A stretch of DNA of 64,000 bases, taken from positions 37,380 to 101,379 of the forward strand of contig CAZKUW010000002.1 of the NCBI GenBank assembly GCA_964556125.1, read 5' to 3'. Below, piece by piece: positions 1 through 64,000 of this stretch. The notes below the pieces were generated by a model, which made no database searches, was not told the DNA's origin, and saw nothing but the letters and a program-made list of their open reading frames with translations. The first letter of the stretch is position 1, and each line of letters begins with the position of its first letter. This stretch comes from an uncultured Candidatus Saccharibacteria bacterium (GTDB lineage Bacteria; Patescibacteriota; Saccharimonadia; Saccharimonadales; Saccharimonadaceae). A program made the position numbers and the translations under genes.

Positions 1-248
1 CACAACCAACACCTGTTTCTGACGACGAAATCCGAAAGATCAAGAAGCGAATGGGTGTTGAAGATCCTAAACACTTCATTGATTTCTCTGAAGGTGAAGT
101 TATTAGCATCACTGATGGTCCATTCAAGGGCTTTGATGGCTCAATCTCTGAAATTGACAACCAAAAAGGTAAAGTCAAAGTCATGGTCAGCATGTTCGGT
201 CGTGATACTTCAGTCGAACTCGACGCATTGCAGGTCAAAAAGGTCTAA
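1..248 (+). CDS. nusG: NusG C-terminal (KOW) fragment, 5' end outside the window
   Basis: The frame is open from base 3. GEVISITDGPFKGFDGSISEIDNQKGKVKVMVSMFGRDTSVELDALQV matches the NusG KOW domain, and the gene lies upstream of rplK as in the canonical cluster. Confidence 0.85.
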   Translation, partial: QPTPVSDDEIRKIKKRMGVEDPKHFIDFSEGEVISITDGPFKGFDGSISEIDNQKGKVKVMVSMFGRDTSVELDALQVKKV

Positions 249-249
249 T

Positions 250-606
250 ATGCCCGGCGCCGGCGAAAACGAGGCTGGAAAACCTTCGGACGTCCCCAAC
301 TATGGTGAATATCGTATCAGCCAACTGATGGATGAGATCCACGATACGACCGATGCACAACTGTTGCGAAGCATGCGTGACACCCTCATGTCTGCGCAGC
401 AGCGTGATCCGTACAACCAGCAGATTAGCCAAGCAATAATACTATTGAATGCTCATTGTCATAACCTGATCACTTTTGGGATACTGAGTCCGCACTCTCT
501 TGAAGAATCAAGCGAATATCCGCTAATACCTGATCGTGAACGCATCACAGGTGAACAGCGCAGACTAACCGATGTCGCATTTCGTGAGATTATTACAGGC
601 TTTTAA
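250..606 (+). CDS. hypothetical protein (118 aa) inserted between nusG and rplK
   Basis: The ATG at 250 directly follows the nusG TAA (taatATG). Track ORF 55..606 is this frame over-extended through nusG. No domain recognised. Confidence 0.45.
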   Translation: MPGAGENEAGKPSDVPNYGEYRISQLMDEIHDTTDAQLLRSMRDTLMSAQQRDPYNQQISQAIILLNAHCHNLITFGILSPHSLEESSEYPLIPDRERITGEQRRLTDVAFREIITGF

Positions 607-697
607 CCCCACCCTAGTCAAAACGGTTAATTTCTGCTACAATACTTCAGTTACGCACTAAATATCGCTTCAAATATATTTAGTACAAGGAAAAAAT

Positions 698-1123
698 ATG
701 GCAAAGAAAATTATTGGAAATCTAAAACTTCGTATCCCAGCTGGTCGTGCGACTGCAGGTCCTCCTGTTGGTTCAACACTTGGTCAATGGGGTCTGAACA
801 TGATGGACTTCATCAACCCGTTCAACGACGCAACCAAAGATATGATGGGTAAGGACGTGATTGTTCACATTCAAGTGTATGAAGACCGCACCTTTACTTG
901 GAACTCACTCGGTCAACCAGTTGACGATATGATCCGCGATGCAATTGGTATCACAAAGGGTAGCGCAAAGTCTCACACCGACAAGGTTGGTAAGATTACT
1001 CGTGCTCAACTTGAAACTATTGCCGAAGCGAAAAAAGATCAACTCAACGCAATCGATCTTGAGGGTCGCGTAAAAGTTATCGCTGGTACTGCTCGCTCAA
1101 TGGGCGTTGAAGTCGAAGGCTAA
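698..1123 (+). CDS. rplK: 50S ribosomal protein L11
   Basis: 141 aa. IPAGRATAGPPVGSTLGQWGLNMMDF and the C-terminal ITRAQLETIAEAKKDQLNA are typical of L11. AAGGAAAAAA lies upstream of the ATG. Confidence 0.95.
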   Translation: MAKKIIGNLKLRIPAGRATAGPPVGSTLGQWGLNMMDFINPFNDATKDMMGKDVIVHIQVYEDRTFTWNSLGQPVDDMIRDAIGITKGSAKSHTDKVGKITRAQLETIAEAKKDQLNAIDLEGRVKVIAGTARSMGVEVEG

Positions 1124-1455
1124 TAACTCTCACCAGGTGTAGGTGGTAAATCTGTAATAGGCTCTCCGATGGAGGGCCTATTTAGTTCTACGGGATCAAC
1201 TCTATTCTTCATTTTCTTTTTAACATACTTATAGACAGCATCCGGTTGTCTCAATAATGCGACACTCGGTATTTGACCGCCAAAAGCTTTCTTTCCAAAT
1301 GATCGAAAGTACCAATCACTAATCCTTGTTTCATTCCCTCTATAGTAATGGGTGAGGATCTCTCTTATTTTAGACTCGATTCTTTCTCGTCTTGCTACCT
1401 CAGCCTGAATCTTGTCGACATCGTCAATAATTTCTGGTTTTGACTTCTCATTCAT
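1120..1455 (-). CDS. small protein with a DUF2384-like (Xre/MbcA/ParS antitoxin C-terminal-like) motif
   Basis: 111 aa. WYFRSFGKKAFGGQIPSVALLRQPDAVYKYV fits the W..(n)..(F/L)GG..P..LL pattern of DUF2384. Assigned by eye only. Confidence 0.5.
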   Translation of the reverse strand: MNEKSKPEIIDDVDKIQAEVARRERIESKIREILTHYYRGNETRISDWYFRSFGKKAFGGQIPSVALLRQPDAVYKYVKKKMKNRVDPVELNRPSIGEPITDLPPTPGESY

Positions 1456-1560
1456 AGTGTTTATTATGCACCTACATTCTCATAGGCCAAAACTCGCTTT
1501 TTTATTGCTTTTCACTGAGGAAAAGCTTATGGTAAAAGAAGTAAATGAGGGATTGTTAAC

Positions 1561-3345
1561 ATGCACGCGAACGAATTACATGATGCTGATGAAGCACCGG
1601 AAGTATTACCTCCTATCGAAGAACCAGATGCTGCTCAAAATATTGAGCCAGCCACTCTAGTCGAAGAAGCGAAACCACCAAAGAAAAGTCATAAAAAACG
1701 TATTATTTTAATCGTTCTTGGCGTCCTTGTCGTGGCCGCTGCAACGACTACAGCGTTATGGTTCTTTTTGAAGCCTGCACCAGTCGCCCAGACAGAAACA
1801 GTAAAAGAAGAGGCGACACAACCAATCCCTGAAGCAGATGCTCTTGCTCGATTCACCACTCCAACGACCGGCGAGACATGGCTTAGTGCGCCAAAACCTA
1901 TTGCCAGCCTCGGTTATATACAAATAAGTGATGGTGAAGATGATGCTAAATACTACGAAGTAGGAAAACGTGGTGAAAACACTATCATTATGACCGTTCA
2001 GAGTTTCATCGGAGACTCAATCGAGCTATTTGAAAAAGGTCCGAATGGGGAAGCCACGGTGATCGTCAGGCCAAATGCGAACCTTGACTACACATTGAAG
2101 GAAAATGACACGGCAGACTCACAAAAAACTGACGGCCACTGGTCATACAATGTCGATGTCAGCAAGACAATTCATTATGATTCGCTAAGTATCCCGACAA
2201 GCTTCGATCTAAATGACAAAGAAAAGCTCGTCCCGACAATCTACAACTACCTTGGCAATCTGACGAACACAGACGAGGATACGACGAAACGAACAGTTGT
2301 AAAGAAACTCGGCAGCTCAAACCTCGTTAAACTCGAGCGTGCCTACGTCGATACGAAGCTGAGTGCCGTTACTTATGCCCTGGAATTACCAACAGGTACA
2401 ACGTCATACCTTACCTACGCACCAGTCCCAGAAAAAATTGATGACTTTACCTGGACAGACGGAATCAAGCGCGCAGGTACTATCTCTGGAGTAATCCGTG
2501 GTTGTGGAGCGGTTGGAAGCTCTGTCAGCCGACTCGACGGTGCTAGTGACACAGACTTTGTCAGTATCGGTAAAACCGCTGATGGACAAACTATCTACGG
2601 ATTCAAAAATGCGACGCATCCACTTCTAAAAGTTGACTATGACGAGTACGTTGAATCACTCAGCTATCAAAAAGATGTCACACCATTAACCTTTGAACAA
2701 TGGATGACCGATCATGCTATGATTGCCTACAAAAATAATGCTGGTGAATGGCTCATCTACAGCCAAGATAAGTACGCACTCGTCGGTGGATGCGGCAAAC
2801 CAGTTGTCTACCTTTACCCTACAAAGACGACAACTGTTAATGTAGCAGTCGGCGCTGACGTCACCGTCTCCGAGCCATACTATAACCCTTCAACGGGATG
2901 GAAGAATGTTGTTGCTCAACCGGACGGGCAACTCAACTATCAAGGGAGAAGTTACGACTCACTCTTCTGGGAAGGGACTGGCTACGGGCCTTACCCAGCA
3001 ATTACGAGCGGTACTGTCGTTGCTCGATCACAAGCAGAAACTACCATACGATCCCAGCTAAAGTTACAGGGTCTTAATACAAAAGAATCAAACGACTTTA
3101 TGGACTTCTGGACATCAAGAATTCCAAACACAGCCTATGTTCGACTTGCATGGTTTAGTACAAAAAGCCTTGATACACTCGCGCCATTGAAAATCAGTCC
3201 TGCGCCACAAACAAGCATTCGAGTATTCCTCGACATGCGCGGACTTGATAGTCCTATCTCAATCCCAACCCAGACCTTCAGTACACCACCTGCACGTAAC
3301 GGCTTTACCGTTGTCGAATGGGGTGGCCTGATCAGTGGTATATAG
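1561..3345 (+). CDS. membrane-anchored extracytoplasmic protein (594 aa), function unknown
   Basis: N-terminal TM helix IILIVLGVLVVAAATTTALWFF. The large ectodomain has a conserved-looking C-terminal block GGCGKPVVYLYP...SLFWEG...IRVFLDM. No named family recognised. Confidence 0.7.
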   Translation: MHANELHDADEAPEVLPPIEEPDAAQNIEPATLVEEAKPPKKSHKKRIILIVLGVLVVAAATTTALWFFLKPAPVAQTETVKEEATQPIPEADALARFTTPTTGETWLSAPKPIASLGYIQISDGEDDAKYYEVGKRGENTIIMTVQSFIGDSIELFEKGPNGEATVIVRPNANLDYTLKENDTADSQKTDGHWSYNVDVSKTIHYDSLSIPTSFDLNDKEKLVPTIYNYLGNLTNTDEDTTKRTVVKKLGSSNLVKLERAYVDTKLSAVTYALELPTGTTSYLTYAPVPEKIDDFTWTDGIKRAGTISGVIRGCGAVGSSVSRLDGASDTDFVSIGKTADGQTIYGFKNATHPLLKVDYDEYVESLSYQKDVTPLTFEQWMTDHAMIAYKNNAGEWLIYSQDKYALVGGCGKPVVYLYPTKTTTVNVAVGADVTVSEPYYNPSTGWKNVVAQPDGQLNYQGRSYDSLFWEGTGYGPYPAITSGTVVARSQAETTIRSQLKLQGLNTKESNDFMDFWTSRIPNTAYVRLAWFSTKSLDTLAPLKISPAPQTSIRVFLDMRGLDSPISIPTQTFSTPPARNGFTVVEWGGLISGI

Positions 3346-3609
3346 TTACCGAAAGAGATGAGGCTTTGTCAAGAAATAGACAGCTTTGACAAGCCGATCT
3401 GGTGCTTGAGAGAAGGCGACTTCCGGACTCATACCGCCTAGATAATCGTTATTTGCGGCCCACCAGTTATTTGTCTTCTGAGTATCATGTCCGAAGTGGT
3501 CGAACACCATTGCTCGCAAGCCTGCGATAGCTTCATTGATTTCACCAAGATCACTAAAGGTAGGAAGACGTTCGATAGGGTGTCTGTTTGTCTCTAGCTC
3601 TGAATACAT
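3346..3609 (-). CDS. small protein with a DUF2384-like motif (second copy)
   Basis: 87 aa. NNWWAANNDYLGGMSPEVAFSQAPDRLVKAV shows the same W...LGG.sP pattern as 1120..1455. Confidence 0.5.
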   Translation of the reverse strand: MYSELETNRHPIERLPTFSDLGEINEAIAGLRAMVFDHFGHDTQKTNNWWAANNDYLGGMSPEVAFSQAPDRLVKAVYFLTKPHLFR

Positions 3610-3638
3610 TCACCCTATAGTAGCACCGGGTTCAAGAC

Positions 3639-3667
3639 TTGGCTAGCATAAGCTTTTGTGCTATAAT
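3639..3667 (+). promoter_or_regulatory. sigma70-like promoter for rplA (TTGGCT-17 bp-TGcTATAAT)
   Basis: -35 TTGGCT at 3639-3644, a 17-nt spacer, and an extended -10 TGcTATAAT ending at 3667, about 68 nt upstream of the rplA ATG. Confidence 0.55.
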
Positions 3668-3734
3668 AAATGTATAACAATCAATGTTGGGAGGCCTAGA
3701 CAGCCGTTTGCACCACAGAAAGGGTTTATACCTT

Positions 3735-4736
3735 ATGGCAAAGAAAGCCGACCTGCTCGCGCAGGCTAAAGACCTTGGTCTTGAAGTATCAGAAAAGAGT
3801 ACTATCGCTGAAATCGAAGCAGCGATTGCTGGTGCATCAGAAACACCTGCAGCACCTGCAGACGTCACAAGTGACGTTGTTCCTGAAGAAACCGTTGCAA
3901 AAGCTGGCAAGCGAAGTGCGAAAGCTATCGCAGAAGCTGAAGCTAAGTTAGAAAAAGAAGCACGTAAAGAAGCAGGCGACACGACCCCAACTGATGGTGA
4001 AGAGTCAACTGTGAAACGTGGTCCACGTCCTGTGACTCGTCCTTTGATTGAGCGACGCGGAAAGAACTACCGTAAAGTTGCTGAACAAGTTGAAGCAAAC
4101 ACTCTTTACTCTCTTGCAGATGCAATGGAATTGGCCGTTAAGACTAACCCTGCTAAATTTGATGCTAGTGTTGAACTTCACATTCGTCTAAACGTTGACC
4201 CACGCCAAGCAGACCAAAACATCCGTGCAACCGTCTCACTTCCAAACGGTACCGGTAAAACCATTAAGGTTGCCGTTTTTGCTCCGGAAGCTGACCACAA
4301 AGCAGCCAGCGCTGCAGGTGCTGATATCGTTGGTGATGAAACCTTCCTCGCTCAACTTGATAAAGAAGTTATCGACTTCGACATCTTGATTGCAACACCA
4401 CAATTCATGCCTCGTCTTGGTAAATACGCACGTCTCCTCGGTCCACGCGGCCTCATGCCTAACCCTAAGAGCGGTTCTGTTGCAACTGATGTTGCAAAAG
4501 CCGTCACTGAAGCAAAGGCTGGTAAAGTTGAATACCGCGTCGACAAGCAAGCGATTGTTCACCTCAGCATCGGTAAAGTAAGCTTCGGTGCAACTAAGCT
4601 AAACGAGAACGCTAAAAGCTTCTTCGACAGCCTTACAAGCCAAAAGCCAACCACTATTAAGGGAAGCTTCGTTAAATCTATTAACGTCAGCACTTCAATG
4701 GGTCCTGGTATTAAAGTCGAAAACTTTATTGCCTAA
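3735..4736 (+). CDS. rplA: 50S ribosomal protein L1 with an N-terminal extension of about 115 aa
   Basis: The canonical L1 core starts near GKNYRKVAEQVE...FDASVELHIRLNVDPRQADQNIRATVSLPNGTGK. The start is placed at the internal ATG 3735 (MAKKADLL...); the track ORF starts at 3684. Confidence 0.9.
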   Translation: MAKKADLLAQAKDLGLEVSEKSTIAEIEAAIAGASETPAAPADVTSDVVPEETVAKAGKRSAKAIAEAEAKLEKEARKEAGDTTPTDGEESTVKRGPRPVTRPLIERRGKNYRKVAEQVEANTLYSLADAMELAVKTNPAKFDASVELHIRLNVDPRQADQNIRATVSLPNGTGKTIKVAVFAPEADHKAASAAGADIVGDETFLAQLDKEVIDFDILIATPQFMPRLGKYARLLGPRGLMPNPKSGSVATDVAKAVTEAKAGKVEYRVDKQAIVHLSIGKVSFGATKLNENAKSFFDSLTSQKPTTIKGSFVKSINVSTSMGPGIKVENFIA

Positions 4737-4750
4737 GCTACCTGTTCATA

Positions 4751-4780
4751 AAAAAGATCTCCGTGACGGGGATCTTTTTT
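4751..4780. terminator. bidirectional intrinsic terminator between rplA and the convergent ORF
   Basis: AAAAA-GATCTCCG-tga-CGGGGATC-TTTTTT: an 8-bp stem (one G.U pair) flanked by an A-run and a T-run. Confidence 0.75.
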
Positions 4781-5543
4781 ATTGCTGGGCGTTTTCATTG
4801 GGTTCTTCAATAATGGTTGGTTGCGTCGATATCTCGGGGCGCCGACCAAACATCGATTCCATAATCGTTCTAAACAATGAACCCGTCGATTCATTAGCCT
4901 GAGCGGCTTCTACTTGTTCGACTTCGGCAGCAGTTGCAATACCCGCCGTCACATCAAATGCAGCTAATTTTAGTGCTGAGGGGTGACGAGCAATATACAG
5001 ATCTCTCAGATCACGCAATACCTTTAAGTGAGCATTTCGCTGTTCGATCTGTTTTGCATCGGTATCTCTTTGTAATGCACTTATTTCTGCCTGGAGTCTT
5101 TCGATCGTTTTCAAACTTTCTGCGTACAGTTCGGTTGGATCTTCTGAATTAACAATGGCAATAGATTGCTCAAGGGTCGACGTGACGAACTGATCGACTA
5201 AATGCGGAAGTGGACCGCCCTGGCTCCCTCTGGTGAGGTTAATCGTCCCTTCATTTGCCGCCGCTAGGACATCTGCTGCAAACCGTCGACGTTCGGATTC
5301 GTAGTGTACGACATTATGCACAGCAGCCGTTGCAACATCGAGAGCACGAATCTCAAGTAGTGGACGGGAATAGTCAGATGCCTCTTGAGGACCAATAGGG
5401 AATTCGTGAATAAAATCTGTGAAGTGTCGCGGGCCGATAGGCTCATCATAGAGAAGAACAGGTCGATCATCTGCCTTTGGAGTAGGGATATCATCTATCG
5501 GCAACCGTTCAGTGCTGGGGATAGACGTTTCTGTGTAAGTCAT
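4779..5543 (-). CDS. hypothetical protein (254 aa)
   Basis: Long ORF convergent with rplA, with a coiled-coil-like central part. No family recognised. Confidence 0.55.
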   Translation of the reverse strand: MTYTETSIPSTERLPIDDIPTPKADDRPVLLYDEPIGPRHFTDFIHEFPIGPQEASDYSRPLLEIRALDVATAAVHNVVHYESERRRFAADVLAAANEGTINLTRGSQGGPLPHLVDQFVTSTLEQSIAIVNSEDPTELYAESLKTIERLQAEISALQRDTDAKQIEQRNAHLKVLRDLRDLYIARHPSALKLAAFDVTAGIATAAEVEQVEAAQANESTGSLFRTIMESMFGRRPEISTQPTIIEEPNENAQQ

Positions 5544-5740
5544 ACAGACTACTCCTTGAACTTTGTTTGCTGATACTGCGTTTTTGTTTGGTGTTTAACG
5601 TCGCTACGACAAATTATACCATGAACGATATGCTTGTTGTGAAAAAAATCCCGATTTGACAGATGGTAGCGCCATTTCAGTGATTGTCATACCGCATATG
5701 GTGTGCCATCATTGAATTAACACAGTTCTTAGGGGAAAAC

Positions 5741-6670
5741 ATGAAACAATATTTAGATTTGCTACAAGATATTAAAGATAATGGAACCATAAAAAAAGAT
5801 CGTACTGGCGTTGGCACGAAGAGCGTCTTCGGACGTCAAATGCGATTCGATCTGACAAAAGGTTTTCCAGCAGTCACGACAAAAAAGCTCTATATGAAGG
5901 CAGTTGTTCATGAATTACTGTGGATGCTTCAAGGCACCACGAACATACAGTATCTTGTAAAGAACGATGTAAAAATCTGGAACGAATGGGCCTATCAAAC
6001 CTATCTTGAAAAAACGGGTCTTGATAAAAAACTCGAACGCTATTCTGATGAATGGAGCGAGGAATTAAAAAATTTCGTAAAGAACCTTAAAGAAGATGAT
6101 GAGTTCGCAAAAAAATGGGGTGAGTTAGGGCCAGTCTATGGCAAACAATGGCGTCGATGGACAGGTGAAGATGGAAAAGATATTGATCAGATTGCAAATA
6201 TCATAGACCTGATTAATAATGACCCGACTTCGCGACGAATTATTGTCTCAGGTTGGAATGTCGGCGAAATCCAAGAACTGATCCGAAGTCATGACCATAC
6301 ACCCCCTCCATGTCACAGTCTTTTTCAGTTCATGGTTATTGACGGAAAACTATCATGTCAGCTCTATCAAAGAAGTGGTGATGTTTTCTTAGGCATTCCA
6401 TTCAACATTGCATCCTACGCACTTTTGACACATATGATCGCACAAGTAACTGGCCTTGAGGTAGGTGATTTTATTCACACACTTGGCGATGCTCACATTT
6501 ATCTCAATCACTTCGATCAAGTCGATGAGCAGCTCTCACGCACACCACTTGCGCTGCCGAAGATCAAATTGAATCCAGCTATCAAGAGTATCGATGATTT
6601 CACCTACGATGATATCGAACTCGTCGACTACGAATCATACCCAGCTATCAAAGCACCTATCGCCGTTTAG
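5741..6670 (+). CDS. thyA: thymidylate synthase (ThyA, long form)
   Basis: [32 protein letters not shown] and [22 protein letters not shown] are ThyA signatures. AGGGGAAAAC lies before ATG 5741; track ORF 5684 is over-extended. Confidence 0.93.
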
Positions 6671-7149
6671 CGGCGAGTATAGCGAACAAAGTCGAACGCA
6701 TATTTATTGCGTTCGTCTTTTTCGTGAGACTCACGAGAGACTTCTCGCCATATCGTCAGATCAATAGGTGGGAAGAAGACTGTCGCCTTGTCGAAAGTTT
6801 CCTGTACTTCTGTGGCTTCAATCACGTCAGCGTTTTTTACTGTTTCAGCATAAATTTGAGCGCCACCAATGATAAATATCTCGTCAGTAGCAAGATCATA
6901 GGCCTCATCCAGAGTACGAGCGACCTCAACTCCTTCTGTATCTTGCATCGAACGACTGACAACTATATTTTGACGATTCGGAAGTGCGCGTCCAATTGAA
7001 GTAAACGTATTACGACCCATGATGACGGTGTGACCGGTTGTGAGATCCTTAAAGTGTTTGAGGTCAGCCGGTAGATCACGGAGCCACAATAAATCATTAT
7101 TTGCGCCAATGCCGTAATTTTTATCAAAAGCAACAACAATTGTTTTCAT
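6667..7149 (-). CDS. folA: dihydrofolate reductase
   Basis: 160 aa. [51 protein letters not shown] and [10 protein letters not shown] are DHFR motifs. Confidence 0.9.
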
Positions 7150-7197
7150 GACCTTATCTTAGCATGCTACAATCAAAGAAAGTGAAGGGGAGAACAG

Positions 7198-7872
7198 ATG
7201 AGTGTCTATAGCAATATAGAAATTGAAGAAGCGATTAAAGATGGTCACATTATTTTCCATCCATACCGTCCAGAACATATTAATGGAAGTAGTGTTGACG
7301 TCACACTAGGTGAATGGTTTTACCGTACCGACCGAAAAAGTCCGGAGAGCGTCTACAACCCGTTCGACAAGATCGAGGTTGATCGTTATTACGGAGAACC
7401 ACAAAAAGCTATCACTCATGCCGAATGGTGCAAGCAAACTGGCAACAAACCCCTTGTTAACATTCCTGCCGACCATCCTGTTATCGTACTCGAACCGGGT
7501 GAACGCATCTTGGCTCATACCAACGAGTTTATTGGTATCCTCCCTCCGGGTACCACGAGTATGCAGTCACGTAGTACTTGGGGACGTAATGGCGTCGCAG
7601 TATGTTTTGACGCTGGTTGGGGAGACCCTGGCTACGTCAACCGCTGGACACTCGAGGTATACAACCTTAATCAACGTCACAGTATTGTACTTCCTGTCGG
7701 TGAGCGTATTGCTCAGATTGTCTTCTTCCACACTGGAGAAGTCCGAGGCACTTACGCGAGCTTGAGTGGAAAGTATACTCTCGGGACAGATCTCGATGAA
7801 CTCATCAAGGGCTGGGAACCACAACAAATGCTCCCACGCGCTTACAAAGATAAGCGACAAGGAATCTCATAA
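7198..7872 (+). CDS. dcd: dCTP deaminase family protein
   Basis: INGSSVDVTLG..., a Ser/Arg-rich QSRSTWGRNG block and GWGDPGY..RWTLEVYN resemble the dCTP deaminase/dUTPase fold. Confidence 0.75.
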   Translation: MSVYSNIEIEEAIKDGHIIFHPYRPEHINGSSVDVTLGEWFYRTDRKSPESVYNPFDKIEVDRYYGEPQKAITHAEWCKQTGNKPLVNIPADHPVIVLEPGERILAHTNEFIGILPPGTTSMQSRSTWGRNGVAVCFDAGWGDPGYVNRWTLEVYNLNQRHSIVLPVGERIAQIVFFHTGEVRGTYASLSGKYTLGTDLDELIKGWEPQQMLPRAYKDKRQGIS

Positions 7873-8550
7873 GTGGGTATTTTCATTGCTATCGAAGGTG
7901 GTGACGGCTCCGGGAAAGCAACCCAGACGAAAATCTTGGCTGAGTACGCTGAAAAAGAACTCAAGAAAAATGTCTTCACTATCGCATTCCCACAACACGG
8001 CGAGTTCTCATCCTATTACGCTGATCAGTACCTAAATGGTGCCTATGGCGGCGTCAATGACGTCCATGCTGATCTTGCCAGCCTGCCCTATGCGATTGAC
8101 CGTTTTGCTGCGAGTCCGAAAATTCGGGAGGTGCTTGATGATCCCAATGGTCTCGTGATCGCTGATCGTTACGTGGCCTCAAACCTTGCACACCAAGGCT
8201 CTAAACTGAGTGACCGGAAAGAGCGTCATGAATACTACGACCGGATGATGCAAACAGAGTTTGAAGTCCTCGGTATTCCTAAACCTGACGTGAATATTAT
8301 TTTATTAGTGCCTTCTGCAATTTCTCAGGAAAATATTGATAAAAAAGAAGCCCGTGGCTATACGGACATGAAGAGAGACATCCACGAACAAGACGCAAAC
8401 CACCTTGATCGTACAAAAGCTAACTACGAAGAACTGACGGAAATATATCCGGACTGGTTCCGCGCCATTGATTGCATGAATGACCAGGGCACTATGCGTT
8501 CCATCGAAGCTATACAAGACGACATTCGACGACTCCTTAAGGCCGTTTAA
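7873..8550 (+). CDS. tmk: thymidylate kinase
   Basis: GTG start. P-loop IAIEGGDGSGKATQ and DRYVASNLAHQG are typical of Tmk. Confidence 0.9.
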   Translation: MGIFIAIEGGDGSGKATQTKILAEYAEKELKKNVFTIAFPQHGEFSSYYADQYLNGAYGGVNDVHADLASLPYAIDRFAASPKIREVLDDPNGLVIADRYVASNLAHQGSKLSDRKERHEYYDRMMQTEFEVLGIPKPDVNIILLVPSAISQENIDKKEARGYTDMKRDIHEQDANHLDRTKANYEELTEIYPDWFRAIDCMNDQGTMRSIEAIQDDIRRLLKAV

Positions 8551-9736
8551 TAATTCGGCTCATCAAGCGGCGGAGCGGAGACTCTTTTGGTTTACCAACA
8601 TTCAGATTATCGAAAAATGCTTGAACCTCAGGTGATGGATAAATCTTTGTATTGTTTCGGACTGCTGCAATTTCACTCGAGAGTGTCACGTTATTGAGTC
8701 GTTCTTGAATATGCTTAGAACTATCTGGATCTTCGTCGGAGAAGTAATATTGTCGAGGAAGATGCTCCCTTTCGATACCTTGCTCCTCTAACATTTCTTG
8801 CTGCTTCGCTACTTCTCGAGCCGTAGTAGGGTTGTAGGCATAGATAGTTGAAGACATAGAGATAGCATTCTTTTTCTTTTTTGAAGTAGAAAGTTCTTCA
8901 ATAAACTCTTTGTAAGGTTCGAGGAGTTTTTCTTGAACAAGTCCTTCTTCCATTTGAATCATCCTCATCATTGCGACACCTTCCTCACCAAATTCTTTAT
9001 AGAACCGACTGTCCTTATCAGTCCGAAGAACGAAGGATGAACGCTCACGTACAATTGTTCCATCAGGTAGGGTCGCAAGTGTCTTTTTTCGAGTCATCAG
9101 TAAGCCTGCTGGAATACTCAGATCTCCTTCTTCAAGAGCTAGACCTTCATCACTCACTGCTTCCTTTACCCTAAAACGAGGCTCCGACGAATCGTCAAGC
9201 TTCCCGCCCAACAGATCAACAGCATACGAAACAGCTTTATGCATAGCAGCGAGCGATTCTTCATGTTCTCCGTATGGATGTGTAAGGCAGGCGAGTTCGA
9301 TACTTCGAATCCCAAGTAGATCCCGAACCAATAGCAATTCAGCAGGTGATGCCGCTCCTAGTCTTGCTCTTTCAACAATTGCGCTGAGTCGTAAGTCCAA
9401 TACTGGTAAAGCGTCGTAGCGAAGTGCTGTCATAAAATTTTCATCATTAGCTTTGGCGCGATTGCTAAATCGGATATCAAACGTATCCCGAATATAGCTA
9501 GCAATGCTCAGTGGAGTTCCATCTGGAATCGATAGCAATAATTTATGAAGCTCGAGACGAATTCTTTTTTGTGACCCCATCGTCAAAGGGCGATCAAGTG
9601 GCGTTGCGCCAAATGTAAGGTCTTCACCTTTTGGAGCTATCTCAGATAATACTAATAGGTCACTATCGAGTGAGTAAAAAGGGCCGGTATTAAAAGAGAA
9701 CTCGCCTGTAGCCTCGTTATTTGCTTGACCTACCAT
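8537..9736 (-). CDS. hypothetical protein (399 aa)
   Basis: Long ORF convergent with tmk, overlapping its 3' end by 14 nt. No family recognised. Confidence 0.6.
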   Translation of the reverse strand: MVGQANNEATGEFSFNTGPFYSLDSDLLVLSEIAPKGEDLTFGATPLDRPLTMGSQKRIRLELHKLLLSIPDGTPLSIASYIRDTFDIRFSNRAKANDENFMTALRYDALPVLDLRLSAIVERARLGAASPAELLLVRDLLGIRSIELACLTHPYGEHEESLAAMHKAVSYAVDLLGGKLDDSSEPRFRVKEAVSDEGLALEEGDLSIPAGLLMTRKKTLATLPDGTIVRERSSFVLRTDKDSRFYKEFGEEGVAMMRMIQMEEGLVQEKLLEPYKEFIEELSTSKKKKNAISMSSTIYAYNPTTAREVAKQQEMLEEQGIEREHLPRQYYFSDEDPDSSKHIQERLNNVTLSSEIAAVRNNTKIYPSPEVQAFFDNLNVGKPKESPLRRLMSRIIKRP

Positions 9737-9796
9737 ATCAGGTAGTTATTATACCATTCTAGAGACATTCTGTCTAACTATTTACAGAGGTGAAAC

Positions 9797-9875
9797 GAGC
9801 CCCGGCGTATGCCTGGGGCTCTATAGTGTGAGGGAGTTCCGGCGAGCGGAGCCGTCGTCATTGACGGCTCCGCTC
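9797..9875 (-). terminator. two GC-rich hairpins downstream of GC-islet gene B
   Basis: GAGCCCC..GGGGCTC (9797-9821) and a perfect 13-bp stem GAGCGGAGCCGTC-gtcatt-GACGGCTCCGCTC (9844-9875). T-runs are weak. Confidence 0.5.
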
Positions 9876-9909
9876 GGGCTCAGGGATGGGCTCGCACGAG
9901 ATGGGTGAG

Positions 9910-10176
9910 CTAGCTCACCAGCGCCAACTCTCGAATCGGCTCTTCAGCCATTTCGACAGCGACATCCGTCTCGAGTGCGACCCACAGTAGACCGCTGATG
10001 AACTGACGACGTCCGGCCACGAGTTCGCGGACGGACATCTTCAGAAGCAGCTTCGAGATCCCGTTGGCGGTGATGGCGTACTGAACCGCCACCGCCGCAT
10101 CCTGGAGGTTGTTGAAGGTTTCGCTCTCAAGAAGCAAGGTATCAACAACCTTAACGATCGGTTCCTGTGTGCTCAT
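9910..10176 (-). CDS. GC-rich islet B: hypothetical protein (88 aa)
   Basis: ATG 10176 is preceded by AGGGAG. GC-rich third codon positions in this frame. MSTQEPIVKVVDTLLLESETF.... The track ORF is extended to 10221. Confidence 0.6.
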   Translation of the reverse strand: MSTQEPIVKVVDTLLLESETFNNLQDAAVAVQYAITANGISKLLLKMSVRELVAGRRQFISGLLWVALETDVAVEMAEEPIRELALVS

Positions 10177-10223
10177 GTATCTCCCTCGTTGTGTGAATGC
10201 GGTAGTGCAGACGACAATCACTG

Positions 10224-10252
10224 ATTGTATACTATTACGACATATTTTTCAA
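10224..10252 (-). promoter_or_regulatory. promoter of islet B (TTGAAA-17 bp-TACAAT)
   Basis: Read on the minus strand: TTGAAA, a 17-nt spacer, then TACAAT, about 48 nt upstream of the ATG. Confidence 0.5.
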
Positions 10253-10317
10253 TTACGCCAAGGGTGGGGGAATAGCGTCCTGGTCAATACACCACCCATA
10301 GTGCCTCAAAGGGGTTA

Positions 10318-10346
10318 TTGACATATTTACTATAGTTTTATATACT
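10318..10346 (+). promoter_or_regulatory. rplJ-rplL promoter (TTGACA-17 bp-TATACT)
   Basis: Consensus -35 TTGACA at 10318-10323, a 17-nt spacer, and TATACT at 10341-10346. This gives a leader of about 180 nt. Confidence 0.65.
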
Positions 10347-10359
10347 CCCTAGTAGACAT

Positions 10360-10464
10360 CCCAAAGACAGTAGCTGTGGCAACACTTAATTCGCTACCGA
10401 GGTAAATGTAAAACATACATTTTTTCAGTCTTTGGCAGTGCGAGAACCAAAGACTTTTTGTTTT
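10360..10464 (+). promoter_or_regulatory. rplJ leader with terminator/antiterminator alternative pairing (L10-leader-like attenuator)
   Basis: AGTCTTTGG (10427-35) pairs with CCAAAGACT (10447-55), followed by TTTTGTTTT. An upstream CCAAAGAC (10361-68) can pair with the same 5' arm. Confidence 0.55.
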
Positions 10465-10535
10465 CTCTGGGAAAAGCTGCCTGTCTAGCATGACTTAACA
10501 ATTTGGCCGAATGAATAATAACCAAGGAGATTTTT

Positions 10536-11060
10536 ATGGCAATTACCCGCGATAAAAAGAACGAATTGGTTGCTGAAATGGGCGAACTGTTCACAAGTGC
10601 AAAAGCAACTGCTTTCGCACACTACGACGGTTTAAGTGTCGCTGACCTTCAAAAGTTACGTGCACAAGCCCGCGAAGCTGGCGTGGTTATCCGAGTGGTT
10701 AAAAACCGCTTGGTCCGCGTTGCTCTCGGTGAAGTCGAGGCATATAAAAACACTGATGTCTCAGGCCTTACTGGACAACTCCTTTACGCTATTAGCGCTG
10801 AGGATGAAGTTGCTCCCGCAAAGACCTTGAGTACATTTGCAAAAACCAATGACGCGCTTGTCATCGCTGGTGGATTTTCTAACGAAGGAGCTCTTTTGAG
10901 CGCCGCGGAAGTTACCTCACTTGCGAGCCTGCCAAGCAAGAACCAACTTATTGGCGAAGTCATTGCACAACTGCTTTCACCAGTTCACGATATCACCAAC
11001 GCACTTCAGGGCAACCTGCACGCGCTTTTGGATGGTATTGAAGCTAAAGCAACCAGTTAA
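10536..11060 (+). CDS. rplJ: 50S ribosomal protein L10
   Basis: 174 aa. AAGGAG RBS. KKNELVAEMGELF...ADLQKLRAQAREAGVVIRVVKNRL is typical of L10. Confidence 0.93.
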   Translation: MAITRDKKNELVAEMGELFTSAKATAFAHYDGLSVADLQKLRAQAREAGVVIRVVKNRLVRVALGEVEAYKNTDVSGLTGQLLYAISAEDEVAPAKTLSTFAKTNDALVIAGGFSNEGALLSAAEVTSLASLPSKNQLIGEVIAQLLSPVHDITNALQGNLHALLDGIEAKATS

Positions 11061-11096
11061 TTACATATAATTTAAAGAATTTTAAAGGAGTCACTT

Positions 11097-11471
11097 ATGG
11101 CTGATTTGAAAAAACTTGCAGAAAGCCTCGTTGGCTTGACTGTACTTGAGGTCAACGAACTCAAGACCATTTTGAAAGATGAATACGGCATCGAGCCAGC
11201 TGCTGCAGCTGTCGCTGTTGCTGGACCTGCTGCAGAAGCAGCACCTGCTGAAGAAGCAAAATCTGACTACACTATCGTCCTTAAAGACGCTGGTGCACAA
11301 AAAGTTGCTGTTATTAAGGCTGTTAAAGACATTACTGGTCTTGGCCTTGGTGAAGCAAAAGCTATCGTTGACGGTGCACCTGCAACCGTTAAAGAAAAAG
11401 CTCCTAAAGAAGAAGCTGAAGCTGCAAAGAAAACCCTCGAAGAAGCCGGCGCAACCGTCGAACTTCAATAA
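11097..11471 (+). CDS. rplL: 50S ribosomal protein L7/L12
   Basis: 124 aa. AAAGGAG RBS. An Ala/Pro hinge, then [27 protein letters not shown]...[18 protein letters not shown]. Confidence 0.95.
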
Positions 11472-11499
11472 TAGCTATTCGGCCATTTGTTGTCTTAAT

Positions 11500-11530
11500 A
11501 CACCGTCCCTCACAGGGCGGTGTATTTGTT
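11500..11530 (+). terminator. intrinsic terminator after rplL
   Basis: ACACCG(T)CCCT-cac-AGGGCGGTGT followed by ATTTGTT. Confidence 0.7.
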
Positions 11531-11602
11531 AGGCAAAATATACAACGTTTTTTATTCTACCTCTGATTTGTTTGTGGAAAAGAAAAAGTTTACAATGATG
11601 GC

Positions 11603-12457
11603 ATGACAGAATTGTCCCCCCGAGTTATATACAGTCCTGAGACCAAACATCTCACTCTTCGGGCAACGCCTGACCCAGAATTTACTGATCGTATCCAGCG
11701 AGATCTTGTACTGATTGATGGTAAACCTGGATACGAAGTAGCAGAGTTGGCTGATGGCGATTTTTCACTAGACGTCGATATCGACCAAGTCATCGAAGAG
11801 AGAGACGATCCCTACGAGGGGCATTCCGCCGATGAGCTCATCGCGACACTGGGATCTTTTGGCCATCTTCACTACAAAGACCCACGTGATGGAGTCGTCT
11901 CTGTTGGAATGATCAGTAACTGGGGGCTAAAGACACCTGTTTACCATCAATTCCAATCTTGGCTCAATGAAGCAGGCCTGAACGAAGCAATTGCAAGAGA
12001 AACCATCACGAGTATGGCGCAGCCCTTTGGCACAGCGACACTACAAGAAATTATGAAATTATTTGAATATCGCGAGGGACCTCTTGGTTCTGGCGGTTTC
12101 ACTGAGGGATGGATGAAAGTCACCAGTCGACTAGAAGGGCTTAAAATGTATGACACAACGACAGAAGGCGATGCTATCACCGAACGATTGGGGAAAGCTG
12201 ATTGGCGCGTTATAGATCTTACGACTGATGGAAGTTGTGCGTGTTTCGGTTTGGATGGGAACGATAAAAGCCACATACGCGTAGATAGTGATCGCACCAA
12301 AGATCTATACGAGCTGAAACCTCACAACGTTGACCACGGCATACAGTCTCTAAGCCTGTTGCTAGGGCTGGGCAATCTTGCTCGTCATGCCGCATCCTAC
12401 ACGCCAAATCAAGACCTACTCGAGTCAGTCGAATGGTACCGACACCAAACATTCTAA
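11603..12457 (+). CDS. hypothetical protein (284 aa)
   Basis: The ORF occupies the position where rpoB usually follows rplL. TACAAT lies 6 nt before the ATG (leaderless-type start). No family recognised. Confidence 0.6.
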   Translation: MTELSPRVIYSPETKHLTLRATPDPEFTDRIQRDLVLIDGKPGYEVAELADGDFSLDVDIDQVIEERDDPYEGHSADELIATLGSFGHLHYKDPRDGVVSVGMISNWGLKTPVYHQFQSWLNEAGLNEAIARETITSMAQPFGTATLQEIMKLFEYREGPLGSGGFTEGWMKVTSRLEGLKMYDTTTEGDAITERLGKADWRVIDLTTDGSCACFGLDGNDKSHIRVDSDRTKDLYELKPHNVDHGIQSLSLLLGLGNLARHAASYTPNQDLLESVEWYRHQTF

Positions 12458-12538
12458 TATTGACATACTGATTACGCCTTGGTATAAGTGGGGTAATACA
12501 ACTTCAAAAATACACAGATTAAGGAATTGCGAGTACCC

Positions 12539-13057
12539 ATGTCTGACCTACCAGAGAAACAAGTAAAGCGACTTCACGCTTTAATTCAAGAAGCAGAAAC
12601 AAACCTAGCAGCTGCTAAGGAATTATTGATTAGTATCATTGGTGATGATGGCACAGTTATCACCCCAAAGACCAGCAATAACGAAGAAGTTGGCGGCAAG
12701 GTTATCGAGGGTGTGTTTGACGGTCAAAAGATGGCTGGACCTGATGGCAAAGAGTACCCTGTGCCTGCTAACTATGCCAGCAAGTCAAAGCTTGTTGAAG
12801 GCGATATTCTTAAACTGACTATTGCGGACGACGGTAGCTTCATTTACAAGCAAATTGGCCCGATCGAACGAACTCAGATTATCGGTACTCTCGTCCAACA
12901 TGACGGGGCTTATTACGTCGAAGCGAACGGAAAAGAATACCGTATCCTTCTCGCTAGTGTGACTTATTTCCGTATCAACGTTGGCGACCAAGTGACCATT
13001 ATTATCCCAACTGACAACCCAGATGCTACTTGGGCGGCTGTCGAAGCGTCACTTTAG
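12539..13057 (+). CDS. hypothetical protein (about 172 aa)
   Basis: The start is placed at ATG 12539 (MSDLPEKQ...); the track start at 12527 is a TTG. No family recognised. Confidence 0.55.
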   Translation: MSDLPEKQVKRLHALIQEAETNLAAAKELLISIIGDDGTVITPKTSNNEEVGGKVIEGVFDGQKMAGPDGKEYPVPANYASKSKLVEGDILKLTIADDGSFIYKQIGPIERTQIIGTLVQHDGAYYVEANGKEYRILLASVTYFRINVGDQVTIIIPTDNPDATWAAVEASL

Positions 13058-13062
13058 TCAGA

Positions 13063-13091
13063 TTGACTTTTACCTCTTAAAATGATATAAT
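13063..13091 (+). promoter_or_regulatory. consensus promoter of islet C (TTGACT-17 bp-TATAAT)
   Basis: TTGACT at 13063-68, a 17-nt spacer, and TATAAT at 13086-91. Confidence 0.65.
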
Positions 13092-13171
13092 CAACCTCAG
13101 CTTTTTGCGTTTCATCGCGATTGGCTTGTCCTGTGAGTTCGCTCACGCCGAAAAGTAGGAAAGCTGGGGAA

Positions 13172-13798
13172 ATGAATAGCTTGCTGTACCCGCCTCTCAT
13201 CGAGGTGGTCTCCCGCGATCGTGCCGCGATGTCGGCCCTTCGTAGCGCCCGCATCTTCCACACCGTTGGACTGACTCTCTGGAGTCGAGAGGAGCTGGTC
13301 GCCGACACAGGCGTCACGCTCACTCAGGTCCGACACATGGAGGTGGCCCTCAAGGAGGCTGGACTCGCACTGCGTCCGTACTCCTACAAGAAGGTGGACA
13401 TGGTCATTGACCAGCTGCCCGTGAACGAGACCTCGTCTGCGGAGCTGCTCCACCTGTGGTTCACCCAGAGGGAAGCGGATCTCAAGAGGAAAGATAGCGT
13501 CAGGTACTATCCCTGCGCCGTCGTCACCCTCCTGACCGCGAACCTCGGCTGCAAGACGGTCGGCGATGTCCTGGAGATCAACACCGGAGAAATTCGCCGG
13601 CTACTCCGATCGCTCACCGAAGGTCAGTGGCAGTTCTACGCGGGTCACAATCCGCGTGTACGGCGCGATGCCAGTCGAGAAGTCATCATCCCCAAGATGG
13701 TGACGAACTACTTCGACCGACTCGGCCGCTGGGGTCTCACCGAGAAGGTGAAAGTGCTGACGCACGCTTCACCGACGCCTACAAGATCGGCTCGCTGA
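13172..13798 (+). CDS. GC-rich islet C: protein with two RpoA alpha-CTD-like helix-hairpin-helix repeats
   Basis: ATG 13172 follows GGGGAA. IFHTVGLTLWSREELVADTGVTLTQVRHMEVALKEAGLAL aligns by eye with RpoA CTD [40 protein letters not shown]. A second, weaker copy is LTANLGCKTVGDVLEINTGEIRRLL. Confidence 0.6.
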   Translation: MNSLLYPPLIEVVSRDRAAMSALRSARIFHTVGLTLWSREELVADTGVTLTQVRHMEVALKEAGLALRPYSYKKVDMVIDQLPVNETSSAELLHLWFTQREADLKRKDSVRYYPCAVVTLLTANLGCKTVGDVLEINTGEIRRLLRSLTEGQWQFYAGHNPRVRRDASREVIIPKMVTNYFDRLGRWGLTEKVKVLTHASPTPTRSAR

Positions 13799-13817
13799 GC
13801 TCACCGGACATGCTGAT

Positions 13818-13833
13818 CCGCCCTCCGGGGCGG
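13818..13833 (+). terminator. GC hairpin after islet C
   Basis: CCGCCC-tccg-GGGCGG, followed by a second imperfect hairpin GTGACCCCTAG...CTAGGGATCAC. No clear T-run. Confidence 0.45.
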
Positions 13834-13963
13834 GTCGGCGTGACCCCTAGAAACAGGTGAAAACGTGTTACTAGGGATCACTTGCAAAAGCAACACATAA
13901 GCACTATAGTAGGTGTATCACTGAGGTGAAAACAAAAAAGGGTGACCAAATTAGGGGATTAGT

Positions 13964-14578
13964 GTGGCAAAACTTCATTTTAAGTACGGTGCGATGAATA
14001 GCGGTAAGAGCGATACCCTTATTAAGACTGCCTATAACTACATTGAGCGTGGTCTCAGCGTCGTTGTCGTAAAACCGAGCATCGATACAAAAGGCGATAA
14101 CTTAATCGTTGCGCGTGCCGGTATGACCCGTGCAGTTGATATTATTGCGACACCTGATCTCGATATCCGCCTCTCAGTAAAAAAATATGCAAAAGACAAT
14201 GGCATCGAACACATTGCCTGCGTGCTTATTGACGAAGCCCAATTCTTGACCGACGAACAGATCAATCAACTTTTTTCAATCGCAAAAGAGGATCAGACAT
14301 CAGTCATTGCCTATGGACTGCGCGCTGACTTTAGAACTGAGCTATTCCCTGGCAGCAAAAGACTCCTTGAACTTGCAGATAACATCGAAAAACTACCGAC
14401 AATGTGTCGTTGTGGAAACCAAGCCGAGTTTAACTGCCGAAAAGTAAATGACGAATATATTTTTGAGGGAGAACAGGTCGCCATCGACGGCGAAGGCAGC
14501 GTTACCTACGATTCATTATGTGGATCGTGCTATTTAACAGAGAAGGCACTCGCAGCGTCCAAAAACACAACAAAATAG
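13964..14578 (+). CDS. tdk: thymidine kinase
   Basis: GTG start. P-loop GAMNSGKS, IDEAQF, and the C-terminal zinc motif CRCG...C..C. Confidence 0.9.
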   Translation: MAKLHFKYGAMNSGKSDTLIKTAYNYIERGLSVVVVKPSIDTKGDNLIVARAGMTRAVDIIATPDLDIRLSVKKYAKDNGIEHIACVLIDEAQFLTDEQINQLFSIAKEDQTSVIAYGLRADFRTELFPGSKRLLELADNIEKLPTMCRCGNQAEFNCRKVNDEYIFEGEQVAIDGEGSVTYDSLCGSCYLTEKALAASKNTTK

Positions 14579-14622
14579 ACCAACCGGAAACGGTATACTA
14601 AAACAAACAAAGGGGAATCAAC

Positions 14623-16107
14623 GTGGCACAAGCACTGTATCGAAAATATCGTAGTAAGTCATTGGCGGAAGTTGTCGGCCAATCACACATCACCGATATT
14701 TTATCGCGAGCAATCAAGACAGGGCGAATCTCACACGCCTACTTACTTACTGGACCTCGAGGTGTTGGTAAAACCTCTGTTGCCCGTATTCTTGCTCACG
14801 AGATTAACAACTTGCCTTATGATGACGACTCGACACATCTCGATATCATCGAAATTGATGCAGCTAGTAATAATGGAGTTGAAGATGTCCGAACACTTCG
14901 AGAAAAGGTACAAATCGCTCCCGTATCAGCAGCCAAGAAGGTCTACATCATCGATGAAGTACACATGCTCTCAAAAGCCGCCTTTAATGCACTCCTAAAA
15001 ACACTTGAGGAGCCGCCTGAGCACGTTGTATTCATTCTTGCGACAACAGACGCCGATAAGCTACCGGCAACCATTATCAGCCGTACACAGCGCTATGGTT
15101 TCCGAGCGATAAACGACACAGACGCTATCAAACATCTTCGTCATATTGCCGATGAAGAAAAGATTACAATCGACGATGCGTCACTTGCTATCATTGCGGC
15201 AAGGGGAGACGGCAGTTTTCGAGACAGCATCAGTCTTCTCGACCAGCTCTCAAGTTTGGCTGATGAAAAAACTGGCATTACTCCGGAACTCGTCGCAAAT
15301 ACACTTGGTCTCGCGCCATTTGATGTTGTTGATGACCTTCTGAGTGCAGTCGAAGCTCATGACGTCACTAAAGTAGCGAAGTTACTCCACGACACCGAAG
15401 CAGACGGAATCAGCGCGGTCACACTCACACAACAACTCACCTTGAAGCTCCGTGAACTCATCGCTGAAAAACCACAACTTCTGCCACTCTTCGACAACCT
15501 TCTTGACGTCGCTCGATCGAGCCAACCATCACTTAAGCTTCTCAGCACCCTCGGCACCGCCGCACTCGAAAACAAACCCCAAAAAACTGCCGCCCTCGCA
15601 ACCCCAGTACTCGAAGTTACCGCAACCATCGAAGAACTCTCAAAACAAGCCACGCGCGTAAAACCCTCAATAAAAGTTGAGCCAGTAACCGAAGAGTCCT
15701 TTTTAGAAGGGGATGTCCCTTCCAAGGCGAGCCAAGCGCCACGGGCTGAGCAAAGCTCACCCGTAAAGCGGCCCCTGAAAAAAAGCGAATCTTCGGTTAC
15801 GGACTTCGATTCTACTGAGCTCATTGAACATGCTCGCACCAACTTCGTTGCCCTCTACAGCGTCCTCTGCAAATGTGCATTTAGCCTAGAAGACAGCGAA
15901 TTAACCATCTACACCCAGAACAATTTTTACAAAAAGAAGCTCGACGACCCAAAGTACAGTAAACACCTTTACGACTCGCTCGAGACCCTTGGTTATAAAC
16001 TCAGTATCCACACAATACCCACACCTCAGCCACCCCGAGATAGCAAAGCTGCCGCGATAGCTGTTATCATGGGTGGAGGAGAAGAGGTTTCCATCGAAAC
16101 CTCGTAA
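14623..16107 (+). CDS. dnaX: DNA polymerase III subunit gamma/tau
   Basis: GTG start. YRKYRSK.L.EVVGQ.H, GPRGVGKTS, IIDEVHMLS..AFNALLKTLEEPP and SRTQRY. Confidence 0.92.
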   Translation: MAQALYRKYRSKSLAEVVGQSHITDILSRAIKTGRISHAYLLTGPRGVGKTSVARILAHEINNLPYDDDSTHLDIIEIDAASNNGVEDVRTLREKVQIAPVSAAKKVYIIDEVHMLSKAAFNALLKTLEEPPEHVVFILATTDADKLPATIISRTQRYGFRAINDTDAIKHLRHIADEEKITIDDASLAIIAARGDGSFRDSISLLDQLSSLADEKTGITPELVANTLGLAPFDVVDDLLSAVEAHDVTKVAKLLHDTEADGISAVTLTQQLTLKLRELIAEKPQLLPLFDNLLDVARSSQPSLKLLSTLGTAALENKPQKTAALATPVLEVTATIEELSKQATRVKPSIKVEPVTEESFLEGDVPSKASQAPRAEQSSPVKRPLKKSESSVTDFDSTELIEHARTNFVALYSVLCKCAFSLEDSELTIYTQNNFYKKKLDDPKYSKHLYDSLETLGYKLSIHTIPTPQPPRDSKAAAIAVIMGGGEEVSIETS

Positions 16108-16114
16108 ATGAGGC

Positions 16115-17464
16115 ATGGCTGACAAGAACGTTCCTGCGGGGAAAATTCCACCACAAAACCTAGACGCCGAGATGAGTCTGCTCGGTGCTGTTTTGATTGA
16201 TGAAGAAACACTTGCCGACATTACTGAGCACGTCAAAGCCCATGACTTTTATGACAAGCGCCATGCCATCGTTTATGATGCCATGATGCGTCTTTATGAA
16301 AAACGCCGTCCGGTTGATCTTTTGACTCTTACTGAAGAGCTCAAACGAAAGAATGAAATCGAAACCGTTGGCGGCTCAGCGTATCTTACAGAGCTGACGA
16401 ACTACGTGCCGACCGCGGCACACGCTGAAAGCTACGCTGAAATCGTGGCACAGAAAGCTGTTCGTCGTCGTCTCATTAAAGCCAGTGCCGATATTTCTGA
16501 ACTCGGCTTTAACGAGGAGACATCAACCCAAGAACTTCTTGAACAAGCTGAAGCAGAACTCTTTTCTGTCAGTGATCAATCTCTGAAACAAGACCTCGTC
16601 AGTATTGAAAGTATTTTGACAGAGAGTTTCGACCGTATGGAAGAACTCCACCGTAACAAGGGGAGTCTTCGTGGCGTCAGAACTGGCTACCGTGATCTTG
16701 ATAATATGACAGCAGGTCTACAAAGAAGCGACTTGATTATCCTGGCAGCCCGTCCAGCAATGGGTAAAACAACACTCGTCACAAACTTGGCATACAACGT
16801 GGCGACGATCGCAAAGCAACCAGTTCTCTTCTTTAGTCTTGAGATGAGTAAAGAACAGCTTGTTGATCGTATGCTCGCAGATGCATCGGGAGTTGATGGT
16901 TGGGCAATCCGAACCGGAAATCTTTCTGATGAAGACTTTAGTAAACTTTCTGAAGCTATGGGTGAAATGGCTGAAGCGCCGATCTTTATTGATGACACTC
17001 CAGGAGTCAGTGTGCTTGAGATGCGCACAAAAGCCCGTCGCGCTGCACACGAACAGCCACTCGGCCTTATCATCGTCGACTACCTCCAGCTGATGCAGGG
17101 GAGTGGGCGAGATGGCGGCAATCGCGTACAAGAGGTGAGTGAAATCTCACGTGGCCTGAAGCTGCTCGCTCGTGAGTTGAACGTTCCTGTGATTGCACTT
17201 TCTCAGTTGTCTCGTTCTGTCGAATCCCGTTCACCTCAAATCCCTCAACTCGCTGACCTCCGTGAATCAGGATCAATCGAGCAAGATGCCGATATTGTTA
17301 TGTTTATTTACCGTGAAGCGTATTACAACCCAGATACCGACCGAGGGAACATCACCGACCTGATTATCGCCAAGCACCGTAACGGACCGACCGGTAAGGT
17401 TGAACTTTACTTCCACCCAGAACGTCTCCGCTTCATGTCACTCGACCGCAAGCATGATGAGTAA
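16115..17464 (+). CDS. dnaB: replicative DNA helicase DnaB
   Basis: PPQNLDAEMSLLGAVLID, Walker A ARPAMGKTT, IIVDYLQLM and SQLSRSVESR. Confidence 0.95.
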   Translation: MADKNVPAGKIPPQNLDAEMSLLGAVLIDEETLADITEHVKAHDFYDKRHAIVYDAMMRLYEKRRPVDLLTLTEELKRKNEIETVGGSAYLTELTNYVPTAAHAESYAEIVAQKAVRRRLIKASADISELGFNEETSTQELLEQAEAELFSVSDQSLKQDLVSIESILTESFDRMEELHRNKGSLRGVRTGYRDLDNMTAGLQRSDLIILAARPAMGKTTLVTNLAYNVATIAKQPVLFFSLEMSKEQLVDRMLADASGVDGWAIRTGNLSDEDFSKLSEAMGEMAEAPIFIDDTPGVSVLEMRTKARRAAHEQPLGLIIVDYLQLMQGSGRDGGNRVQEVSEISRGLKLLARELNVPVIALSQLSRSVESRSPQIPQLADLRESGSIEQDADIVMFIYREAYYNPDTDRGNITDLIIAKHRNGPTGKVELYFHPERLRFMSLDRKHDE

Positions 17465-17485
17465 GTGATATAATCAAAGTATTCT

Positions 17486-18922
17486 ATGGCATCGTTAGAT
17501 CTGACCAAGTACATTCTGTATAGGTGGCGTTACATCCTAGGCTATGCTGTTATTGGTTTGCTTCTGGCGGCACTCCTTATTTTTGCAGGACTCTTCATTC
17601 CTGGTGGCATCTCTCCCGAAGAAATGCGTGCTGCTGTGCGCGCCGATAACCTCTCCTTGAGCGATTGGAGTACACTAGGTGTCACAAGTCTCCCGTATTA
17701 TCTTCTCCAAGCGACAATTTTTCACTTCTTTGGTATTTATGACTTTACGATAAAAATACCTTCACTCATATTGGCCCTTTTTTCTGCGATTGGGCTTATT
17801 TTGCTCCTCAGACGATGGTTTAAACCAAATATTGCCGTCCTCGCATCACTAATTGCTATTACCACCGGTCAATTCTTATTCGTTGCTCAAAATGGTACGC
17901 CGAGTATTCTTTATATCTTCTGGCCCGTCCTCCTGCTTCTTCTCGGTACACAAGTCACCCGAGCAAAACGTTTCCGAGGTTTCTGGAAAGTTTCTTTTGC
18001 CATATCAGCAGCACTCAGCCTCTATACACCACTCAGTATCTATCCATTACTTGCTATATTCTTGGCGATTATTCTCCACCCGCACCTACGCAACGCCGTC
18101 CGCCGGCTATCGAAAGTGAAAGTCACCATTAGCGTTCTACTCGGCGCGATTATTGTTTCACCACTCGTTATCCTCATTTGGCAAACACCTCAGCTTGGCC
18201 TGACCATGCTCGGCATTCCTTCCACTTGGCCACCTGATATCGCTGCCAATGTGGTGACAGTGCTCAAACAATACTTTGTCTTCTGGGCACCGAGTACTAC
18301 CACCCTCATGACCCCAGTCTTTGGACTTGGTTCCGTTCTCATTATCTTGCTCGGTCTTTATCGAATGATTCGTACACGCGAGACAACCCGCAGCTACCTG
18401 CTCATTATCTGGCTACTCTGTTTAATTCCAGTCCTAGTGCTCAACCCTATATTTACGAGTGTCACTTTTGTTCCGATGGTACTACTGCTCGCAGCAGGGT
18501 TAACCAGCCTTATTGGCTATTGGTACCGTCTCTTCCCTCGTAATCCTTACGCACGTATCTCAGGACTTGTACCGCTCGTTATCCTCGTTGTTGTTCTTAT
18601 GGGGTCGGGGCTCGATCGATTTGTCTACGGATACCATTACGACCCAAATACTGCGGTGAACTTTTCAAGGGACCTCAAGTTATTGCCAAAAGATACGACT
18701 AGCCTCGTCGTCTCGGCAGATGAATTACCATTCTACCAAGCGGTTTCTCACCACCGCGACGGGCTCACTGTCTCGACACAACCAGATCTGAGCGTTCCTA
18801 GCTTTACAACCACACGAGCAGCAAAGAATAATTACAGTTTATATGCTATCGATAAGATCATTACGACCACCTACTCAAAAGATAGTGATCGCCTCTATAT
18901 CTATAAAAAGGTAACTCAGTAA
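17486..18922 (+). CDS. polytopic membrane protein, GT-C/ArnT-PMT-like glycosyltransferase candidate
   Basis: 478 aa with 10 or more predicted TM helices and a C-terminal soluble tail. The family call rests on architecture only. Confidence 0.45.
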   Translation: MASLDLTKYILYRWRYILGYAVIGLLLAALLIFAGLFIPGGISPEEMRAAVRADNLSLSDWSTLGVTSLPYYLLQATIFHFFGIYDFTIKIPSLILALFSAIGLILLLRRWFKPNIAVLASLIAITTGQFLFVAQNGTPSILYIFWPVLLLLLGTQVTRAKRFRGFWKVSFAISAALSLYTPLSIYPLLAIFLAIILHPHLRNAVRRLSKVKVTISVLLGAIIVSPLVILIWQTPQLGLTMLGIPSTWPPDIAANVVTVLKQYFVFWAPSTTTLMTPVFGLGSVLIILLGLYRMIRTRETTRSYLLIIWLLCLIPVLVLNPIFTSVTFVPMVLLLAAGLTSLIGYWYRLFPRNPYARISGLVPLVILVVVLMGSGLDRFVYGYHYDPNTAVNFSRDLKLLPKDTTSLVVSADELPFYQAVSHHRDGLTVSTQPDLSVPSFTTTRAAKNNYSLYAIDKIITTTYSKDSDRLYIYKKVTQ

Positions 18923-18960
18923 CGTATAATTAAGGCAGTAAGTAAAGACGGAGTTAAATT

Positions 18961-19251
18961 ATGGCTTTTGACCAAGTAAAAATGTTGAACCAATTACGTA
19001 AAGCACAAAATGAATTGAAAAAAGAAGTTGTTGAAGTTGAAGCAGGTGATGGCGCAGTTGTCGTCCAAATTACTGGTGAGATCAAGATTAAGAAAATCAC
19101 CATCGATCCAGAACGAGTTGATGTTGATGACATCGGAGAACTTGAACACTGGATTGAAATTGCAGTCCGCGATGGCCTCGTAAAAGCACAAGAGATCGCT
19201 GCTGAAAAAATGAAACCCCTCATGGGTGGACTTGGCAACCTAGGACTCTAG
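18961..19251 (+). CDS. ybaB: nucleoid-associated protein YbaB/EbfC
   Basis: 96 aa. MLNQLRKAQNELKK...VEVEAGDGAVVVQITGE.KI..I.IDPE. Adjacent to recR as in most bacteria. Confidence 0.88.
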   Translation: MAFDQVKMLNQLRKAQNELKKEVVEVEAGDGAVVVQITGEIKIKKITIDPERVDVDDIGELEHWIEIAVRDGLVKAQEIAAEKMKPLMGGLGNLGL

Positions 19252-19253
19252 TC

Positions 19254-19868
19254 GTGGCACATTTGCTGCCTGTTGCGCTTGAGAAATTAATCGACGAACT
19301 AGGACATCTTCCTGGCGTTGGGGCGCGTACCGCTGAAAGGTACGCCTACTACCTTTTGCGCGCAGAACAGCGTATAAACGACGGGCTGGCGACTGCTATC
19401 CATGATGTTCACTCTCAAGTGAAGACCTGCCCGATCACCTTTGCACTCATCGATGCTGACGAAGAGGTCTCTGAGCTCTACAGTGATCCAGATCGTGACA
19501 AAACACTCATCGCAGTCGTCGAAGAACCGCTCGATATCGTAGCACTCGAACGAACGGGGCAATTTAAGGGAACGTATCACGTCCTTGGTGGGGCAATAAG
19601 TCCTATTGACGGTATTGGTCCTGAGCAACTGCATATCCCCGAACTTCTGAAACGTATTACCGACGATGAGGTAAAAGAAATTATTATCGCTACAAATGCC
19701 AGCGTTGAAGGGGAGTCTACAGCACTCTTTTTGCAACGACATGTTCTCGATGCTGGCCTTAAGGTGATAATGAGCCGCTTGGCACGGGGTATTCCTGTCG
19801 GTGTGGATCTTGAGTACGCCGATCAGATCACTTTAACACATGCACTTGAAGGCCGTCGTAGCTTGTAA
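19254..19868 (+). CDS. recR: recombination protein RecR (degenerate zinc finger)
   Basis: GTG start. LIDELGHLPGVGARTAERYAYYLL (HhH) and Toprim VVEEPLDIVALERTG.F.G.YHVLGG. Only one Cys lies where the C4 finger normally sits. Confidence 0.88.
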   Translation: MAHLLPVALEKLIDELGHLPGVGARTAERYAYYLLRAEQRINDGLATAIHDVHSQVKTCPITFALIDADEEVSELYSDPDRDKTLIAVVEEPLDIVALERTGQFKGTYHVLGGAISPIDGIGPEQLHIPELLKRITDDEVKEIIIATNASVEGESTALFLQRHVLDAGLKVIMSRLARGIPVGVDLEYADQITLTHALEGRRSL

Positions 19869-19939
19869 ATATAGTACTTTAATGGTATAAATACCATTAA
19901 GCCTCATCCCGTAGGTCTATCGATTCCCTTGGAGGAAAA

Positions 19940-20599
19940 GTGTTCCGTACCATCTTTGGCAAGCGCTGGCTGCAGACTCATATCTACATGACCCGCATGT
20001 TGGATAACGCCATCGAGCACCGCTACGAGAAGCACAGCGTCCTCATCGGAACGCTGCTCCTCGTCGCCGCTCTCAGTGTCGTGCCGCTCTCCGTCTACGG
20101 ACTTCAGTCCGGCAGCTTCGGGCCCGACCTGGCGTTTCTGCTGGCAGTCATCGGCCTGTTCTGCGTCTACATCGGCGTGCACAATCTTCGGATTCGCCGT
20201 GTCCACGAGATCCTGATCAAGAACTCCACGAGTGAGTGGCGCTACCGCTACCTCTTCAGTGAAGACGACTTGATCTACCAGTCGATCATGTTCCCGTCCT
20301 ACGTCGAGTACCTGGACGGACGAGATCGCGAGAGCATCAACATGGAGGCTTGGTGTATCCTCCAGGACTACGCGCGTTCGGCGCTCGACCACTGGGAGAT
20401 CATCAACATCGAGATGGCGCACCCCGATTGCAGTGACTCCGAGAGAATACAACTCGAGGAAGAGCAACAGGAGTACATCCATTCGATCGCCCATGCGGCT
20501 GGAATCCGCATCGCCGCACTGCTGGGACTCGATCCGGGCTCGTTCTTCAGAGACCGTGCTCGGATGATCGTCAAGAGCCGGCGACCCAACAACAAGTAG
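19940..20599 (+). CDS. GC-rich islet D: two-TM membrane protein (219 aa)
   Basis: GGAGGA RBS followed by GTG 19940. GC3-rich in this frame. TM helices VLIGTLLLVAALSVVPLSVYGL and LAFLLAVIGLFCVYIGV are followed by a soluble C-terminal domain. Confidence 0.6.
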   Translation: MFRTIFGKRWLQTHIYMTRMLDNAIEHRYEKHSVLIGTLLLVAALSVVPLSVYGLQSGSFGPDLAFLLAVIGLFCVYIGVHNLRIRRVHEILIKNSTSEWRYRYLFSEDDLIYQSIMFPSYVEYLDGRDRESINMEAWCILQDYARSALDHWEIINIEMAHPDCSDSERIQLEEEQQEYIHSIAHAAGIRIAALLGLDPGSFFRDRARMIVKSRRPNNK

Positions 20600-20614
20600 A
20601 CCACGGAGACGGCT

Positions 20615-20660
20615 CAGGCGTCTGGCACGAACGGTACCCCCGATCGTTGCCAGGCGCCTG
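20615..20660 (+). terminator. GC-rich hairpin after islet D
   Basis: CAGGCGTCTGGCA...(20 nt)...TGCCAGGCGCCTG: a 13-bp stem with one G.U pair, followed by TCTTCAATTT. Confidence 0.45.
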
Positions 20661-20688
20661 TCTTCAATTTCTGTTACAATAAGACCCA

Positions 20689-21684
20689 ATGTTCGATAAA
20701 GCAAAAAATCTTATTACCGAGGCAAAAAAAATTGTCATCATTCAAGCTGAAAACCCTGACGGTGATTCTCTTGGTAGTGCACTGGGCTTAGAAGAAATTT
20801 TAGGTGATCTTGGCAAAGAAGTCAGCCTCTACTGCGACGTCGAGACCCCAAAATACCTCCGCTACATAAACGGCTGGGATCGTGTCAGCCAAGACTTTGA
20901 TACGTCCGCTGATCTTGCTATTATCGTCGACACCAGCAGTGAGACACTTATCGGAAAATCATTGGACATACCAGGTGTGCGTCATTTCTATGAAACCCAC
21001 CCAGTTCTTGTGATTGACCACCATAATCTTGTTGAATCAACTCTAAGCTTTGAACACACGCTCTTAAACGAAAAGGCTGTTGCTGCCGGTGAACTACTGT
21101 ATTACATGGCAAAAGATGCTGGATGGGCTATCAACCCTGCAGGCGCTGAAGCGATGCTCGCCGGAATCTTATCAGATAGCCTCGGGCTTTCGACTCAAAA
21201 CACTACTGCAGAGTCATATGAAGCCGCAGCGGGCCTTGTCCGCCTCGGAGCTGACCCTCACGCACTCGAATCACGTCGTCGTGAGTTTATGAAAAAGTCA
21301 GCTGAGATTCTTGCCTACAAAGGACGTCTGCTCGAACGAATCGAGTATTTCCTCGACGGGAGACTCGCCCTTATTCATGTGCCCTGGGAAGAGATCCAAG
21401 AATTTAGCGATCAGTATAATCCGAGTGTCCTTGTGCTCGATGAAATGCGTCTCGTTGAAGGGGTGCAGTTAGCAATTGCTATCAAGACCTACCCTGATGG
21501 TAAACTCACCGGTAAACTCCGCAGTAATGCACCGATTTCAGAACAAGTCGCTGGTTTCTTCGGTGGTGGCGGCCATGCATATTCTGCAGGCTTCCGTGTC
21601 TTCGAAGAATATGACAAAATAATTTCAGAATTACTAACAGCTACAGACAAGGCTCTCAACAATCATGACGCTTCGCTTTCATAA
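20689..21684 (+). CDS. DHH/DHHA1 phosphoesterase (NrnA-like)
   Basis: ENPDGDSLGS, IVDTS, VIDHH and GGGGHAYSAG motifs. Confidence 0.8.
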   Translation: MFDKAKNLITEAKKIVIIQAENPDGDSLGSALGLEEILGDLGKEVSLYCDVETPKYLRYINGWDRVSQDFDTSADLAIIVDTSSETLIGKSLDIPGVRHFYETHPVLVIDHHNLVESTLSFEHTLLNEKAVAAGELLYYMAKDAGWAINPAGAEAMLAGILSDSLGLSTQNTTAESYEAAAGLVRLGADPHALESRRREFMKKSAEILAYKGRLLERIEYFLDGRLALIHVPWEEIQEFSDQYNPSVLVLDEMRLVEGVQLAIAIKTYPDGKLTGKLRSNAPISEQVAGFFGGGGHAYSAGFRVFEEYDKIISELLTATDKALNNHDASLS

Positions 21685-23125
21685 CCAACTCAGCAAACAA
21701 GTAGACGATTTTACGCCACTGGTTGATGGTAAAGCGACTCTATACACTTGTGGCCCAACTGTCTATGACTATCCTCATGTCGGTAACTGGTCTGGATACA
21801 TCTATTGGGATATCCTCGTCCGAGTCCTACGTGCAAACGACCTTCAGGTGACTCGAGTGATGAACATCACCGATGTTGGCCACTTGGTGAGCGATGCAGA
21901 TGACGGCGAAGACAAGCTCGAGAAGGGTGCTCGTCGTGAAGGAAAAACCGCTTGGGAAGTCGCAGCCTTTTATACTGCGGACTTTATGAAGGGTATCGAA
22001 CGTCTTGGCCTGATCAAGCCTGACCACATCACCAAAGCCACCGACTTTATCGAGGAACAGTTAGCGCTTGTACGAACATTGAAAGAGAAAGGTTTTACCT
22101 ACGAAATCGATGATGGTATTTATTTTGATACATCGAAATTTCCATCCTATGATGATTTTGCCGATCTAAATCTTGAAGCTCAAAAAGCAGGGGCACGAGT
22201 CGAATTTAATCCTGAAAAAAGGAACCATAGCGACTTTGCACTTTGGAAATTCACCCCAAGCGGTGAAAAGCGGGACATGGAATGGGACACTCCTTCTGAT
22301 CTTATCGAAGCAGGTGAGACACGACGAGGATTTCCTGGTTGGCATCTCGAGTGTTCAGCTATGGCGATGTCTCTCTTAGGTGAGACTCTCGACCTACACA
22401 CAGGCGGTATCGACCACATCCCCGTACACCACACAAATGAAATTGCTCAATCTGAAGGTGCAACAGGCGTTCGATTCACAAACTATTGGGTACACAACAA
22501 CCACCTAAAGGTGAACGGAACAAAAATTAGTAAATCTCTTGAAAATGGCTTTACACTTGATGACCTTGAGAAGAAGGGATATAGTCCACTCGACTTTCGA
22601 CTTTTTGTTCTCCAAAGTCATTACCGAACTGAAGGCAATTTCACTTTTGAGAATCTAGAAGCTGCAAAGAATCGTCTCCTCAATTGGCGTAACGTCGCCG
22701 CACTACGCCATCAAACACACGACACAATTCGTGACGACGACGAGAAATCAACCGATGACAAGACAGTATCACTCTATGCGGCCTCTCAGGCACTCGTAGA
22801 GACTCTTTCAAATGATCTTGATACTCCTGAAGCATTTAAAATAATCGATGATGCCTTTAGTCGTATTCTTGGCGTATCAGTCGGTGACATCCACCAACAT
22901 GCTTTAACGAGCTTCCTTGAAACCATCGACGATCTTCTTGGTCTACAATTACTCAAAACAACTCCGGACATTGACGATGATGTCAAAAGACTCATTGTTG
23001 AGCGAGAACGTGCTCGAGAGAACAAAGACTGGAAGGCTTCAGATAGCCTCCGAGCAGACATAGAAAAAAGCGGCATCACTGTTCGTGACACCGCCAATGG
23101 TTCAATCTGGGAATATAGCAGCTAA
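21665..23125 (+). CDS. cysS: cysteine--tRNA ligase
   Basis: YTCGPTVYDYPHVGN (HIGH-like), GWHLECSAM and KISKS (KMSKS). Overlaps the upstream gene by 20 nt. Confidence 0.9.
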   Translation: MTLRFHNQLSKQVDDFTPLVDGKATLYTCGPTVYDYPHVGNWSGYIYWDILVRVLRANDLQVTRVMNITDVGHLVSDADDGEDKLEKGARREGKTAWEVAAFYTADFMKGIERLGLIKPDHITKATDFIEEQLALVRTLKEKGFTYEIDDGIYFDTSKFPSYDDFADLNLEAQKAGARVEFNPEKRNHSDFALWKFTPSGEKRDMEWDTPSDLIEAGETRRGFPGWHLECSAMAMSLLGETLDLHTGGIDHIPVHHTNEIAQSEGATGVRFTNYWVHNNHLKVNGTKISKSLENGFTLDDLEKKGYSPLDFRLFVLQSHYRTEGNFTFENLEAAKNRLLNWRNVAALRHQTHDTIRDDDEKSTDDKTVSLYAASQALVETLSNDLDTPEAFKIIDDAFSRILGVSVGDIHQHALTSFLETIDDLLGLQLLKTTPDIDDDVKRLIVERERARENKDWKASDSLRADIEKSGITVRDTANGSIWEYSS

Positions 23126-24255
23126 GCTTTTGCTTCCGTCTTCGTCGTTATTTCGGCATCTGGAATCTTTGGAAGTTTATTTGCCTTGCGAAGCATAAGG
23201 TGCTCATCGATCAGTACTCGGATAGTTCCAGCGATTGGAATCGCGATGATACCACCAACAATACCGAACATGTAGAGTCCAACGGTGATTGCCACCAAGA
23301 CTGCTAATGCAGAAAGCTCGTTCTTACGCGCTTGGATGTGTGGCGCTATGAAGTTGTTTTCGATCTGTTGGTAGACAATGAAGTAGATCAAGTAAACGAT
23401 TGCAGCCGGCAAACTACTGAATGCCAAGAGGATAAGGATGATACCCGCACCAATCGTAGAACCGAACATTGGGATCAATGAAAGAGTGAAGGTAACCGCA
23501 ACCGCTGGCATCGCGAGGTTAGCAGGTAATGCTGGGAATATGAGACTCAGCACGAAGATCGTGAAGCCGGCCAGTGTTGCACCGATCGTCGATACGGTCA
23601 ATTGTCCAGTAATGTAGCCTTGGATAACCCCATAAATACGCCCAAGAACTCGCTTGTGAGTTTCCATGCGCTTTTTATTCGCATACATGCTCCACATTTG
23701 TTTCATCCAACCCGGTCCTTCGATGAGCATCAAGAAGGTAAGCACCAGCACTAAGAACAATGAGAAGAGGAACGTGACGATAGAACCGATCCCGGTGACG
23801 ACACTTTTTCCGACGTTGCTTGCCCATCCAGCAGCACTATCTTTAACCGAGTTCACCGCGCTATCAACCTGTGGTTGTAAGTTATATTGGTCAATCACCC
23901 CGCGGAGACCGTCCCACGACTTAGTGGCGGTATCAACAAAGGTAGGTAATGTTTGCGCAAATTTAGCGGTCTGTTGAATGACTGGTGGAATGACTAGGAA
24001 CACGATCGCTCCAAGGAGTAAAACGATCGCGACATAGGCAATTGCTGTTGCCCCGACTCGGCTTTTACCTGGCAGGCGTTTTGCGATTTGTGAGACTGGC
24101 CCATTCAATGCAAGCGCCAAAAACAGTGAAGCGCCGACAATAATAAGTGCAACTCGAGCGTTATAGGCGAGATAGCCAATGAGGCCCAATGCAATAACGA
24201 CTACCCAAAAACGTACAAACGTGCGCGTATCAATATGTACAGTGCTATTCTTCAT
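23122..24255 (-). CDS. AI-2E/PerM family membrane transporter
   Basis: 377 aa from the internal ATG 24255 (MKNSTVHIDTR...), multi-TM, with a C-terminal IAIPIAGTIRVLIDE typical of the family. The track ORF is extended to 24432. Confidence 0.7.
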   Translation of the reverse strand: MKNSTVHIDTRTFVRFWVVVIALGLIGYLAYNARVALIIVGASLFLALALNGPVSQIAKRLPGKSRVGATAIAYVAIVLLLGAIVFLVIPPVIQQTAKFAQTLPTFVDTATKSWDGLRGVIDQYNLQPQVDSAVNSVKDSAAGWASNVGKSVVTGIGSIVTFLFSLFLVLVLTFLMLIEGPGWMKQMWSMYANKKRMETHKRVLGRIYGVIQGYITGQLTVSTIGATLAGFTIFVLSLIFPALPANLAMPAVAVTFTLSLIPMFGSTIGAGIILILLAFSSLPAAIVYLIYFIVYQQIENNFIAPHIQARKNELSALAVLVAITVGLYMFGIVGGIIAIPIAGTIRVLIDEHLMLRKANKLPKIPDAEITTKTEAKA

Positions 24256-24337
24256 GGTTCGTATTATACACATATTCGGATGAAAGAAGTAGTTCAGCTC
24301 TGGCAAGATGCTTATCCTTAGGCTATAGTGTTGGTAT

Positions 24338-26002
24338 ATGGACGAACTTCTACGAAAACTACGCACGATTTTTGAAGGTGAGATTTTAACTGACGATATC
24401 ACACGGGCAAATTTTAGCCACGACGCAAGCATTTATGAGCTAGTTCCGGAAGCGGTACTCTCACCGAAGAACGCAAAAGATATTGAAACACTCGTCAAGT
24501 TTGTCAATAAAAATAAAAAATTACACCCCAGCCTTTCAATTACTCCTCGCAGCGCTGGGACTGACATGTCGGGAGCAGCGATTGGTAACTCTTTGGTGAT
24601 TGATATGCTAAAGCACTTCAATCAGATCGAAGGGCTATCGGGAAAGATTCTCCATACACAACCTGGCGTCTATATGCGTGATATCGATCCTTTCTTAGCG
24701 AAAGAAAATCTAATGCTTGGTTGTGTTCCGGCGAGCCGTGCCATCAATACGATTGGCGGTATGGTCGGCAACAACTCGGGTGGTGAACAATCGCTTCGAT
24801 ATGGCAACACTGAACGCTCTGTACGTGAATTAAAGGTTGTTCTCGCTGACGGAAACGAATACCTGGTGAAACCTTTAACCAAGAAACAACTCGAACTAAA
24901 GATTAAACAAAAGACCTACGAATCTGAACTGTACCGAAAAGTATATGAAATGATCGAAGCAAATTACGATCTTATTAAAAATGCCCGCCCTCACGTCAAT
25001 AAGAACTCGATGGGGTACAACCTATGGAGTGTCTGGGATCGTGGCACAGGTATCTTCGACTTAACACATCTCTTCACAGGCAGCCAAGGAACACTAGGCA
25101 TTATTACTGACATTAAGATCGAGGCTGTCGAAAAAGCACCACACGAAGGACTCCTGCTGGCATATCTCCCATCTCTCAAACATCTCGGTGAGATTATCCC
25201 CCTGGTTATGAAGCATCAACCATCAACCTTTGAAGGTTTTGATGATATTACATTCAACCTCGGTATCCGCTATTTCTCAACCTTCCGTAAACAGCTAGGG
25301 ATGAAAGAATGGGCCCGTCAACAGGCATCACTCCTTGGTTCGGTCGCAAAGTTCAAAGGCCACCTTCCAAATCTTCTCCTTATGATTGAGTTTGAAGGTC
25401 AAACAAAAGAAGAAGTCTACAAAAAGATATCGATCATGCACGATGCGCTAAAGCATTTCCCTATAAAAATGGATATCGAAGGCGATGAAGCATCAGAAGC
25501 GCCTTTTTGGCAGATTCGTCGAGCAGCACTTGCACTGCTTCGTAATCGTGTTCACGACAAGTACGCCTCTCCGTTCATTGATGACATGACCGTCCAGCCA
25601 AAGCACTTGCCTAAGTTTGTTCCCGAACTCCGTAAGGTCATCCGAAAATATAAACTCCCTGCGACCGTTCAAGGTCACTTTGGTGATGGCAACTTCCACG
25701 TCATCCCATTGTTGGATATTGCCGGAACGAAGGACCAACTGAAGCTTGAGCCAGTAATGCGTGAGCTTATCCCGATTGTGCTCAAGTACGGGGGTACAAT
25801 GGCAGGCGAACACAATGACGGTATGGTACGAGGTCCGTGGCTCCCTGCCGTCTTTGGTAACGAAATGTTTGCCATCTTTAAAGACGTCAAAGAACTCTTC
25901 GATCCAAACTTCATCTTCAACCCACATAAAAAGACTGACGCAGCCTGGGAATATAGCATGGATCACGTCCGAACTACGAATCAGAACGGCTGGATAAAAT
26001 AG
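24338..26002 (+). CDS. FAD-binding oxidoreductase (GlcD/D-lactate dehydrogenase-like)
   Basis: PRSAGTDMSGAAIGNSLVIDM (FAD_binding_4-like) and the C-terminal GHFGDGNFHV...GGTMAGEHNDG. Confidence 0.75.
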   Translation: MDELLRKLRTIFEGEILTDDITRANFSHDASIYELVPEAVLSPKNAKDIETLVKFVNKNKKLHPSLSITPRSAGTDMSGAAIGNSLVIDMLKHFNQIEGLSGKILHTQPGVYMRDIDPFLAKENLMLGCVPASRAINTIGGMVGNNSGGEQSLRYGNTERSVRELKVVLADGNEYLVKPLTKKQLELKIKQKTYESELYRKVYEMIEANYDLIKNARPHVNKNSMGYNLWSVWDRGTGIFDLTHLFTGSQGTLGIITDIKIEAVEKAPHEGLLLAYLPSLKHLGEIIPLVMKHQPSTFEGFDDITFNLGIRYFSTFRKQLGMKEWARQQASLLGSVAKFKGHLPNLLLMIEFEGQTKEEVYKKISIMHDALKHFPIKMDIEGDEASEAPFWQIRRAALALLRNRVHDKYASPFIDDMTVQPKHLPKFVPELRKVIRKYKLPATVQGHFGDGNFHVIPLLDIAGTKDQLKLEPVMRELIPIVLKYGGTMAGEHNDGMVRGPWLPAVFGNEMFAIFKDVKELFDPNFIFNPHKKTDAAWEYSMDHVRTTNQNGWIK

Positions 26003-26026
26003 CTTTTTGACGATTCAAGCTAGATA

Positions 26027-26365
26027 ATGTATAGTAAAGATACGATGAACAGTACCGAAACTGTCGGCTGTGTCAAAGCAGCAACCAAAATCTTAGGTGA
26101 CAAATGGACACCCCAATTGCTGCGCTTCTTCGTCAACGAAGAAACCGTCCGTTTTTGTCAGATTCAAGATCTCGTTGAGGGGATAAACCCTCGGACGCTG
26201 TCAGCACGCTTAGATTACTTAGAATCTGAAGGAATAATCACAAAATCACCAACGACTTCAGATAGCCGATGTGAATACAGCTTAACTGAAAAAGGCTACG
26301 AGTTAGTGCCAATTCTTAAAGACATGGAAGCGTGGAGTGATCGCTACGCAACTGTCACAGCTTAA
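26027..26365 (+). CDS. HxlR-family transcriptional regulator
   Basis: ILGDKWTPQLLRFF....RFCQIQDLVEGINPRTLSARLDYLESEGII. Confidence 0.75.
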   Translation: MYSKDTMNSTETVGCVKAATKILGDKWTPQLLRFFVNEETVRFCQIQDLVEGINPRTLSARLDYLESEGIITKSPTTSDSRCEYSLTEKGYELVPILKDMEAWSDRYATVTA

Positions 26366-26428
26366 GACATTCTTAAGATCTTCCCAAAATTAAGTATTTT
26401 TTAAGGACTGCAGGGCTATACTTATTAT

Positions 26429-27100
26429 ATGAGAGTCCTGATTGTTGAAGATGAACATAAAATTGCACGAGCACTGAAAAAAGCGCTCGAGCAAGAGACC
26501 TATGCGGTAGATGTAGCATATGATGGCGACGAAGGCCACGCTATGGCCACCACGGAACCATATGATATTGCAATTATTGATCGGATGCTTCCAGGTGAAT
26601 ACGATGGACTTGGTATCGTGAAGGCTATGCGCGAAGCGAAAGTTCATACGCCTGTCTTATTCCTAAGTGCGCTGGGGAGTGTTGCTGAACGAACAGCAGG
26701 ACTTGATGCTGGTGCTGACGATTATTTAGTAAAACCATTCGCGCTCGAAGAACTACTGGCTCGCGTTCGTGCATTGCTACGTCGACCAACCGAACAACAG
26801 GCTACTATACTAAAAGCAGGGGACCTGACTCTCAATACCATCACCTATAGTGTTGAGCGCGGAGGCAAACCAGTCCAACTCACCAGTAAAGAATTCGCGT
26901 TACTTGAATACATGCTCAGAAACCCAGGCCGGCCATTGAGCAAAGAAATTATTATTAGCCATGTCTGGGATTATGATGCAGATATCCTCCCTAATACCGT
27001 CGAGGTATATATTAAATATCTCCGAAACAAAATCGATATTCCCTTTAAATCTGCGCTGATCCACACCGTTCGCGGTTTCGGCTATAAACTCGAGGCATAA
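26429..27100 (+). CDS. OmpR-family response regulator
   Basis: A receiver domain (RVLIVEDE...DIAIIDRMLPG) plus a winged-helix domain (LTSKEFALLEYMLRNPGRPLSKE...VRGFGYKL). Confidence 0.9.
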   Translation: MRVLIVEDEHKIARALKKALEQETYAVDVAYDGDEGHAMATTEPYDIAIIDRMLPGEYDGLGIVKAMREAKVHTPVLFLSALGSVAERTAGLDAGADDYLVKPFALEELLARVRALLRRPTEQQATILKAGDLTLNTITYSVERGGKPVQLTSKEFALLEYMLRNPGRPLSKEIIISHVWDYDADILPNTVEVYIKYLRNKIDIPFKSALIHTVRGFGYKLEA

Positions 27101-27103
27101 AAG

Positions 27104-28117
27104 ATGCAAATGTTCACCTCGGCAACACTCAAGCTGACTGGTTGGTACCTTGCTATCATCATGACGATCAGCATTTTTTTTAGTTTTGCTATTTACCAGA
27201 TAAACTTCCATGAGGTAAATGTCCGTCTGGAAAACCTCCAAAACGGCTTGATTAACACTCCAAGCTTCCGACCCATGATCCTCGATAATGATGGCACCAA
27301 CATTCGACAGGCACAATCCGACCAAGCAGCGCTACAAATGATCTTATCCCTCATCTATATCAATCTCATCATCTTGGTAGCAGGAGGTTTTGGTAGTCTA
27401 TTTCTCGCACGACGAACGTTACGGCCAATCCAAGAGGCTCACGAAGCGCAAAGTCGTTTCACCAGTGACGCCAGCCATGAACTTCGAACGCCGCTGACAG
27501 TCATTAAGGCTGAAATCGAGGTACTTCTTCGTGACAAGAAGATCGACCCAAAGGAAGCGAGAGAACTGCTCGAAAGCAATCTCGAAGAAGTCGAGAAACT
27601 CATTCAACTTTCTGAAATGCTTCTTAATCTATCGAGACTCGATGAAAATAACCTAGAAAAGAAGCAAGAGAATATACCTCAGCTTCTCGAGGCAACGCTC
27701 AAAACATTTAAAGCCTCGTCAAAAAGATTTGATATTACCACCCGTAAAAACGCATCAGCCTATGTCAACAAAGCCGCGATCATAGAACTCATGTCAATCT
27801 TGATCGATAATGCTTTGAAATATAGCGAACCAAAATCAAAGATCACTATACGAGTTTTTCAAAAACTCACCACATTAGGATTTGAAATCATTAATATAGG
27901 TCCTGCGATTAAAGAAGAGGCGCTACCTCACTTATTTGAAAGATTTTATCGTGGCGACGGCTCTCGCACTAACAGTAACAAAAACGGGTACGGCCTCGGG
28001 CTCGCCATCGCAAAGAAGATTGTTGATGTTCACGATGGAGAGATCCATGTTGAAAGTAAAAATGGAAAAACAGTTTTTACGTTTTATCTGCCAATTCTCA
28101 GAATCCCTAAAGCATAA
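27104..28117 (+). CDS. sensor histidine kinase
   Basis: Two TM helices, H-box FTSDASHELRTPLT, N-box LIDNALKYS and G-box GYGLGLAIAKKIV. Confidence 0.9.
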   Translation: MQMFTSATLKLTGWYLAIIMTISIFFSFAIYQINFHEVNVRLENLQNGLINTPSFRPMILDNDGTNIRQAQSDQAALQMILSLIYINLIILVAGGFGSLFLARRTLRPIQEAHEAQSRFTSDASHELRTPLTVIKAEIEVLLRDKKIDPKEARELLESNLEEVEKLIQLSEMLLNLSRLDENNLEKKQENIPQLLEATLKTFKASSKRFDITTRKNASAYVNKAAIIELMSILIDNALKYSEPKSKITIRVFQKLTTLGFEIINIGPAIKEEALPHLFERFYRGDGSRTNSNKNGYGLGLAIAKKIVDVHDGEIHVESKNGKTVFTFYLPILRIPKA

Positions 28118-28177
28118 GTTCAGTATTAAAGAATACACTCAGTCTATCATCTACAAATAATAAAAGGAGATAGACAG

Positions 28178-29533
28178 ATGAATGTAGTTAGTAGGGGCAT
28201 AAAGAATGCTCTGAGGAGTCCGATGAAGTCCGGCGCGATCATACTCATGTTTGCCATAAGTATTGCTCTGGTACTCAGCATGCTCGTGGCTCGTGGCAGT
28301 GTGACCGAAAAAATAAATGAAGTGAAGTCGAGCGCTGGCACGACCGTGACTATCCAGCCTGCTGGAGTCATGGGATTTCAGGGTGGCGGCGATCCGCTTA
28401 CGACTGACCAGCTGACGACAATATCGTCAACCGCTCATGTGAGCTCTGTGACCTCGACGCTGTCGGATCAGCTTGGGACAGATGATACAAACCTAACGTC
28501 ATCATTGACGCTGGGAAGCTTTGGTCAACGACAAATGCGTTTCGAGTCATCGGACACTAGTTCATCAACCACAACAACGGGTGCCGAGCCGGCTCTAAGC
28601 GATCGACCCGCTCCAACACCACGCATTACAGTCACGGGGACCACCGATCCCAATTCTGTATCAACTGATGGGAATAGTCTCAACATCACCACCGGGAAAA
28701 CGATTGATGCCTCGTCATCAGACAATGTCGCACTGGTCGGTACTGACCTTGCAACAAAGAATAACCTCGAAGTAGGCGATACTTTTACCGCATACGGTAC
28801 GACTATCACTGTCGTTGGAATCTATAAAACAAGTAACACCTTCCAAGATAGCGGTGTTATTATGCCACTCAAAACCGTCCAAACACTGACTGACCAAGCA
28901 GGTGCTGTCACCAGTGTCAAAGCGACTGTCGATAGTAGCGATAATGTCAGCTCAACTGTCAGTGCATTGAAAACTGCTCTTGGGGATAAAGCTGATATCA
29001 CGAGTGAAATTGAGCGTGCTAATGAAAGCGTTGCGTCACTGGAAAGCATTTCTAGCTTGGCACTCGCAGGGGTAATCGGTGCAGCAATTGCTGGAGGAAT
29101 TATCATTTTGCTCGCGATGATTATGGTTGTGAGAGAGCGACGCCGTGAGATTGGTGTCATCAAAGCAATCGGCGGCACAAATGCAAAGGTAGTAGGACAA
29201 TTCATTACTGAAGGCCTGACTATCACCGTTATTGGAGCAGTCGTCGGACTATTCCTGGGGGTTCTCGTTAGTGGACCAATGACCACATCACTCGTCAGTA
29301 GCAGCCAAAATACAAATACCTCAACGCAACGTGGACCTGGTGGTCCGGGTGCAGCGATCCAAGGTGGATTTAATCAAATTGGTCAGAATGCTGATCAAAT
29401 TACTGCAAACCTCACACCACAGATTTTTGCCTCAGCAGTCGGTATCACGCTCTTGATTGCGATCTTAGGAAGTGCCATCCCCGCATGGTTTACCGCCCGA
29501 GTTCGTCCAGCAGAAGTATTAAGGACAGAATAG
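28178..29533 (+). CDS. ABC transporter permease, FtsX/MacB-type with a large Thr/Ser-rich ectodomain
   Basis: An N-terminal TM helix, an extracytoplasmic region of about 250 aa, then three C-terminal TM helices with RRREIGVIKAIGGT. Confidence 0.8.
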   Translation: MNVVSRGIKNALRSPMKSGAIILMFAISIALVLSMLVARGSVTEKINEVKSSAGTTVTIQPAGVMGFQGGGDPLTTDQLTTISSTAHVSSVTSTLSDQLGTDDTNLTSSLTLGSFGQRQMRFESSDTSSSTTTTGAEPALSDRPAPTPRITVTGTTDPNSVSTDGNSLNITTGKTIDASSSDNVALVGTDLATKNNLEVGDTFTAYGTTITVVGIYKTSNTFQDSGVIMPLKTVQTLTDQAGAVTSVKATVDSSDNVSSTVSALKTALGDKADITSEIERANESVASLESISSLALAGVIGAAIAGGIIILLAMIMVVRERRREIGVIKAIGGTNAKVVGQFITEGLTITVIGAVVGLFLGVLVSGPMTTSLVSSSQNTNTSTQRGPGGPGAAIQGGFNQIGQNADQITANLTPQIFASAVGITLLIAILGSAIPAWFTARVRPAEVLRTE

Positions 29534-29541
29534 GAGAATAT

Positions 29542-30213
29542 ATGTTAACCGTAGAACAAGTATCAAAATCATTTCAAACACCAGGCGGGCAAGTAAAAGC
29601 CCTGCAAGATATCAACTTGAAAGTAAAGACAGGCGAATTCGTCAGCATTATCGGCAAAAGCGGTAGCGGGAAGAGCACACTGCTTAGTATTCTCGGTGCG
29701 CTCGATAACCCAACCAGCGGTACCATCACTGTCGACGATACCTCAATTACGAAACTCAGCGGTTCTCAACAAACGAAATACCGCGCCAGTAAGATCGGCT
29801 TTGTCTTTCAGCAGTACAACCTGATTCCGAACTTAACAGCTCTCGAAAATGTCATGCTCGCCCTCGAATTTGGTGGCTATCCAGCCAGCAGCAGGCGTGA
29901 CCGAGCAATCCAACTCCTTGAGTCTGTTGGGATTGAAAGTGATCAACAATTGCGACGACCGTCACGATTGAGTGGTGGTCAACAGCAACGCGTCAGTATT
30001 GCTAGAGCACTGGCAAACAAACCATCCTTTATCCTCGCGGATGAACCAACAGGAAATCTTGACAGCGCAACCGGTAAAAAGATATTTGATCTCTTACACG
30101 ACCTATCACGAAGCGAGAAGACCACCATCATTGTTGTCACCCATGATCTTGAGATCGCGGGCAAGACTGACCGAACTTTCACCTTATCGGATGGCAAAAT
30201 TACAACAAAATAA
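29542..30213 (+). CDS. ABC transporter ATP-binding protein
   Basis: AGGAGA RBS followed by ATG 29542. GKSGSGKST, LSGGQQQRVSIARAL and ILADEPTGNLD. Confidence 0.92.
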   Translation: MLTVEQVSKSFQTPGGQVKALQDINLKVKTGEFVSIIGKSGSGKSTLLSILGALDNPTSGTITVDDTSITKLSGSQQTKYRASKIGFVFQQYNLIPNLTALENVMLALEFGGYPASSRRDRAIQLLESVGIESDQQLRRPSRLSGGQQQRVSIARALANKPSFILADEPTGNLDSATGKKIFDLLHDLSRSEKTTIIVVTHDLEIAGKTDRTFTLSDGKITTK

Positions 30214-30324
30214 TGTGTGTTTTTAAGAATTAACTCAGCTAAGTGAGCGATACTCATAACCAGTAGCAGTAACAAAAAGCTACACACAAACAAAGTGCTA
30301 ATGCACAAGGAGGGAGTGAACACT

Positions 30325-30807
30325 ATGAACACCACCATCACCACTGAACATAAAACAATTCTACTCAGTAAAAAGGGTATGAAAGAATTGCGTAAAGCAA
30401 TTACACAACTCGAGCATGACCGACAGTCAGTCATTCGCGGTCTGCACGACATCGACAAGAGTACTGGTCATGATGACCGCCTTGAACGCATCGAACGCCT
30501 AGCGCGGCTTGAAGCAATCGAGTCTGAACTCGCCGAAAAACACCAGACGTTGAACGATGCGAAACTACTTCCATCACGACGTGCACGCATGAAAGTAGCG
30601 ATTGGCTCAATTGTTGATCTCATCGATCAAGAAGGACGTCTCGTTCGTTACACACTCGTTGATACCATCGAGGCTAACCCTAGCGACGGACGCATATCCG
30701 TCCTAAGTCCACTAGGGAGTAACCTCGTCGGCAAGACAGTGAAGGATATCGTGCAATGGGGCTCAGATCTCCAAGGGAAAAAACTTCAACTTGTCCGTAT
30801 CAGTTAA
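30325..30807 (+). CDS. greA: GreA/GreB-family transcription elongation factor
   Basis: GGAGGGA RBS. An N-terminal coiled coil, then the C-terminal VAIGSIVDLID.EG....YTLVD..EANPSDGRISVLSPLGSNLVGK. Confidence 0.65.
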   Translation: MNTTITTEHKTILLSKKGMKELRKAITQLEHDRQSVIRGLHDIDKSTGHDDRLERIERLARLEAIESELAEKHQTLNDAKLLPSRRARMKVAIGSIVDLIDQEGRLVRYTLVDTIEANPSDGRISVLSPLGSNLVGKTVKDIVQWGSDLQGKKLQLVRIS

Positions 30808-30825
30808 GCGTTTCGGTCAGTGACA

Positions 30826-30856
30826 AATAGCCTCCGTTCTTGGAGGCTATTTTGTT
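30826..30856 (+). terminator. intrinsic terminator after greA
   Basis: ATAGCCTCC-gttctt-GGAGGCTAT followed by TTTGTT. Confidence 0.8.
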
Positions 30857-30868
30857 ACAATAAAGGTA

Positions 30869-33394
30869 ATGCTTTTTTATCATCAATCCGTCGACGATAC
30901 CTACGCCGAGTTTCGCAGCGGTCCTGATGGTATCTCGCGTCGTGAAGCCGAAAATAGATTACATGTCTATGGGCCCAACGCCATCAAGATAAAAGGCGAC
31001 CCTCTGTGGCGAGCCCTCCTTGAACCTTTCCGTAATGTCTTTATGTTGGTACTATTTGCCGCAGCAATCATTAGCTTCTTTCATCATGCGCCTTTCGATG
31101 GCATTATTATCATCTCAATCATGATGATCAGCGCTTTGATTTACTACGTTCAGCGCTTTTCAACAGAAAGGGTCCTCAGATCACTCCAAAAACGCTCGAG
31201 CCAGCAAGTCGAAGTGACTCGTGGTGGAGAGAAGTTGACCGTAGATGCCAGCGAACTCGTTCCGGGAGATATCGTCTCACTGACAGAAGGTGATAAAATC
31301 CCAGCCGACATACGGCTCGTATCAGCAGATTCTGTCAAAGTTGACGAGGCGATGCTGACGGGTGAATCGGAAGCTATGAGCAAATCGCCAGAGACACTAC
31401 CCGATAAAAAAGAGGTCTACGAACAAACAAATATGCTGTTTCAGGGCTCTTTTATTATCTCCGGTAACGCAACTGGTATCGTGGTCTTCACCGGTAACCG
31501 AACCGAGTTTGGGCGTATCGCTGAGCTCAGCAAAAAAACGAGTGATGATTCAGTAAGTCCGGTTCAAAAGAAGATCGACAGGCTACTTGTCTATATCGTG
31601 ATCGTCGTCGCTAGTCTTGCGGTGGTGGCATTTGTGTTGGCGCTCCTTCGAGGTATTGAGTTCACTGAAGCGATCCGCTTCGTTCTTGCAATGACCGTTT
31701 CAGCAGTACCCGAAGGTCTCCCTGTCGCCATTTCCGTTATTCTCGTTCTCGGGATGCGTCGAATGACGAAAAAGAAGGCACTAGTGCGCTCAATGCAAGC
31801 AATTGAAACCATCGGTGTCATTACGACCATTGCCACTGATAAAACTGGTACGTTGACCGAGAACAAACTCTCTGTCCAAGAAATATGGCAACCAGATCAC
31901 AACAAACATCCTCTCCACACGATCGCGTACCGAACCATTACCCATCAGGATCATAAGGGAGGTGACCCTCTTGATAGTGCGATGGATCAATACGTCAGCG
32001 TAAAAAGAGACGTTGATACAAAAGGTGAGTCGATCTCATCCTTGCCATTCAATCAAGCGCTCGCTATGAGTGGTAATGTTTGGCAGATAGGGGCCGGGTA
32101 TGAGCTTGCCGTTAAAGGTGCTCCCGAACAAATTCTAGGCAGGAGCCATCTTTCAAAGACCGCTCTCGATGAGGCTGAGACAGCGCTCACACACCTCACC
32201 TCACAGGGCTACCGCGTCATCGCGCTCGCAACAAAGAAAATCGATAAGCCAATCTATTCATTTCAAGAAATGAATCCCGCTCAACAACTTGAGTTCGTCG
32301 GCTTTTTAGCTATCGCTGACACCATTCGAAGAAGTAGCCGAAATGCCATCCATGTTGCACAGCAGGCGGGCGTCACTGTCCGTATGATTACTGGTGATCA
32401 TTTCGAAACCGCTTTCCATATCGCGAAAAAGCTAGGACTTGCCAAAAACCGTGACCAGGTCTTTGATAGTCGTTTGATGGATGAATTGTCTGAACAAGAA
32501 TTGGCAGATCGCATCAACAGTGCCCGTGTCTTCTCTCGAGTCACCCCAGAAAATAAATTCCGTATCTTAAAAGCACTGAAACAGAAAGAAATCACCGCTA
32601 TGACCGGTGACGGAGTGAATGATGTCCCGGCGCTTGCAAATGCCCATGTTGGTATTGCTATGGGGAGTGGCTCACAGATCGCAAAAGATGCAGGTGCCAT
32701 TATCCTTCTAAACGATAACTTCGATAGTATTGTCAGCGCGATGAAAGAGGGAAGAATTGTCTTTTCAAATGTCCGGAGAATGCTCTTTTATCTCCTCTCG
32801 TCTAATACCGCTGAAGCACTTATCATGGTTGTCGCGCTTATCATCGGTCTTCCGCTCCCACTGCTTCCTGTACAGATTCTCTGGGTCAACCTTGTCAGTG
32901 AAACAGCCGTTGTTATCCCACTGGGTCTCGAGCCAGGTGAGAAACGTATTATGCGACATAAACCTGTATCACCAACTGCCCCACTTCTCAGTAAGTACAT
33001 GATAAGTCGTATCTTCTTAGTCGCCGCAACGATGACTGCTGTCACATTGATGATGTATGCGCATTATAACGCCCTCTACGGCGTCCCTTACGGCCAGACC
33101 ATCGTCTTTACCTCAATCGTTGTCATGGTATGGGCAAACGCCTTTAACGCCCGTAGTACGTTTGAATCTGCCTTCAAACGGCTTAGAGTATGGAACGGTG
33201 CCTTCTTTATCGGGCTCTCCGTCTCGATCGGTCTCCAGGTCCTTGCCGTTCTGGGTCCACTCCAGGGTGTACTCCACGTCCATCCGATAGCTCTCGGGGA
33301 CCTCGTTATCACGAGCGTTATCGCGTTCGCCTCAATCATCTTCGTTGTCGAAGTCCACAAGTTCTTCGGTCGTCGATTCCTTAAGAATTCTTAA
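30869..33394 (+). CDS. cation-transporting P-type ATPase (P2-type, Ca2+/Mg2+-like)
   Basis: 841 aa. TGES, PEGLPVAISV, DKTGTLT and TGDGVNDVPAL. Confidence 0.9.
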   Translation: MLFYHQSVDDTYAEFRSGPDGISRREAENRLHVYGPNAIKIKGDPLWRALLEPFRNVFMLVLFAAAIISFFHHAPFDGIIIISIMMISALIYYVQRFSTERVLRSLQKRSSQQVEVTRGGEKLTVDASELVPGDIVSLTEGDKIPADIRLVSADSVKVDEAMLTGESEAMSKSPETLPDKKEVYEQTNMLFQGSFIISGNATGIVVFTGNRTEFGRIAELSKKTSDDSVSPVQKKIDRLLVYIVIVVASLAVVAFVLALLRGIEFTEAIRFVLAMTVSAVPEGLPVAISVILVLGMRRMTKKKALVRSMQAIETIGVITTIATDKTGTLTENKLSVQEIWQPDHNKHPLHTIAYRTITHQDHKGGDPLDSAMDQYVSVKRDVDTKGESISSLPFNQALAMSGNVWQIGAGYELAVKGAPEQILGRSHLSKTALDEAETALTHLTSQGYRVIALATKKIDKPIYSFQEMNPAQQLEFVGFLAIADTIRRSSRNAIHVAQQAGVTVRMITGDHFETAFHIAKKLGLAKNRDQVFDSRLMDELSEQELADRINSARVFSRVTPENKFRILKALKQKEITAMTGDGVNDVPALANAHVGIAMGSGSQIAKDAGAIILLNDNFDSIVSAMKEGRIVFSNVRRMLFYLLSSNTAEALIMVVALIIGLPLPLLPVQILWVNLVSETAVVIPLGLEPGEKRIMRHKPVSPTAPLLSKYMISRIFLVAATMTAVTLMMYAHYNALYGVPYGQTIVFTSIVVMVWANAFNARSTFESAFKRLRVWNGAFFIGLSVSIGLQVLAVLGPLQGVLHVHPIALGDLVITSVIAFASIIFVVEVHKFFGRRFLKNS

Positions 33395-33404
33395 ATAAAA
33401 GAAA

Positions 33405-33428
33405 TACCCAGGCTCGCAGTCCTGGGCA
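33405..33428. terminator. hairpin between the convergent ATPase gene and a small ORF
   Basis: CCCAGG-ctcgcagt-CCTGGG with A-rich sequence upstream. Weak T-run. Confidence 0.45.
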
Positions 33429-33451
33429 TTAACGATTCACAAGTACTCTCC

Positions 33452-33718
33452 TTAGGACATAATGTTCAATAGAGTCCAGTTTCCTCCATGGTTGTCGCTG
33501 CGAAGACGGTAAAGAGATTGGCCATCAGATAGGGTAATAATCTCAGCCATTTGCTCGCCTGAGCGGACGATACAGCGAAGTCCGGCGTCGATAAATTCGT
33601 AGATTGATCCACGGAACTCCATACGACGTGGGTACGCAGACAAGTCCTTTTTGAAACCCATTTTTGTGACGGCGATTTCTTCATTGATAGTGATACGATT
33701 CATTGTTTTGTTCTCCAA
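33452..33718 (-). CDS. hypothetical small protein (83-88 aa)
   Basis: ORF with a GGAGA RBS before the MNRITINEE start. No family recognised. Confidence 0.5.
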   Translation of the reverse strand: MENKTMNRITINEEIAVTKMGFKKDLSAYPRRMEFRGSIYEFIDAGLRCIVRSGEQMAEIITLSDGQSLYRLRSDNHGGNWTLLNIMS

Positions 33719-34009
33719 AGTAGATTTATTGTGTAGTAACGCAAAATAGCTGACAACAAGATTCTGGTCAGCAGCGGCTTTTAATGGAGGAGAGATTTAG
33801 AGAGGGGAGAGAGACCGCTTCGACTCGTCTGCCTTTTTACTAAACATCACGTAGAATTGTATCGATTGCTAGGGGCGCCTTCCTGTTAACCGGGGTGTGC
33901 ATAGCATCGTTTGGTGGCTTCTTTAAGCCTATAAGTGAAAATCCTCGCAGAAGTACTTATATGACTGTTCCTAGTATACTCCCGTTGACCGGCCTGATAC
34001 AATAGATTT

Positions 34010-35089
34010 ATGGCCGAACCGGTGATAAATATTAACACTTCTGTACTGACACAAGAGCAAGCAAAATCGCTCGTTAATGTGTACTCAAAAAGACTTTTTG
34101 AATGGCGCACATCGCAAGCGTCGTCTGTTCATAGTAACTATGAACGGCTTTGGACTACCATTTCAACATTGTTTCATTCTGGAGGCAAACGCCTTCGTCC
34201 ATTTATGACCTTATTGACCTACCAAGCCTATTCAAACAAACCCGTCACAAATATTCTCCCTGCTGCAGTTGCCCAAGAGTTACTCCATCAGGCAATGCTC
34301 ATCCATGACGATATTATCGACCGTGACACGACTCGCTATCATGTCAAAAATGTTTCTGGCCAATATCGAGATATTTACGCGGGTACACCCGAGGCAACTC
34401 ATTTTGCCGATAGTAGCGCCCTCCTTGCTGGTGACCTACTCCTCTCTGAAGCCCACGTCCAGGTAGCTCTCGTAGATGTCAGCCCTGAAATCCTCACAAA
34501 AGCCCAAGACATCCTCAATCAAGAGGTCTTTCATGTTGTTGGTGGTGAATTACTTGATACCGAAGCGAGTTTCACAAATGACTCGACGATTGACCCGTTA
34601 ACTATTGCTGAACAAAAAACAGCGAGCTATTCATTCGTGGGTCCGCTCACAATGGGAGCGACACTCGCTGGCGCTAGCGAAGAGCAAATCGGACTGCTCA
34701 AACACTTTGGAACCTCTGTCGGAATCGCTTTTCAGCTTCGAGATGATATTCTCGGTATCTTTGGCAGCCAAGACGTGACAGGTAAGAGTACTGAAGGTGA
34801 TATCCGAGAAGGAAAACGGACACTTCTTATCGACGAGTTTTATAAGCGAGCCTCTGCTGAACAAAAGGCACAATTCGATGCAATTTTTGGCTCAAAAGAT
34901 GCGACCAACGAAGATATTCAGACACTACGAGATCTGTTAACCCACAGCGGTGCCCGCTCTGCAATTGAAACCTATATCGAATCGTATAAACAACAAACCA
35001 CTGACCATTTAGCCGAGCTCGACATCACAGATGATTACCGTCAACAATTTGTCAGTTTGATCGAAAAAAGCTTGGACCGGGAAAGTTAA
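34010..35089 (+). CDS. crtE: polyprenyl (geranylgeranyl) diphosphate synthase
   Basis: First Asp-rich motif LIHDDIIDRD and second FQLRDDILG. First gene of the carotenoid operon. Confidence 0.85.
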   Translation: MAEPVININTSVLTQEQAKSLVNVYSKRLFEWRTSQASSVHSNYERLWTTISTLFHSGGKRLRPFMTLLTYQAYSNKPVTNILPAAVAQELLHQAMLIHDDIIDRDTTRYHVKNVSGQYRDIYAGTPEATHFADSSALLAGDLLLSEAHVQVALVDVSPEILTKAQDILNQEVFHVVGGELLDTEASFTNDSTIDPLTIAEQKTASYSFVGPLTMGATLAGASEEQIGLLKHFGTSVGIAFQLRDDILGIFGSQDVTGKSTEGDIREGKRTLLIDEFYKRASAEQKAQFDAIFGSKDATNEDIQTLRDLLTHSGARSAIETYIESYKQQTTDHLAELDITDDYRQQFVSLIEKSLDRES

Positions 35090-35913
35090 TGGATCTTTAC
35101 GAACGAACATCCTATCATCTCAGTAAAGAGCTTACCAATAGCTACTCAACCTCTTTTAGCTTGAGCATGCGCTTATTTAGTCCTAACATTCGTGAACACG
35201 TCTATGCTGTGTACGGCATGGTTCGTATCGCCGACGAGATCGTCGACAGCTACGCCGGAAAAGATCAACGACTGCTTCTCGATGAGCTCGAAAAGGAAGT
35301 CAAAGCTGCGGTAAAAAGAGGCTACAGTACTAATCCTATTGTTCACTCGTATGCACTGACCGCTCATCGCTACAATATCCCCAATACGCTCGTGACTGCG
35401 TTCTTTAAGAGTATGCGCATGGACCTCCATAAAGTGACGTTTGACACCGCTCTGTACGAGACCTACATCTATGGCTCGGCAGAAGCCGTTGGTTTAATGT
35501 GCTTAAAGATATTCACCGATGATGAAGCGCTATACCTTAAGCTCGAAAAGGGTGCTCGTCATCTCGGAGCAGCGTACCAAAAAGTAAACTTTCTTCGTGA
35601 TATAAAAGCTGACCACGAAGCGCTCGATCGTTGGTATTTCCCGTACGCTTCTTTCGAAAGTTTCGATGATAAGATCAAAGCAAGAATCATTAAAGATATT
35701 GAAAAGGATTTTGTCATCGCGCAAAAAGGTGCCGACGGCCTTCCCGAAAACTCTCGCCGTGCCGTCCAGCTCAGTATTTCTTATTACCAGACACTCCTTA
35801 ATAAGATAAAGTCTGTCCCGGCATCGAAGCTCAAAACTCATCGCCTCCGACTCAATAATCTCCACAAGCTCGGGCTTTTTGTGAAGGTAAGGACCATGCG
35901 CAGTGAATCGTAA
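35089..35913 (+). CDS. crtB: phytoene synthase
   Basis: Squalene/phytoene synthase family: YAVYGMVRIADEIVD, YIYGSAEAVGLM and AYQKVNFLRDIKAD. The start overlaps the crtE stop (TAATG). Confidence 0.85.
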   Translation: MDLYERTSYHLSKELTNSYSTSFSLSMRLFSPNIREHVYAVYGMVRIADEIVDSYAGKDQRLLLDELEKEVKAAVKRGYSTNPIVHSYALTAHRYNIPNTLVTAFFKSMRMDLHKVTFDTALYETYIYGSAEAVGLMCLKIFTDDEALYLKLEKGARHLGAAYQKVNFLRDIKADHEALDRWYFPYASFESFDDKIKARIIKDIEKDFVIAQKGADGLPENSRRAVQLSISYYQTLLNKIKSVPASKLKTHRLRLNNLHKLGLFVKVRTMRSES

Positions 35914-37420
35914 GGTTATTATCATTGGCGGAGGCATCGGTGGCCTGGCGACAGCGAATCTTTTGCAAAAAGCAGGCTATAGCGTTTCCCTTTATGAACA
36001 AAATGACCAACTCGGAGGACGAGCAGGTCTAAAAGTCACTCAGGGTTTTAGCTTTGACACTGGACCGTCATGGTACTTAATGCCGGGCGTCTTTCGCCAT
36101 TACTTTGATCTCTTTGGTATCAATGTCGATAAAGAACTGGCATTAAAGAAGCTCAAGCCTGCCTATAAGGTGTTTTACGAGTCGCATGGACCGATTACTA
36201 TTACAGGAAACCTAAAAACCGATACTGTAACATTCGAAAGGATCGAAGCCGGCGCTGGTGAGGCATTAGATCGATACGTCGAGCAGGGAAATGACATCTA
36301 CCAATTCGCTCTCAAACACTTCTTGTATACAAACTTCGATCTTCGTGACTTTATGAAGACCGATATCATCAAGAAAACTTTTCCGCTGTCGAAGCTCCTC
36401 GTTACTTCGATTCACAACAGAGTAAAATCATTCGTGAAGCACCAAACGCTGCAACAGATCTTAGAGTATCCAATGGTATTTCTTGGTACCTCACCATTCA
36501 AAGCCCCAGCTCTCTATAGCCTGATGAGCGCACTCGATTTTAAAGAAGGGGTGTACTATCCAAAAGATGGTATTTACTCTATCATCACCCTCCTTGAGAA
36601 GACTGGCCGTGACCTTGGCGTGTCATACCGTCTCAAATCTGGCGTAAAGAAAATCACTCATAAGAACGGACGGGCGACAGGGATCGAACTCCTCAACGGT
36701 AAACAGATTGAGGCAGATATCGTGATTTCGAATGCAGACCTTCACTTTACAGAAACGAAGCTACTTTCGCCATCGGTACGCTCCTACCCAGAAGAGTACT
36801 GGAAAGACAAAGAACCTGGCATTTCTGCTCTCCTCGTCTACCTTGGTGTGAAAGGTTCGTTGCCACAACTCGAACATCACAATCTCTTTTTCGTCGATAA
36901 ATGGAAAGAGAACTTTAAGAAGATTTATGAATCAAGAGAGATTCCAGAGTCAGCCTCACTCTACATCTGCAATCCATCGAAGTCTGACCCGAACGTCGCT
37001 CCAAAAAATAATGAAAATCTCTTTATGTTAGTGCCACTTCCTGCCGGTGTTTCATTGAACAAAGCGAAACTTGCACAACTAACCGAAAAATTCATCGATC
37101 AATTTGCAGAGTCTATTGGTGAGAAAGATTTAAAGAATCGTATCGTTTATCAAGAAAGTTTTGGACCGAATGATTTCGAAACGAAATTTGGTGCTTGGCA
37201 GGGGACAGCGCTAGGAGCATCACATATCTTAAAACAAAGTGCATTTTGGCGGACACCAAATAAAAGTAAAAAACTTGATAATCTCTTTTACGTCGGCGGC
37301 AATACTGTCCCAGGTGTTGGGCTTCCGATGTGTTTAATCGGTGCTGAGCTTGTCTACAAAAGAATTGCTGACATTAAAGTAAGTGGTCCCATCACCAAGA
37401 TTGAAGGAATGCAGCAATAA
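35903..37420 (+). CDS. crtI: phytoene desaturase
   Basis: GTG start. FAD fold VIIIGGGIGGLATANLL, and the C-terminal LFYVGGNTVPGVGLPM typical of CrtI. Confidence 0.88.
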   Translation: MNRKVIIIGGGIGGLATANLLQKAGYSVSLYEQNDQLGGRAGLKVTQGFSFDTGPSWYLMPGVFRHYFDLFGINVDKELALKKLKPAYKVFYESHGPITITGNLKTDTVTFERIEAGAGEALDRYVEQGNDIYQFALKHFLYTNFDLRDFMKTDIIKKTFPLSKLLVTSIHNRVKSFVKHQTLQQILEYPMVFLGTSPFKAPALYSLMSALDFKEGVYYPKDGIYSIITLLEKTGRDLGVSYRLKSGVKKITHKNGRATGIELLNGKQIEADIVISNADLHFTETKLLSPSVRSYPEEYWKDKEPGISALLVYLGVKGSLPQLEHHNLFFVDKWKENFKKIYESREIPESASLYICNPSKSDPNVAPKNNENLFMLVPLPAGVSLNKAKLAQLTEKFIDQFAESIGEKDLKNRIVYQESFGPNDFETKFGAWQGTALGASHILKQSAFWRTPNKSKKLDNLFYVGGNTVPGVGLPMCLIGAELVYKRIADIKVSGPITKIEGMQQ

Positions 37421-37725
37421 TGCCTTGGTATTTGATCGGTCTCATTGTCGCCATCAGTTGTCTCGCGCTGATTGACTACCGTTTCAAGCTCGCATTTTTC
37501 TTTGACAAAAAACGCACCATCGCCACCCTTGGCACGGCTATCGCATTATTCATCGTATGGGATGTTCTCGGTATTTGGTTGGGCATTTTCTTTCACGGGG
37601 GCTCAACGCTCACTCTTCCGTTTCGGATTATTCCGGAATTTCCGATCGAAGAGTTATTCTTCCTTTTGCTTTTGACCTATACGACCTTGATAGCATTTCG
37701 TTTTCTTGAAAAGAGGAAGTCATGA
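37420..37725 (+). CDS. lycopene cyclase domain protein, small subunit 1 (CrtYc/CrtYe-like)
   Basis: 101 aa with three TM helices and PIEELFFLLL (the cyclase PxE(E/D) motif). The start overlaps the crtI stop. Confidence 0.7.
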   Translation: MPWYLIGLIVAISCLALIDYRFKLAFFFDKKRTIATLGTAIALFIVWDVLGIWLGIFFHGGSTLTLPFRIIPEFPIEELFFLLLLTYTTLIAFRFLEKRKS

Positions 37726-38012
37726 CGTATATTATCCTCAACCTCCTTTTCCTGGCGACGCTGATATTCTTCTTACCCAATAGCTTTAAAAAACCGACCA
37801 AAAAATGGTGGTTACTCCTGGCGATTGTCATCGGCATGACGGCAATTTTTGATCCGATCATCATCGCGCTCGATATCGTCGACTATAACCCTCAACACAT
37901 CCTCGGAATTTACTGGTTCGGAGCACCGATTGAAGATTTCTTCTACGCTTTCTATGCGGTATTATTAATTCCATTAGTCTGGAACAAATTAGGAGCCTCC
38001 CGTGTTAAATAA
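37722..38012 (+). CDS. lycopene cyclase domain protein, small subunit 2 (CrtYd/CrtYf-like)
   Basis: 96 aa, membrane protein, with PIEDFFYAF. ATGA overlap with the previous gene. Confidence 0.7.
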   Translation: MTYIILNLLFLATLIFFLPNSFKKPTKKWWLLLAIVIGMTAIFDPIIIALDIVDYNPQHILGIYWFGAPIEDFFYAFYAVLLIPLVWNKLGASRVK

Positions 38013-38847
38013 GTTACAGAAACTTTTTAAGGTGTCACGACCGATTTCTTGGGTAAACACCGCCTATCCTTTTGCAGCAGGGTATTTATTACTTGGTGGT
38101 CATGTTGATCCTGTCTTTATAATCGGCAGCCTCTTCTTCCTAATTCCTTACAACATTTTGATGTACGGCATAAATGACGTTTTCGATTATGAGTCCGACA
38201 TTCGCAACCCTCGAAAGGGAAGTATCGAGGGTGCTGTGGAGTCAAAACAGTTCCACCCGTTTATCATTAAGGCGTCGCTCATTTCAACCCTCCCTTTTGT
38301 TGTCATCTTAGCGTTTTTGATCCCATGGTATGCACTCCTGACACTCATAGGTGTGTTGTTCTTTGTCGTTGCTTATAGCGTAAAAGGACTTCGTTTTAAG
38401 GAAATACCGTTTATCGATTCCATCACTAGTAGCCTGCACTTTGTTGGACCACTTATTGTTGCTATGGCAATATTCGGTTTCCCTCAAGTCGCGTGGCCAT
38501 TCGTTGCCGCCTTCTTCTTATGGGGAATGGCGAGCCATGCATTTGGTGCTGTTCAAGACATTATTCCAGATCGAAAAGGGCATCTGGCATCGATTGCAAC
38601 GGTGCTCGGAGCTCGGTCAACGGTTGGCGTGAGCTTCCTACTGTACTTGCTCAGTTCGATTATTCTCGCTGAAAAAGGTCACAACGTCTTCGTTGCTGTC
38701 ATCGGCTTATTGTACGTACTAAATGTCCTGCCGTATCTTCGTGTTACGGATAAGACATCCCAAAAAACAAATAAAGGATGGCGCCGGTTTATCTGGATCA
38801 ACTACGCAGCTGGCGCGATGATCACCCTGAGCCTTATTTTTATCTAA
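38002..38847 (+). CDS. UbiA-family prenyltransferase (lycopene elongase CrtEb-like candidate)
   Basis: 281 aa, polytopic, with NDVFDYESD (NDxxDxxxD) and a second Asp-rich site AVQDIIPD. Overlaps the cyclase gene by 11 nt. Confidence 0.7.
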   Translation: MLNKLQKLFKVSRPISWVNTAYPFAAGYLLLGGHVDPVFIIGSLFFLIPYNILMYGINDVFDYESDIRNPRKGSIEGAVESKQFHPFIIKASLISTLPFVVILAFLIPWYALLTLIGVLFFVVAYSVKGLRFKEIPFIDSITSSLHFVGPLIVAMAIFGFPQVAWPFVAAFFLWGMASHAFGAVQDIIPDRKGHLASIATVLGARSTVGVSFLLYLLSSIILAEKGHNVFVAVIGLLYVLNVLPYLRVTDKTSQKTNKGWRRFIWINYAAGAMITLSLIFI

Positions 38848-39314
38848 ACACCAAAACCTTCTTGAAGCGCCGCTTGTCTGGCCATCTTTGCCTGCTTTTC
38901 GACAGCAGCAATGCCGATCACCTCAGCAAATACTTTCACACGGGCGACATGATTGATTTCGACACCCTCACTTAATAAGCGCCAGTAACTGTCAAAGTCA
39001 TTCACAAAACTAAGCGAATCGACAGGAGCTTTAAAGACCTCAACACACCCCCCTCCGGCTCGCATCATAGAGGGATCTTCTTCAAAGTAGCTGTATCCAT
39101 TGATCCATACCTGAATAGGACGATCATCTGTTCGCTTGATCGATAAGAAATTGTCCTCGCGGACGAGTCCTAAGCGAGCCCGGCCCACATCATCACCGGA
39201 AAAAACATTCTCTATTTGAATAACATCTCGAAAAGTAGGGACACCTAAAGTAAACTCCCCACGCTCAATGGCGCTCAAATCAGGTGAGTGGAACGTCTCG
39301 CGATATCCTGGCAT
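38844..39314 (-). CDS. hypothetical protein (156 aa)
   Basis: ORF with TATAAT 8 nt upstream of the ATG. No family recognised. Confidence 0.5.
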   Translation of the reverse strand: MPGYRETFHSPDLSAIERGEFTLGVPTFRDVIQIENVFSGDDVGRARLGLVREDNFLSIKRTDDRPIQVWINGYSYFEEDPSMMRAGGGCVEVFKAPVDSLSFVNDFDSYWRLLSEGVEINHVARVKVFAEVIGIAAVEKQAKMARQAALQEGFGV

Positions 39315-39411
39315 ATTTATATATTATACCATTTTTTCAACATAAGGAAAACACCCCGCCAGCTACGACGAGGTGCTCCCGGTCGGAGTGGCGAGGTGTG
39401 AGCTCGCTGTT

Positions 39412-40020
39412 CTATCCGCGCAACAGCCAGGCAAGGAGGCGACGAGGTCGCTGCTCCTGCTTAGGCGTGTAGTGCGTGTCGACACGCCGACCTGCCTTGA
39501 TGGTCTGGCCGCCGGCCAGCTTGACGTGAGCATCGATCGTCACGTTCTGGGCCACGACGATGTCGTTTCCCATAGTGACGAAGTTGCCGATGCGGCTGTT
39601 CTTGCCGAGCGTGACGTTGCCGCCAGCCTGGAAGTTCTTGCCGATCACGACACCATCCTCGATGGTGGAGTTGGGACCGATGTCGCAGGACCAGCCGATC
39701 ACGACGTTGTTGCCGACCGTGATGTTGGTGTCCATGCAGACACTGCCCTCGAACTCCGTGTGATGACCGATCTTCACCCAGGCAAGCTGGGTGTCGAAAC
39801 CGATCTTGGAGAAATCGCCGATGACGATCTCCATGAACTCGCAACCGTTCCCGATCACGACGTTGTTGCCGATGTGCACGTCATCCTTGAACCAGACGTT
39901 GTGCCCGATGGTGACGTGGTCACCGACGGTGAAGCTCCCCCCGACCTTCACCTCAACGACAGAGCCGTCAGGGTTTGTGTGCGAGTAGGTAGTTAGTGTA
40001 TCCAAGATGGATGCCCCCAA
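39412..40020 (-). CDS. GC-rich islet E: left-handed beta-helix (hexapeptide-repeat) protein
   Basis: Tandem [LIV]-G-x4 repeats (VTIGHNVWF.DDVHIGNNVVIGNGCEF...VGNNVVIGWSCDIGPNSTIEDGVVIGKN). GC3-rich. The start is uncertain: TTG at 40020 or a downstream TTG. Confidence 0.65.
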   Translation of the reverse strand: MGASILDTLTTYSHTNPDGSVVEVKVGGSFTVGDHVTIGHNVWFKDDVHIGNNVVIGNGCEFMEIVIGDFSKIGFDTQLAWVKIGHHTEFEGSVCMDTNITVGNNVVIGWSCDIGPNSTIEDGVVIGKNFQAGGNVTLGKNSRIGNFVTMGNDIVVAQNVTIDAHVKLAGGQTIKAGRRVDTHYTPKQEQRPRRLLAWLLRG

Positions 40021-40060
40021 TGATTGCGTGTCGAATTGTGGAAGAACAACTTACACCATA

Positions 40061-40089
40061 ATTTTATCATAAATGGATCCAAAAGTCAA
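40061..40089 (-). promoter_or_regulatory. promoter of islet E (TTGACT-17 bp-TAAAAT)
   Basis: Read on the minus strand: TTGACT, a 17-nt spacer, then TAAAAT, about 40 nt upstream of the ORF. Confidence 0.5.
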
Positions 40090-40123
40090 TATTTGGAAGG
40101 TAGTTAACAGTAGTAGAGGTAAA

Positions 40124-40648
40124 TTATTCTACGACAGGAGCCTGTCCCTTTGGACGCGAAAGTATCAATCGAATAGCGATATATATCACGCCTACAATGA
40201 GTGTCGTTGTGATAGCGACAGTCATTTCATATTCTTTACGATTAACTCTAAATACAGGAACTGACGAATTGTTATCTTGAGGCTTTAATGCTGAACAAAC
40301 GATACTTTGGTCAGATGTCGCATTACTCGGTGCTTTATAATCAAACTTCCCGTCGAATACGCAGCCTAATATCTTCGTGTCATCAATAGCGCTACAGTCA
40401 CGAGGTTGAAAGACATTTAGGTTGGGATCCTGGACTCTGCTATCAGCACACATTTGAAGACTAGTGTAGTTTTTAGCTATCGGGTACTGCGGCAAAAGTA
40501 CATCTACCGCGAGAGGGCTTAAGACAAAATAAAACAATACCCCGAATACTGCGAGACAAAAGAAAAAGAGCGGGCTGAGTATTTTTGTTATCGTCCGTCG
40601 TCGATTGCTTCCAGAGACAAAAGACCAAATAGTATCAAATGATGGCAT
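40124..40648 (-). CDS. membrane protein (174 aa; N- and C-terminal TM helices, Cys-containing ectodomain)
   Basis: TM helices ILSPLFFFCLAVFGVLFYFVL and TTTLIVGVIYIAIRLIL. No family recognised. Confidence 0.55.
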   Translation of the reverse strand: MPSFDTIWSFVSGSNRRRTITKILSPLFFFCLAVFGVLFYFVLSPLAVDVLLPQYPIAKNYTSLQMCADSRVQDPNLNVFQPRDCSAIDDTKILGCVFDGKFDYKAPSNATSDQSIVCSALKPQDNNSSVPVFRVNRKEYEMTVAITTTLIVGVIYIAIRLILSRPKGQAPVVE

Positions 40649-40668
40649 ATTTCTTATGGTAGCACGGC

Positions 40669-41391
40669 TTAAACGTGATTAAACAATTCTACCCACTGAT
40701 GGAGTCTCATTTCTGACGGCTTGATACCTTCAGGGAGCCCCACCGCTTCTCGTGGCGCTTTCGCAAATAGCTTTGGGTCAGAGAAACAGCCTTCAATGAA
40801 TTTCCGATATTCAGGCATTTTCTCTAGTGGAATAAATGGCTCATCACGCTTTTTTATCTCGATAAGTGCAGTGTCGACATTCGGATGAGGGAAATAGTCA
40901 GTCCGTTTGAGTGGACGACGAATCCTCACTCCAAAAGTGGGGCCGATCATCATACCAAGCTGCCCAGTGAAGCGATCAGAGTTTGGTAGCAATTTATTGG
41001 CAAATTGTTTTTGAACAATGAGATACGCCGCAGTAGGGGGGTGGGGATCCTCAGTGATTTTACGGACGATTGGTGAGCTAAGGTGAAAGGGAATATTGGC
41101 AAATATCTTATACGGCTTGCTCGGGAGTTTTAAATCAAGAAAGTCTGTCTCGGTGACAAACACGTTCGGATACCGTTCCATGTTCTCACGAAGTTTTCCT
41201 GCCATGCGTGGTTCAAACTCGATCGCCTCGACGCGCTTTACTTTCCCGGCAAGGACCGCCGATATTGCACCACTTCCTGCACCGATGTCATAAACAACGT
41301 CGTTTGACTTTATATTGGTATGTCCGATGAGTTCTTTAATAAAGTCCGGACTGCGGAGGAAGTATTGAGAATAGTGCGCAAGGCGTTTCAT
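40669..41391 (-). CDS. erm: Erm-like 23S rRNA (adenine-N6)-methyltransferase
   Basis: By-eye alignment to ErmC: YSQYFLRSPDFIKELI vs HSQNFITSKHNIDKIM; YDIGAGSGA vs FEIGSGKGH; YKIFANIPFHLSSPIVRKI vs YKIFGNIPYNISTDIIRKI; AYLIVQKQFANKLL vs IYLIVEYGFAKRLL. The 240-aa length fits Erm better than KsgA. Confidence 0.7.
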   Translation of the reverse strand: MKRLAHYSQYFLRSPDFIKELIGHTNIKSNDVVYDIGAGSGAISAVLAGKVKRVEAIEFEPRMAGKLRENMERYPNVFVTETDFLDLKLPSKPYKIFANIPFHLSSPIVRKITEDPHPPTAAYLIVQKQFANKLLPNSDRFTGQLGMMIGPTFGVRIRRPLKRTDYFPHPNVDTALIEIKKRDEPFIPLEKMPEYRKFIEGCFSDPKLFAKAPREAVGLPEGIKPSEMRLHQWVELFNHV

Positions 41392-41410
41392 ACTTAAGTG
41401 ATTATACCTT

Positions 41411-41454
41411 AAAAATGAAGCGCCGGCCTCCCTCGAACATAAGGGGGGCCGGCG
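41411..41454 (-). terminator. intrinsic terminator of islet F
   Basis: Read on the minus strand: CGCCGGCC(CCCC..GGGA)GGCCGGCG followed by CTTCATTTTT. Confidence 0.7.
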
Positions 41455-41469
41455 ACTTCGGACATGAGC

Positions 41470-41943
41470 CTAGCGGCTCACGAGTCCCTCGAGGGTCTTG
41501 ACGAAGCCCTCGGGGCCGGAGAACAACGCGTCCTGGTCATCCTGCTCGTAGCCGTTGTCGGGCAGGATCAGGGTGGCGAAGCGGATCGACCGCATCATCA
41601 CACAGACCGGGCCGGTCTTCTTCGGGTCGATGTAGCGCAGGTTGTAGAACCCGAACGCGACCTCGTGACTCGTCGAGAGGCGGTAGAGGATCAGGTCGGC
41701 CGGACCGATCGCCTCCGTGTCGAGCTCCTCCTGGAAGATGAGGAACTCGAACTGCGCGGCGGGGTGCGGCTTGATCTGGAAGTCCTCGGGGTGAGGGAAG
41801 ATCGTTGCCATTCCCTCGACGGCGCCGACGAGTCCGTGCTCCTTGATCAGGGGCAGGACGGCGTCGAGCGAGTCGATCAGAGCCTGCTTGCGCGCGTTGA
41901 AGACGCGCACGCGGGGGTCGGTGAACAACATCGTGTCAGTCAT
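41470..41943 (-). CDS. GC-rich islet F: hypothetical protein (157 aa)
   Basis: GC3-rich frame. MTDTMLFTDPRVRVFNARKQALIDSLD.... No family recognised. Confidence 0.6.
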   Translation of the reverse strand: MTDTMLFTDPRVRVFNARKQALIDSLDAVLPLIKEHGLVGAVEGMATIFPHPEDFQIKPHPAAQFEFLIFQEELDTEAIGPADLILYRLSTSHEVAFGFYNLRYIDPKKTGPVCVMMRSIRFATLILPDNGYEQDDQDALFSGPEGFVKTLEGLVSR

Positions 41944-42023
41944 GCGTTATCTCTTCTCAGTAATGTCCAAAGTCCTTGCGGAGCTTGGACTATCGGGTAG
42001 TGCCTAAGCTCTCGCTTAATATT

Positions 42024-42052
42024 ATTATAGCACTTTCAATCAATAAAGTCAA
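42024..42052 (-). promoter_or_regulatory. consensus promoter of islet F (TTGACT-17 bp-TGcTATAAT)
   Basis: Read on the minus strand: TTGACT, a 17-nt spacer ending in TGC, then TATAAT. Confidence 0.65.
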
Positions 42053-42079
42053 TCTGACGTTTTATCATATGTCCATAAC

Positions 42080-42117
42080 GAAGTGGAGCCCGCGCCCGAA
42101 GGAGCGGACTCCACTTC
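42080..42117 (-). terminator. GC-rich hairpin terminating islet G
   Basis: GAAGTGGAG(C)CCGC...GCGG(A)CTCCACTTC, a stem of about 14 bp lying 14 nt after the stop codon. Confidence 0.6.
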
Positions 42118-42130
42118 GGACACGGGCGTG

Positions 42131-42760
42131 TCAGATGAACGAACGAGGGTAGGTCGTGTCAGAGACCACCTCGTACGTGGCGTAGGTCTCTTCCGAGTCA
42201 TCCTGTTCATGAACGGTGATGCGCAGCACACGTACGCGCTGGAGGAAGGCCGCTCCGGGGTAGTCGGTCGCTTCGAAAACGAGCGACTTTTCTTCTCCAT
42301 CCCGAGAACCATGGATCACCTTGATGTGATACAGGTTGAGGTCCTCAGTGATCGCCTGCAGGTGGACGAAGAAGTTGTGCTCGGCGATCCCCGACATGTT
42401 CGAGCTGATCGGCGCATGTGATCGAACGAACGAACCACCTGCGAGCGACAGCGTCGCGACCTGAACTCTGAGTGGCTCTCCCAGCGTTGACCCGCCGTGA
42501 TGCGGGCCAGCGTGGTTGAGGTCAGAGAGTCGGAACAGCTCGAACTTGTCAGGAACGTCCCAGACCAGATCGAAGCCGTGAAGGGCACTAGCGACGATCT
42601 CGTCGTCAGGCGGATAGCCCGCATCGATCCAGTCTGCGAGCTGCTCCTCGGTCGGTACGTGGATGCGACGCATCCACGAGGGGACCGGTGCGGTTCCAGG
42701 CTGCACCTTCCGAGGGTGCCGGCGGACAGGCGTTTTCTTTTTTTCGTTTCCCTGATTCAT
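42131..42760 (-). CDS. GC-rich islet G: hypothetical protein (209 aa, basic N-terminus)
   Basis: ATG 42760 is preceded by GAAAGAGAG. MNQGNEKKKTPVRRHPRKV.... GC3-rich. The track ORF is extended to a GTG at 42814. Confidence 0.6.
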   Translation of the reverse strand: MNQGNEKKKTPVRRHPRKVQPGTAPVPSWMRRIHVPTEEQLADWIDAGYPPDDEIVASALHGFDLVWDVPDKFELFRLSDLNHAGPHHGGSTLGEPLRVQVATLSLAGGSFVRSHAPISSNMSGIAEHNFFVHLQAITEDLNLYHIKVIHGSRDGEEKSLVFEATDYPGAAFLQRVRVLRITVHEQDDSEETYATYEVVSDTTYPRSFI

Positions 42761-42840
42761 CTGCTCTCTTTCTAGGTGGGTGGATGTGCTGCCATGATCG
42801 AATCTTGGAAGCACGACACCAGCCCAGAAAGAGTACTATA

Positions 42841-42869
42841 GTTATACTAACAACCCTTTATAAGGTCAA
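42841..42869 (-). promoter_or_regulatory. promoter of islet G (TTGACC-17 bp-TATAAC)
   Basis: Read on the minus strand: TTGACC, a 17-nt spacer, then TATAAC. Confidence 0.45.
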
Positions 42870-42888
42870 CCTTAAACGAAATAGAGTA

Positions 42889-43446
42889 TTATTCGTTCTC
42901 TTTAATAATTACTGCGCCCATGCGCACAATTTCGATCGCGTCATCAATCACCCGAATAATCGTAGATGGCTCACTGTTTACCACGCCGCCATCTTCATAC
43001 CATTTGACATCGTTTCCAAAATAGGCTTTTGCTTCAGCAACGGTTGTCGCTGGAGGTTCACCTGGTTGATTGGCGCTACTGGTCACAAGAGGACCTGTTT
43101 CCTTTAATAGCTTCTGCAACCATGGATCATCGGGGATACGGACTGCCACACTACCAACACCCTGATGGATATAGTCGAGCTCAGGACCACATAGGGTAAT
43201 AACACTGACGGCTCCTGGCCAAAATTGCTCCACAGCAGTCAAATAACGCTTTTTAAAGCCCAGCTCGACCAATTGATCGATATTTGCCGCAACGAGTGTA
43301 CCAGGCTTGTGTTCACGGTGTTTCAAAGCGTAGAGCGCAGCAACCGCTTCACGATCTTGAGCACGAGCAACAACTCCATACACAGTGTCGGTCGGGATAA
43401 CAGCTATACTGCCAGGCATCAAGAGAAAAGAGGTCAGTGAAGTCAT
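42889..43446 (-). CDS. tsaC: L-threonylcarbamoyladenylate synthase (TsaC/YrdC domain)
   Basis: IAVIPTDTVYGVVARA, HREHKPGTLV and VTSSANQPGEPPAT. The start is placed at the internal ATG 43446. Confidence 0.8.
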   Translation of the reverse strand: MTSLTSFLLMPGSIAVIPTDTVYGVVARAQDREAVAALYALKHREHKPGTLVAANIDQLVELGFKKRYLTAVEQFWPGAVSVITLCGPELDYIHQGVGSVAVRIPDDPWLQKLLKETGPLVTSSANQPGEPPATTVAEAKAYFGNDVKWYEDGGVVNSEPSTIIRVIDDAIEIVRMGAVIIKENE

Positions 43447-43500
43447 ACAGATATGGTAGGTCAAGAAATCAGGTCAGTCAAATACTACAGTTCTCAAAGC

Positions 43501-44214
43501 CTAAACTCCTGAGACACCGAAAAAACTACCAATACCATAGGTGATTATCATTGCGACAGCACCTCCAGAGACAACACGAAGAATAGACGTTACTTTACTT
43601 GTCCCGCCCAGCTTCGCGCTCAAAAAGCCCGTAATAATAAGTGCCGCGATGACCGAGGCAAAGGTTACAGGAACCGTTAAGCTTCCTATAGGTAACATGA
43701 CCGCAGCGAGCGGGATAGCAGAGCCGATCAAAAAGGCGACAGCCGATGCGAATGCAGCCCGCCAAGCGCTGGTCAGGTTATTCGGATCGATAGAGAGTTC
43801 AGCATCGACATGTGCAGCGAACGCATCCTTTTTTGTCAGCTCGGTCGCTACAAGACGAGCTGTACTTGGCTTGAGGCCTTTGTACTCATAGATAGATGCG
43901 AGTTCATCGAGTTCTGACTCGGGTTTCGTCTTAAGTTCTTCTCGTTCCTTTTTAAGGAGTGTTTTTTCGATATCGCGTTGTGTACTAACCGATACATATT
44001 CACCGGCCGCCATAGATAAAGCGCCCGCCACAATTCCAGCGACACCAGCGGTCAAAATAATCAGTTTAGAATCTGTTGCTCCGGCGACACCCACTACCAA
44101 TCCTGCAATCGAGACGATACCGTCGTTTGAGCCAAGGACTGCGGCGCGTAGCCAGTTTGAGCGTGCACTCAATTGCTTCGCATGATGGGGAGTATAAAGT
44201 GTTTGTTTAGTCAT
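43501..44214 (-). CDS. VIT1/CCC1-family iron/manganese transporter
   Basis: SNWLRAAVLGSNDGIVSIAGLVVGVAGA and AGALSMAAGEYVSVSTQRD. Confidence 0.8.
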   Translation of the reverse strand: MTKQTLYTPHHAKQLSARSNWLRAAVLGSNDGIVSIAGLVVGVAGATDSKLIILTAGVAGIVAGALSMAAGEYVSVSTQRDIEKTLLKKEREELKTKPESELDELASIYEYKGLKPSTARLVATELTKKDAFAAHVDAELSIDPNNLTSAWRAAFASAVAFLIGSAIPLAAVMLPIGSLTVPVTFASVIAALIITGFLSAKLGGTSKVTSILRVVSGGAVAMIITYGIGSFFGVSGV

Positions 44215-44266
44215 GTCTTCAATATAGCACTCTCAGGCGCAGTCGTTATAAATATTGGATAATAGT

Positions 44267-44803
44267 ATGAAGCATGGTATAAATATGGTTATGCATACCA
44301 CAGAAGAAACACATGATATTCAAACAAAACACCACCGTCTCGTTATTCAAAGTTTTCGCGCTAAAGCCGATGCGAAACGAACACTTGCTGACAGATTCGC
44401 CGACAAATTAACCGCTAGATTTGGTACCGTATTATTCCTTGCTCTTAACGCACTCTGGTTTTTGGTTTGGATTGTCGTCAACACCAACTTGATCCCTGGT
44501 ATCCCGGCATTTGACCCCTTCCCATTCGGTCTCTTAACGATGATCGTCTCTCTTGAAGCCATCTTCCTAGCGATTATCGTTTTGATCTCACAAAACCGTG
44601 CGGCGAAAGTTGCCGAACTCCGTGAAGAAGTTGCGCTTCAAATCAACTCGATTGCAGAGACAGAAGTCTCAAAGAGTATCATGATGCTTCGATTGTTGCT
44701 TGAAAAAAATGGCATCGAACTAGATGACCCCGATATCGCCGACATGGTTCGCCCAATCCGAAGTTCTGACATTCAACGAATGCTCGAAAAACAATTAAAA
44801 TAA
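44267..44803 (+). CDS. DUF1003 membrane protein
   Basis: FGTVLFLALNALWFLVWIVVN...FDPFPFGLLTMIVSLEAIFLAIIVLISQNR. Confidence 0.7.
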   Translation: MKHGINMVMHTTEETHDIQTKHHRLVIQSFRAKADAKRTLADRFADKLTARFGTVLFLALNALWFLVWIVVNTNLIPGIPAFDPFPFGLLTMIVSLEAIFLAIIVLISQNRAAKVAELREEVALQINSIAETEVSKSIMMLRLLLEKNGIELDDPDIADMVRPIRSSDIQRMLEKQLK

Positions 44804-44809
44804 TCTCGT

Positions 44810-45367
44810 CTAATTCTTTCTCAAACGGGCAAAACCTATACTACTTGCCATGCCTATCACGAGCGCTGTGATGCCAACTACATATCCCGCCACATTTGCG
44901 ACGTATGCCATGCTATCGAAGGCGTAAGCGTTCAGCAACATTCCCCTCAGAGTCTCACCCCGGAATATGGTATCAACTTTAGCAACGAGTTCTGCATTTG
45001 ATGGATCTTTCATTGCTTGAGCACTTAACTCTGAATAGGTCTTACCGTCACCAATCCTTGAGACATGAACTGCGATGTAATGATCAGCGAATACTTCAGC
45101 CTGCAGGCCGTCTACGAGTTGTTGGCCCGCATACTGTGACACCAGATCTTTATCTCCACTTGGTAATGCATTCATCTCAGGGCTATCAAGAGTAGGGAAG
45201 AAGATCCTCTGTCTCTCTAGCTGACTCGACACCTGACCATGAAGAAAGTTATAGGTGACAAACAGACCCAAAGAGATACTCGCCAGCATTATAGCGATAC
45301 AGACACCGATGACTGAAACCCCTTTCAGGACAGTGGAGCGAGATATATTCATAAGAATGATACCCAA
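44810..45367 (-). CDS. membrane protein (185 aa), function unknown
   Basis: N- and C-terminal TM helices around an ectodomain. Overlaps the upstream VKOR gene by 19 nt, suggesting an operon. Confidence 0.55.
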   Translation of the reverse strand: MGIILMNISRSTVLKGVSVIGVCIAIMLASISLGLFVTYNFLHGQVSSQLERQRIFFPTLDSPEMNALPSGDKDLVSQYAGQQLVDGLQAEVFADHYIAVHVSRIGDGKTYSELSAQAMKDPSNAELVAKVDTIFRGETLRGMLLNAYAFDSMAYVANVAGYVVGITALVIGMASSIGFARLRKN

Positions 45368-45972
45368 TACTCACGAAACTGAATAAGGACCAGTACTATG
45401 AACGCGACGTACCATACACTCCCGATAATCACACGATTTTTAGAGATATAGGCGACAACATTACTAGTGCTTCTGGTAACTTTTTTATGATCAAGGTGTG
45501 CATATTCACTTATCAGTGATAAGAACAAAAGTGGTGTTGTGAGCCAAATAGAGAGACACCAAGGACAAATGACATGCAGCACAAAGAGACTTTGGATGAT
45601 TAAATAATGTACGAAGACTAGTCCTAGTATCGAAAATACGAGCAATGTTTTCCATATGACCCGCGGGAAACGAACATTTAAGAGCAGTAGTCCCGCAACA
45701 ACCACCAACGCCATGTACAACATGACGCCAAAGAGACTATTTGGTACACCAAGTATTTCTGACTGTTCTGATGACATAGCCGACATACACGAGATGATCG
45801 GATTAATACTGCAGGCAGGCACAAAATCTGGCTCTTGGAGAAGTCGGATCTTATCAATTGTCAGTACGAACGATGCCAGCAAACCAACAACGCCGCTGAA
45901 TAGTATGACGATGCTATTTCGATGAGTGTTAAGGAATAAAATGAGAGTTTTAAGTGTGCGCGAACTATTCAT
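45349..45972 (-). CDS. vitamin K epoxide reductase (VKOR) family protein
   Basis: A loop Cys pair (ACSINPIISC) followed by the redox motif CPWC in a TM helix. About five TM helices in total. Confidence 0.75.
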   Translation of the reverse strand: MNSSRTLKTLILFLNTHRNSIVILFSGVVGLLASFVLTIDKIRLLQEPDFVPACSINPIISCMSAMSSEQSEILGVPNSLFGVMLYMALVVVAGLLLLNVRFPRVIWKTLLVFSILGLVFVHYLIIQSLFVLHVICPWCLSIWLTTPLLFLSLISEYAHLDHKKVTRSTSNVVAYISKNRVIIGSVWYVAFIVLVLIQFREYWVSFL

Positions 45973-46118
45973 AGATATATAGTGAACGTCTTATACAGTC
46001 ATGTCAGTGACAATAATCACACATATAGGAAGTTACGCTGCACATTCAACGTGTTAATTGTTGCGGATCTTAAAGATTTATCCTAAAATAACGTTAAGGA
46101 AATAATAAAAAAACAAAC

Positions 46119-46589
46119 ATGAATAATAGTGAACATATTCCACCAAAAGCTGTCGAAGATATAGATAAAGCAAGAGCCATGGCTCAAGCAGAAGATGCGG
46201 GCAGATCTAGCGCTGCAATTGATAAAGCTGCGATAGAGATCGTAGAAGAATCTTGGCAGAACGACAAACATGTCCAGTTTATAGATGCAGCAGCGAGTGC
46301 AGCTGAAGCTCTCAGTCGAGATCAAGGCTATCCACGAAAATGGCAAGAAGAGCGACACCTCCAAGGGACCCGAAGAGCTGCCAATGCGTGGGAGACAGGT
46401 CTCGAACGTAATGCAACTGTACTGGAATCCAAACACGCTGTTGAGTTTGTTACCGACAGTGCACTTTCTGAGTTAGAGCGCTCAGCGAAACGACATGCTC
46501 GACAGGCCGATAAAGCAGGTAGGTTAGCGGCCCGAGCTTACGACAAAGACCAGAAACGTCAATCTAATGAGAGCGATATAGCTGCTTAA
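46119..46589 (+). CDS. hypothetical protein (156 aa, charged, Ala-rich)
   Basis: ORF only. No family recognised. Confidence 0.45.
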   Translation: MNNSEHIPPKAVEDIDKARAMAQAEDAGRSSAAIDKAAIEIVEESWQNDKHVQFIDAAASAAEALSRDQGYPRKWQEERHLQGTRRAANAWETGLERNATVLESKHAVEFVTDSALSELERSAKRHARQADKAGRLAARAYDKDQKRQSNESDIAA

Positions 46590-46623
46590 GTGCCCCGAAC
46601 GAGCTACCAAAAGTAACTGACAT

Positions 46624-46656
46624 AAAAATAGATCGCATAGTATGTGATCTATTTTT
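46624..46656. terminator. bidirectional terminator at the distal end of the tRNA-Gln islet
   Basis: AAAAATAGATC-gcatagtatgt-GATCTATTTTT. Confidence 0.75.
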
Positions 46657-46669
46657 ATATATGAATTCT

Positions 46670-46685
46670 TGGCTGGGGATATGGG
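46670..46685. repeat. direct repeat of the tRNA-Gln 3' end (att-like, distal copy)
   Basis: TGGCTGGGGATaTGGG here against TGGCTGGGGATgAGGG at 49176-49191: the first 11 nt are identical and 14 of 16 match overall. Confidence 0.6.
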
Positions 46686-46723
46686 TCTAGTACCTAAAAT
46701 GAGACGAATGAGATACGGTAGGG

Positions 46724-47395
46724 CTACTCCCATCCCCATTTTTTCGGCAGTGTAGGGTCGACATCACTTTCAAGCAGCACGGTAACTCGTGCAAGCCCTT
46801 CCGGACTTAATGGATATTCGTAAGGCATAGGATCAACTGTGACTCCGTAAAGGCCGTGGGCCACTGCGACCAAATCGTGAACCTTGATAAGTGCACGCCT
46901 GATCGCAACCAGTACATCTTCACTAATACTAATTTCTTTGATCCAATACTTTCGCCACACCCCATACTGCTCGTCGAGAGCGGAGTGACCCGGATCAAGG
47001 AATATGCGACCGGCTTTACTCTTTGTCCAACGTTCAAGTATCTCCACGCTATGAAGATCTCCGCGAACCTCATGACTAAAAGCCAGCTTTAGACGACGTC
47101 CACGGTAAAGCCCTACATCGATCTTACTTCCATCGAAGATAGCTTTTTGATGGAGCGTTACATTACGAGCACCCTTTACAGCACCGAGCCACGGATCATC
47201 TTTAAATGGTTCACGAGCCTGGTTCCACTTAACCACATCTCCTTTTTTCTCGATCTCTTTTTGTAGAAACGTTTCTACTGAGTTAACGGAGGTAAGTAAT
47301 GCATTTAGGTTATACCTGAAAGCGCGCGGATCATGGTATTCGCGTTCTAGACGTTCGGCATTATGAAAACACTCCATGAGCCGATCCTCGCTCAT
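46724..47395 (-). CDS. hypothetical protein (223 aa), third gene of the islet operon
   Basis: ORF co-oriented with the Shedu-like gene. No family recognised. Confidence 0.55.
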   Translation of the reverse strand: MSEDRLMECFHNAERLEREYHDPRAFRYNLNALLTSVNSVETFLQKEIEKKGDVVKWNQAREPFKDDPWLGAVKGARNVTLHQKAIFDGSKIDVGLYRGRRLKLAFSHEVRGDLHSVEILERWTKSKAGRIFLDPGHSALDEQYGVWRKYWIKEISISEDVLVAIRRALIKVHDLVAVAHGLYGVTVDPMPYEYPLSPEGLARVTVLLESDVDPTLPKKWGWE

Positions 47396-47443
47396 TGGTA
47401 TAGGACAGGAGACTTCATCTTCACATAGTTGGCAAGAAGTAAT

Positions 47444-47788
47444 TTAGAAACCTCCTGTTAGCTGATCGCTCGGCTTAACACACTTTTCGTGAACATCCAG
47501 GACTGGATATCGCTTTTTTGTCCAAGCAACATACAGTGGATGAACTTCGTAATCTATTTTGTCCTCAAGTGCCCATGAGCCTTCGCCCTGATGAATTAAT
47601 TCACCGCATTTTGCACAAACTCGATGATTATGAAACCAATGAAAGTGCATGCCTTCACGTTCTGCTTCCTTTTTTAAATTTGGAGCTTTTTCAAAGAAAT
47701 CAGGATCGTTCAATCGAACCCTGATAACTATATCTTTGTCACAATATTCGCAACGTTTAACTACCTGATAAACAGTCCTCAAAAACAT
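47444..47788 (-). CDS. small zinc-ribbon protein (114 aa; CxxC...CxxC, His-rich)
   Basis: The start is placed at ATG 47788, 1 nt after the upstream stop. CEYCDK...HFHWFHNHRVCAKCGELIH. The HNH-like resemblance is weak. Confidence 0.5.
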   Translation of the reverse strand: MFLRTVYQVVKRCEYCDKDIVIRVRLNDPDFFEKAPNLKKEAEREGMHFHWFHNHRVCAKCGELIHQGEGSWALEDKIDYEVHPLYVAWTKKRYPVLDVHEKCVKPSDQLTGGF

Positions 47789-47789
47789 T

Positions 47790-49118
47790 TCATTCCTGGC
47801 CGATACCCAAAGACACTTCAAGGTAACTAACGTAATTCTCTAAATTCTTGATTAACTCATCAAAAAGAACGATATCTATGTTGCTATAAGTTGTCTTGAG
47901 CTTCTTAATCTCTTTTTCAAGCCGCGCGGTTAATTCATCGTCAGCAGCGTCTGAAGTAATATGGTCTCTTGAGGAGATGATTAATATGCCTCTAGGTCGA
48001 TAGATCTTATCATTTTCAATAAGCGATTTCGTATAATCGTCCTTAATCTTGGATGTATCAATATTTTCCATGCGCATATCCATATACTTATTGAGCTGGA
48101 AAATAGATTTGTTTAATTCACTGGACGGATAGTAGGAGTCACGTCCAGTTTCTTTTCGGAATAGAATTGCTCGATGTGTCTTTATTTCAATGATATCCAC
48201 ATTGTTATAAATATCCACTGCCAAGAAGTCTGGTCGGGTTTCCTTGTCGTAGCCTTTCATAGGCTTGAATACAGTTTGTGGGTAAAACTCTTTATAACTC
48301 ATTAACAAAACTCGGAGGTATTTCTCAAAATACAATTGCCAGCATGACTCAAGAGTCTTACGCTCCTCGCCAAGAACTTTTTTGGAGATGGATTTTATTT
48401 TTGTTTTATTACCAGTCAACTCAAGGAGTTCTCTGCCAATCTTAATGATTTCTCGAATACTTTCTTTATACAGAGGGAGTGTTTCACTCAGAGTAAGCTT
48501 ATATGCGCCCTCTTTGATCTGGTCATCCATAAAATTCTTAATGAATGTTCTGTCACCTTTACTTAGGGTAAGATACTTACCCTCAAACCCCTTAACAACG
48601 TAGCCAACATTGGCGAAAATGGCGGATGTATCGATGTCGGAACTATCGGTAGCATTAAATTTGTCGCGAACTATCTTCGAAGTTTTTGTCCGAATTTTTT
48701 TTACTTTATTTAAGTGATCGAGATAATTGTCGTATTTGGCCATATCAATCACCGTTACATCAGCAACTTCATATCCGGCTGGGATACTGGTAATAAAGCT
48801 CAGATAAGGATTCTGAATTGCTTGCAGCTCAGAAAATTCTTTTAGCTCCTTCTTTAGGGTAAAGTTTTCGAAAGATATGTATTTTTCATACTCGGATAAG
48901 TTACGCTTATCAAGAAAAGCGTGTGTGAAATATTCTGTCCTTTGAGCAATTTGGTCTCGAGTATTGCGTTGGCCGTTCTGATATACACTGTCCAGTCTAC
49001 GAACATTGTAGAGTTTCGCAACAACAGTATTTCCTTGATCGCTAAGTAGAGGAGACTCACCCCAGTTATTCTCAAAAGCTTCTGATTTTTCATGTAATTG
49101 CTCTTCGTTCATATTCAC
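47790..49118 (-). CDS. sduA: Shedu-like defence nuclease (DUF4263 / PD-(D/E)xK C-terminal domain)
   Basis: RPDFLAVDIYNNVDIIEIK (D...ExK), SIFQLNKY, RPRGILIISSRD and IDIVLFDELI match the DUF4263 pattern. The N-terminal half (about 270 aa) is unassigned. Confidence 0.7.
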   Translation of the reverse strand: MNMNEEQLHEKSEAFENNWGESPLLSDQGNTVVAKLYNVRRLDSVYQNGQRNTRDQIAQRTEYFTHAFLDKRNLSEYEKYISFENFTLKKELKEFSELQAIQNPYLSFITSIPAGYEVADVTVIDMAKYDNYLDHLNKVKKIRTKTSKIVRDKFNATDSSDIDTSAIFANVGYVVKGFEGKYLTLSKGDRTFIKNFMDDQIKEGAYKLTLSETLPLYKESIREIIKIGRELLELTGNKTKIKSISKKVLGEERKTLESCWQLYFEKYLRVLLMSYKEFYPQTVFKPMKGYDKETRPDFLAVDIYNNVDIIEIKTHRAILFRKETGRDSYYPSSELNKSIFQLNKYMDMRMENIDTSKIKDDYTKSLIENDKIYRPRGILIISSRDHITSDAADDELTARLEKEIKKLKTTYSNIDIVLFDELIKNLENYVSYLEVSLGIGQE

Positions 49119-49130
49119 ATTATACGACTA

Positions 49131-49157
49131 AAATCAAATGAGACCCCTATGGGTCTC
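49131..49157 (-). terminator. terminator downstream of tRNA-Gln
   Basis: Read on the minus strand: GAGACCC-atag-GGGTCTC followed by ATTTGATTT. Confidence 0.65.
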
Positions 49158-49175
49158 ATTTCTATGTGTCGCATC

Positions 49176-49191
49176 TGGCTGGGGATGAGGG
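49176..49191. repeat. att-like repeat, proximal copy (tRNA-Gln 3' end)
   Basis: TGGCTGGGGATGAGGG. See 46670-46685. Confidence 0.6.
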
Positions 49192-49249
49192 ATTCGAACC
49201 CCCGATATCGGGACCAGAACCCGGTGCCTTACCACTTGGCCAATCCCCA
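49176..49249 (-). tRNA. tRNA-Gln (anticodon CUG), CCA encoded
   Basis: TGGGGATTGGCCAAGTGGTAAGGCACCGGGTTCTGGTCCCGATATCGGGGGTTCGAATCCCTCATCCCCAGCCA. The 7-bp acceptor stem, the GGTTCGAATCC T-arm and the anticodon loop TTCTGGT fold by hand, and the sequence is close to E. coli tRNA-Gln. Confidence 0.9.
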
Positions 49250-49354
49250 GTATAGCGTCTTGCGACAGAGGTCATTATACCACGAAGGCTACAGAGAGGT
49301 GAACCATAAAAAAAGCAACTTGCGGTTATGGTTATATTTCGATAAACTTTAAGT

Positions 49355-50938
49355 ATGAATAGGCTGAGGCGGGGCTTTACATTAATAGAACTTATCGTAG
49401 TGATTGCCGTCATCGGCATCCTTGCGACTATTACTGTTGTCGGACTCTCTCGTTACCAAGCAGACACTCGTGATGCGCGAAGGACTTCGAGCGTCAGCGT
49501 TATCTCAGAAGCTCTCGAAAAATATTATGATCTGAATGGTGAATACCCGGGCTGTAATGCGTTGCAACAAAGCGGGGCAATTGTCGCTACAGACACGCTC
49601 AAAGGCATTAGTTCATCAACACTGGTCACTCCTCAAGCAGACAACAGTACTACGAACTCAATCAGCTGTACAACCGTCACGACAAACGGCACCGATATCA
49701 TCGAATATCAAGGTGATGGTAGTAGTACCTGTAGTTCAGGGACGTCATGTCTGTCTTATACACTGCGCTACAAAGAAGAGGGAACAGGCACAATTAAAGA
49801 GGTTAAGAGTCGACGAACAACAGACATTGCGACTTCTGGTGATTCGACAATCAGCCTGGGTAACGTCAGCTTTACTCGTATCGTCGTCCTATGGACTCCC
49901 GTTGCCAACGCTGCGTCATATGATCTCGAAACAAACGGTGTCATCTCTTCAGTAACGGGTGTATCCACTATCTTGACTGGTCTCCCGATGAATACTGGCT
50001 ACACTTTCAAAATTCGTCCAGTCGGATCTGGTGGAGCTGGTGCGTGGTCAAACGTCGTTAGCACAACGACTCTTAACCTTGCAGCCCCAGTAGTAACCGC
50101 TACGGGCAATACCGCAACGAATTACACCGCAGCATGGAGTCCTATCACAAATGCAACTGCATATAATGTCCAATGTTCGACCGACAACGTCACTTGGGGA
50201 ACTGGGTGTCAGCAAACAACCTCAAGTACCAGTTACACATTTACTAACGGTTCAATGGCGACTCGATACTATGTCCGTGCTCAGGCAATCAACACTACTG
50301 CTGCGGATGCTCCTCAGGCCGGAAACTGGTCGGCCTCAGCAAACACCTATACGACCGTGACCGCACCGGCAACTTACACCATATCTTCAAGCACCCCAGC
50401 ATGGAACACACTTCAGGCAACCAGTAATGCGGTCTGTACTGGAAGTTCTGTTCCACAATATGTATGGTACGCCAATGGATCGGTATGGGCCGGAGCGACA
50501 ACTCAAACCGTTACCTATACCCTGAGTTGGAACCAGAGCGTCACTTTGTCAGTCAACACTCGTTGTACTTTGAACGGTCAAAATAGTACCTACACCACCT
50601 CAACCAACACAGCTAGTCGATCACTCCCTGGTCCGACAGCATGGGCAGGAAACTGTGCTAGCCGTACCGCTTGTTGGGATGGAAGCTGTCCTGCAGGAAC
50701 AACCAGTGGCTACATTAACTGGCGGGTTAACTCGGCTGTACAAGGAAACCCGTGGGTCTCAAGTAACGCCGGAGTAGGGTATGGAACATGGGCTGCAACT
50801 GGTTCCACATGGGGAGATGGTGACGTACGGTCAACAACCTATTGTTCAGGTCCTTGGGGAACAGTCACTGCGAGCGGATGGGGTCCATTCGGCTCAGGGT
50901 GTGTCCCAACAATCGTATCGGGATGGTGTACTGTCTAA
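49355..50938 (+). CDS. giant type IV pilin-like protein with FN3-like repeat(s) and a Cys-rich C-terminal domain
   Basis: Prepilin signal MNRLRRG/FTLIELIVVIAVIGILA (Gly-1, Phe+1, Glu+5). FN3-like block SFTRIVVLWTPVANAASYDL...GYTFKIRPV. 527 aa. Confidence 0.85.
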   Translation: MNRLRRGFTLIELIVVIAVIGILATITVVGLSRYQADTRDARRTSSVSVISEALEKYYDLNGEYPGCNALQQSGAIVATDTLKGISSSTLVTPQADNSTTNSISCTTVTTNGTDIIEYQGDGSSTCSSGTSCLSYTLRYKEEGTGTIKEVKSRRTTDIATSGDSTISLGNVSFTRIVVLWTPVANAASYDLETNGVISSVTGVSTILTGLPMNTGYTFKIRPVGSGGAGAWSNVVSTTTLNLAAPVVTATGNTATNYTAAWSPITNATAYNVQCSTDNVTWGTGCQQTTSSTSYTFTNGSMATRYYVRAQAINTTAADAPQAGNWSASANTYTTVTAPATYTISSSTPAWNTLQATSNAVCTGSSVPQYVWYANGSVWAGATTQTVTYTLSWNQSVTLSVNTRCTLNGQNSTYTTSTNTASRSLPGPTAWAGNCASRTACWDGSCPAGTTSGYINWRVNSAVQGNPWVSSNAGVGYGTWAATGSTWGDGDVRSTTYCSGPWGTVTASGWGPFGSGCVPTIVSGWCTV

Positions 50939-51891
50939 TGTATCCTGAAACTCCACAGCAACCACCGGTTTCACTCTACCAGCCTCCAAAACCTTCCAAG
51001 AAGAAACCTTTGCTTATCATTATAAGTATTGTCATTGTCGTACTGATTGGAGCTGCGACAGTACTAGTGCTGATGAATTTGAAAAAAGAGACACCTGCCG
51101 CATCGACAGACACTAAAATCACCTTAAAAGAAGTTGATGCTCCTGAAATCATTATTAAAGACTACGTCAGTGCCTCGATTGGTACACGATCAACTGACTA
51201 TATCCAGCGCCAGGCAATTGCCAACGACGGAACGACGACACCTGTGGTCTCCTCAACGAAACAAAATGAACTGACGAGTCCTACGAACACCTTTATAAGC
51301 TACGATGAGAAGAGCTCATTTAGCACGATCATCCCTGTCACTGAATACGTTCAGTACGAACGAAAAGAAAAATCGACAAAAGAAAACTCGAGCGAAATTG
51401 TCGAGCAATCAAAGACATTTCTTAAAAACAAAGGACTCGTGAACACATCCACAGCAACAACGAAGAGTGGCGTTGTCTACACTAATTTCGATAGTACGAA
51501 CGTTTTCTGCCAAACAAGTGAAAATACTATCGACCCCGCATACCCAGCAACCTTTGGCATTGCTTGTGCGCTTAAGTCATTCATCTCGGACCGCTATAGC
51601 CAAATCAATACACTTCTAAAGTTGTCTCCAAGCGATAGCTCAGCCGCAAAGACAGTCACCATCGGATTAGATCTTACCGAAACAACCCAAAAACTCACCA
51701 CACTTGATGTCGTATTTGAAAGCAGTGCAAAAACACTTATCTTCGCATCTCAAAATAACGTCTGGGAGTATATCGGCGAACGACCAATTACGAATGCCGA
51801 CGACACTACTAGCTTCGTCCTTTCGGATACACTGAAAACAGCCGTTAACGATCCAAAATGGAACGGCTTCTTAGCGAAATATATTAAATAG
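50938..51891 (+). CDS. single-pass membrane protein coupled to pilin 1 (317 aa)
   Basis: The ATG overlaps the pilin stop (TAATG). A Pro-rich N-terminus is followed by the TM helix LLIIISIVIVVLIGAATVLVL. The track ORF is over-extended to 50842. Confidence 0.6.
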   Translation: MYPETPQQPPVSLYQPPKPSKKKPLLIIISIVIVVLIGAATVLVLMNLKKETPAASTDTKITLKEVDAPEIIIKDYVSASIGTRSTDYIQRQAIANDGTTTPVVSSTKQNELTSPTNTFISYDEKSSFSTIIPVTEYVQYERKEKSTKENSSEIVEQSKTFLKNKGLVNTSTATTKSGVVYTNFDSTNVFCQTSENTIDPAYPATFGIACALKSFISDRYSQINTLLKLSPSDSSAAKTVTIGLDLTETTQKLTTLDVVFESSAKTLIFASQNNVWEYIGERPITNADDTTSFVLSDTLKTAVNDPKWNGFLAKYIK

Positions 51892-53152
51892 TCTTTTCAG
51901 AATCTGTGGTATCGATGACTGTTTTTTTTACGTCAGCGGTTTCTTTTTGACGGTTAGCAAGAACGAGGAAGGGAATGGCGAGTGCTTGAACGACGCCAGA
52001 AATAGCGTAAGACATGGCATAGCCGTTTACTTCAGCAGCCTTACCGAGGGCGGGTTGCGAGACAACCCCTCCGCTTGACCCTAAGAGTGAGTCAAAAGAC
52101 AAAACAGTCGCACGCTGCTTGCTTGGAATAAGATCATTCAGATACGCCTGGCGGACAGGCATTGTCGCCGAACCAATCAATCCCCACAGAACGATCATCA
52201 AGATAACAAGGTAGAAGTTTGGCATAAAGTAGAGTGCTATTAAGATCAACGCACTCATACTTGTCCCGATAAGCAAAATAGTCGTTCGCTTTTTAAATAG
52301 TTTACGAATCGAAGGAACCAAGAGACCTCCGACTATTTGTGCGCCGGCAACGATGGCCGCGGCGAGACCTGCAATCCAATACGCCGTTTCATCACCATAA
52401 AGATTTAATAAGTATGGCTGAAGCGCATAAAAGACATAGACCATCACTCCACTAATGAACGGTGCTGAGAGCATCACCCAACGGACAGCCGGCTTGCCGA
52501 GTCCATAACGAATTGACGTCGAAAGAATCCGTTTAATCGCTTTCGAATACTTACTCCCTTTCTCAGGTGAAAAACCGAGGTCTCTCATGAACTTGAACGC
52601 AATAACGAAGGTAAGGATCAGTAATCCTGCTCGAACAAGATAAGGGACGCCTAGATTACTGAACTGTGCGATTAAACCACCGCCGACAGACCCGAGTAGC
52701 ATTGCTATACCACCAACGACCTGCGCCTTACCAAACACTGCCTCCAGTTGTCCCTTATACTTTGTGAATTTCAACGCATCGACGAGCCAAGCATCGGTCG
52801 CACCTGAGAAAAAAGTGAAGCCAAGACCCAAGAACAATGAAACAATCGCCCACAGAATAAATGGTGCTTGCACCCACGCAAGGACCAGATATAGCAACGT
52901 TGTGATAGCAAGCGTGAGCGTTCCCAGAAGATAGGAAAGGCGACGACCTTTTGAGTCGGCAATGACTCCAGTGGGGATCTCAAACAGCACCATTCCAGCG
53001 GTAAAGAAGGCATTCGCTGCAAATGCTTCGACAATACTTAATCCGGCCTCAAGAAGGAATAATGTGTTGATTCCCCAGATGAGAGAAGCGGCTAATGTAT
53101 TAAATAAGGTAAGCGTCAAATACGTGCGAATGATAGTTTTTGATCGTGACAT
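51884..53152 (-). CDS. MFS transporter
   Basis: 422 aa, about 12 TM helices, with an ADSKGRR loop motif between TM2 and TM3. Confidence 0.8.
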   Translation of the reverse strand: MSRSKTIIRTYLTLTLFNTLAASLIWGINTLFLLEAGLSIVEAFAANAFFTAGMVLFEIPTGVIADSKGRRLSYLLGTLTLAITTLLYLVLAWVQAPFILWAIVSLFLGLGFTFFSGATDAWLVDALKFTKYKGQLEAVFGKAQVVGGIAMLLGSVGGGLIAQFSNLGVPYLVRAGLLILTFVIAFKFMRDLGFSPEKGSKYSKAIKRILSTSIRYGLGKPAVRWVMLSAPFISGVMVYVFYALQPYLLNLYGDETAYWIAGLAAAIVAGAQIVGGLLVPSIRKLFKKRTTILLIGTSMSALILIALYFMPNFYLVILMIVLWGLIGSATMPVRQAYLNDLIPSKQRATVLSFDSLLGSSGGVVSQPALGKAAEVNGYAMSYAISGVVQALAIPFLVLANRQKETADVKKTVIDTTDSEKTI

Positions 53153-53188
53153 ATCCTAAGTATAGCCCAACCTTGGTATAATAACGGG

Positions 53189-54490
53189 ATGCCTAAAAAA
53201 AATTTGCCCATTGTCACCGCCACACTCGAAAAAATAGTCGGGGGTGGTCAAGCTATGGGGACCATGGAAGATGGTCGTAAACTGTTCGTCTGGGGAGGAC
53301 TTCCCGGTGAGACTGTTGAAGTACAACTGACAAAAAAGAAGTCAAAACTTGCCGAAGGCTACGTGACCTCTGTGATGAAAGCGAGCAAAGAACGTGTTGA
53401 ACCACGCGATCCCGAGAGCTTCCTTTCAACGAGCCCATGGCAGATCATGAGCCTCGAGACCGAGCAGACCTACAAAGCAGCACTTATTAAGGAGGCTTTT
53501 GACCTTCATAACGTCACACTTCCTAACGAAATCTCTCTTTTCACCAACGGACAAGAATATGAATACCGCAACAAAGTCGAATTCAGCTTTTGGGTTGATG
53601 CCGATACCCGCCAACTCGATCTCGCTTTCTTTCGGCGCGGCACTCATGGCAAGATTCCCATCACTGGCACTTCGCTTGCACATCCAGCGATTAATACAGC
53701 TGGCCAAGCGATTCGTGATCTCTTAATCAAAAAGGGGATTAGTGGGTTTGATCTGAAGACATTATTGATCCGTTGCGATGCAGAAGGAAATGTCGTTGCG
53801 CAACTCTATGTGAAAACAGAAGAATTCCGTCGCCCTTCAGATCAAGACCTTAAAGCGTTGCCGATTAAAGGATTTGAACTTATCTTTAGTAATCCGAAAA
53901 GTCCAGCTAGCGTGATCACGAAAACACTATTTAGTTGGGGAGACATCGTGCTCTCTGATACGATCCTAGACATTCCTTTCACTTATGCAACAGAAGGCTT
54001 TTTCCAGATCAATCTACCTGTCTACACTCAAGCCCTGATCGACATGAAAGAGTGGATCCCGGCTGAAAAGTCTGTAGTAGACCTATACAGTGGCGTCGGT
54101 TCAATTGGTCTGACGATTGGTGGTAAAAAAGTCACGCTCGTCGAGCTTAATGAGTCTGCCGTCCGAGAGATGAAAGAAAATATCACCGCTCTGAAGCGCA
54201 ATAGCGAAGCGACAGCGGTGCTTGCTGCAAGCGAAAAAGCTCTGGAGTACATTACTTCGAATGACACTATCATTGTCGATCCACCTCGTGCTGGTCTCCA
54301 CCAAGATGTCGTTGAACGTCTGCTTTCCGAGCTGCCAGAGCGTATTATTTATCTGTCGTGCAACCCGGTCACTCAAGCACGAGATGTCATGCTCCTAAAG
54401 GAACACTATGAGATCAAAGCCCACCAAGGTTATAACTTCTTCCCTCGCACTCCCCACATTGAAAATCTCGTTATTTTAGATAAAAAATAA
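53189..54490 (+). CDS. RNA (uracil-5-)-methyltransferase, RumA/TrmA family
   Basis: An N-terminal TRAM-like domain, then DLYSGVGSIGL, VDPPRAGL and YLSCNP. Confidence 0.8.
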   Translation: MPKKNLPIVTATLEKIVGGGQAMGTMEDGRKLFVWGGLPGETVEVQLTKKKSKLAEGYVTSVMKASKERVEPRDPESFLSTSPWQIMSLETEQTYKAALIKEAFDLHNVTLPNEISLFTNGQEYEYRNKVEFSFWVDADTRQLDLAFFRRGTHGKIPITGTSLAHPAINTAGQAIRDLLIKKGISGFDLKTLLIRCDAEGNVVAQLYVKTEEFRRPSDQDLKALPIKGFELIFSNPKSPASVITKTLFSWGDIVLSDTILDIPFTYATEGFFQINLPVYTQALIDMKEWIPAEKSVVDLYSGVGSIGLTIGGKKVTLVELNESAVREMKENITALKRNSEATAVLAASEKALEYITSNDTIIVDPPRAGLHQDVVERLLSELPERIIYLSCNPVTQARDVMLLKEHYEIKAHQGYNFFPRTPHIENLVILDKK

Positions 54491-54519
54491 ACCCACCAAT
54501 CGGTGAGTGTTGTGACGAG

Positions 54520-54560
54520 GCGCGCAGCCTGAGCGGGCCCGAAGGCCCACCCAGACGCGC
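54520..54560 (-). terminator. GC-rich nested hairpin after islet H
   Basis: GCGCG...GGGCC-cgaa-GGCCC...CGCGC. A T-run occurs only further downstream (54481-54491 on the minus strand). Confidence 0.4.
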
Positions 54561-54564
54561 ACCT

Positions 54565-54927
54565 CTAGAGGGGGTGAGACTGCTTCTCATGCTCGATCTT
54601 GTGCTGGATCAGTCCCTTGATGATGTCCACGAACGCGAACAGCACCATGGCCCAGACCACGAACACGAGGACAGCCTCGATGAACGTGAGCCAGATGACA
54701 GCGTCGTTGACGTCGTCGCGACGGATGAAGTTGGCGAACGCGACGTACACGTCGAGATCCTTCATCTGCGCTCCGAGCCAGACAGCGCCGAGCATGGCGA
54801 TCCATCCGAAGATGGGGATGACGAGATGCAACGAGTGCGTCATGCGTCCCCAGATCGTCAGGCCGATCAGCAGGAAGCCAGCGAACAGCGCCAGCTTCGT
54901 TGCCCCTACAATCCACGCCGGGTCCAT
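54565..54927 (-). CDS. GC-rich islet H: small three-TM membrane protein (120 aa)
   Basis: AGGAGG RBS 4 nt before the ATG. GC3-rich codons. TM helices ATKLALFAGFLLIGLTIW, LVIPIFGWIAMLGAVWLGA and VIWLTFIEAVLVFVVWAMVLFAFV. Confidence 0.7.
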   Translation of the reverse strand: MDPAWIVGATKLALFAGFLLIGLTIWGRMTHSLHLVIPIFGWIAMLGAVWLGAQMKDLDVYVAFANFIRRDDVNDAVIWLTFIEAVLVFVVWAMVLFAFVDIIKGLIQHKIEHEKQSHPL

Positions 54928-54964
54928 AGCTCCTCCTTAGGGGTAGTGGTGGTCGTGTAAATAT

Positions 54965-54993
54965 ATTATAGCATAAATACTTTGAAAATTCAA
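54965..54993 (-). promoter_or_regulatory. promoter of islet H (TTGAAT-17 bp-TGcTATAAT)
   Basis: Read on the minus strand: TTGAAT, a 17-nt spacer ending in TGC, then TATAAT. Confidence 0.6.
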
Positions 54994-55155
54994 TATGTGG
55001 TGGACAAATAATCGAGCTTGTGCTACAATAACTCCATTGCATCCGAATGGATACCGTCTCTATCTCATCAGAATAGATATCAAAAGGTTCTCGCTGTTCG
55101 TCTGCAGCGCAATCATATCTACTAACATGCCCCGAAGAGGGGAGACAGGACTTTA

Positions 55156-56397
55156 ATGTCATTTCGAAATACTTCATCTAACTCTCGTTCACGAACCAGC
55201 CGCCCAGGACAAGGAAACAGCCGTTCATTCGGACCTTCTCGTCATTCACAAAAAAGCGGTGGTGCTCGCCGTGGTGCTTACATCCACCCAAGCAAGTTTA
55301 TTAACAAAGCCGTCGCTCCTGCCGAAGAAATCGTGTACGAAGCGAAGCACAAGTTTACTGACTTTGCATTGAGCGAAGCGCTCCAACAAAACATCCGTGA
55401 CAAGGGCTACACTATCCCTAGTGCCATCCAAGACCAAGCAATTCCTTTCATTCTTGAAGGTAAAGATGTTATCGGTCTTGCAAACACTGGTACTGGTAAA
55501 ACAGCTGCCTTCGCACTTCCTATCATCCAAAATCTCGACAAGCACGCTCTCACACCAGCAGTCCTCATCATGGCGCCAACTCGTGAACTTGCCCAGCAAA
55601 TTGACGAACAGTTCCGCCAATATGGGAAAGGTCTCGGCTTTTACTCAGCAATCTGTGTCGGTGGTATGAACATCGACCGTCAAATCCGCGATCTTCGCCG
55701 TAAACCACACGTTATTATCGGTACTCCAGGACGCCTGAAGGACCTAATGAAGCGTAACGAACTTAAGCTTGATAACATCAACGTTGTCGTTCTAGACGAA
55801 GCTGACCGTATGATGGACATGGGATTTGTCGACGACATGAAGATGATCCTCGGTCTTACTCCAAAGTCTCGTCAGACACTGTTCTTTAGTGCGACGATTA
55901 CTCCTAGTATTCAAATCTTGGTCCAACAATTCTTGAACAATCCTGAAACCGTCTCAGTTCGTACTGCTGAAACCAGCGAACACGTCGAACAAGATATCAT
56001 CGAGTCACCAACCAAAGAAGCGAAGCTTGAAATCCTTACTGAGATGCTTAAAGCGAGTGAATTTGAAAAAGTCCTCGTGTTTGGTGAAACGAAGTTTGGC
56101 GTCCAACGTCTTTCTGACCACCTAGAGCGCGAAGGATTTACTTCTGCAGCCATCCACGGCAATAAGTCTCAATCACAGCGTCAACGTGCCCTAAAGGCAT
56201 TCAAGGACAACAAGGTAAAGATCCTTGTCGCAACTGATGTTGCTGCTCGTGGTCTCGACATTCCAAATGTGAGCCACGTCATCAACTTCGACCAACCAGC
56301 ATCATACGAAGACTACGTTCACCGTATCGGCCGTACTGGTCGTGGTGGTGCATCAGGTAAAGCCTTTACCTTTGTTCCGACACAACGCAACCGTTAA
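55156..56397 (+). CDS. DEAD-box ATP-dependent RNA helicase
   Basis: Q-motif F.DF.L...L, NTGTGKTAAF, PTRELA, VLDEADRM, SAT and HRIGRTGRGG. Arg/Ser-rich N-terminus. The 5' UTR (about 125 nt) follows TGcTACAAT. Confidence 0.93.
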   Translation: MSFRNTSSNSRSRTSRPGQGNSRSFGPSRHSQKSGGARRGAYIHPSKFINKAVAPAEEIVYEAKHKFTDFALSEALQQNIRDKGYTIPSAIQDQAIPFILEGKDVIGLANTGTGKTAAFALPIIQNLDKHALTPAVLIMAPTRELAQQIDEQFRQYGKGLGFYSAICVGGMNIDRQIRDLRRKPHVIIGTPGRLKDLMKRNELKLDNINVVVLDEADRMMDMGFVDDMKMILGLTPKSRQTLFFSATITPSIQILVQQFLNNPETVSVRTAETSEHVEQDIIESPTKEAKLEILTEMLKASEFEKVLVFGETKFGVQRLSDHLEREGFTSAAIHGNKSQSQRQRALKAFKDNKVKILVATDVAARGLDIPNVSHVINFDQPASYEDYVHRIGRTGRGGASGKAFTFVPTQRNR

Positions 56398-56444
56398 GAC
56401 CTCTTCGTATTTGTGATTGCGTTTATGTTTGTTAAAATGAATAC

Positions 56445-58121
56445 ATGCGCAAGCTTACGTGGGGCTTTACACTTGTTGAATTAATTGTCGTCATTGCAAC
56501 AATCGGTATCTTAGCGACGATTTCAGTTATTGGACTGAGTCGCTACCAAGCAGACACGAGAGACGCTCGCCGCGTGGCGAGCGTTAGTGTTATATCTGAA
56601 GCACTCGAAAAATATTACGATGCAAACGGGGAATACCCTAGCTGTAGTTCGATAAAGGCACCTGCGGCCACGCTGACAACGACCACTCTCAATGGTGTTG
56701 ATCAAACCGCCCTGGTTGCCCCTCAGGCTGCCCCAGCAATCGACAACTCTCTCCAATGTACCAGTGATGGTAATAGTTTATCGGTCAATGGGACCGATTT
56801 CTTTGAATATACAGGCGACAATAGTGTGGCTTGTAACGGGACAGTGTCTTGTCTTCAGTATTCTTTAAAATATAAAGAAGAATCAACGGGAAGTATTAAA
56901 ACTGTTTCAAGCCGGCGTAACACCTCCATCGCTACTTCTGGAGCTGCCACTCTCTCCGCATCAACAACCAGCTTTACTAACGTCAATCTCTCTTGGACAA
57001 CAGTACAAAATGCTAGTGCATACGTCCTACAGGTCAGTACTGCTTCGAGTTTCCCGAATGATTCATCAACTCAAACGGTAAGTGGCATCAACGGCACTAC
57101 GTACAACGCAACCGGGCTTACAGCTGGAGTTTCATATTTCTTCCGCGTGAGGTCTGATGCGCTCAGTAGTACAGGAAACTGGTCAAACACACTTCCCGTA
57201 ACGACGTTAACCCTTGGTGCGCCAGGAAGCTGTTCGGCAACAGCGAACTCGAGCTCACAGATCACCGCTGGCTGTAACACCGTTGCGAATGCTTCTACTT
57301 ATGACGTTGACTACTCAACTTCAAGCACCTTTGCCTCAGGCGTCGTATCAACTACGAACTTAAGCACACCAAGCTATGTCGCGTCGGGACTGGCGACAGG
57401 AACACAATATAGTTTCCGTATTCGTGCCGTGGCACCGACCTATACTGGCCCATGGTCATCAACATTCAATGCGACGACTACCGTTCCGACACCAACAGGA
57501 TTAGCGCTCGCAGTCAATTCTTCAAGCCAAATCACCGCAACCTGGACGGCTGTATCGGTCGCGACGTCATACTCGATCGATTACTCTATCAACTCAAACT
57601 TTACCTCATCAACGACAATCAATAATATCTCGGGCACCTCACGAGTCGTCACTGGACTCCAACAAGGTCGCACCTGGTATTTCCGTGTCTCCGCTAACGT
57701 CGGAAGTGTTCCGAGCGCCCCATCAGCTGGTGTCAGCGCAACGACAACGCTCGATACACCAAATAGCCTTAGCTTTGGTGCGGCTCGTCCAGCCGGCGTG
57801 TACTCTACAGGAAACTCAAACTGGCTTCCAGGACAAAACTTCTCTGAAGGATCTGGTAACTATTACTATGCCTATGGATCAGTCAGTGGCGGATGTCCGT
57901 CAGGTTCGAGTATGGCGGTCTGGATGCGCGGTCGCTATAACTCACCAACGACTTGGTACTCAGCAAACTGGACGTATCAGCCAACCTGGGTCATTATCTC
58001 ACCGACAAGCGGCTATCAAGCAATATTCGAAGCCTACGCACGCTGTGATGGTCCAAACACTTCATCAGCTCAGGTGTATCTCGGCACTCGCTGTATTACA
58101 GCAGGGAATGTAGGTTGCTAA
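56445..58121 (+). CDS. giant type IV pilin-like protein with three FN3-like repeats (paralog of 49355..50938)
   Basis: MRKLTWG/FTLVELIVVIATIGILA. The first 60 or so residues are nearly identical to pilin 1. Three repeats follow the pattern ...W..V..A..Y.......F......(Y/W)(F)FR(V/I).... Confidence 0.85.
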   Translation: MRKLTWGFTLVELIVVIATIGILATISVIGLSRYQADTRDARRVASVSVISEALEKYYDANGEYPSCSSIKAPAATLTTTTLNGVDQTALVAPQAAPAIDNSLQCTSDGNSLSVNGTDFFEYTGDNSVACNGTVSCLQYSLKYKEESTGSIKTVSSRRNTSIATSGAATLSASTTSFTNVNLSWTTVQNASAYVLQVSTASSFPNDSSTQTVSGINGTTYNATGLTAGVSYFFRVRSDALSSTGNWSNTLPVTTLTLGAPGSCSATANSSSQITAGCNTVANASTYDVDYSTSSTFASGVVSTTNLSTPSYVASGLATGTQYSFRIRAVAPTYTGPWSSTFNATTTVPTPTGLALAVNSSSQITATWTAVSVATSYSIDYSINSNFTSSTTINNISGTSRVVTGLQQGRTWYFRVSANVGSVPSAPSAGVSATTTLDTPNSLSFGAARPAGVYSTGNSNWLPGQNFSEGSGNYYYAYGSVSGGCPSGSSMAVWMRGRYNSPTTWYSANWTYQPTWVIISPTSGYQAIFEAYARCDGPNTSSAQVYLGTRCITAGNVGC

Positions 58122-58122
58122 T

Positions 58123-58788
58123 ATGAATAACTTTGCCAATCTCTCAACTCTCAAGAAAGTGCTCATCAGCCTGATAATTATTGTCGTTGTCGCCGGTGGC
58201 GTTATCGTCGGTCTGGAGCTATTTAAAAAACCTGTCGTCACTCAGGTTGCCTCAGAAGAAGAGGAAGAAGAAGTCTATCCAATGGCTCCTGACACCACGA
58301 AAGATTTCGGCGCCTGTAAATTACTTGATAAAGAGAAGTTAAAGACCACACTAGGAACACCGGCAGCAACCTTGCAGGGTCCAGACAACCTAGGTCTCGT
58401 CCGATCAAGCTCAGATAATGGCACCGGTCGTCTTGGTGATGAATCTCAAGTGTGTAGCTATTCGTTTATCACTGGCGGTAAATTTGAAACAAACTTCAAT
58501 ATAGAGCAAGGATTTAGCGTCGAAATCTTTAAGTATGCGACTAAAATGAGCACTGATGCCGCTGTTGCCACATACACGAAAGATACTTCAATAACTGGAC
58601 TGGGTGACGGCGCTTACTACGGATCGACTACAAATGAGTTCCAGGGAATTACCCAGTATTGGCTCACTGTCTTTAGTGGACAAACCCACTATAGTTACCG
58701 TATCTCAGAAAAAATGGGTGACAAAGCATACACTACCGAATCAGCACGAGGAGTACTCGAAGCTATCGCCAAACAAGTCACGTACTAG
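58123..58788 (+). CDS. single-pass membrane protein coupled to pilin 2 (221 aa)
   Basis: Starts 2 nt after the pilin stop. TM helix VLISLIIIVVVAGGVIVGL followed by an acidic linker EEEEEE. Confidence 0.6.
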   Translation: MNNFANLSTLKKVLISLIIIVVVAGGVIVGLELFKKPVVTQVASEEEEEEVYPMAPDTTKDFGACKLLDKEKLKTTLGTPAATLQGPDNLGLVRSSSDNGTGRLGDESQVCSYSFITGGKFETNFNIEQGFSVEIFKYATKMSTDAAVATYTKDTSITGLGDGAYYGSTTNEFQGITQYWLTVFSGQTHYSYRISEKMGDKAYTTESARGVLEAIAKQVTY

Positions 58789-59282
58789 CTTGTTTTAATG
58801 CGGCGATAGGTGAATTTGGCGTTTTGTCGCCACTCGCCCGTACTGTCACTATCGTATTGATAGATAGCACCAGCCTTCACTTCTGAAATCAATATTAACG
58901 CAGGACTATACGGCGTTAAAGTTCGATAAAAAATAATATCTTCTGGCGATATGTTCGTTCGCCCCGGGAAAATTTCACGAAATTTAGACACACCTACCTC
59001 ATCGAAGTAGTGCGGTCGACCTTTAGGTGGCATATAGAGTTCAGCCTTCAATCCCACTCGCGAAACAATCTTCTGAACATCAGAAAGTAATAGTTTTGAT
59101 TGGCTCGTGATATAGAGAAATAATTGTTTCTTTTTCGTCAAGAAAAGCGTTGCTTCTGCAGTGCGGCTAACCGGAAAACGACGAGCAATGACCGCATCAA
59201 TATCAATATCAACCCCGAATTGGCTCTTGGCAATTTTCTCGAGGGCGAAGTCCTCGTACACCTGATCATTCATGTCTGTCAT
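58785..59282 (-). CDS. hypothetical protein (about 165 aa)
   Basis: The start is placed at the internal ATG 59282 (MTDMNDQ...) after AGGGGTGG. No family recognised. Confidence 0.5.
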   Translation of the reverse strand: MTDMNDQVYEDFALEKIAKSQFGVDIDIDAVIARRFPVSRTAEATLFLTKKKQLFLYITSQSKLLLSDVQKIVSRVGLKAELYMPPKGRPHYFDEVGVSKFREIFPGRTNISPEDIIFYRTLTPYSPALILISEVKAGAIYQYDSDSTGEWRQNAKFTYRRIKTS

Positions 59283-59361
59283 TGTACCACCCCTGATGAG
59301 CTTGAACAAAGAGTGAAGGAGTATATAATCATAAATTTTACTCTGTGACAGGGGTGTTATA

Positions 59362-62300
59362 ATGAGGGTAATGAATTTTTCGGAGAGGTATAAGCAGCTC
59401 AATACTGCTCAAAAAGAGGCAGTCGATCACATCGATGGACCAGTGATGGTTATTGCCGGACCTGGTACCGGAAAGACTGAGCTACTTAGTGTTCGAACGG
59501 CAAATATACTCGCGAAGACAGATACCTTACCTAGTAGTATCCTCTGTTTGACGTTTACTGAAAGTGGCGCAGCGGCGATGCGACAGCGTCTCGTCGGCAT
59601 TATCGGTAAGGATGCCTACAAGGTCGCTATCCACACATTTCACAGTTTCGGTACAGAAGTAATCAATCAAAACCGTGAATATTTTTATCACGGCGCCTTA
59701 TTTGAGCCAGCGGATGACCTGAGTCGATATGAAATTCTTCGTGGCATTTTCGATGAACTCGACTATAAGAATCCTCTCGCCAGCACTATGAATGGCGAAT
59801 ATACGCACCAACCCGATGCTACAAAAGTTATTTCTGAATTGAAACGGAGTGGCTTAACAAGTGATGAACTGCTCGCAGTGTTAGATGCAAGCGAATCTGC
59901 GCTCGATACGGCCGAGGCCTTAATCGCCCCTATACTTAGCGGAACAGTTAGCGTCAAAGTCCGAGATGCCCTCCAAGCCGCTCTCCCGGAACTTCTTGTT
60001 GCTGCAGAGAGAAGCGAAACACTATTTGAGATACCGCCACTCGCAAGAGTTATTTACGATGGACTGGTTAGCGCGATTGAGTTGTCTCAAGTCGATCACC
60101 CGACAAAACCGATCACTGCCTGGAAAAAGAAATGGCTCGTTAAAAATGAAAAAGGTGAGTTCATCTTTAAATCTCGTAATTATCTTGCAAAGCTCCGCTC
60201 ACTCACGTTTGTCTACTATGAATACCTCAGTCGTATGGAACAAGCAGGACTCTATGACTACGACGACATGATCCTTCAAGTGGTTCATGCCATGGAAGTT
60301 CATGATGAGCTCCGTTTTAATCTTCAAGAAAAGTATCTTTACATTATGGTTGATGAGTTCCAGGATACGAACTTAGCTCAGATGCGTATCCTTCATAACC
60401 TGACTGACAACCCGGCAAACGAAGGTGCCCCAAATGTGCTTGTCGTCGGTGACGATGACCAAGCCATCTATAGTTTCCAAGGCGCTGATATCAGTAACAT
60501 TCTTCGTTTTAAAGAAATTTACCCGAGCGCATCTCTTGTTACTCTAAAAGATAACTACCGTTCAGGCGAAGCTATCATCTCGGAATCTCGTGAAGTGATT
60601 GTTCAGGGTGAAGACCGTCTTGAAAACAAAGTTGTCGATCTTAACAAGGAATTAACACCACAGCAATCAATCAATGCACAGGTCGAGCTCATGCATGCTC
60701 CGACCATTGAAAGTGAGCGACACTGGCTCGTCAGCTCCATTTCAAAAGCAATCCAAAACGGTACAAAACCTGCCGATATCGCCGTTTTGACACGCCGTCA
60801 CTTTGAAATCCAAGGTTTACTACCATATTTTCAAGATGCAGGTATAGCCATTAGTTATGATCGTCAAGAAAATGTACTGGAACAACCGCCGATTGTCGCA
60901 CTCGAATTGCTCGCAACCGTTGTGGTCTCATTGAGCAATGGTGAGCACGATGTCGCGAACAGTTTACTACCCCGACTCCTCGCACATCCAGCATGGGGCA
61001 TCACTCCAAAGGAGTTGTGGGAGCTCAGCACCACAGCGTATCAAAGTCGTGAGCGCTGGCTCGATGTTATGGCGACGACACCTCGATTTCTTGATATTCA
61101 CAGCTGGTTAATCGAGCTAGCGGCATTGTCACAACAACTCGCACTGGAGCCAATGATTGATCGTCTCATTGGCCGTAGCGAAGAGGCGACCTATCCGAGT
61201 CCTTTCTTTGAATATTTCTTCGCAAAAGAAAAACTCCTTGAAACACCAAGTGCCTACCTTGATTGTCTTGCGGCTCTGAGAACTATTCGCTCACATCTTC
61301 GCGAATACCGTCCGAAAGACCAACCGACATTGTCATCCTTTATTGAATTTATCGTTCTTCACCGTCGTCTTGGGAGCAATCTCATGGTGGCACATGCTCG
61401 TCTCGAAGGCGATGACAATGCCGTAAATCTAATGACCGCCCATCGCTCGAAAGGACTTGAGTTTGATACAGTCTATATCTTCAATAGTGTGGACAACGTC
61501 TGGGGTGAAAAAGCCCTATCACGGAGCCGATCAATTAACTATCCTGAGAACCTCACTCTCGCTGATGCTGGTGGCTCTGCCGATGAGCGACTGCGTTTGT
61601 TTTACGTTGCGATGACACGAGCGAAAAAGCGTCTCGTCATGAGCTATAGCGACAGTAACGATACCGGTAAATCGACACTTATCGCAAGCTTCCTGTCTGA
61701 AAAAGCAGGTGAGGCAAAAGATATTCTAGATCATAGTGAAAGAGATTCAGTAAAAGCTGCTGAGCTCGCTTGGTATGCGCCGCTAGTCGAACCATCTGTC
61801 GATTTGAAGAAAATTCTTGCACCAACCTTACAAAATTATAAACTCAGTGTCACTCACCTCAATGCTTTTATCGATATCTCTCGCGGTGGTCCACAACATT
61901 TCTTGTTAGATCATTTGCTTCATTTCCCGAGCGCTAAATCTGCATCAGCCTCATATGGTTCAGCTATACACGCCACCTTACAACAAGCACATGTTCATCT
62001 CGCGGCAACAGGAGAGCAGAAGCCTCTTGAGGATATCTTGCGTGATTTCGAAGTCAACCTTAGTAATCAGCGACTCAGTCCACTTGACTACAGCACCTAT
62101 CACCAAAAGGGAAGTGAACAACTCCAAGCATTTCTTGCGGTTAAGTACGATGAGTTCAAACGAACCGAGAAATCTGAGCTCAACTTCTCAGGCCAAGAAG
62201 CGATGCTTGGTGAGGCTCACCTAACCGGTATGATCGATGTCGTCGATATTGACGAAAAGAGAAAATCAATGATCGTCACAGATTATAAAACCGGAAAGCC

Positions 62301-62640
62301 TGCCCTGAGTTGGAAGGGAAGTGATGATAATGAGAAAATTAAACTTCACAAATACCGCCAACAACTGATGTTCTACCATCTAATGATCAAGTCATCTCGT
62401 GATTATAGTAACTACACCGCCGAAATTGGCAAACTCGCATTTATCGAGCCGACAAAGTCAGGCGAAATCTCAACGCTTGAAATGTCTTTTGAAAAAGAAG
62501 AACTCGATCGATTTGAACGCTTGATCGGGAAGATCTGGGAACGAATCATCAATCTTGATCTGCCTGATGTTTCAGGATTTGATACATCATATAAGGGCGT
62601 CTTAGCGTTCGAAGAAGCACTCCTTGATGGTAGCGCTTAA
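59362..62640 (+). CDS. UvrD/PcrA-type helicase fused to a C-terminal PD-(D/E)xK nuclease (AddA/RecB-like)
   Basis: AGPGTGKTE (Walker A), VDEFQDTN, VGDDDQAIYSFQGA and TAHRSKGLEF. The C-terminal GMIDVVDID...IVTDYKTGKP...YRQQLMFYHLM is a RecB-type nuclease motif. Confidence 0.85.
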   Translation: MRVMNFSERYKQLNTAQKEAVDHIDGPVMVIAGPGTGKTELLSVRTANILAKTDTLPSSILCLTFTESGAAAMRQRLVGIIGKDAYKVAIHTFHSFGTEVINQNREYFYHGALFEPADDLSRYEILRGIFDELDYKNPLASTMNGEYTHQPDATKVISELKRSGLTSDELLAVLDASESALDTAEALIAPILSGTVSVKVRDALQAALPELLVAAERSETLFEIPPLARVIYDGLVSAIELSQVDHPTKPITAWKKKWLVKNEKGEFIFKSRNYLAKLRSLTFVYYEYLSRMEQAGLYDYDDMILQVVHAMEVHDELRFNLQEKYLYIMVDEFQDTNLAQMRILHNLTDNPANEGAPNVLVVGDDDQAIYSFQGADISNILRFKEIYPSASLVTLKDNYRSGEAIISESREVIVQGEDRLENKVVDLNKELTPQQSINAQVELMHAPTIESERHWLVSSISKAIQNGTKPADIAVLTRRHFEIQGLLPYFQDAGIAISYDRQENVLEQPPIVALELLATVVVSLSNGEHDVANSLLPRLLAHPAWGITPKELWELSTTAYQSRERWLDVMATTPRFLDIHSWLIELAALSQQLALEPMIDRLIGRSEEATYPSPFFEYFFAKEKLLETPSAYLDCLAALRTIRSHLREYRPKDQPTLSSFIEFIVLHRRLGSNLMVAHARLEGDDNAVNLMTAHRSKGLEFDTVYIFNSVDNVWGEKALSRSRSINYPENLTLADAGGSADERLRLFYVAMTRAKKRLVMSYSDSNDTGKSTLIASFLSEKAGEAKDILDHSERDSVKAAELAWYAPLVEPSVDLKKILAPTLQNYKLSVTHLNAFIDISRGGPQHFLLDHLLHFPSAKSASASYGSAIHATLQQAHVHLAATGEQKPLEDILRDFEVNLSNQRLSPLDYSTYHQKGSEQLQAFLAVKYDEFKRTEKSELNFSGQEAMLGEAHLTGMIDVVDIDEKRKSMIVTDYKTGKPALSWKGSDDNEKIKLHKYRQQLMFYHLMIKSSRDYSNYTAEIGKLAFIEPTKSGEISTLEMSFEKEELDRFERLIGKIWERIINLDLPDVSGFDTSYKGVLAFEEALLDGSA

Positions 62641-62643
62641 CTA

Positions 62644-62672
62644 TTGACGTAACACCTTAAAAATGCTATATT
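62644..62672 (+). promoter_or_regulatory. promoter of islet I (TTGACG-17 bp-TGcTATATT)
   Basis: TTGACG at 62644-49, a 17-nt spacer ending in TGC, and TATATT at 62667-72, immediately after the helicase stop. Confidence 0.55.
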
Positions 62673-62849
62673 AGTAGACGCATTGATCGAGGACGTGAGA
62701 CGTGGATGAAAATCTATTTGTATCTATATCCCACGTCCTCTCAAGCACCTGAACAGAGATGGAAATGGTATCTTTCGCCCCATGACGATAGGTAGGTTGC
62801 TTACGAGTGACCATTGAGACTTCGGTCTCGAATTCACCGAACGAAAGGT

Positions 62850-62993
62850 ATGGCCATGGCCACAACCTGCAACGGCTGTTGCGAGCGCTGCAGCGGTAGC
62901 TCGCAGCGTTCCCACGGTGGTACCGGCACCTGCAACGGTAGCTGCCGGGGATCCGGGCACACTCCCTACTGCACGGCGACCCACAAGACGTAG
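62850..62993 (+). CDS. GC-rich islet I: 45-47 aa Cys/His-rich peptide (not in the ORF track)
   Basis: Hand translation gives M-A-MATTCNGCCERCSGSSQRSHGGTGTCNGSCRGSGHTPYCTATHKT*. Seven Cys, three His, and TCNG(C/S)C occurs twice. 38 of 47 codons end in G or C, against about half in the competing 86-aa antisense ORF. AAAGG lies 7 nt before the second ATG (62856). Confidence 0.5.
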   Translation: MAMATTCNGCCERCSGSSQRSHGGTGTCNGSCRGSGHTPYCTATHKT

Positions 62994-63082
62994 ACTTTAC
63001 GTCGCGTCGCTAAGAGCACGAGGAGAAGACGGACAGGACGGTCGCAAGACCCCCTGTAAAAACAGTAGCTCCATCTCTGTTC

Positions 63083-63124
63083 CGTCTCCCATTCATCATA
63101 AAAAATTATGATCAGCGGGAGACG
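63083..63124 (+). terminator. long imperfect hairpin after islet I
   Basis: CGTCTCCC...ATCATAA-aaaa-TTATGAT...GGGAGACG followed by TTTGG. Terminator function is uncertain. Confidence 0.35.
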
Positions 63125-63154
63125 TTTGGAAACCTAACATGAGACAATAGAATA

Positions 63155-64000
63155 ATGAAAAATTTTTGGCAGGACCTTCCAAAACCTTTCTTCATCCTTG
63201 CTCCAATGGAAGCCGTGACGGATGTTGTTTTTCGTCATGTCATTGATACTGCCGGTGCACCTGATGTTTACTTTACAGAATTTACCAACGCCGCCAGCTA
63301 CTTTAGCGAAAAAGGTCGAGATAGTACAAAAGGTCGCCTTGCATTTACGGATGATGAACAGCCGATCGTAGCGCAAATCTGGGGAACCAAGCCGGAGCAC
63401 TTCGGCTTTATGGCAAAGGGCATGAAAGAACTCGGTTTTGCTGGTGTTGATATCAATATGGGCTGTCCCGCTAAAGACGTCGTTAAGACTGGTGGCGGAA
63501 GTGGCATGATTCGTGATCCAGAGCGCGCTGCTGCGGTCATTGCGGCTGCAAAGGAATCTGGTTTGCCGGTGAGCGTTAAGACGCGTCTAGGGGATGTGAA
63601 GACCGAGGAGTTTACCGAATGGCTCACTCATATTCTTAAACAAGACATCGTCAACCTCACGATTCATCTCCGTACTCGAAAAGAAATGAGTAAAGTTCCT
63701 GCGCACTACGAATTAATTTCTGATATTAAAAAACTTCGTGATGAAATCGCTCCTCAAACTCTCCTAAGTATTAATGGAGATATCCGTGACCGTGCCCATG
63801 GTCTCGAACTTGTTGAAAAATATGGCGTTGATGGTGTCATGATTGGCCGAGGAGTCTTTACAAACCCTTATGCCTTCTCGAAGGACATTCGCACACGAAG
63901 CCGCGAAGAATTACTTGGATTACTGGAGCAACAATTAGATCTATTCGATAAATACTCAAAAGAACTCGAGCCACGAAAGTTCGATCCTCTGAAACGATTC
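63155..64000 (+). CDS. dus: tRNA-dihydrouridine synthase, 3' end outside the window
   Basis: Hand translation gives [29 protein letters not shown]...IVAQIWG...[26 protein letters not shown], the Dus family motifs. Absent from the track because there is no stop codon in the window. Confidence 0.85.

Follow-up and report, generated by a model that had tools for sequence, protein, structure and literature searches.

Genomic context of the spacer

Saccharibacterial genomes measure roughly 1 Mb at most, yet a clade of these bacteria keeps a "non-coding" spacer of 0.4-1.2 kb at one fixed site. The DNA analysed here (the window, a stretch of 64,000 nucleotides) comes from a relative of Ca. Microsaccharimonas, and its GC-rich segment is the spacer separating a UvrD/PD-(D/E)XK helicase gene from the Dus gene (dus). 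Eleven genomes and about 40 metagenome contigs share the order helicase, spacer (409-1224 nt), Dus. Approximately 50 related genomes retain the helicase-Dus spacer, and 47 distinct syntenic spacers constitute the comparison set. Wherever the neighbours are readable, they are always the UvrD/PDDEXK helicase and Dus. Matches of the helicase to GajB were attributed to the generic UvrD fold, and a literature search returned no report on the helicase-dus spacer locus.

The features assigned to the spacer are listed in Table 1. The original prediction had described an unannotated Cys/His-rich peptide behind a structured leader, and its promoter, 9-bp stem, tetraloop hairpin, ORF, GC3 bias and post-stop hairpins are all present where it had placed them. 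The 13-bp closing helix, the conserved terminator (63084-63123) and the fit of the Shine-Dalgarno (SD) sequence to the second ATG go beyond it.

Table 1. Elements of the helicase-Dus spacer and their positions in the window.
Feature	Position	Strand	Basis
Sigma-70-type promoter TTGACG-17-TGcTATATT, extended -10 TG	62644-62672	+	10/12 matches
5' leader "hairpin 1", long irregular rod	62673-62750	+	MFE fold, covariation, covariance model
Closing helix, 5' arm GAACAGAGAUGGA	62751-62763	+	Perfect 13-nt reverse complement of 63070-63082; paired in MFE fold
Leader within cargo, lineage-specific hairpins including GAGAC-UUCG-GUCUC (62816-62829)	62764-62842	+	MFE fold
Shine-Dalgarno GAAAGG	62843-62848	+	7 nt before ATG 62856, 1 nt before ATG 62850; read from sequence
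Small protein gene, 47 aa (45 aa from ATG 62856)	62850-62993	+	Translation and homologues P0001, P0003-P0006
3' UTR within cargo, two hairpins (~62988-63004, ~63033-63057)	62994-63069	+	MFE fold
Closing helix, 3' arm UCCAUCUCUGUUC	63070-63082	+	Pairs with 62751-62763
Terminator hairpin GUCUCCC...GGGAGAC, then GUUUGG	63084-63129 (hairpin 63084-63123)	+	MFE fold, conservation

Transcription unit

Transcription is predicted to start near 62678, and the near-consensus promoter would drive an mRNA of about 450 nt, making the locus an independent one-gene transcription unit. Promoters with 10-11 of 12 matches lie at the 5' end of 30 of the 47 distinct syntenic spacers. Three further spacers carry their sole such match elsewhere within the spacer, and for the remaining ones the -35 box may be located inside the terminal part of the helicase gene. 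On the minus strand no promoter is conserved across the 47 spacers, a weak site being found in three of them at differing positions. The segment 62670-63135 folds at -189.5 kcal/mol (z = -7.9), a value that none of 100 shuffles equalled. At its 3' end, the terminator hairpin is kept in 24 loci with compensatory changes at 9 of 14 pairs, and three positions have U-G as their most frequent pair, consistent with the plus strand. The U-tract is full (UUUUU) in most relatives and weak in the window (GUUUGG), where a simple terminator scan missed it.

The small-protein gene and its homologues

The plus-strand frame at 62850-62993 translates into MAMATTCNGCCERCSGSSQRSHGGTGTCNGSCRGSGHTPYCTATHKT, with G or C ending 38 of its 47 codons (GC3 0.81). 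The two competing frames, of 86 aa on the minus strand (GC3 0.48) and 64 aa on the plus strand (GC3 0.42), lack third-position bias, as originally predicted. With its spacing, the SD sequence fits the second ATG (62856), which makes a 45-aa product the likelier one. In relatives, a strong SD (AGGAGGTGA or a 6-8-nt portion of it) precedes the start codon by 3-6 nt at the same relative position.

Of the 47 residues of the window peptide, seven are Cys (15%) and three are His, and its sequence includes CC and CxxC motifs and the strings CERCSGS and CNGSCRGSGH. It has no Pfam match at E <= 1, hence none to metallothionein families, and together with representatives of the other cargo families it gave nothing significant in Pfam, PHROGs, NCBIfam or PADLOC. 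The sole match in a PDB sequence search was a chance one, and AlphaFold2 on a four-sequence alignment reached a pLDDT of 45.6, with no fold assignable.

Homologues were sought with HMMER against 1.84 billion proteins, followed by a profile search. HMMER identified P0001, P0003 and P0004 (E 6e-7 to 2e-5), and the profile search added P0005 and P0006 (E 1e-15 and 8e-15). Neither the window peptide nor an initial alignment of Cys-rich neighbours found a match in a word-indexed protein search, which reflects the sensitivity limit of that search, as the full HMMER search succeeded. The five homologues, all from other assemblies, have 60-74% amino-acid identity across a gapless 35-residue core, at least as high as the nucleotide identity of 61-66%, and the core shows pN of 0.22-0.33 against pS of 0.58-0.83. 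Judged from these substitution patterns, the 35-residue core is under purifying selection. The unannotated small gene claimed by the original prediction is thereby corroborated, and we hold with high confidence that the window ORF is a genuine coding gene.

Where contigs are long enough, the homologues lie downstream of the UvrD/PDDEXK helicase, and in L220-L225 they lie upstream of Dus; the flanking genes of L217 are not readable. The family recurs at the helicase-Dus site in at least six lineages. Just 4-8 residues lie N-terminal to the conserved core, and the gene calls of P0001 and P0005 carry spurious N-terminal extensions. The small-protein gene hidden in the spacer is overlooked or wrongly extended by some gene callers.

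The consensus of the core is CxGCCx[RK]C[HS]GxSx[RK]xxGGTGTC[NY]G[GS]CxG[ST]GHxxxC. In the four aligned sequences C7, C10, C11, C14, C28, C32, H37 and C41 are invariant, giving eight candidate ligands, seven of which are also common to a more distant set. This pattern makes zinc binding by the peptide a reasonably probable prediction. The peptide would fold around one or two Zn(II) ions into a knuckle-type mini-domain in the style of CxxCxGxG fingers; it has no match at a useful threshold to any zinc-finger family. The five homologues likewise have no relevant Pfam match and matched no NCBIfam model, and the putative Cys-rich mini-protein family is new, having no Pfam, NCBIfam or PDB relative.

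A conserved RNA frame around the gene

The gene is embedded in a set of conserved RNA elements, referred to here as the frame, which surround a variable, GC-rich cargo. The frame consists of hairpin 1, a long-range closing helix and, immediately behind this helix, the terminator hairpin. Hairpin 1 has its core stem at 62689-62740, beginning with nine base pairs between GAGGACGTG (62689-62697) and CACGTCCTC (62732-62740), and is extended by UUGA (62684-62687) paired with UCAA (62742-62745), with a UC bulge. In a 30-locus alignment, compensatory changes occur at 17 of its 18 pairs, and 93.7% of the cells are paired, compared with 33-49% when the partners are slid. Approximately 39 G-U cells in this hairpin indicate a plus-strand RNA. 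With the covariance model R1, 62673-62751 scores 60.6 bits on the plus strand versus 24 bits on the minus, and the 64-kb window contains a single copy. Unpaired nucleotides conserved in the 5' region include GAUYGA and UGCACAUU.

The closing helix, a perfect 13-bp pairing of 5' UTR with 3' UTR, encloses the entire GC-rich part. The arms of relatives are also perfect, 12-16 bp long, with at least 18 covarying sequence variants. Since a MAFFT alignment of the concatenated frame misregistered the 3' arm, the closing helix was judged by an inverted-repeat search against shuffles: an arm of at least 12 bp is present in 37 of 47 spacers, against an average of 8.2 and at most 13 in block shuffles. 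Each locus has a single pair of arms, and neither the 64-kb window nor the 15-kb loci contain further copies. A scan of viral_contigs with the arm 14-mer returned single chance matches, and no contig contained both arms together. The closing helix has no G-U pairs of its own, and it would have an RNA-level role on the strength of its place in a transcript in which the remaining helices plainly form at the RNA level. In many relatives the 5' arm could alternatively pair with the 3' flank of hairpin 1 (UCUCUGU/ACAGAGA); the window no longer offers this pairing, and covariation there links the two flanks of hairpin 1 to each other.

The MFE fold of the window shows all three frame elements. A known structured RNA, which the original prediction had proposed checking for with Rfam and Infernal, was not found: at 62500-63300 and E <= 10 there were chance miRNA-type matches alone, outside the element. 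Rfam 15 identified just an L10 leader and a tRNA in the whole window, both outside the element, and at gathering thresholds nine homologous spacers yielded nothing besides a tRNA-like element in L010. ARAGORN found no tmRNA. The frame is a well-supported RNA structure, as predicted from covariation, and is absent from Rfam; that it is real and lies on the plus strand is very probable.

The frame would join both RNA ends in a compact three-helix junction, which would shield the transcript from end-dependent nucleases or provide a double-stranded site for RNase III-type processing, and it would also insulate whichever plugged-in ORF from its surroundings. It probably acts on mRNA stability or processing, not on ligand sensing or masking of the ribosome-binding site (RBS), and the specific role of mRNA stabiliser or processing element is put forward tentatively, at somewhat under an even chance. 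Masking of the SD/RBS was rejected on local folds, in which its accessibility is 0.40 compared with 0.43 in 30 ordinary genes of the window (p = 0.32).

Exchange of the enclosed ORF

The frame is conserved across the Saccharibacteria clade, and the ORF inside it belongs to one of about ten unrelated small-protein families. The expectation that the ORF is conserved in homologous segments was therefore correct in part: the same family recurs across lineages, as described above, but most segments carry a different ORF. The recurrent ORF families sit behind strong SD sequences, with SD and start codon at an equivalent position in nearly all loci. The composition of frame and cargo also differs (GC 0.39 versus 0.58), and the GC3 of cargo ORFs is 0.56-0.81 (mean 0.65, the window ORF having the highest value), compared with 0.40-0.42 for the genes on either side. 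Clustering of all open frames against one another joined families through non-coding stretches and was excluded from the family counts.

Closely related pairs of loci document the replacement. In L138 and L162, flanks and 5' leader are 98% identical, and unrelated ORFs occupy the stretch from just past the SD to the 3' arm. In L171/L183 and L173/L174 the flanks are similar (82-92% identity) and the enclosed stretch is unalignable, appearing in L171/L183 to span SD to stop codon. By direct reading, family A differs between L002 and L008 mostly at synonymous sites. The cargo of some relatives contains tRNA or tRNA-like elements, including a canonical tRNA in L225, and L006 and L004 appear to be ORF-less, which leaves room for a function of the frame itself. 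Such sharp ORF replacement within a near-unchanged RNA frame represents a clean natural case of modular small-protein gene exchange, and suggests that the function evolves quickly in this lineage of epibionts, which are hard to culture. For research on small proteins and mRNA stability in the candidate phyla radiation, the locus offers a concrete target.

A possible but doubtful extension is a dedicated "expression socket", in which the RNA scaffold with its near-consensus promoter and SD accepts alternative, compositionally foreign small-protein ORFs and at times tRNAs. Strains would exchange these under selection that is diversifying or frequency-dependent. If so, the socket could serve to interact with phages or the actinobacterial host, and the cassette system would be set by an RNA frame, not by a recombinase. 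Overall, a one-gene unit that encodes a Cys-rich protein in a conserved RNA frame, with exchangeable ORFs and with the inferred zinc-binding and stabilising roles, is the explanation that we consider rather probable.

Alternative explanations

Variable cargo between inverted repeats could also arise if the repeats acted at the DNA level, as recombination sites of an inverton or an integron-like cassette. Such a mechanism would account for a cargo unlike the frame in composition and for arms that are perfectly Watson-Crick, without G-U pairs, identical within a genome and different between genomes. It is nonetheless improbable, as inverted cargo occurs in none of the 47 distinct spacers, all strong-SD ORFs lie on the plus strand, and loci without a strong-SD ORF show no convincing SD-ORF on the minus strand. 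The L138/L162 swap begins just past the SD and not at the 5' arm, that of L171/L183 apparently running from SD to stop; each locus has a single pair of arms, the adjoining hairpins are RNA-level structures with G-U pairs, and no recombinase gene adjoins the unit. A fold-back mRNA as in type I toxin-antitoxin systems (hok, aapA1), in which a 5'-3' helix silences a toxic ORF until processing, shares the small, variable and fast-evolving ORF and the highly structured mRNA with its long-distance helix. The peptides here are, however, hydrophilic or Cys/Gly-rich instead of hydrophobic membrane peptides, no antisense promoter is conserved, RBS occlusion is no greater than in ordinary genes, and PADLOC gave no match, which leaves this reading very improbable. 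A further alternative, which sees the region chiefly as a structured non-coding RNA with the ORF as a by-product of GC richness, draws on the long open frames that GC-rich sequence yields in several frames, on the seemingly ORF-less cargo of L006 and L004, on the tRNA-type elements in other cargo and on the strong fold z-score. Against it stand the codon-wise substitution pattern, with Cys/His ligands invariant across six lineages, the equivalent placement of SD and start codon, and the mostly synonymous differences within family A, which together render it exceedingly improbable.

For the leader, the original prediction had suggested cis-regulatory sensing, by a riboswitch responding to metal or redox state or through a leader-peptide attenuator. 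The structured, conserved 5' region with its conserved unpaired nucleotides agrees with that suggestion, but its probability is very low indeed. Hairpin and helix precede some ten unrelated ORF families, so that no common ligand logic is apparent, and what is conserved amounts to one rod-like hairpin instead of a pocket built from several helices. A riboswitch is further disfavoured by the leader between 5' arm and SD, which is unconserved even among homologous-peptide loci (it aligns neither with the closest relative, L009, nor with L218, a carrier of a homologous peptide), and by Rfam, which gave no match at E <= 10. The 29-codon mini-ORF (62706-62795) invoked for attenuation lies inside the covarying hairpin and has no counterpart in relatives, many of which have no ATG in the segment. 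As for the peptide, it had been taken as a metal binder of the metallothionein type or as a RiPP precursor, proposals for which its seven Cys, three His and CC and CxxC motifs speak. Metal binding itself remains plausible on account of the eight invariant Cys/His residues, but a metallothionein-like buffer is disfavoured by the lack of any Pfam family at E <= 1, the 15% Cys content and the conserved Gly/Thr spacers, which suggest a fixed fold. For a RiPP precursor, the few residues before the core leave no room for a leader peptide, and no maturase or transporter gene adjoins any locus with readable neighbours, these being always helicase and Dus. Both proposals are accordingly unlikely, and the peptide looks more like a putative two-zinc mini-protein whose conserved Gly/Thr scaffold resembles a structural zinc knuckle of the CxxCxGxG kind.

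Comparison with known systems

The CxxCxGxG zinc-finger mini-proteins (the DnaJ central domain PF00684, anti-TRAP and RtpA) are likewise small and Gly/Cys-rich with paired Cys motifs, and the known ones chelate Zn. The sister cargo ORFs of L002, L143 and L010 have weak, sub-threshold matches to PF00684, Anti-TRAP and RtpA (E 0.002-0.02). The window peptide contains one CxxCxGx and one CxxxCxGxG motif without a match to the DnaJ finger profile. Its family differs from these fingers in the CxxxC spacing of the second motif, in an extra CxGCC cluster and a His...C pair, both invariant, and neither the peptide nor its five homologues match any Pfam or NCBIfam model.

At the RNA level, the hok/sok and aapA1/IsoA1 type I mRNAs are likewise compact, with a small ORF and a 5' region paired to the 3' end; the locus described here differs in its non-hydrophobic peptides, in the absence of an antisense promoter and in an RBS that is not specially masked. 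Integron cassettes and invertons similarly place variable small ORFs at a fixed chromosomal site between inverted repeats, whereas the spacer has no nearby integrase or invertase and no inverted cargo, its exchange boundaries fall off the repeats, and its repeats belong to a transcribed RNA structure. The ROOL, GOLLD, OLE and raiA ncRNAs are also GC-rich, highly structured intergenic islands of 300-600 nt, sometimes with embedded tRNAs, but neither the window (E <= 10) nor nine relatives (gathering thresholds) matched any of them in Rfam, and the variable core here is protein-coding. The RNase III processing stems flanking the rRNAs and tRNAs of rRNA operons offer a further parallel, a perfect long-range helix around structured GC-rich cargo, and the canonical tRNA in the L225 cargo adds to the likeness. 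In contrast to those stems, the predicted helix described here measures 12-16 bp, below the classical RNase III substrate, and its cargo is an mRNA.

Organization of the helicase-Dus spacer

The GC-rich feature in the 514-nt spacer between a helicase gene and the dihydrouridine synthase (Dus) gene is real, and partly of the nature first proposed. It encodes a new family of small proteins that probably bind zinc, and is set in a conserved RNA frame that lies outside Rfam and has strong covariation support; the locus is one at which small ORFs are swapped within a constant scaffold. The promoter, 9-bp stem, UUCG hairpin, ORF with mostly G- or C-ending codons and post-stop hairpins of the original prediction were all found present, and the putative transcript folds much more strongly than shuffled sequences (z = -7.9). 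Because the spacing of the Shine-Dalgarno (SD) sequence fits the second ATG, the window product probably has 45 residues. Rfam returned no family for the feature, neither at gathering thresholds nor at E <= 10, and ARAGORN no tmRNA; in the homologous spacers of nine relatives, Rfam matched nothing except one aberrant tRNA-like element (in L010; L handles denote related loci in genomes or metagenome contigs).

Features of the spacer and its flanking genes in the window
Feature	Position	Strand	Remark
UvrD-type helicase gene	59362-62640	+	1092 residues; C-terminal PD-(D/E)XK nuclease domain
Promoter TTGACG-17-TGcTATATT	62644-72	+	as originally placed
9-bp stem	62689-97 with 62732-40	+	as originally placed
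Closing helix, perfect, 13 bp	62751-63 with 63070-82		around the entire GC-rich part; absent from the original prediction
UUCG hairpin	62816-29	+	as originally placed
SD GAAAGG	62843-48		spacing suits second ATG, 62856
Small ORF	62850-62993	+	38 of 47 codons G- or C-ending
Last hairpin, a conserved candidate terminator	63084-63123		not identified as a terminator in the original prediction
Dus gene	start at 63155		

The helicase sequence groups the window with relatives of Ca. Microsaccharimonas within the Saccharibacteria. Helicase, long spacer and Dus follow one another in this order in 11 GTDB genomes and in about 40 of the 80 metagenome contigs that a search with Dus brought up, with spacers of 409-1224 nt. 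Remoter Dus homologues have different neighbours, ordinary SD leaders and no frame-type element. The Dus genes of the window (63140-63157), L001-L011 and L137-L183 lack an SD, and the motif TGAGAYAAT, conserved and resembling an extended -10 box, stands 6-10 nt ahead of the ATG; their mRNA appears to be leaderless or almost so.

A conserved RNA frame around a variable cargo

The spacers share a fixed frame (hairpin 1, a closing helix and a terminator hairpin) and a variable middle, the cargo, enclosed by the helix arms. The frame is AT-rich, with a GC content of 0.39 versus 0.52-0.63 in the cargo. A promoter with 10-11 of 12 matches, usually with an extended -10 TG, stands at the 5' end in 30 of 47 distinct spacers; three more have their sole match of this quality elsewhere in the spacer, and most of the remainder have a -10 box. 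The -35 box of most spacers lacking a full promoter probably falls in the last part of the helicase coding sequence. On the minus strand, the 47 spacers show no conserved promoter.

Hairpin 1 shows compensatory changes at 17 of 18 predicted pairs in an alignment of 30 sequences, with 93.7% of cells paired versus 33-49% when the partners are slid, and its covariation score was reached by none of 500 shuffles. About 39 cells are G-U, which become A-C mismatches on the opposite strand. A covariance model derived from these aligned sequences finds one copy per locus, loci outside the building set included, and scores 60.6 bits on the plus strand of the window versus 24 bits on the minus strand, with no second copy in the 64 kb. 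Hairpin 1 of L005 (9330-9365) is nearly all deleted between two GAGACATTGAC repeats, with the closing helix, ORF and terminator kept.

In almost every locus the closing helix forms from perfect inverted repeats, 12-16 bp long, that enclose 250-630 nt. The median arm is 13 bp, with at least 12 bp in 37 of 47, whereas 940 block shuffles average 8.2. At least 18 arm sequences occur, including GACAGAGATAGTGA, GACAGAGAGAATGAGA, AACGACAGCAAA, GGCAAGGATACTG and, in the window, GAACAGAGATGGA, and both arms always co-vary. The terminator hairpin begins 1-3 nt past the 3' arm, has compensatory changes at 9 of 14 pairs, with U-G the most frequent pairing at three positions, and is followed by a U-tract in most relatives.

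The window peptide and its homologues

A word-indexed protein search with the window peptide gave no homologue; full HMMER against 1.84 billion representative proteins gave three, and a profile search two more. These lie downstream of the same helicase wherever contigs are long enough, and upstream of Dus in L220-L225; the L217 contig is too short to show neighbour genes. The frame recurs in L218 and L220, where the arms covary as two additional variants (GACAGGAAATAGTGC and GACAGGAAGAGTGTT, respectively). The gapless 35-residue alignment reads CxGCCx[RK]C[HS]GxSx[RK]xxGGTGTC[NY]G[GS]CxG[ST]GHxxxC, in which seven Cys and His37 are invariant and the duplicated TCNG(C/S)C motif noticed originally corresponds to the two conserved Cys clusters. 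Amino-acid identity is 60-74% at 61-66% nucleotide identity, with pN of 0.22-0.33 and pS of 0.58-0.83, the substitution pattern of a protein under purifying selection. The family has no relative in Pfam, PHROG, NCBIfam, PADLOC or PDB, and AlphaFold2 gave no usable model (pLDDT 45.6).

This codon-level conservation bears out the prediction of a small Cys/His-rich gene. Metal binding, also proposed, is plausible, and two tetrahedral zinc sites would fit the eight invariant Cys/His; identity as a metallothionein is unlikely, since the peptide matches no family and combines a modest Cys density with fixed Gly/Thr spacers. The RiPP-precursor reading is unlikely too, because the peptide has no leader peptide and no maturase gene occurs at any locus with readable neighbours. 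The suggested riboswitch leader does not hold, as conservation is limited to one rod hairpin, which precedes unrelated ORFs, and the cargo leader lacks conservation even among loci with homologous peptides. Nor does an attenuator, for the mini-ORF is missing in relatives and its region evolves through base-pair covariation.

In the L217 homologue (309-533), a hydrophobic stretch with an SD of its own (MLRLIGMLALVSAL...) extends the N terminus and may be a signal or anchor sequence; a second small-ORF unit lies in tandem on that contig. Homologues P0005 and P0001 bear spurious N-terminal extensions assigned by gene callers.

Exchange of cargo ORFs

Nearly every cargo contains one small plus-strand ORF of 43-81 codons, usually preceded by a very strong SD, AGGAGGTGA, and sometimes starting with TTG, ATC or ACG. 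Such non-AUG starts follow a perfect AGGAGGTGA by 4-6 nt in L011 (spacer position 319), L008 (position 323), L220 (~4067), L171, L174, L183 and L155. The ORFs form recurrent, mutually unrelated families: CxxCxGxG zinc-finger peptides (MFKSEDEKRQ...), zinc-ribbon peptides, CxGCCP...CSxC...H...C peptides and several hydrophilic, Ala/Lys/Gln-rich families. L138 and L162 share 98% identity throughout the 5' leader and in the two flanks, and carry unrelated ORFs from just past the SD to the 3' arm; the flanks of L171/L183 and L173/L174 are 82-92% identical and the enclosed stretch is unalignable. The ORF is therefore an exchangeable module in a constant RNA frame. Second or third units with their own promoter lie between the first unit and Dus in L220 (4370-4552), L010 (9930-10120), L172 and L178.

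Cargo ORFs have a GC3 of 0.56-0.81 versus 0.40-0.42 in neighbouring genes, and GC richness is common to the window's other GC-rich islets; in the cargo, either a foreign origin or selection for stable RNA could be the cause.

Possible role of the frame

Because hairpin 1 begins no more than about 10 nt from the predicted transcript start and the terminator so closely adjoins the closing helix, the three helices would converge on a single junction that holds both ends of the RNA inside. Most economically, the frame would stabilise and insulate the mRNA or supply a double-stranded processing site. Masking of the ribosome-binding site was tested and not found (unpaired 0.40 vs 0.43). A canonical tRNA lies inside the closing helix of L225 (~2380-2460). 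L002 (7330-7490) and L003 (9400-9560) hold tRNA-like elements with intact acceptor, D and T arms, a GAAA tetraloop for the anticodon loop and ~70 nt inserted in the variable region, and L010 (9588-9666) one with an oversized anticodon loop; together with the L225 tRNA, these remnants recall rRNA-operon processing stems. Elements of this kind, tRNA or tRNA-like and placed within the cargo or directly after it, also occur in L216 (3200-3225) and L217 (~610-640).

An inverton or cassette site working on DNA is a disfavoured explanation of the repeats, given that no inverted cargo was seen, breakpoints lie away from the repeats, each arm occurs as a single copy and the adjacent helices function in RNA. 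A fold-back mRNA like those of type I toxins would share the 5'-3' helix, but the peptides here are not hydrophobic and no antisense promoter is conserved. The cargoes of L004 and L006, seemingly without an ORF, would suit a purely non-coding RNA, a reading contradicted by the codon-level conservation of the ORF elsewhere.

Other elements of the window

Seven further islets of 60-68% GC (window 46.5%) lie at 9780-10220, 13120-13800, 19940-20600, 39340-40020, 41400-41950, 42080-42815 and 54500-54930, and may be horizontally acquired. In several that were read through, a gene comes with a native-type promoter rich in AT and with a hairpin terminator rich in GC; the genes mostly have no Pfam match, with one hexapeptide-repeat protein and one weak MscL-like match. 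The window also holds an Rfam L10_leader (62 bits, 10343-10469) upstream of rplJ/rplL and a minus-strand tRNA-Gln(CTG) at 49176-49249.
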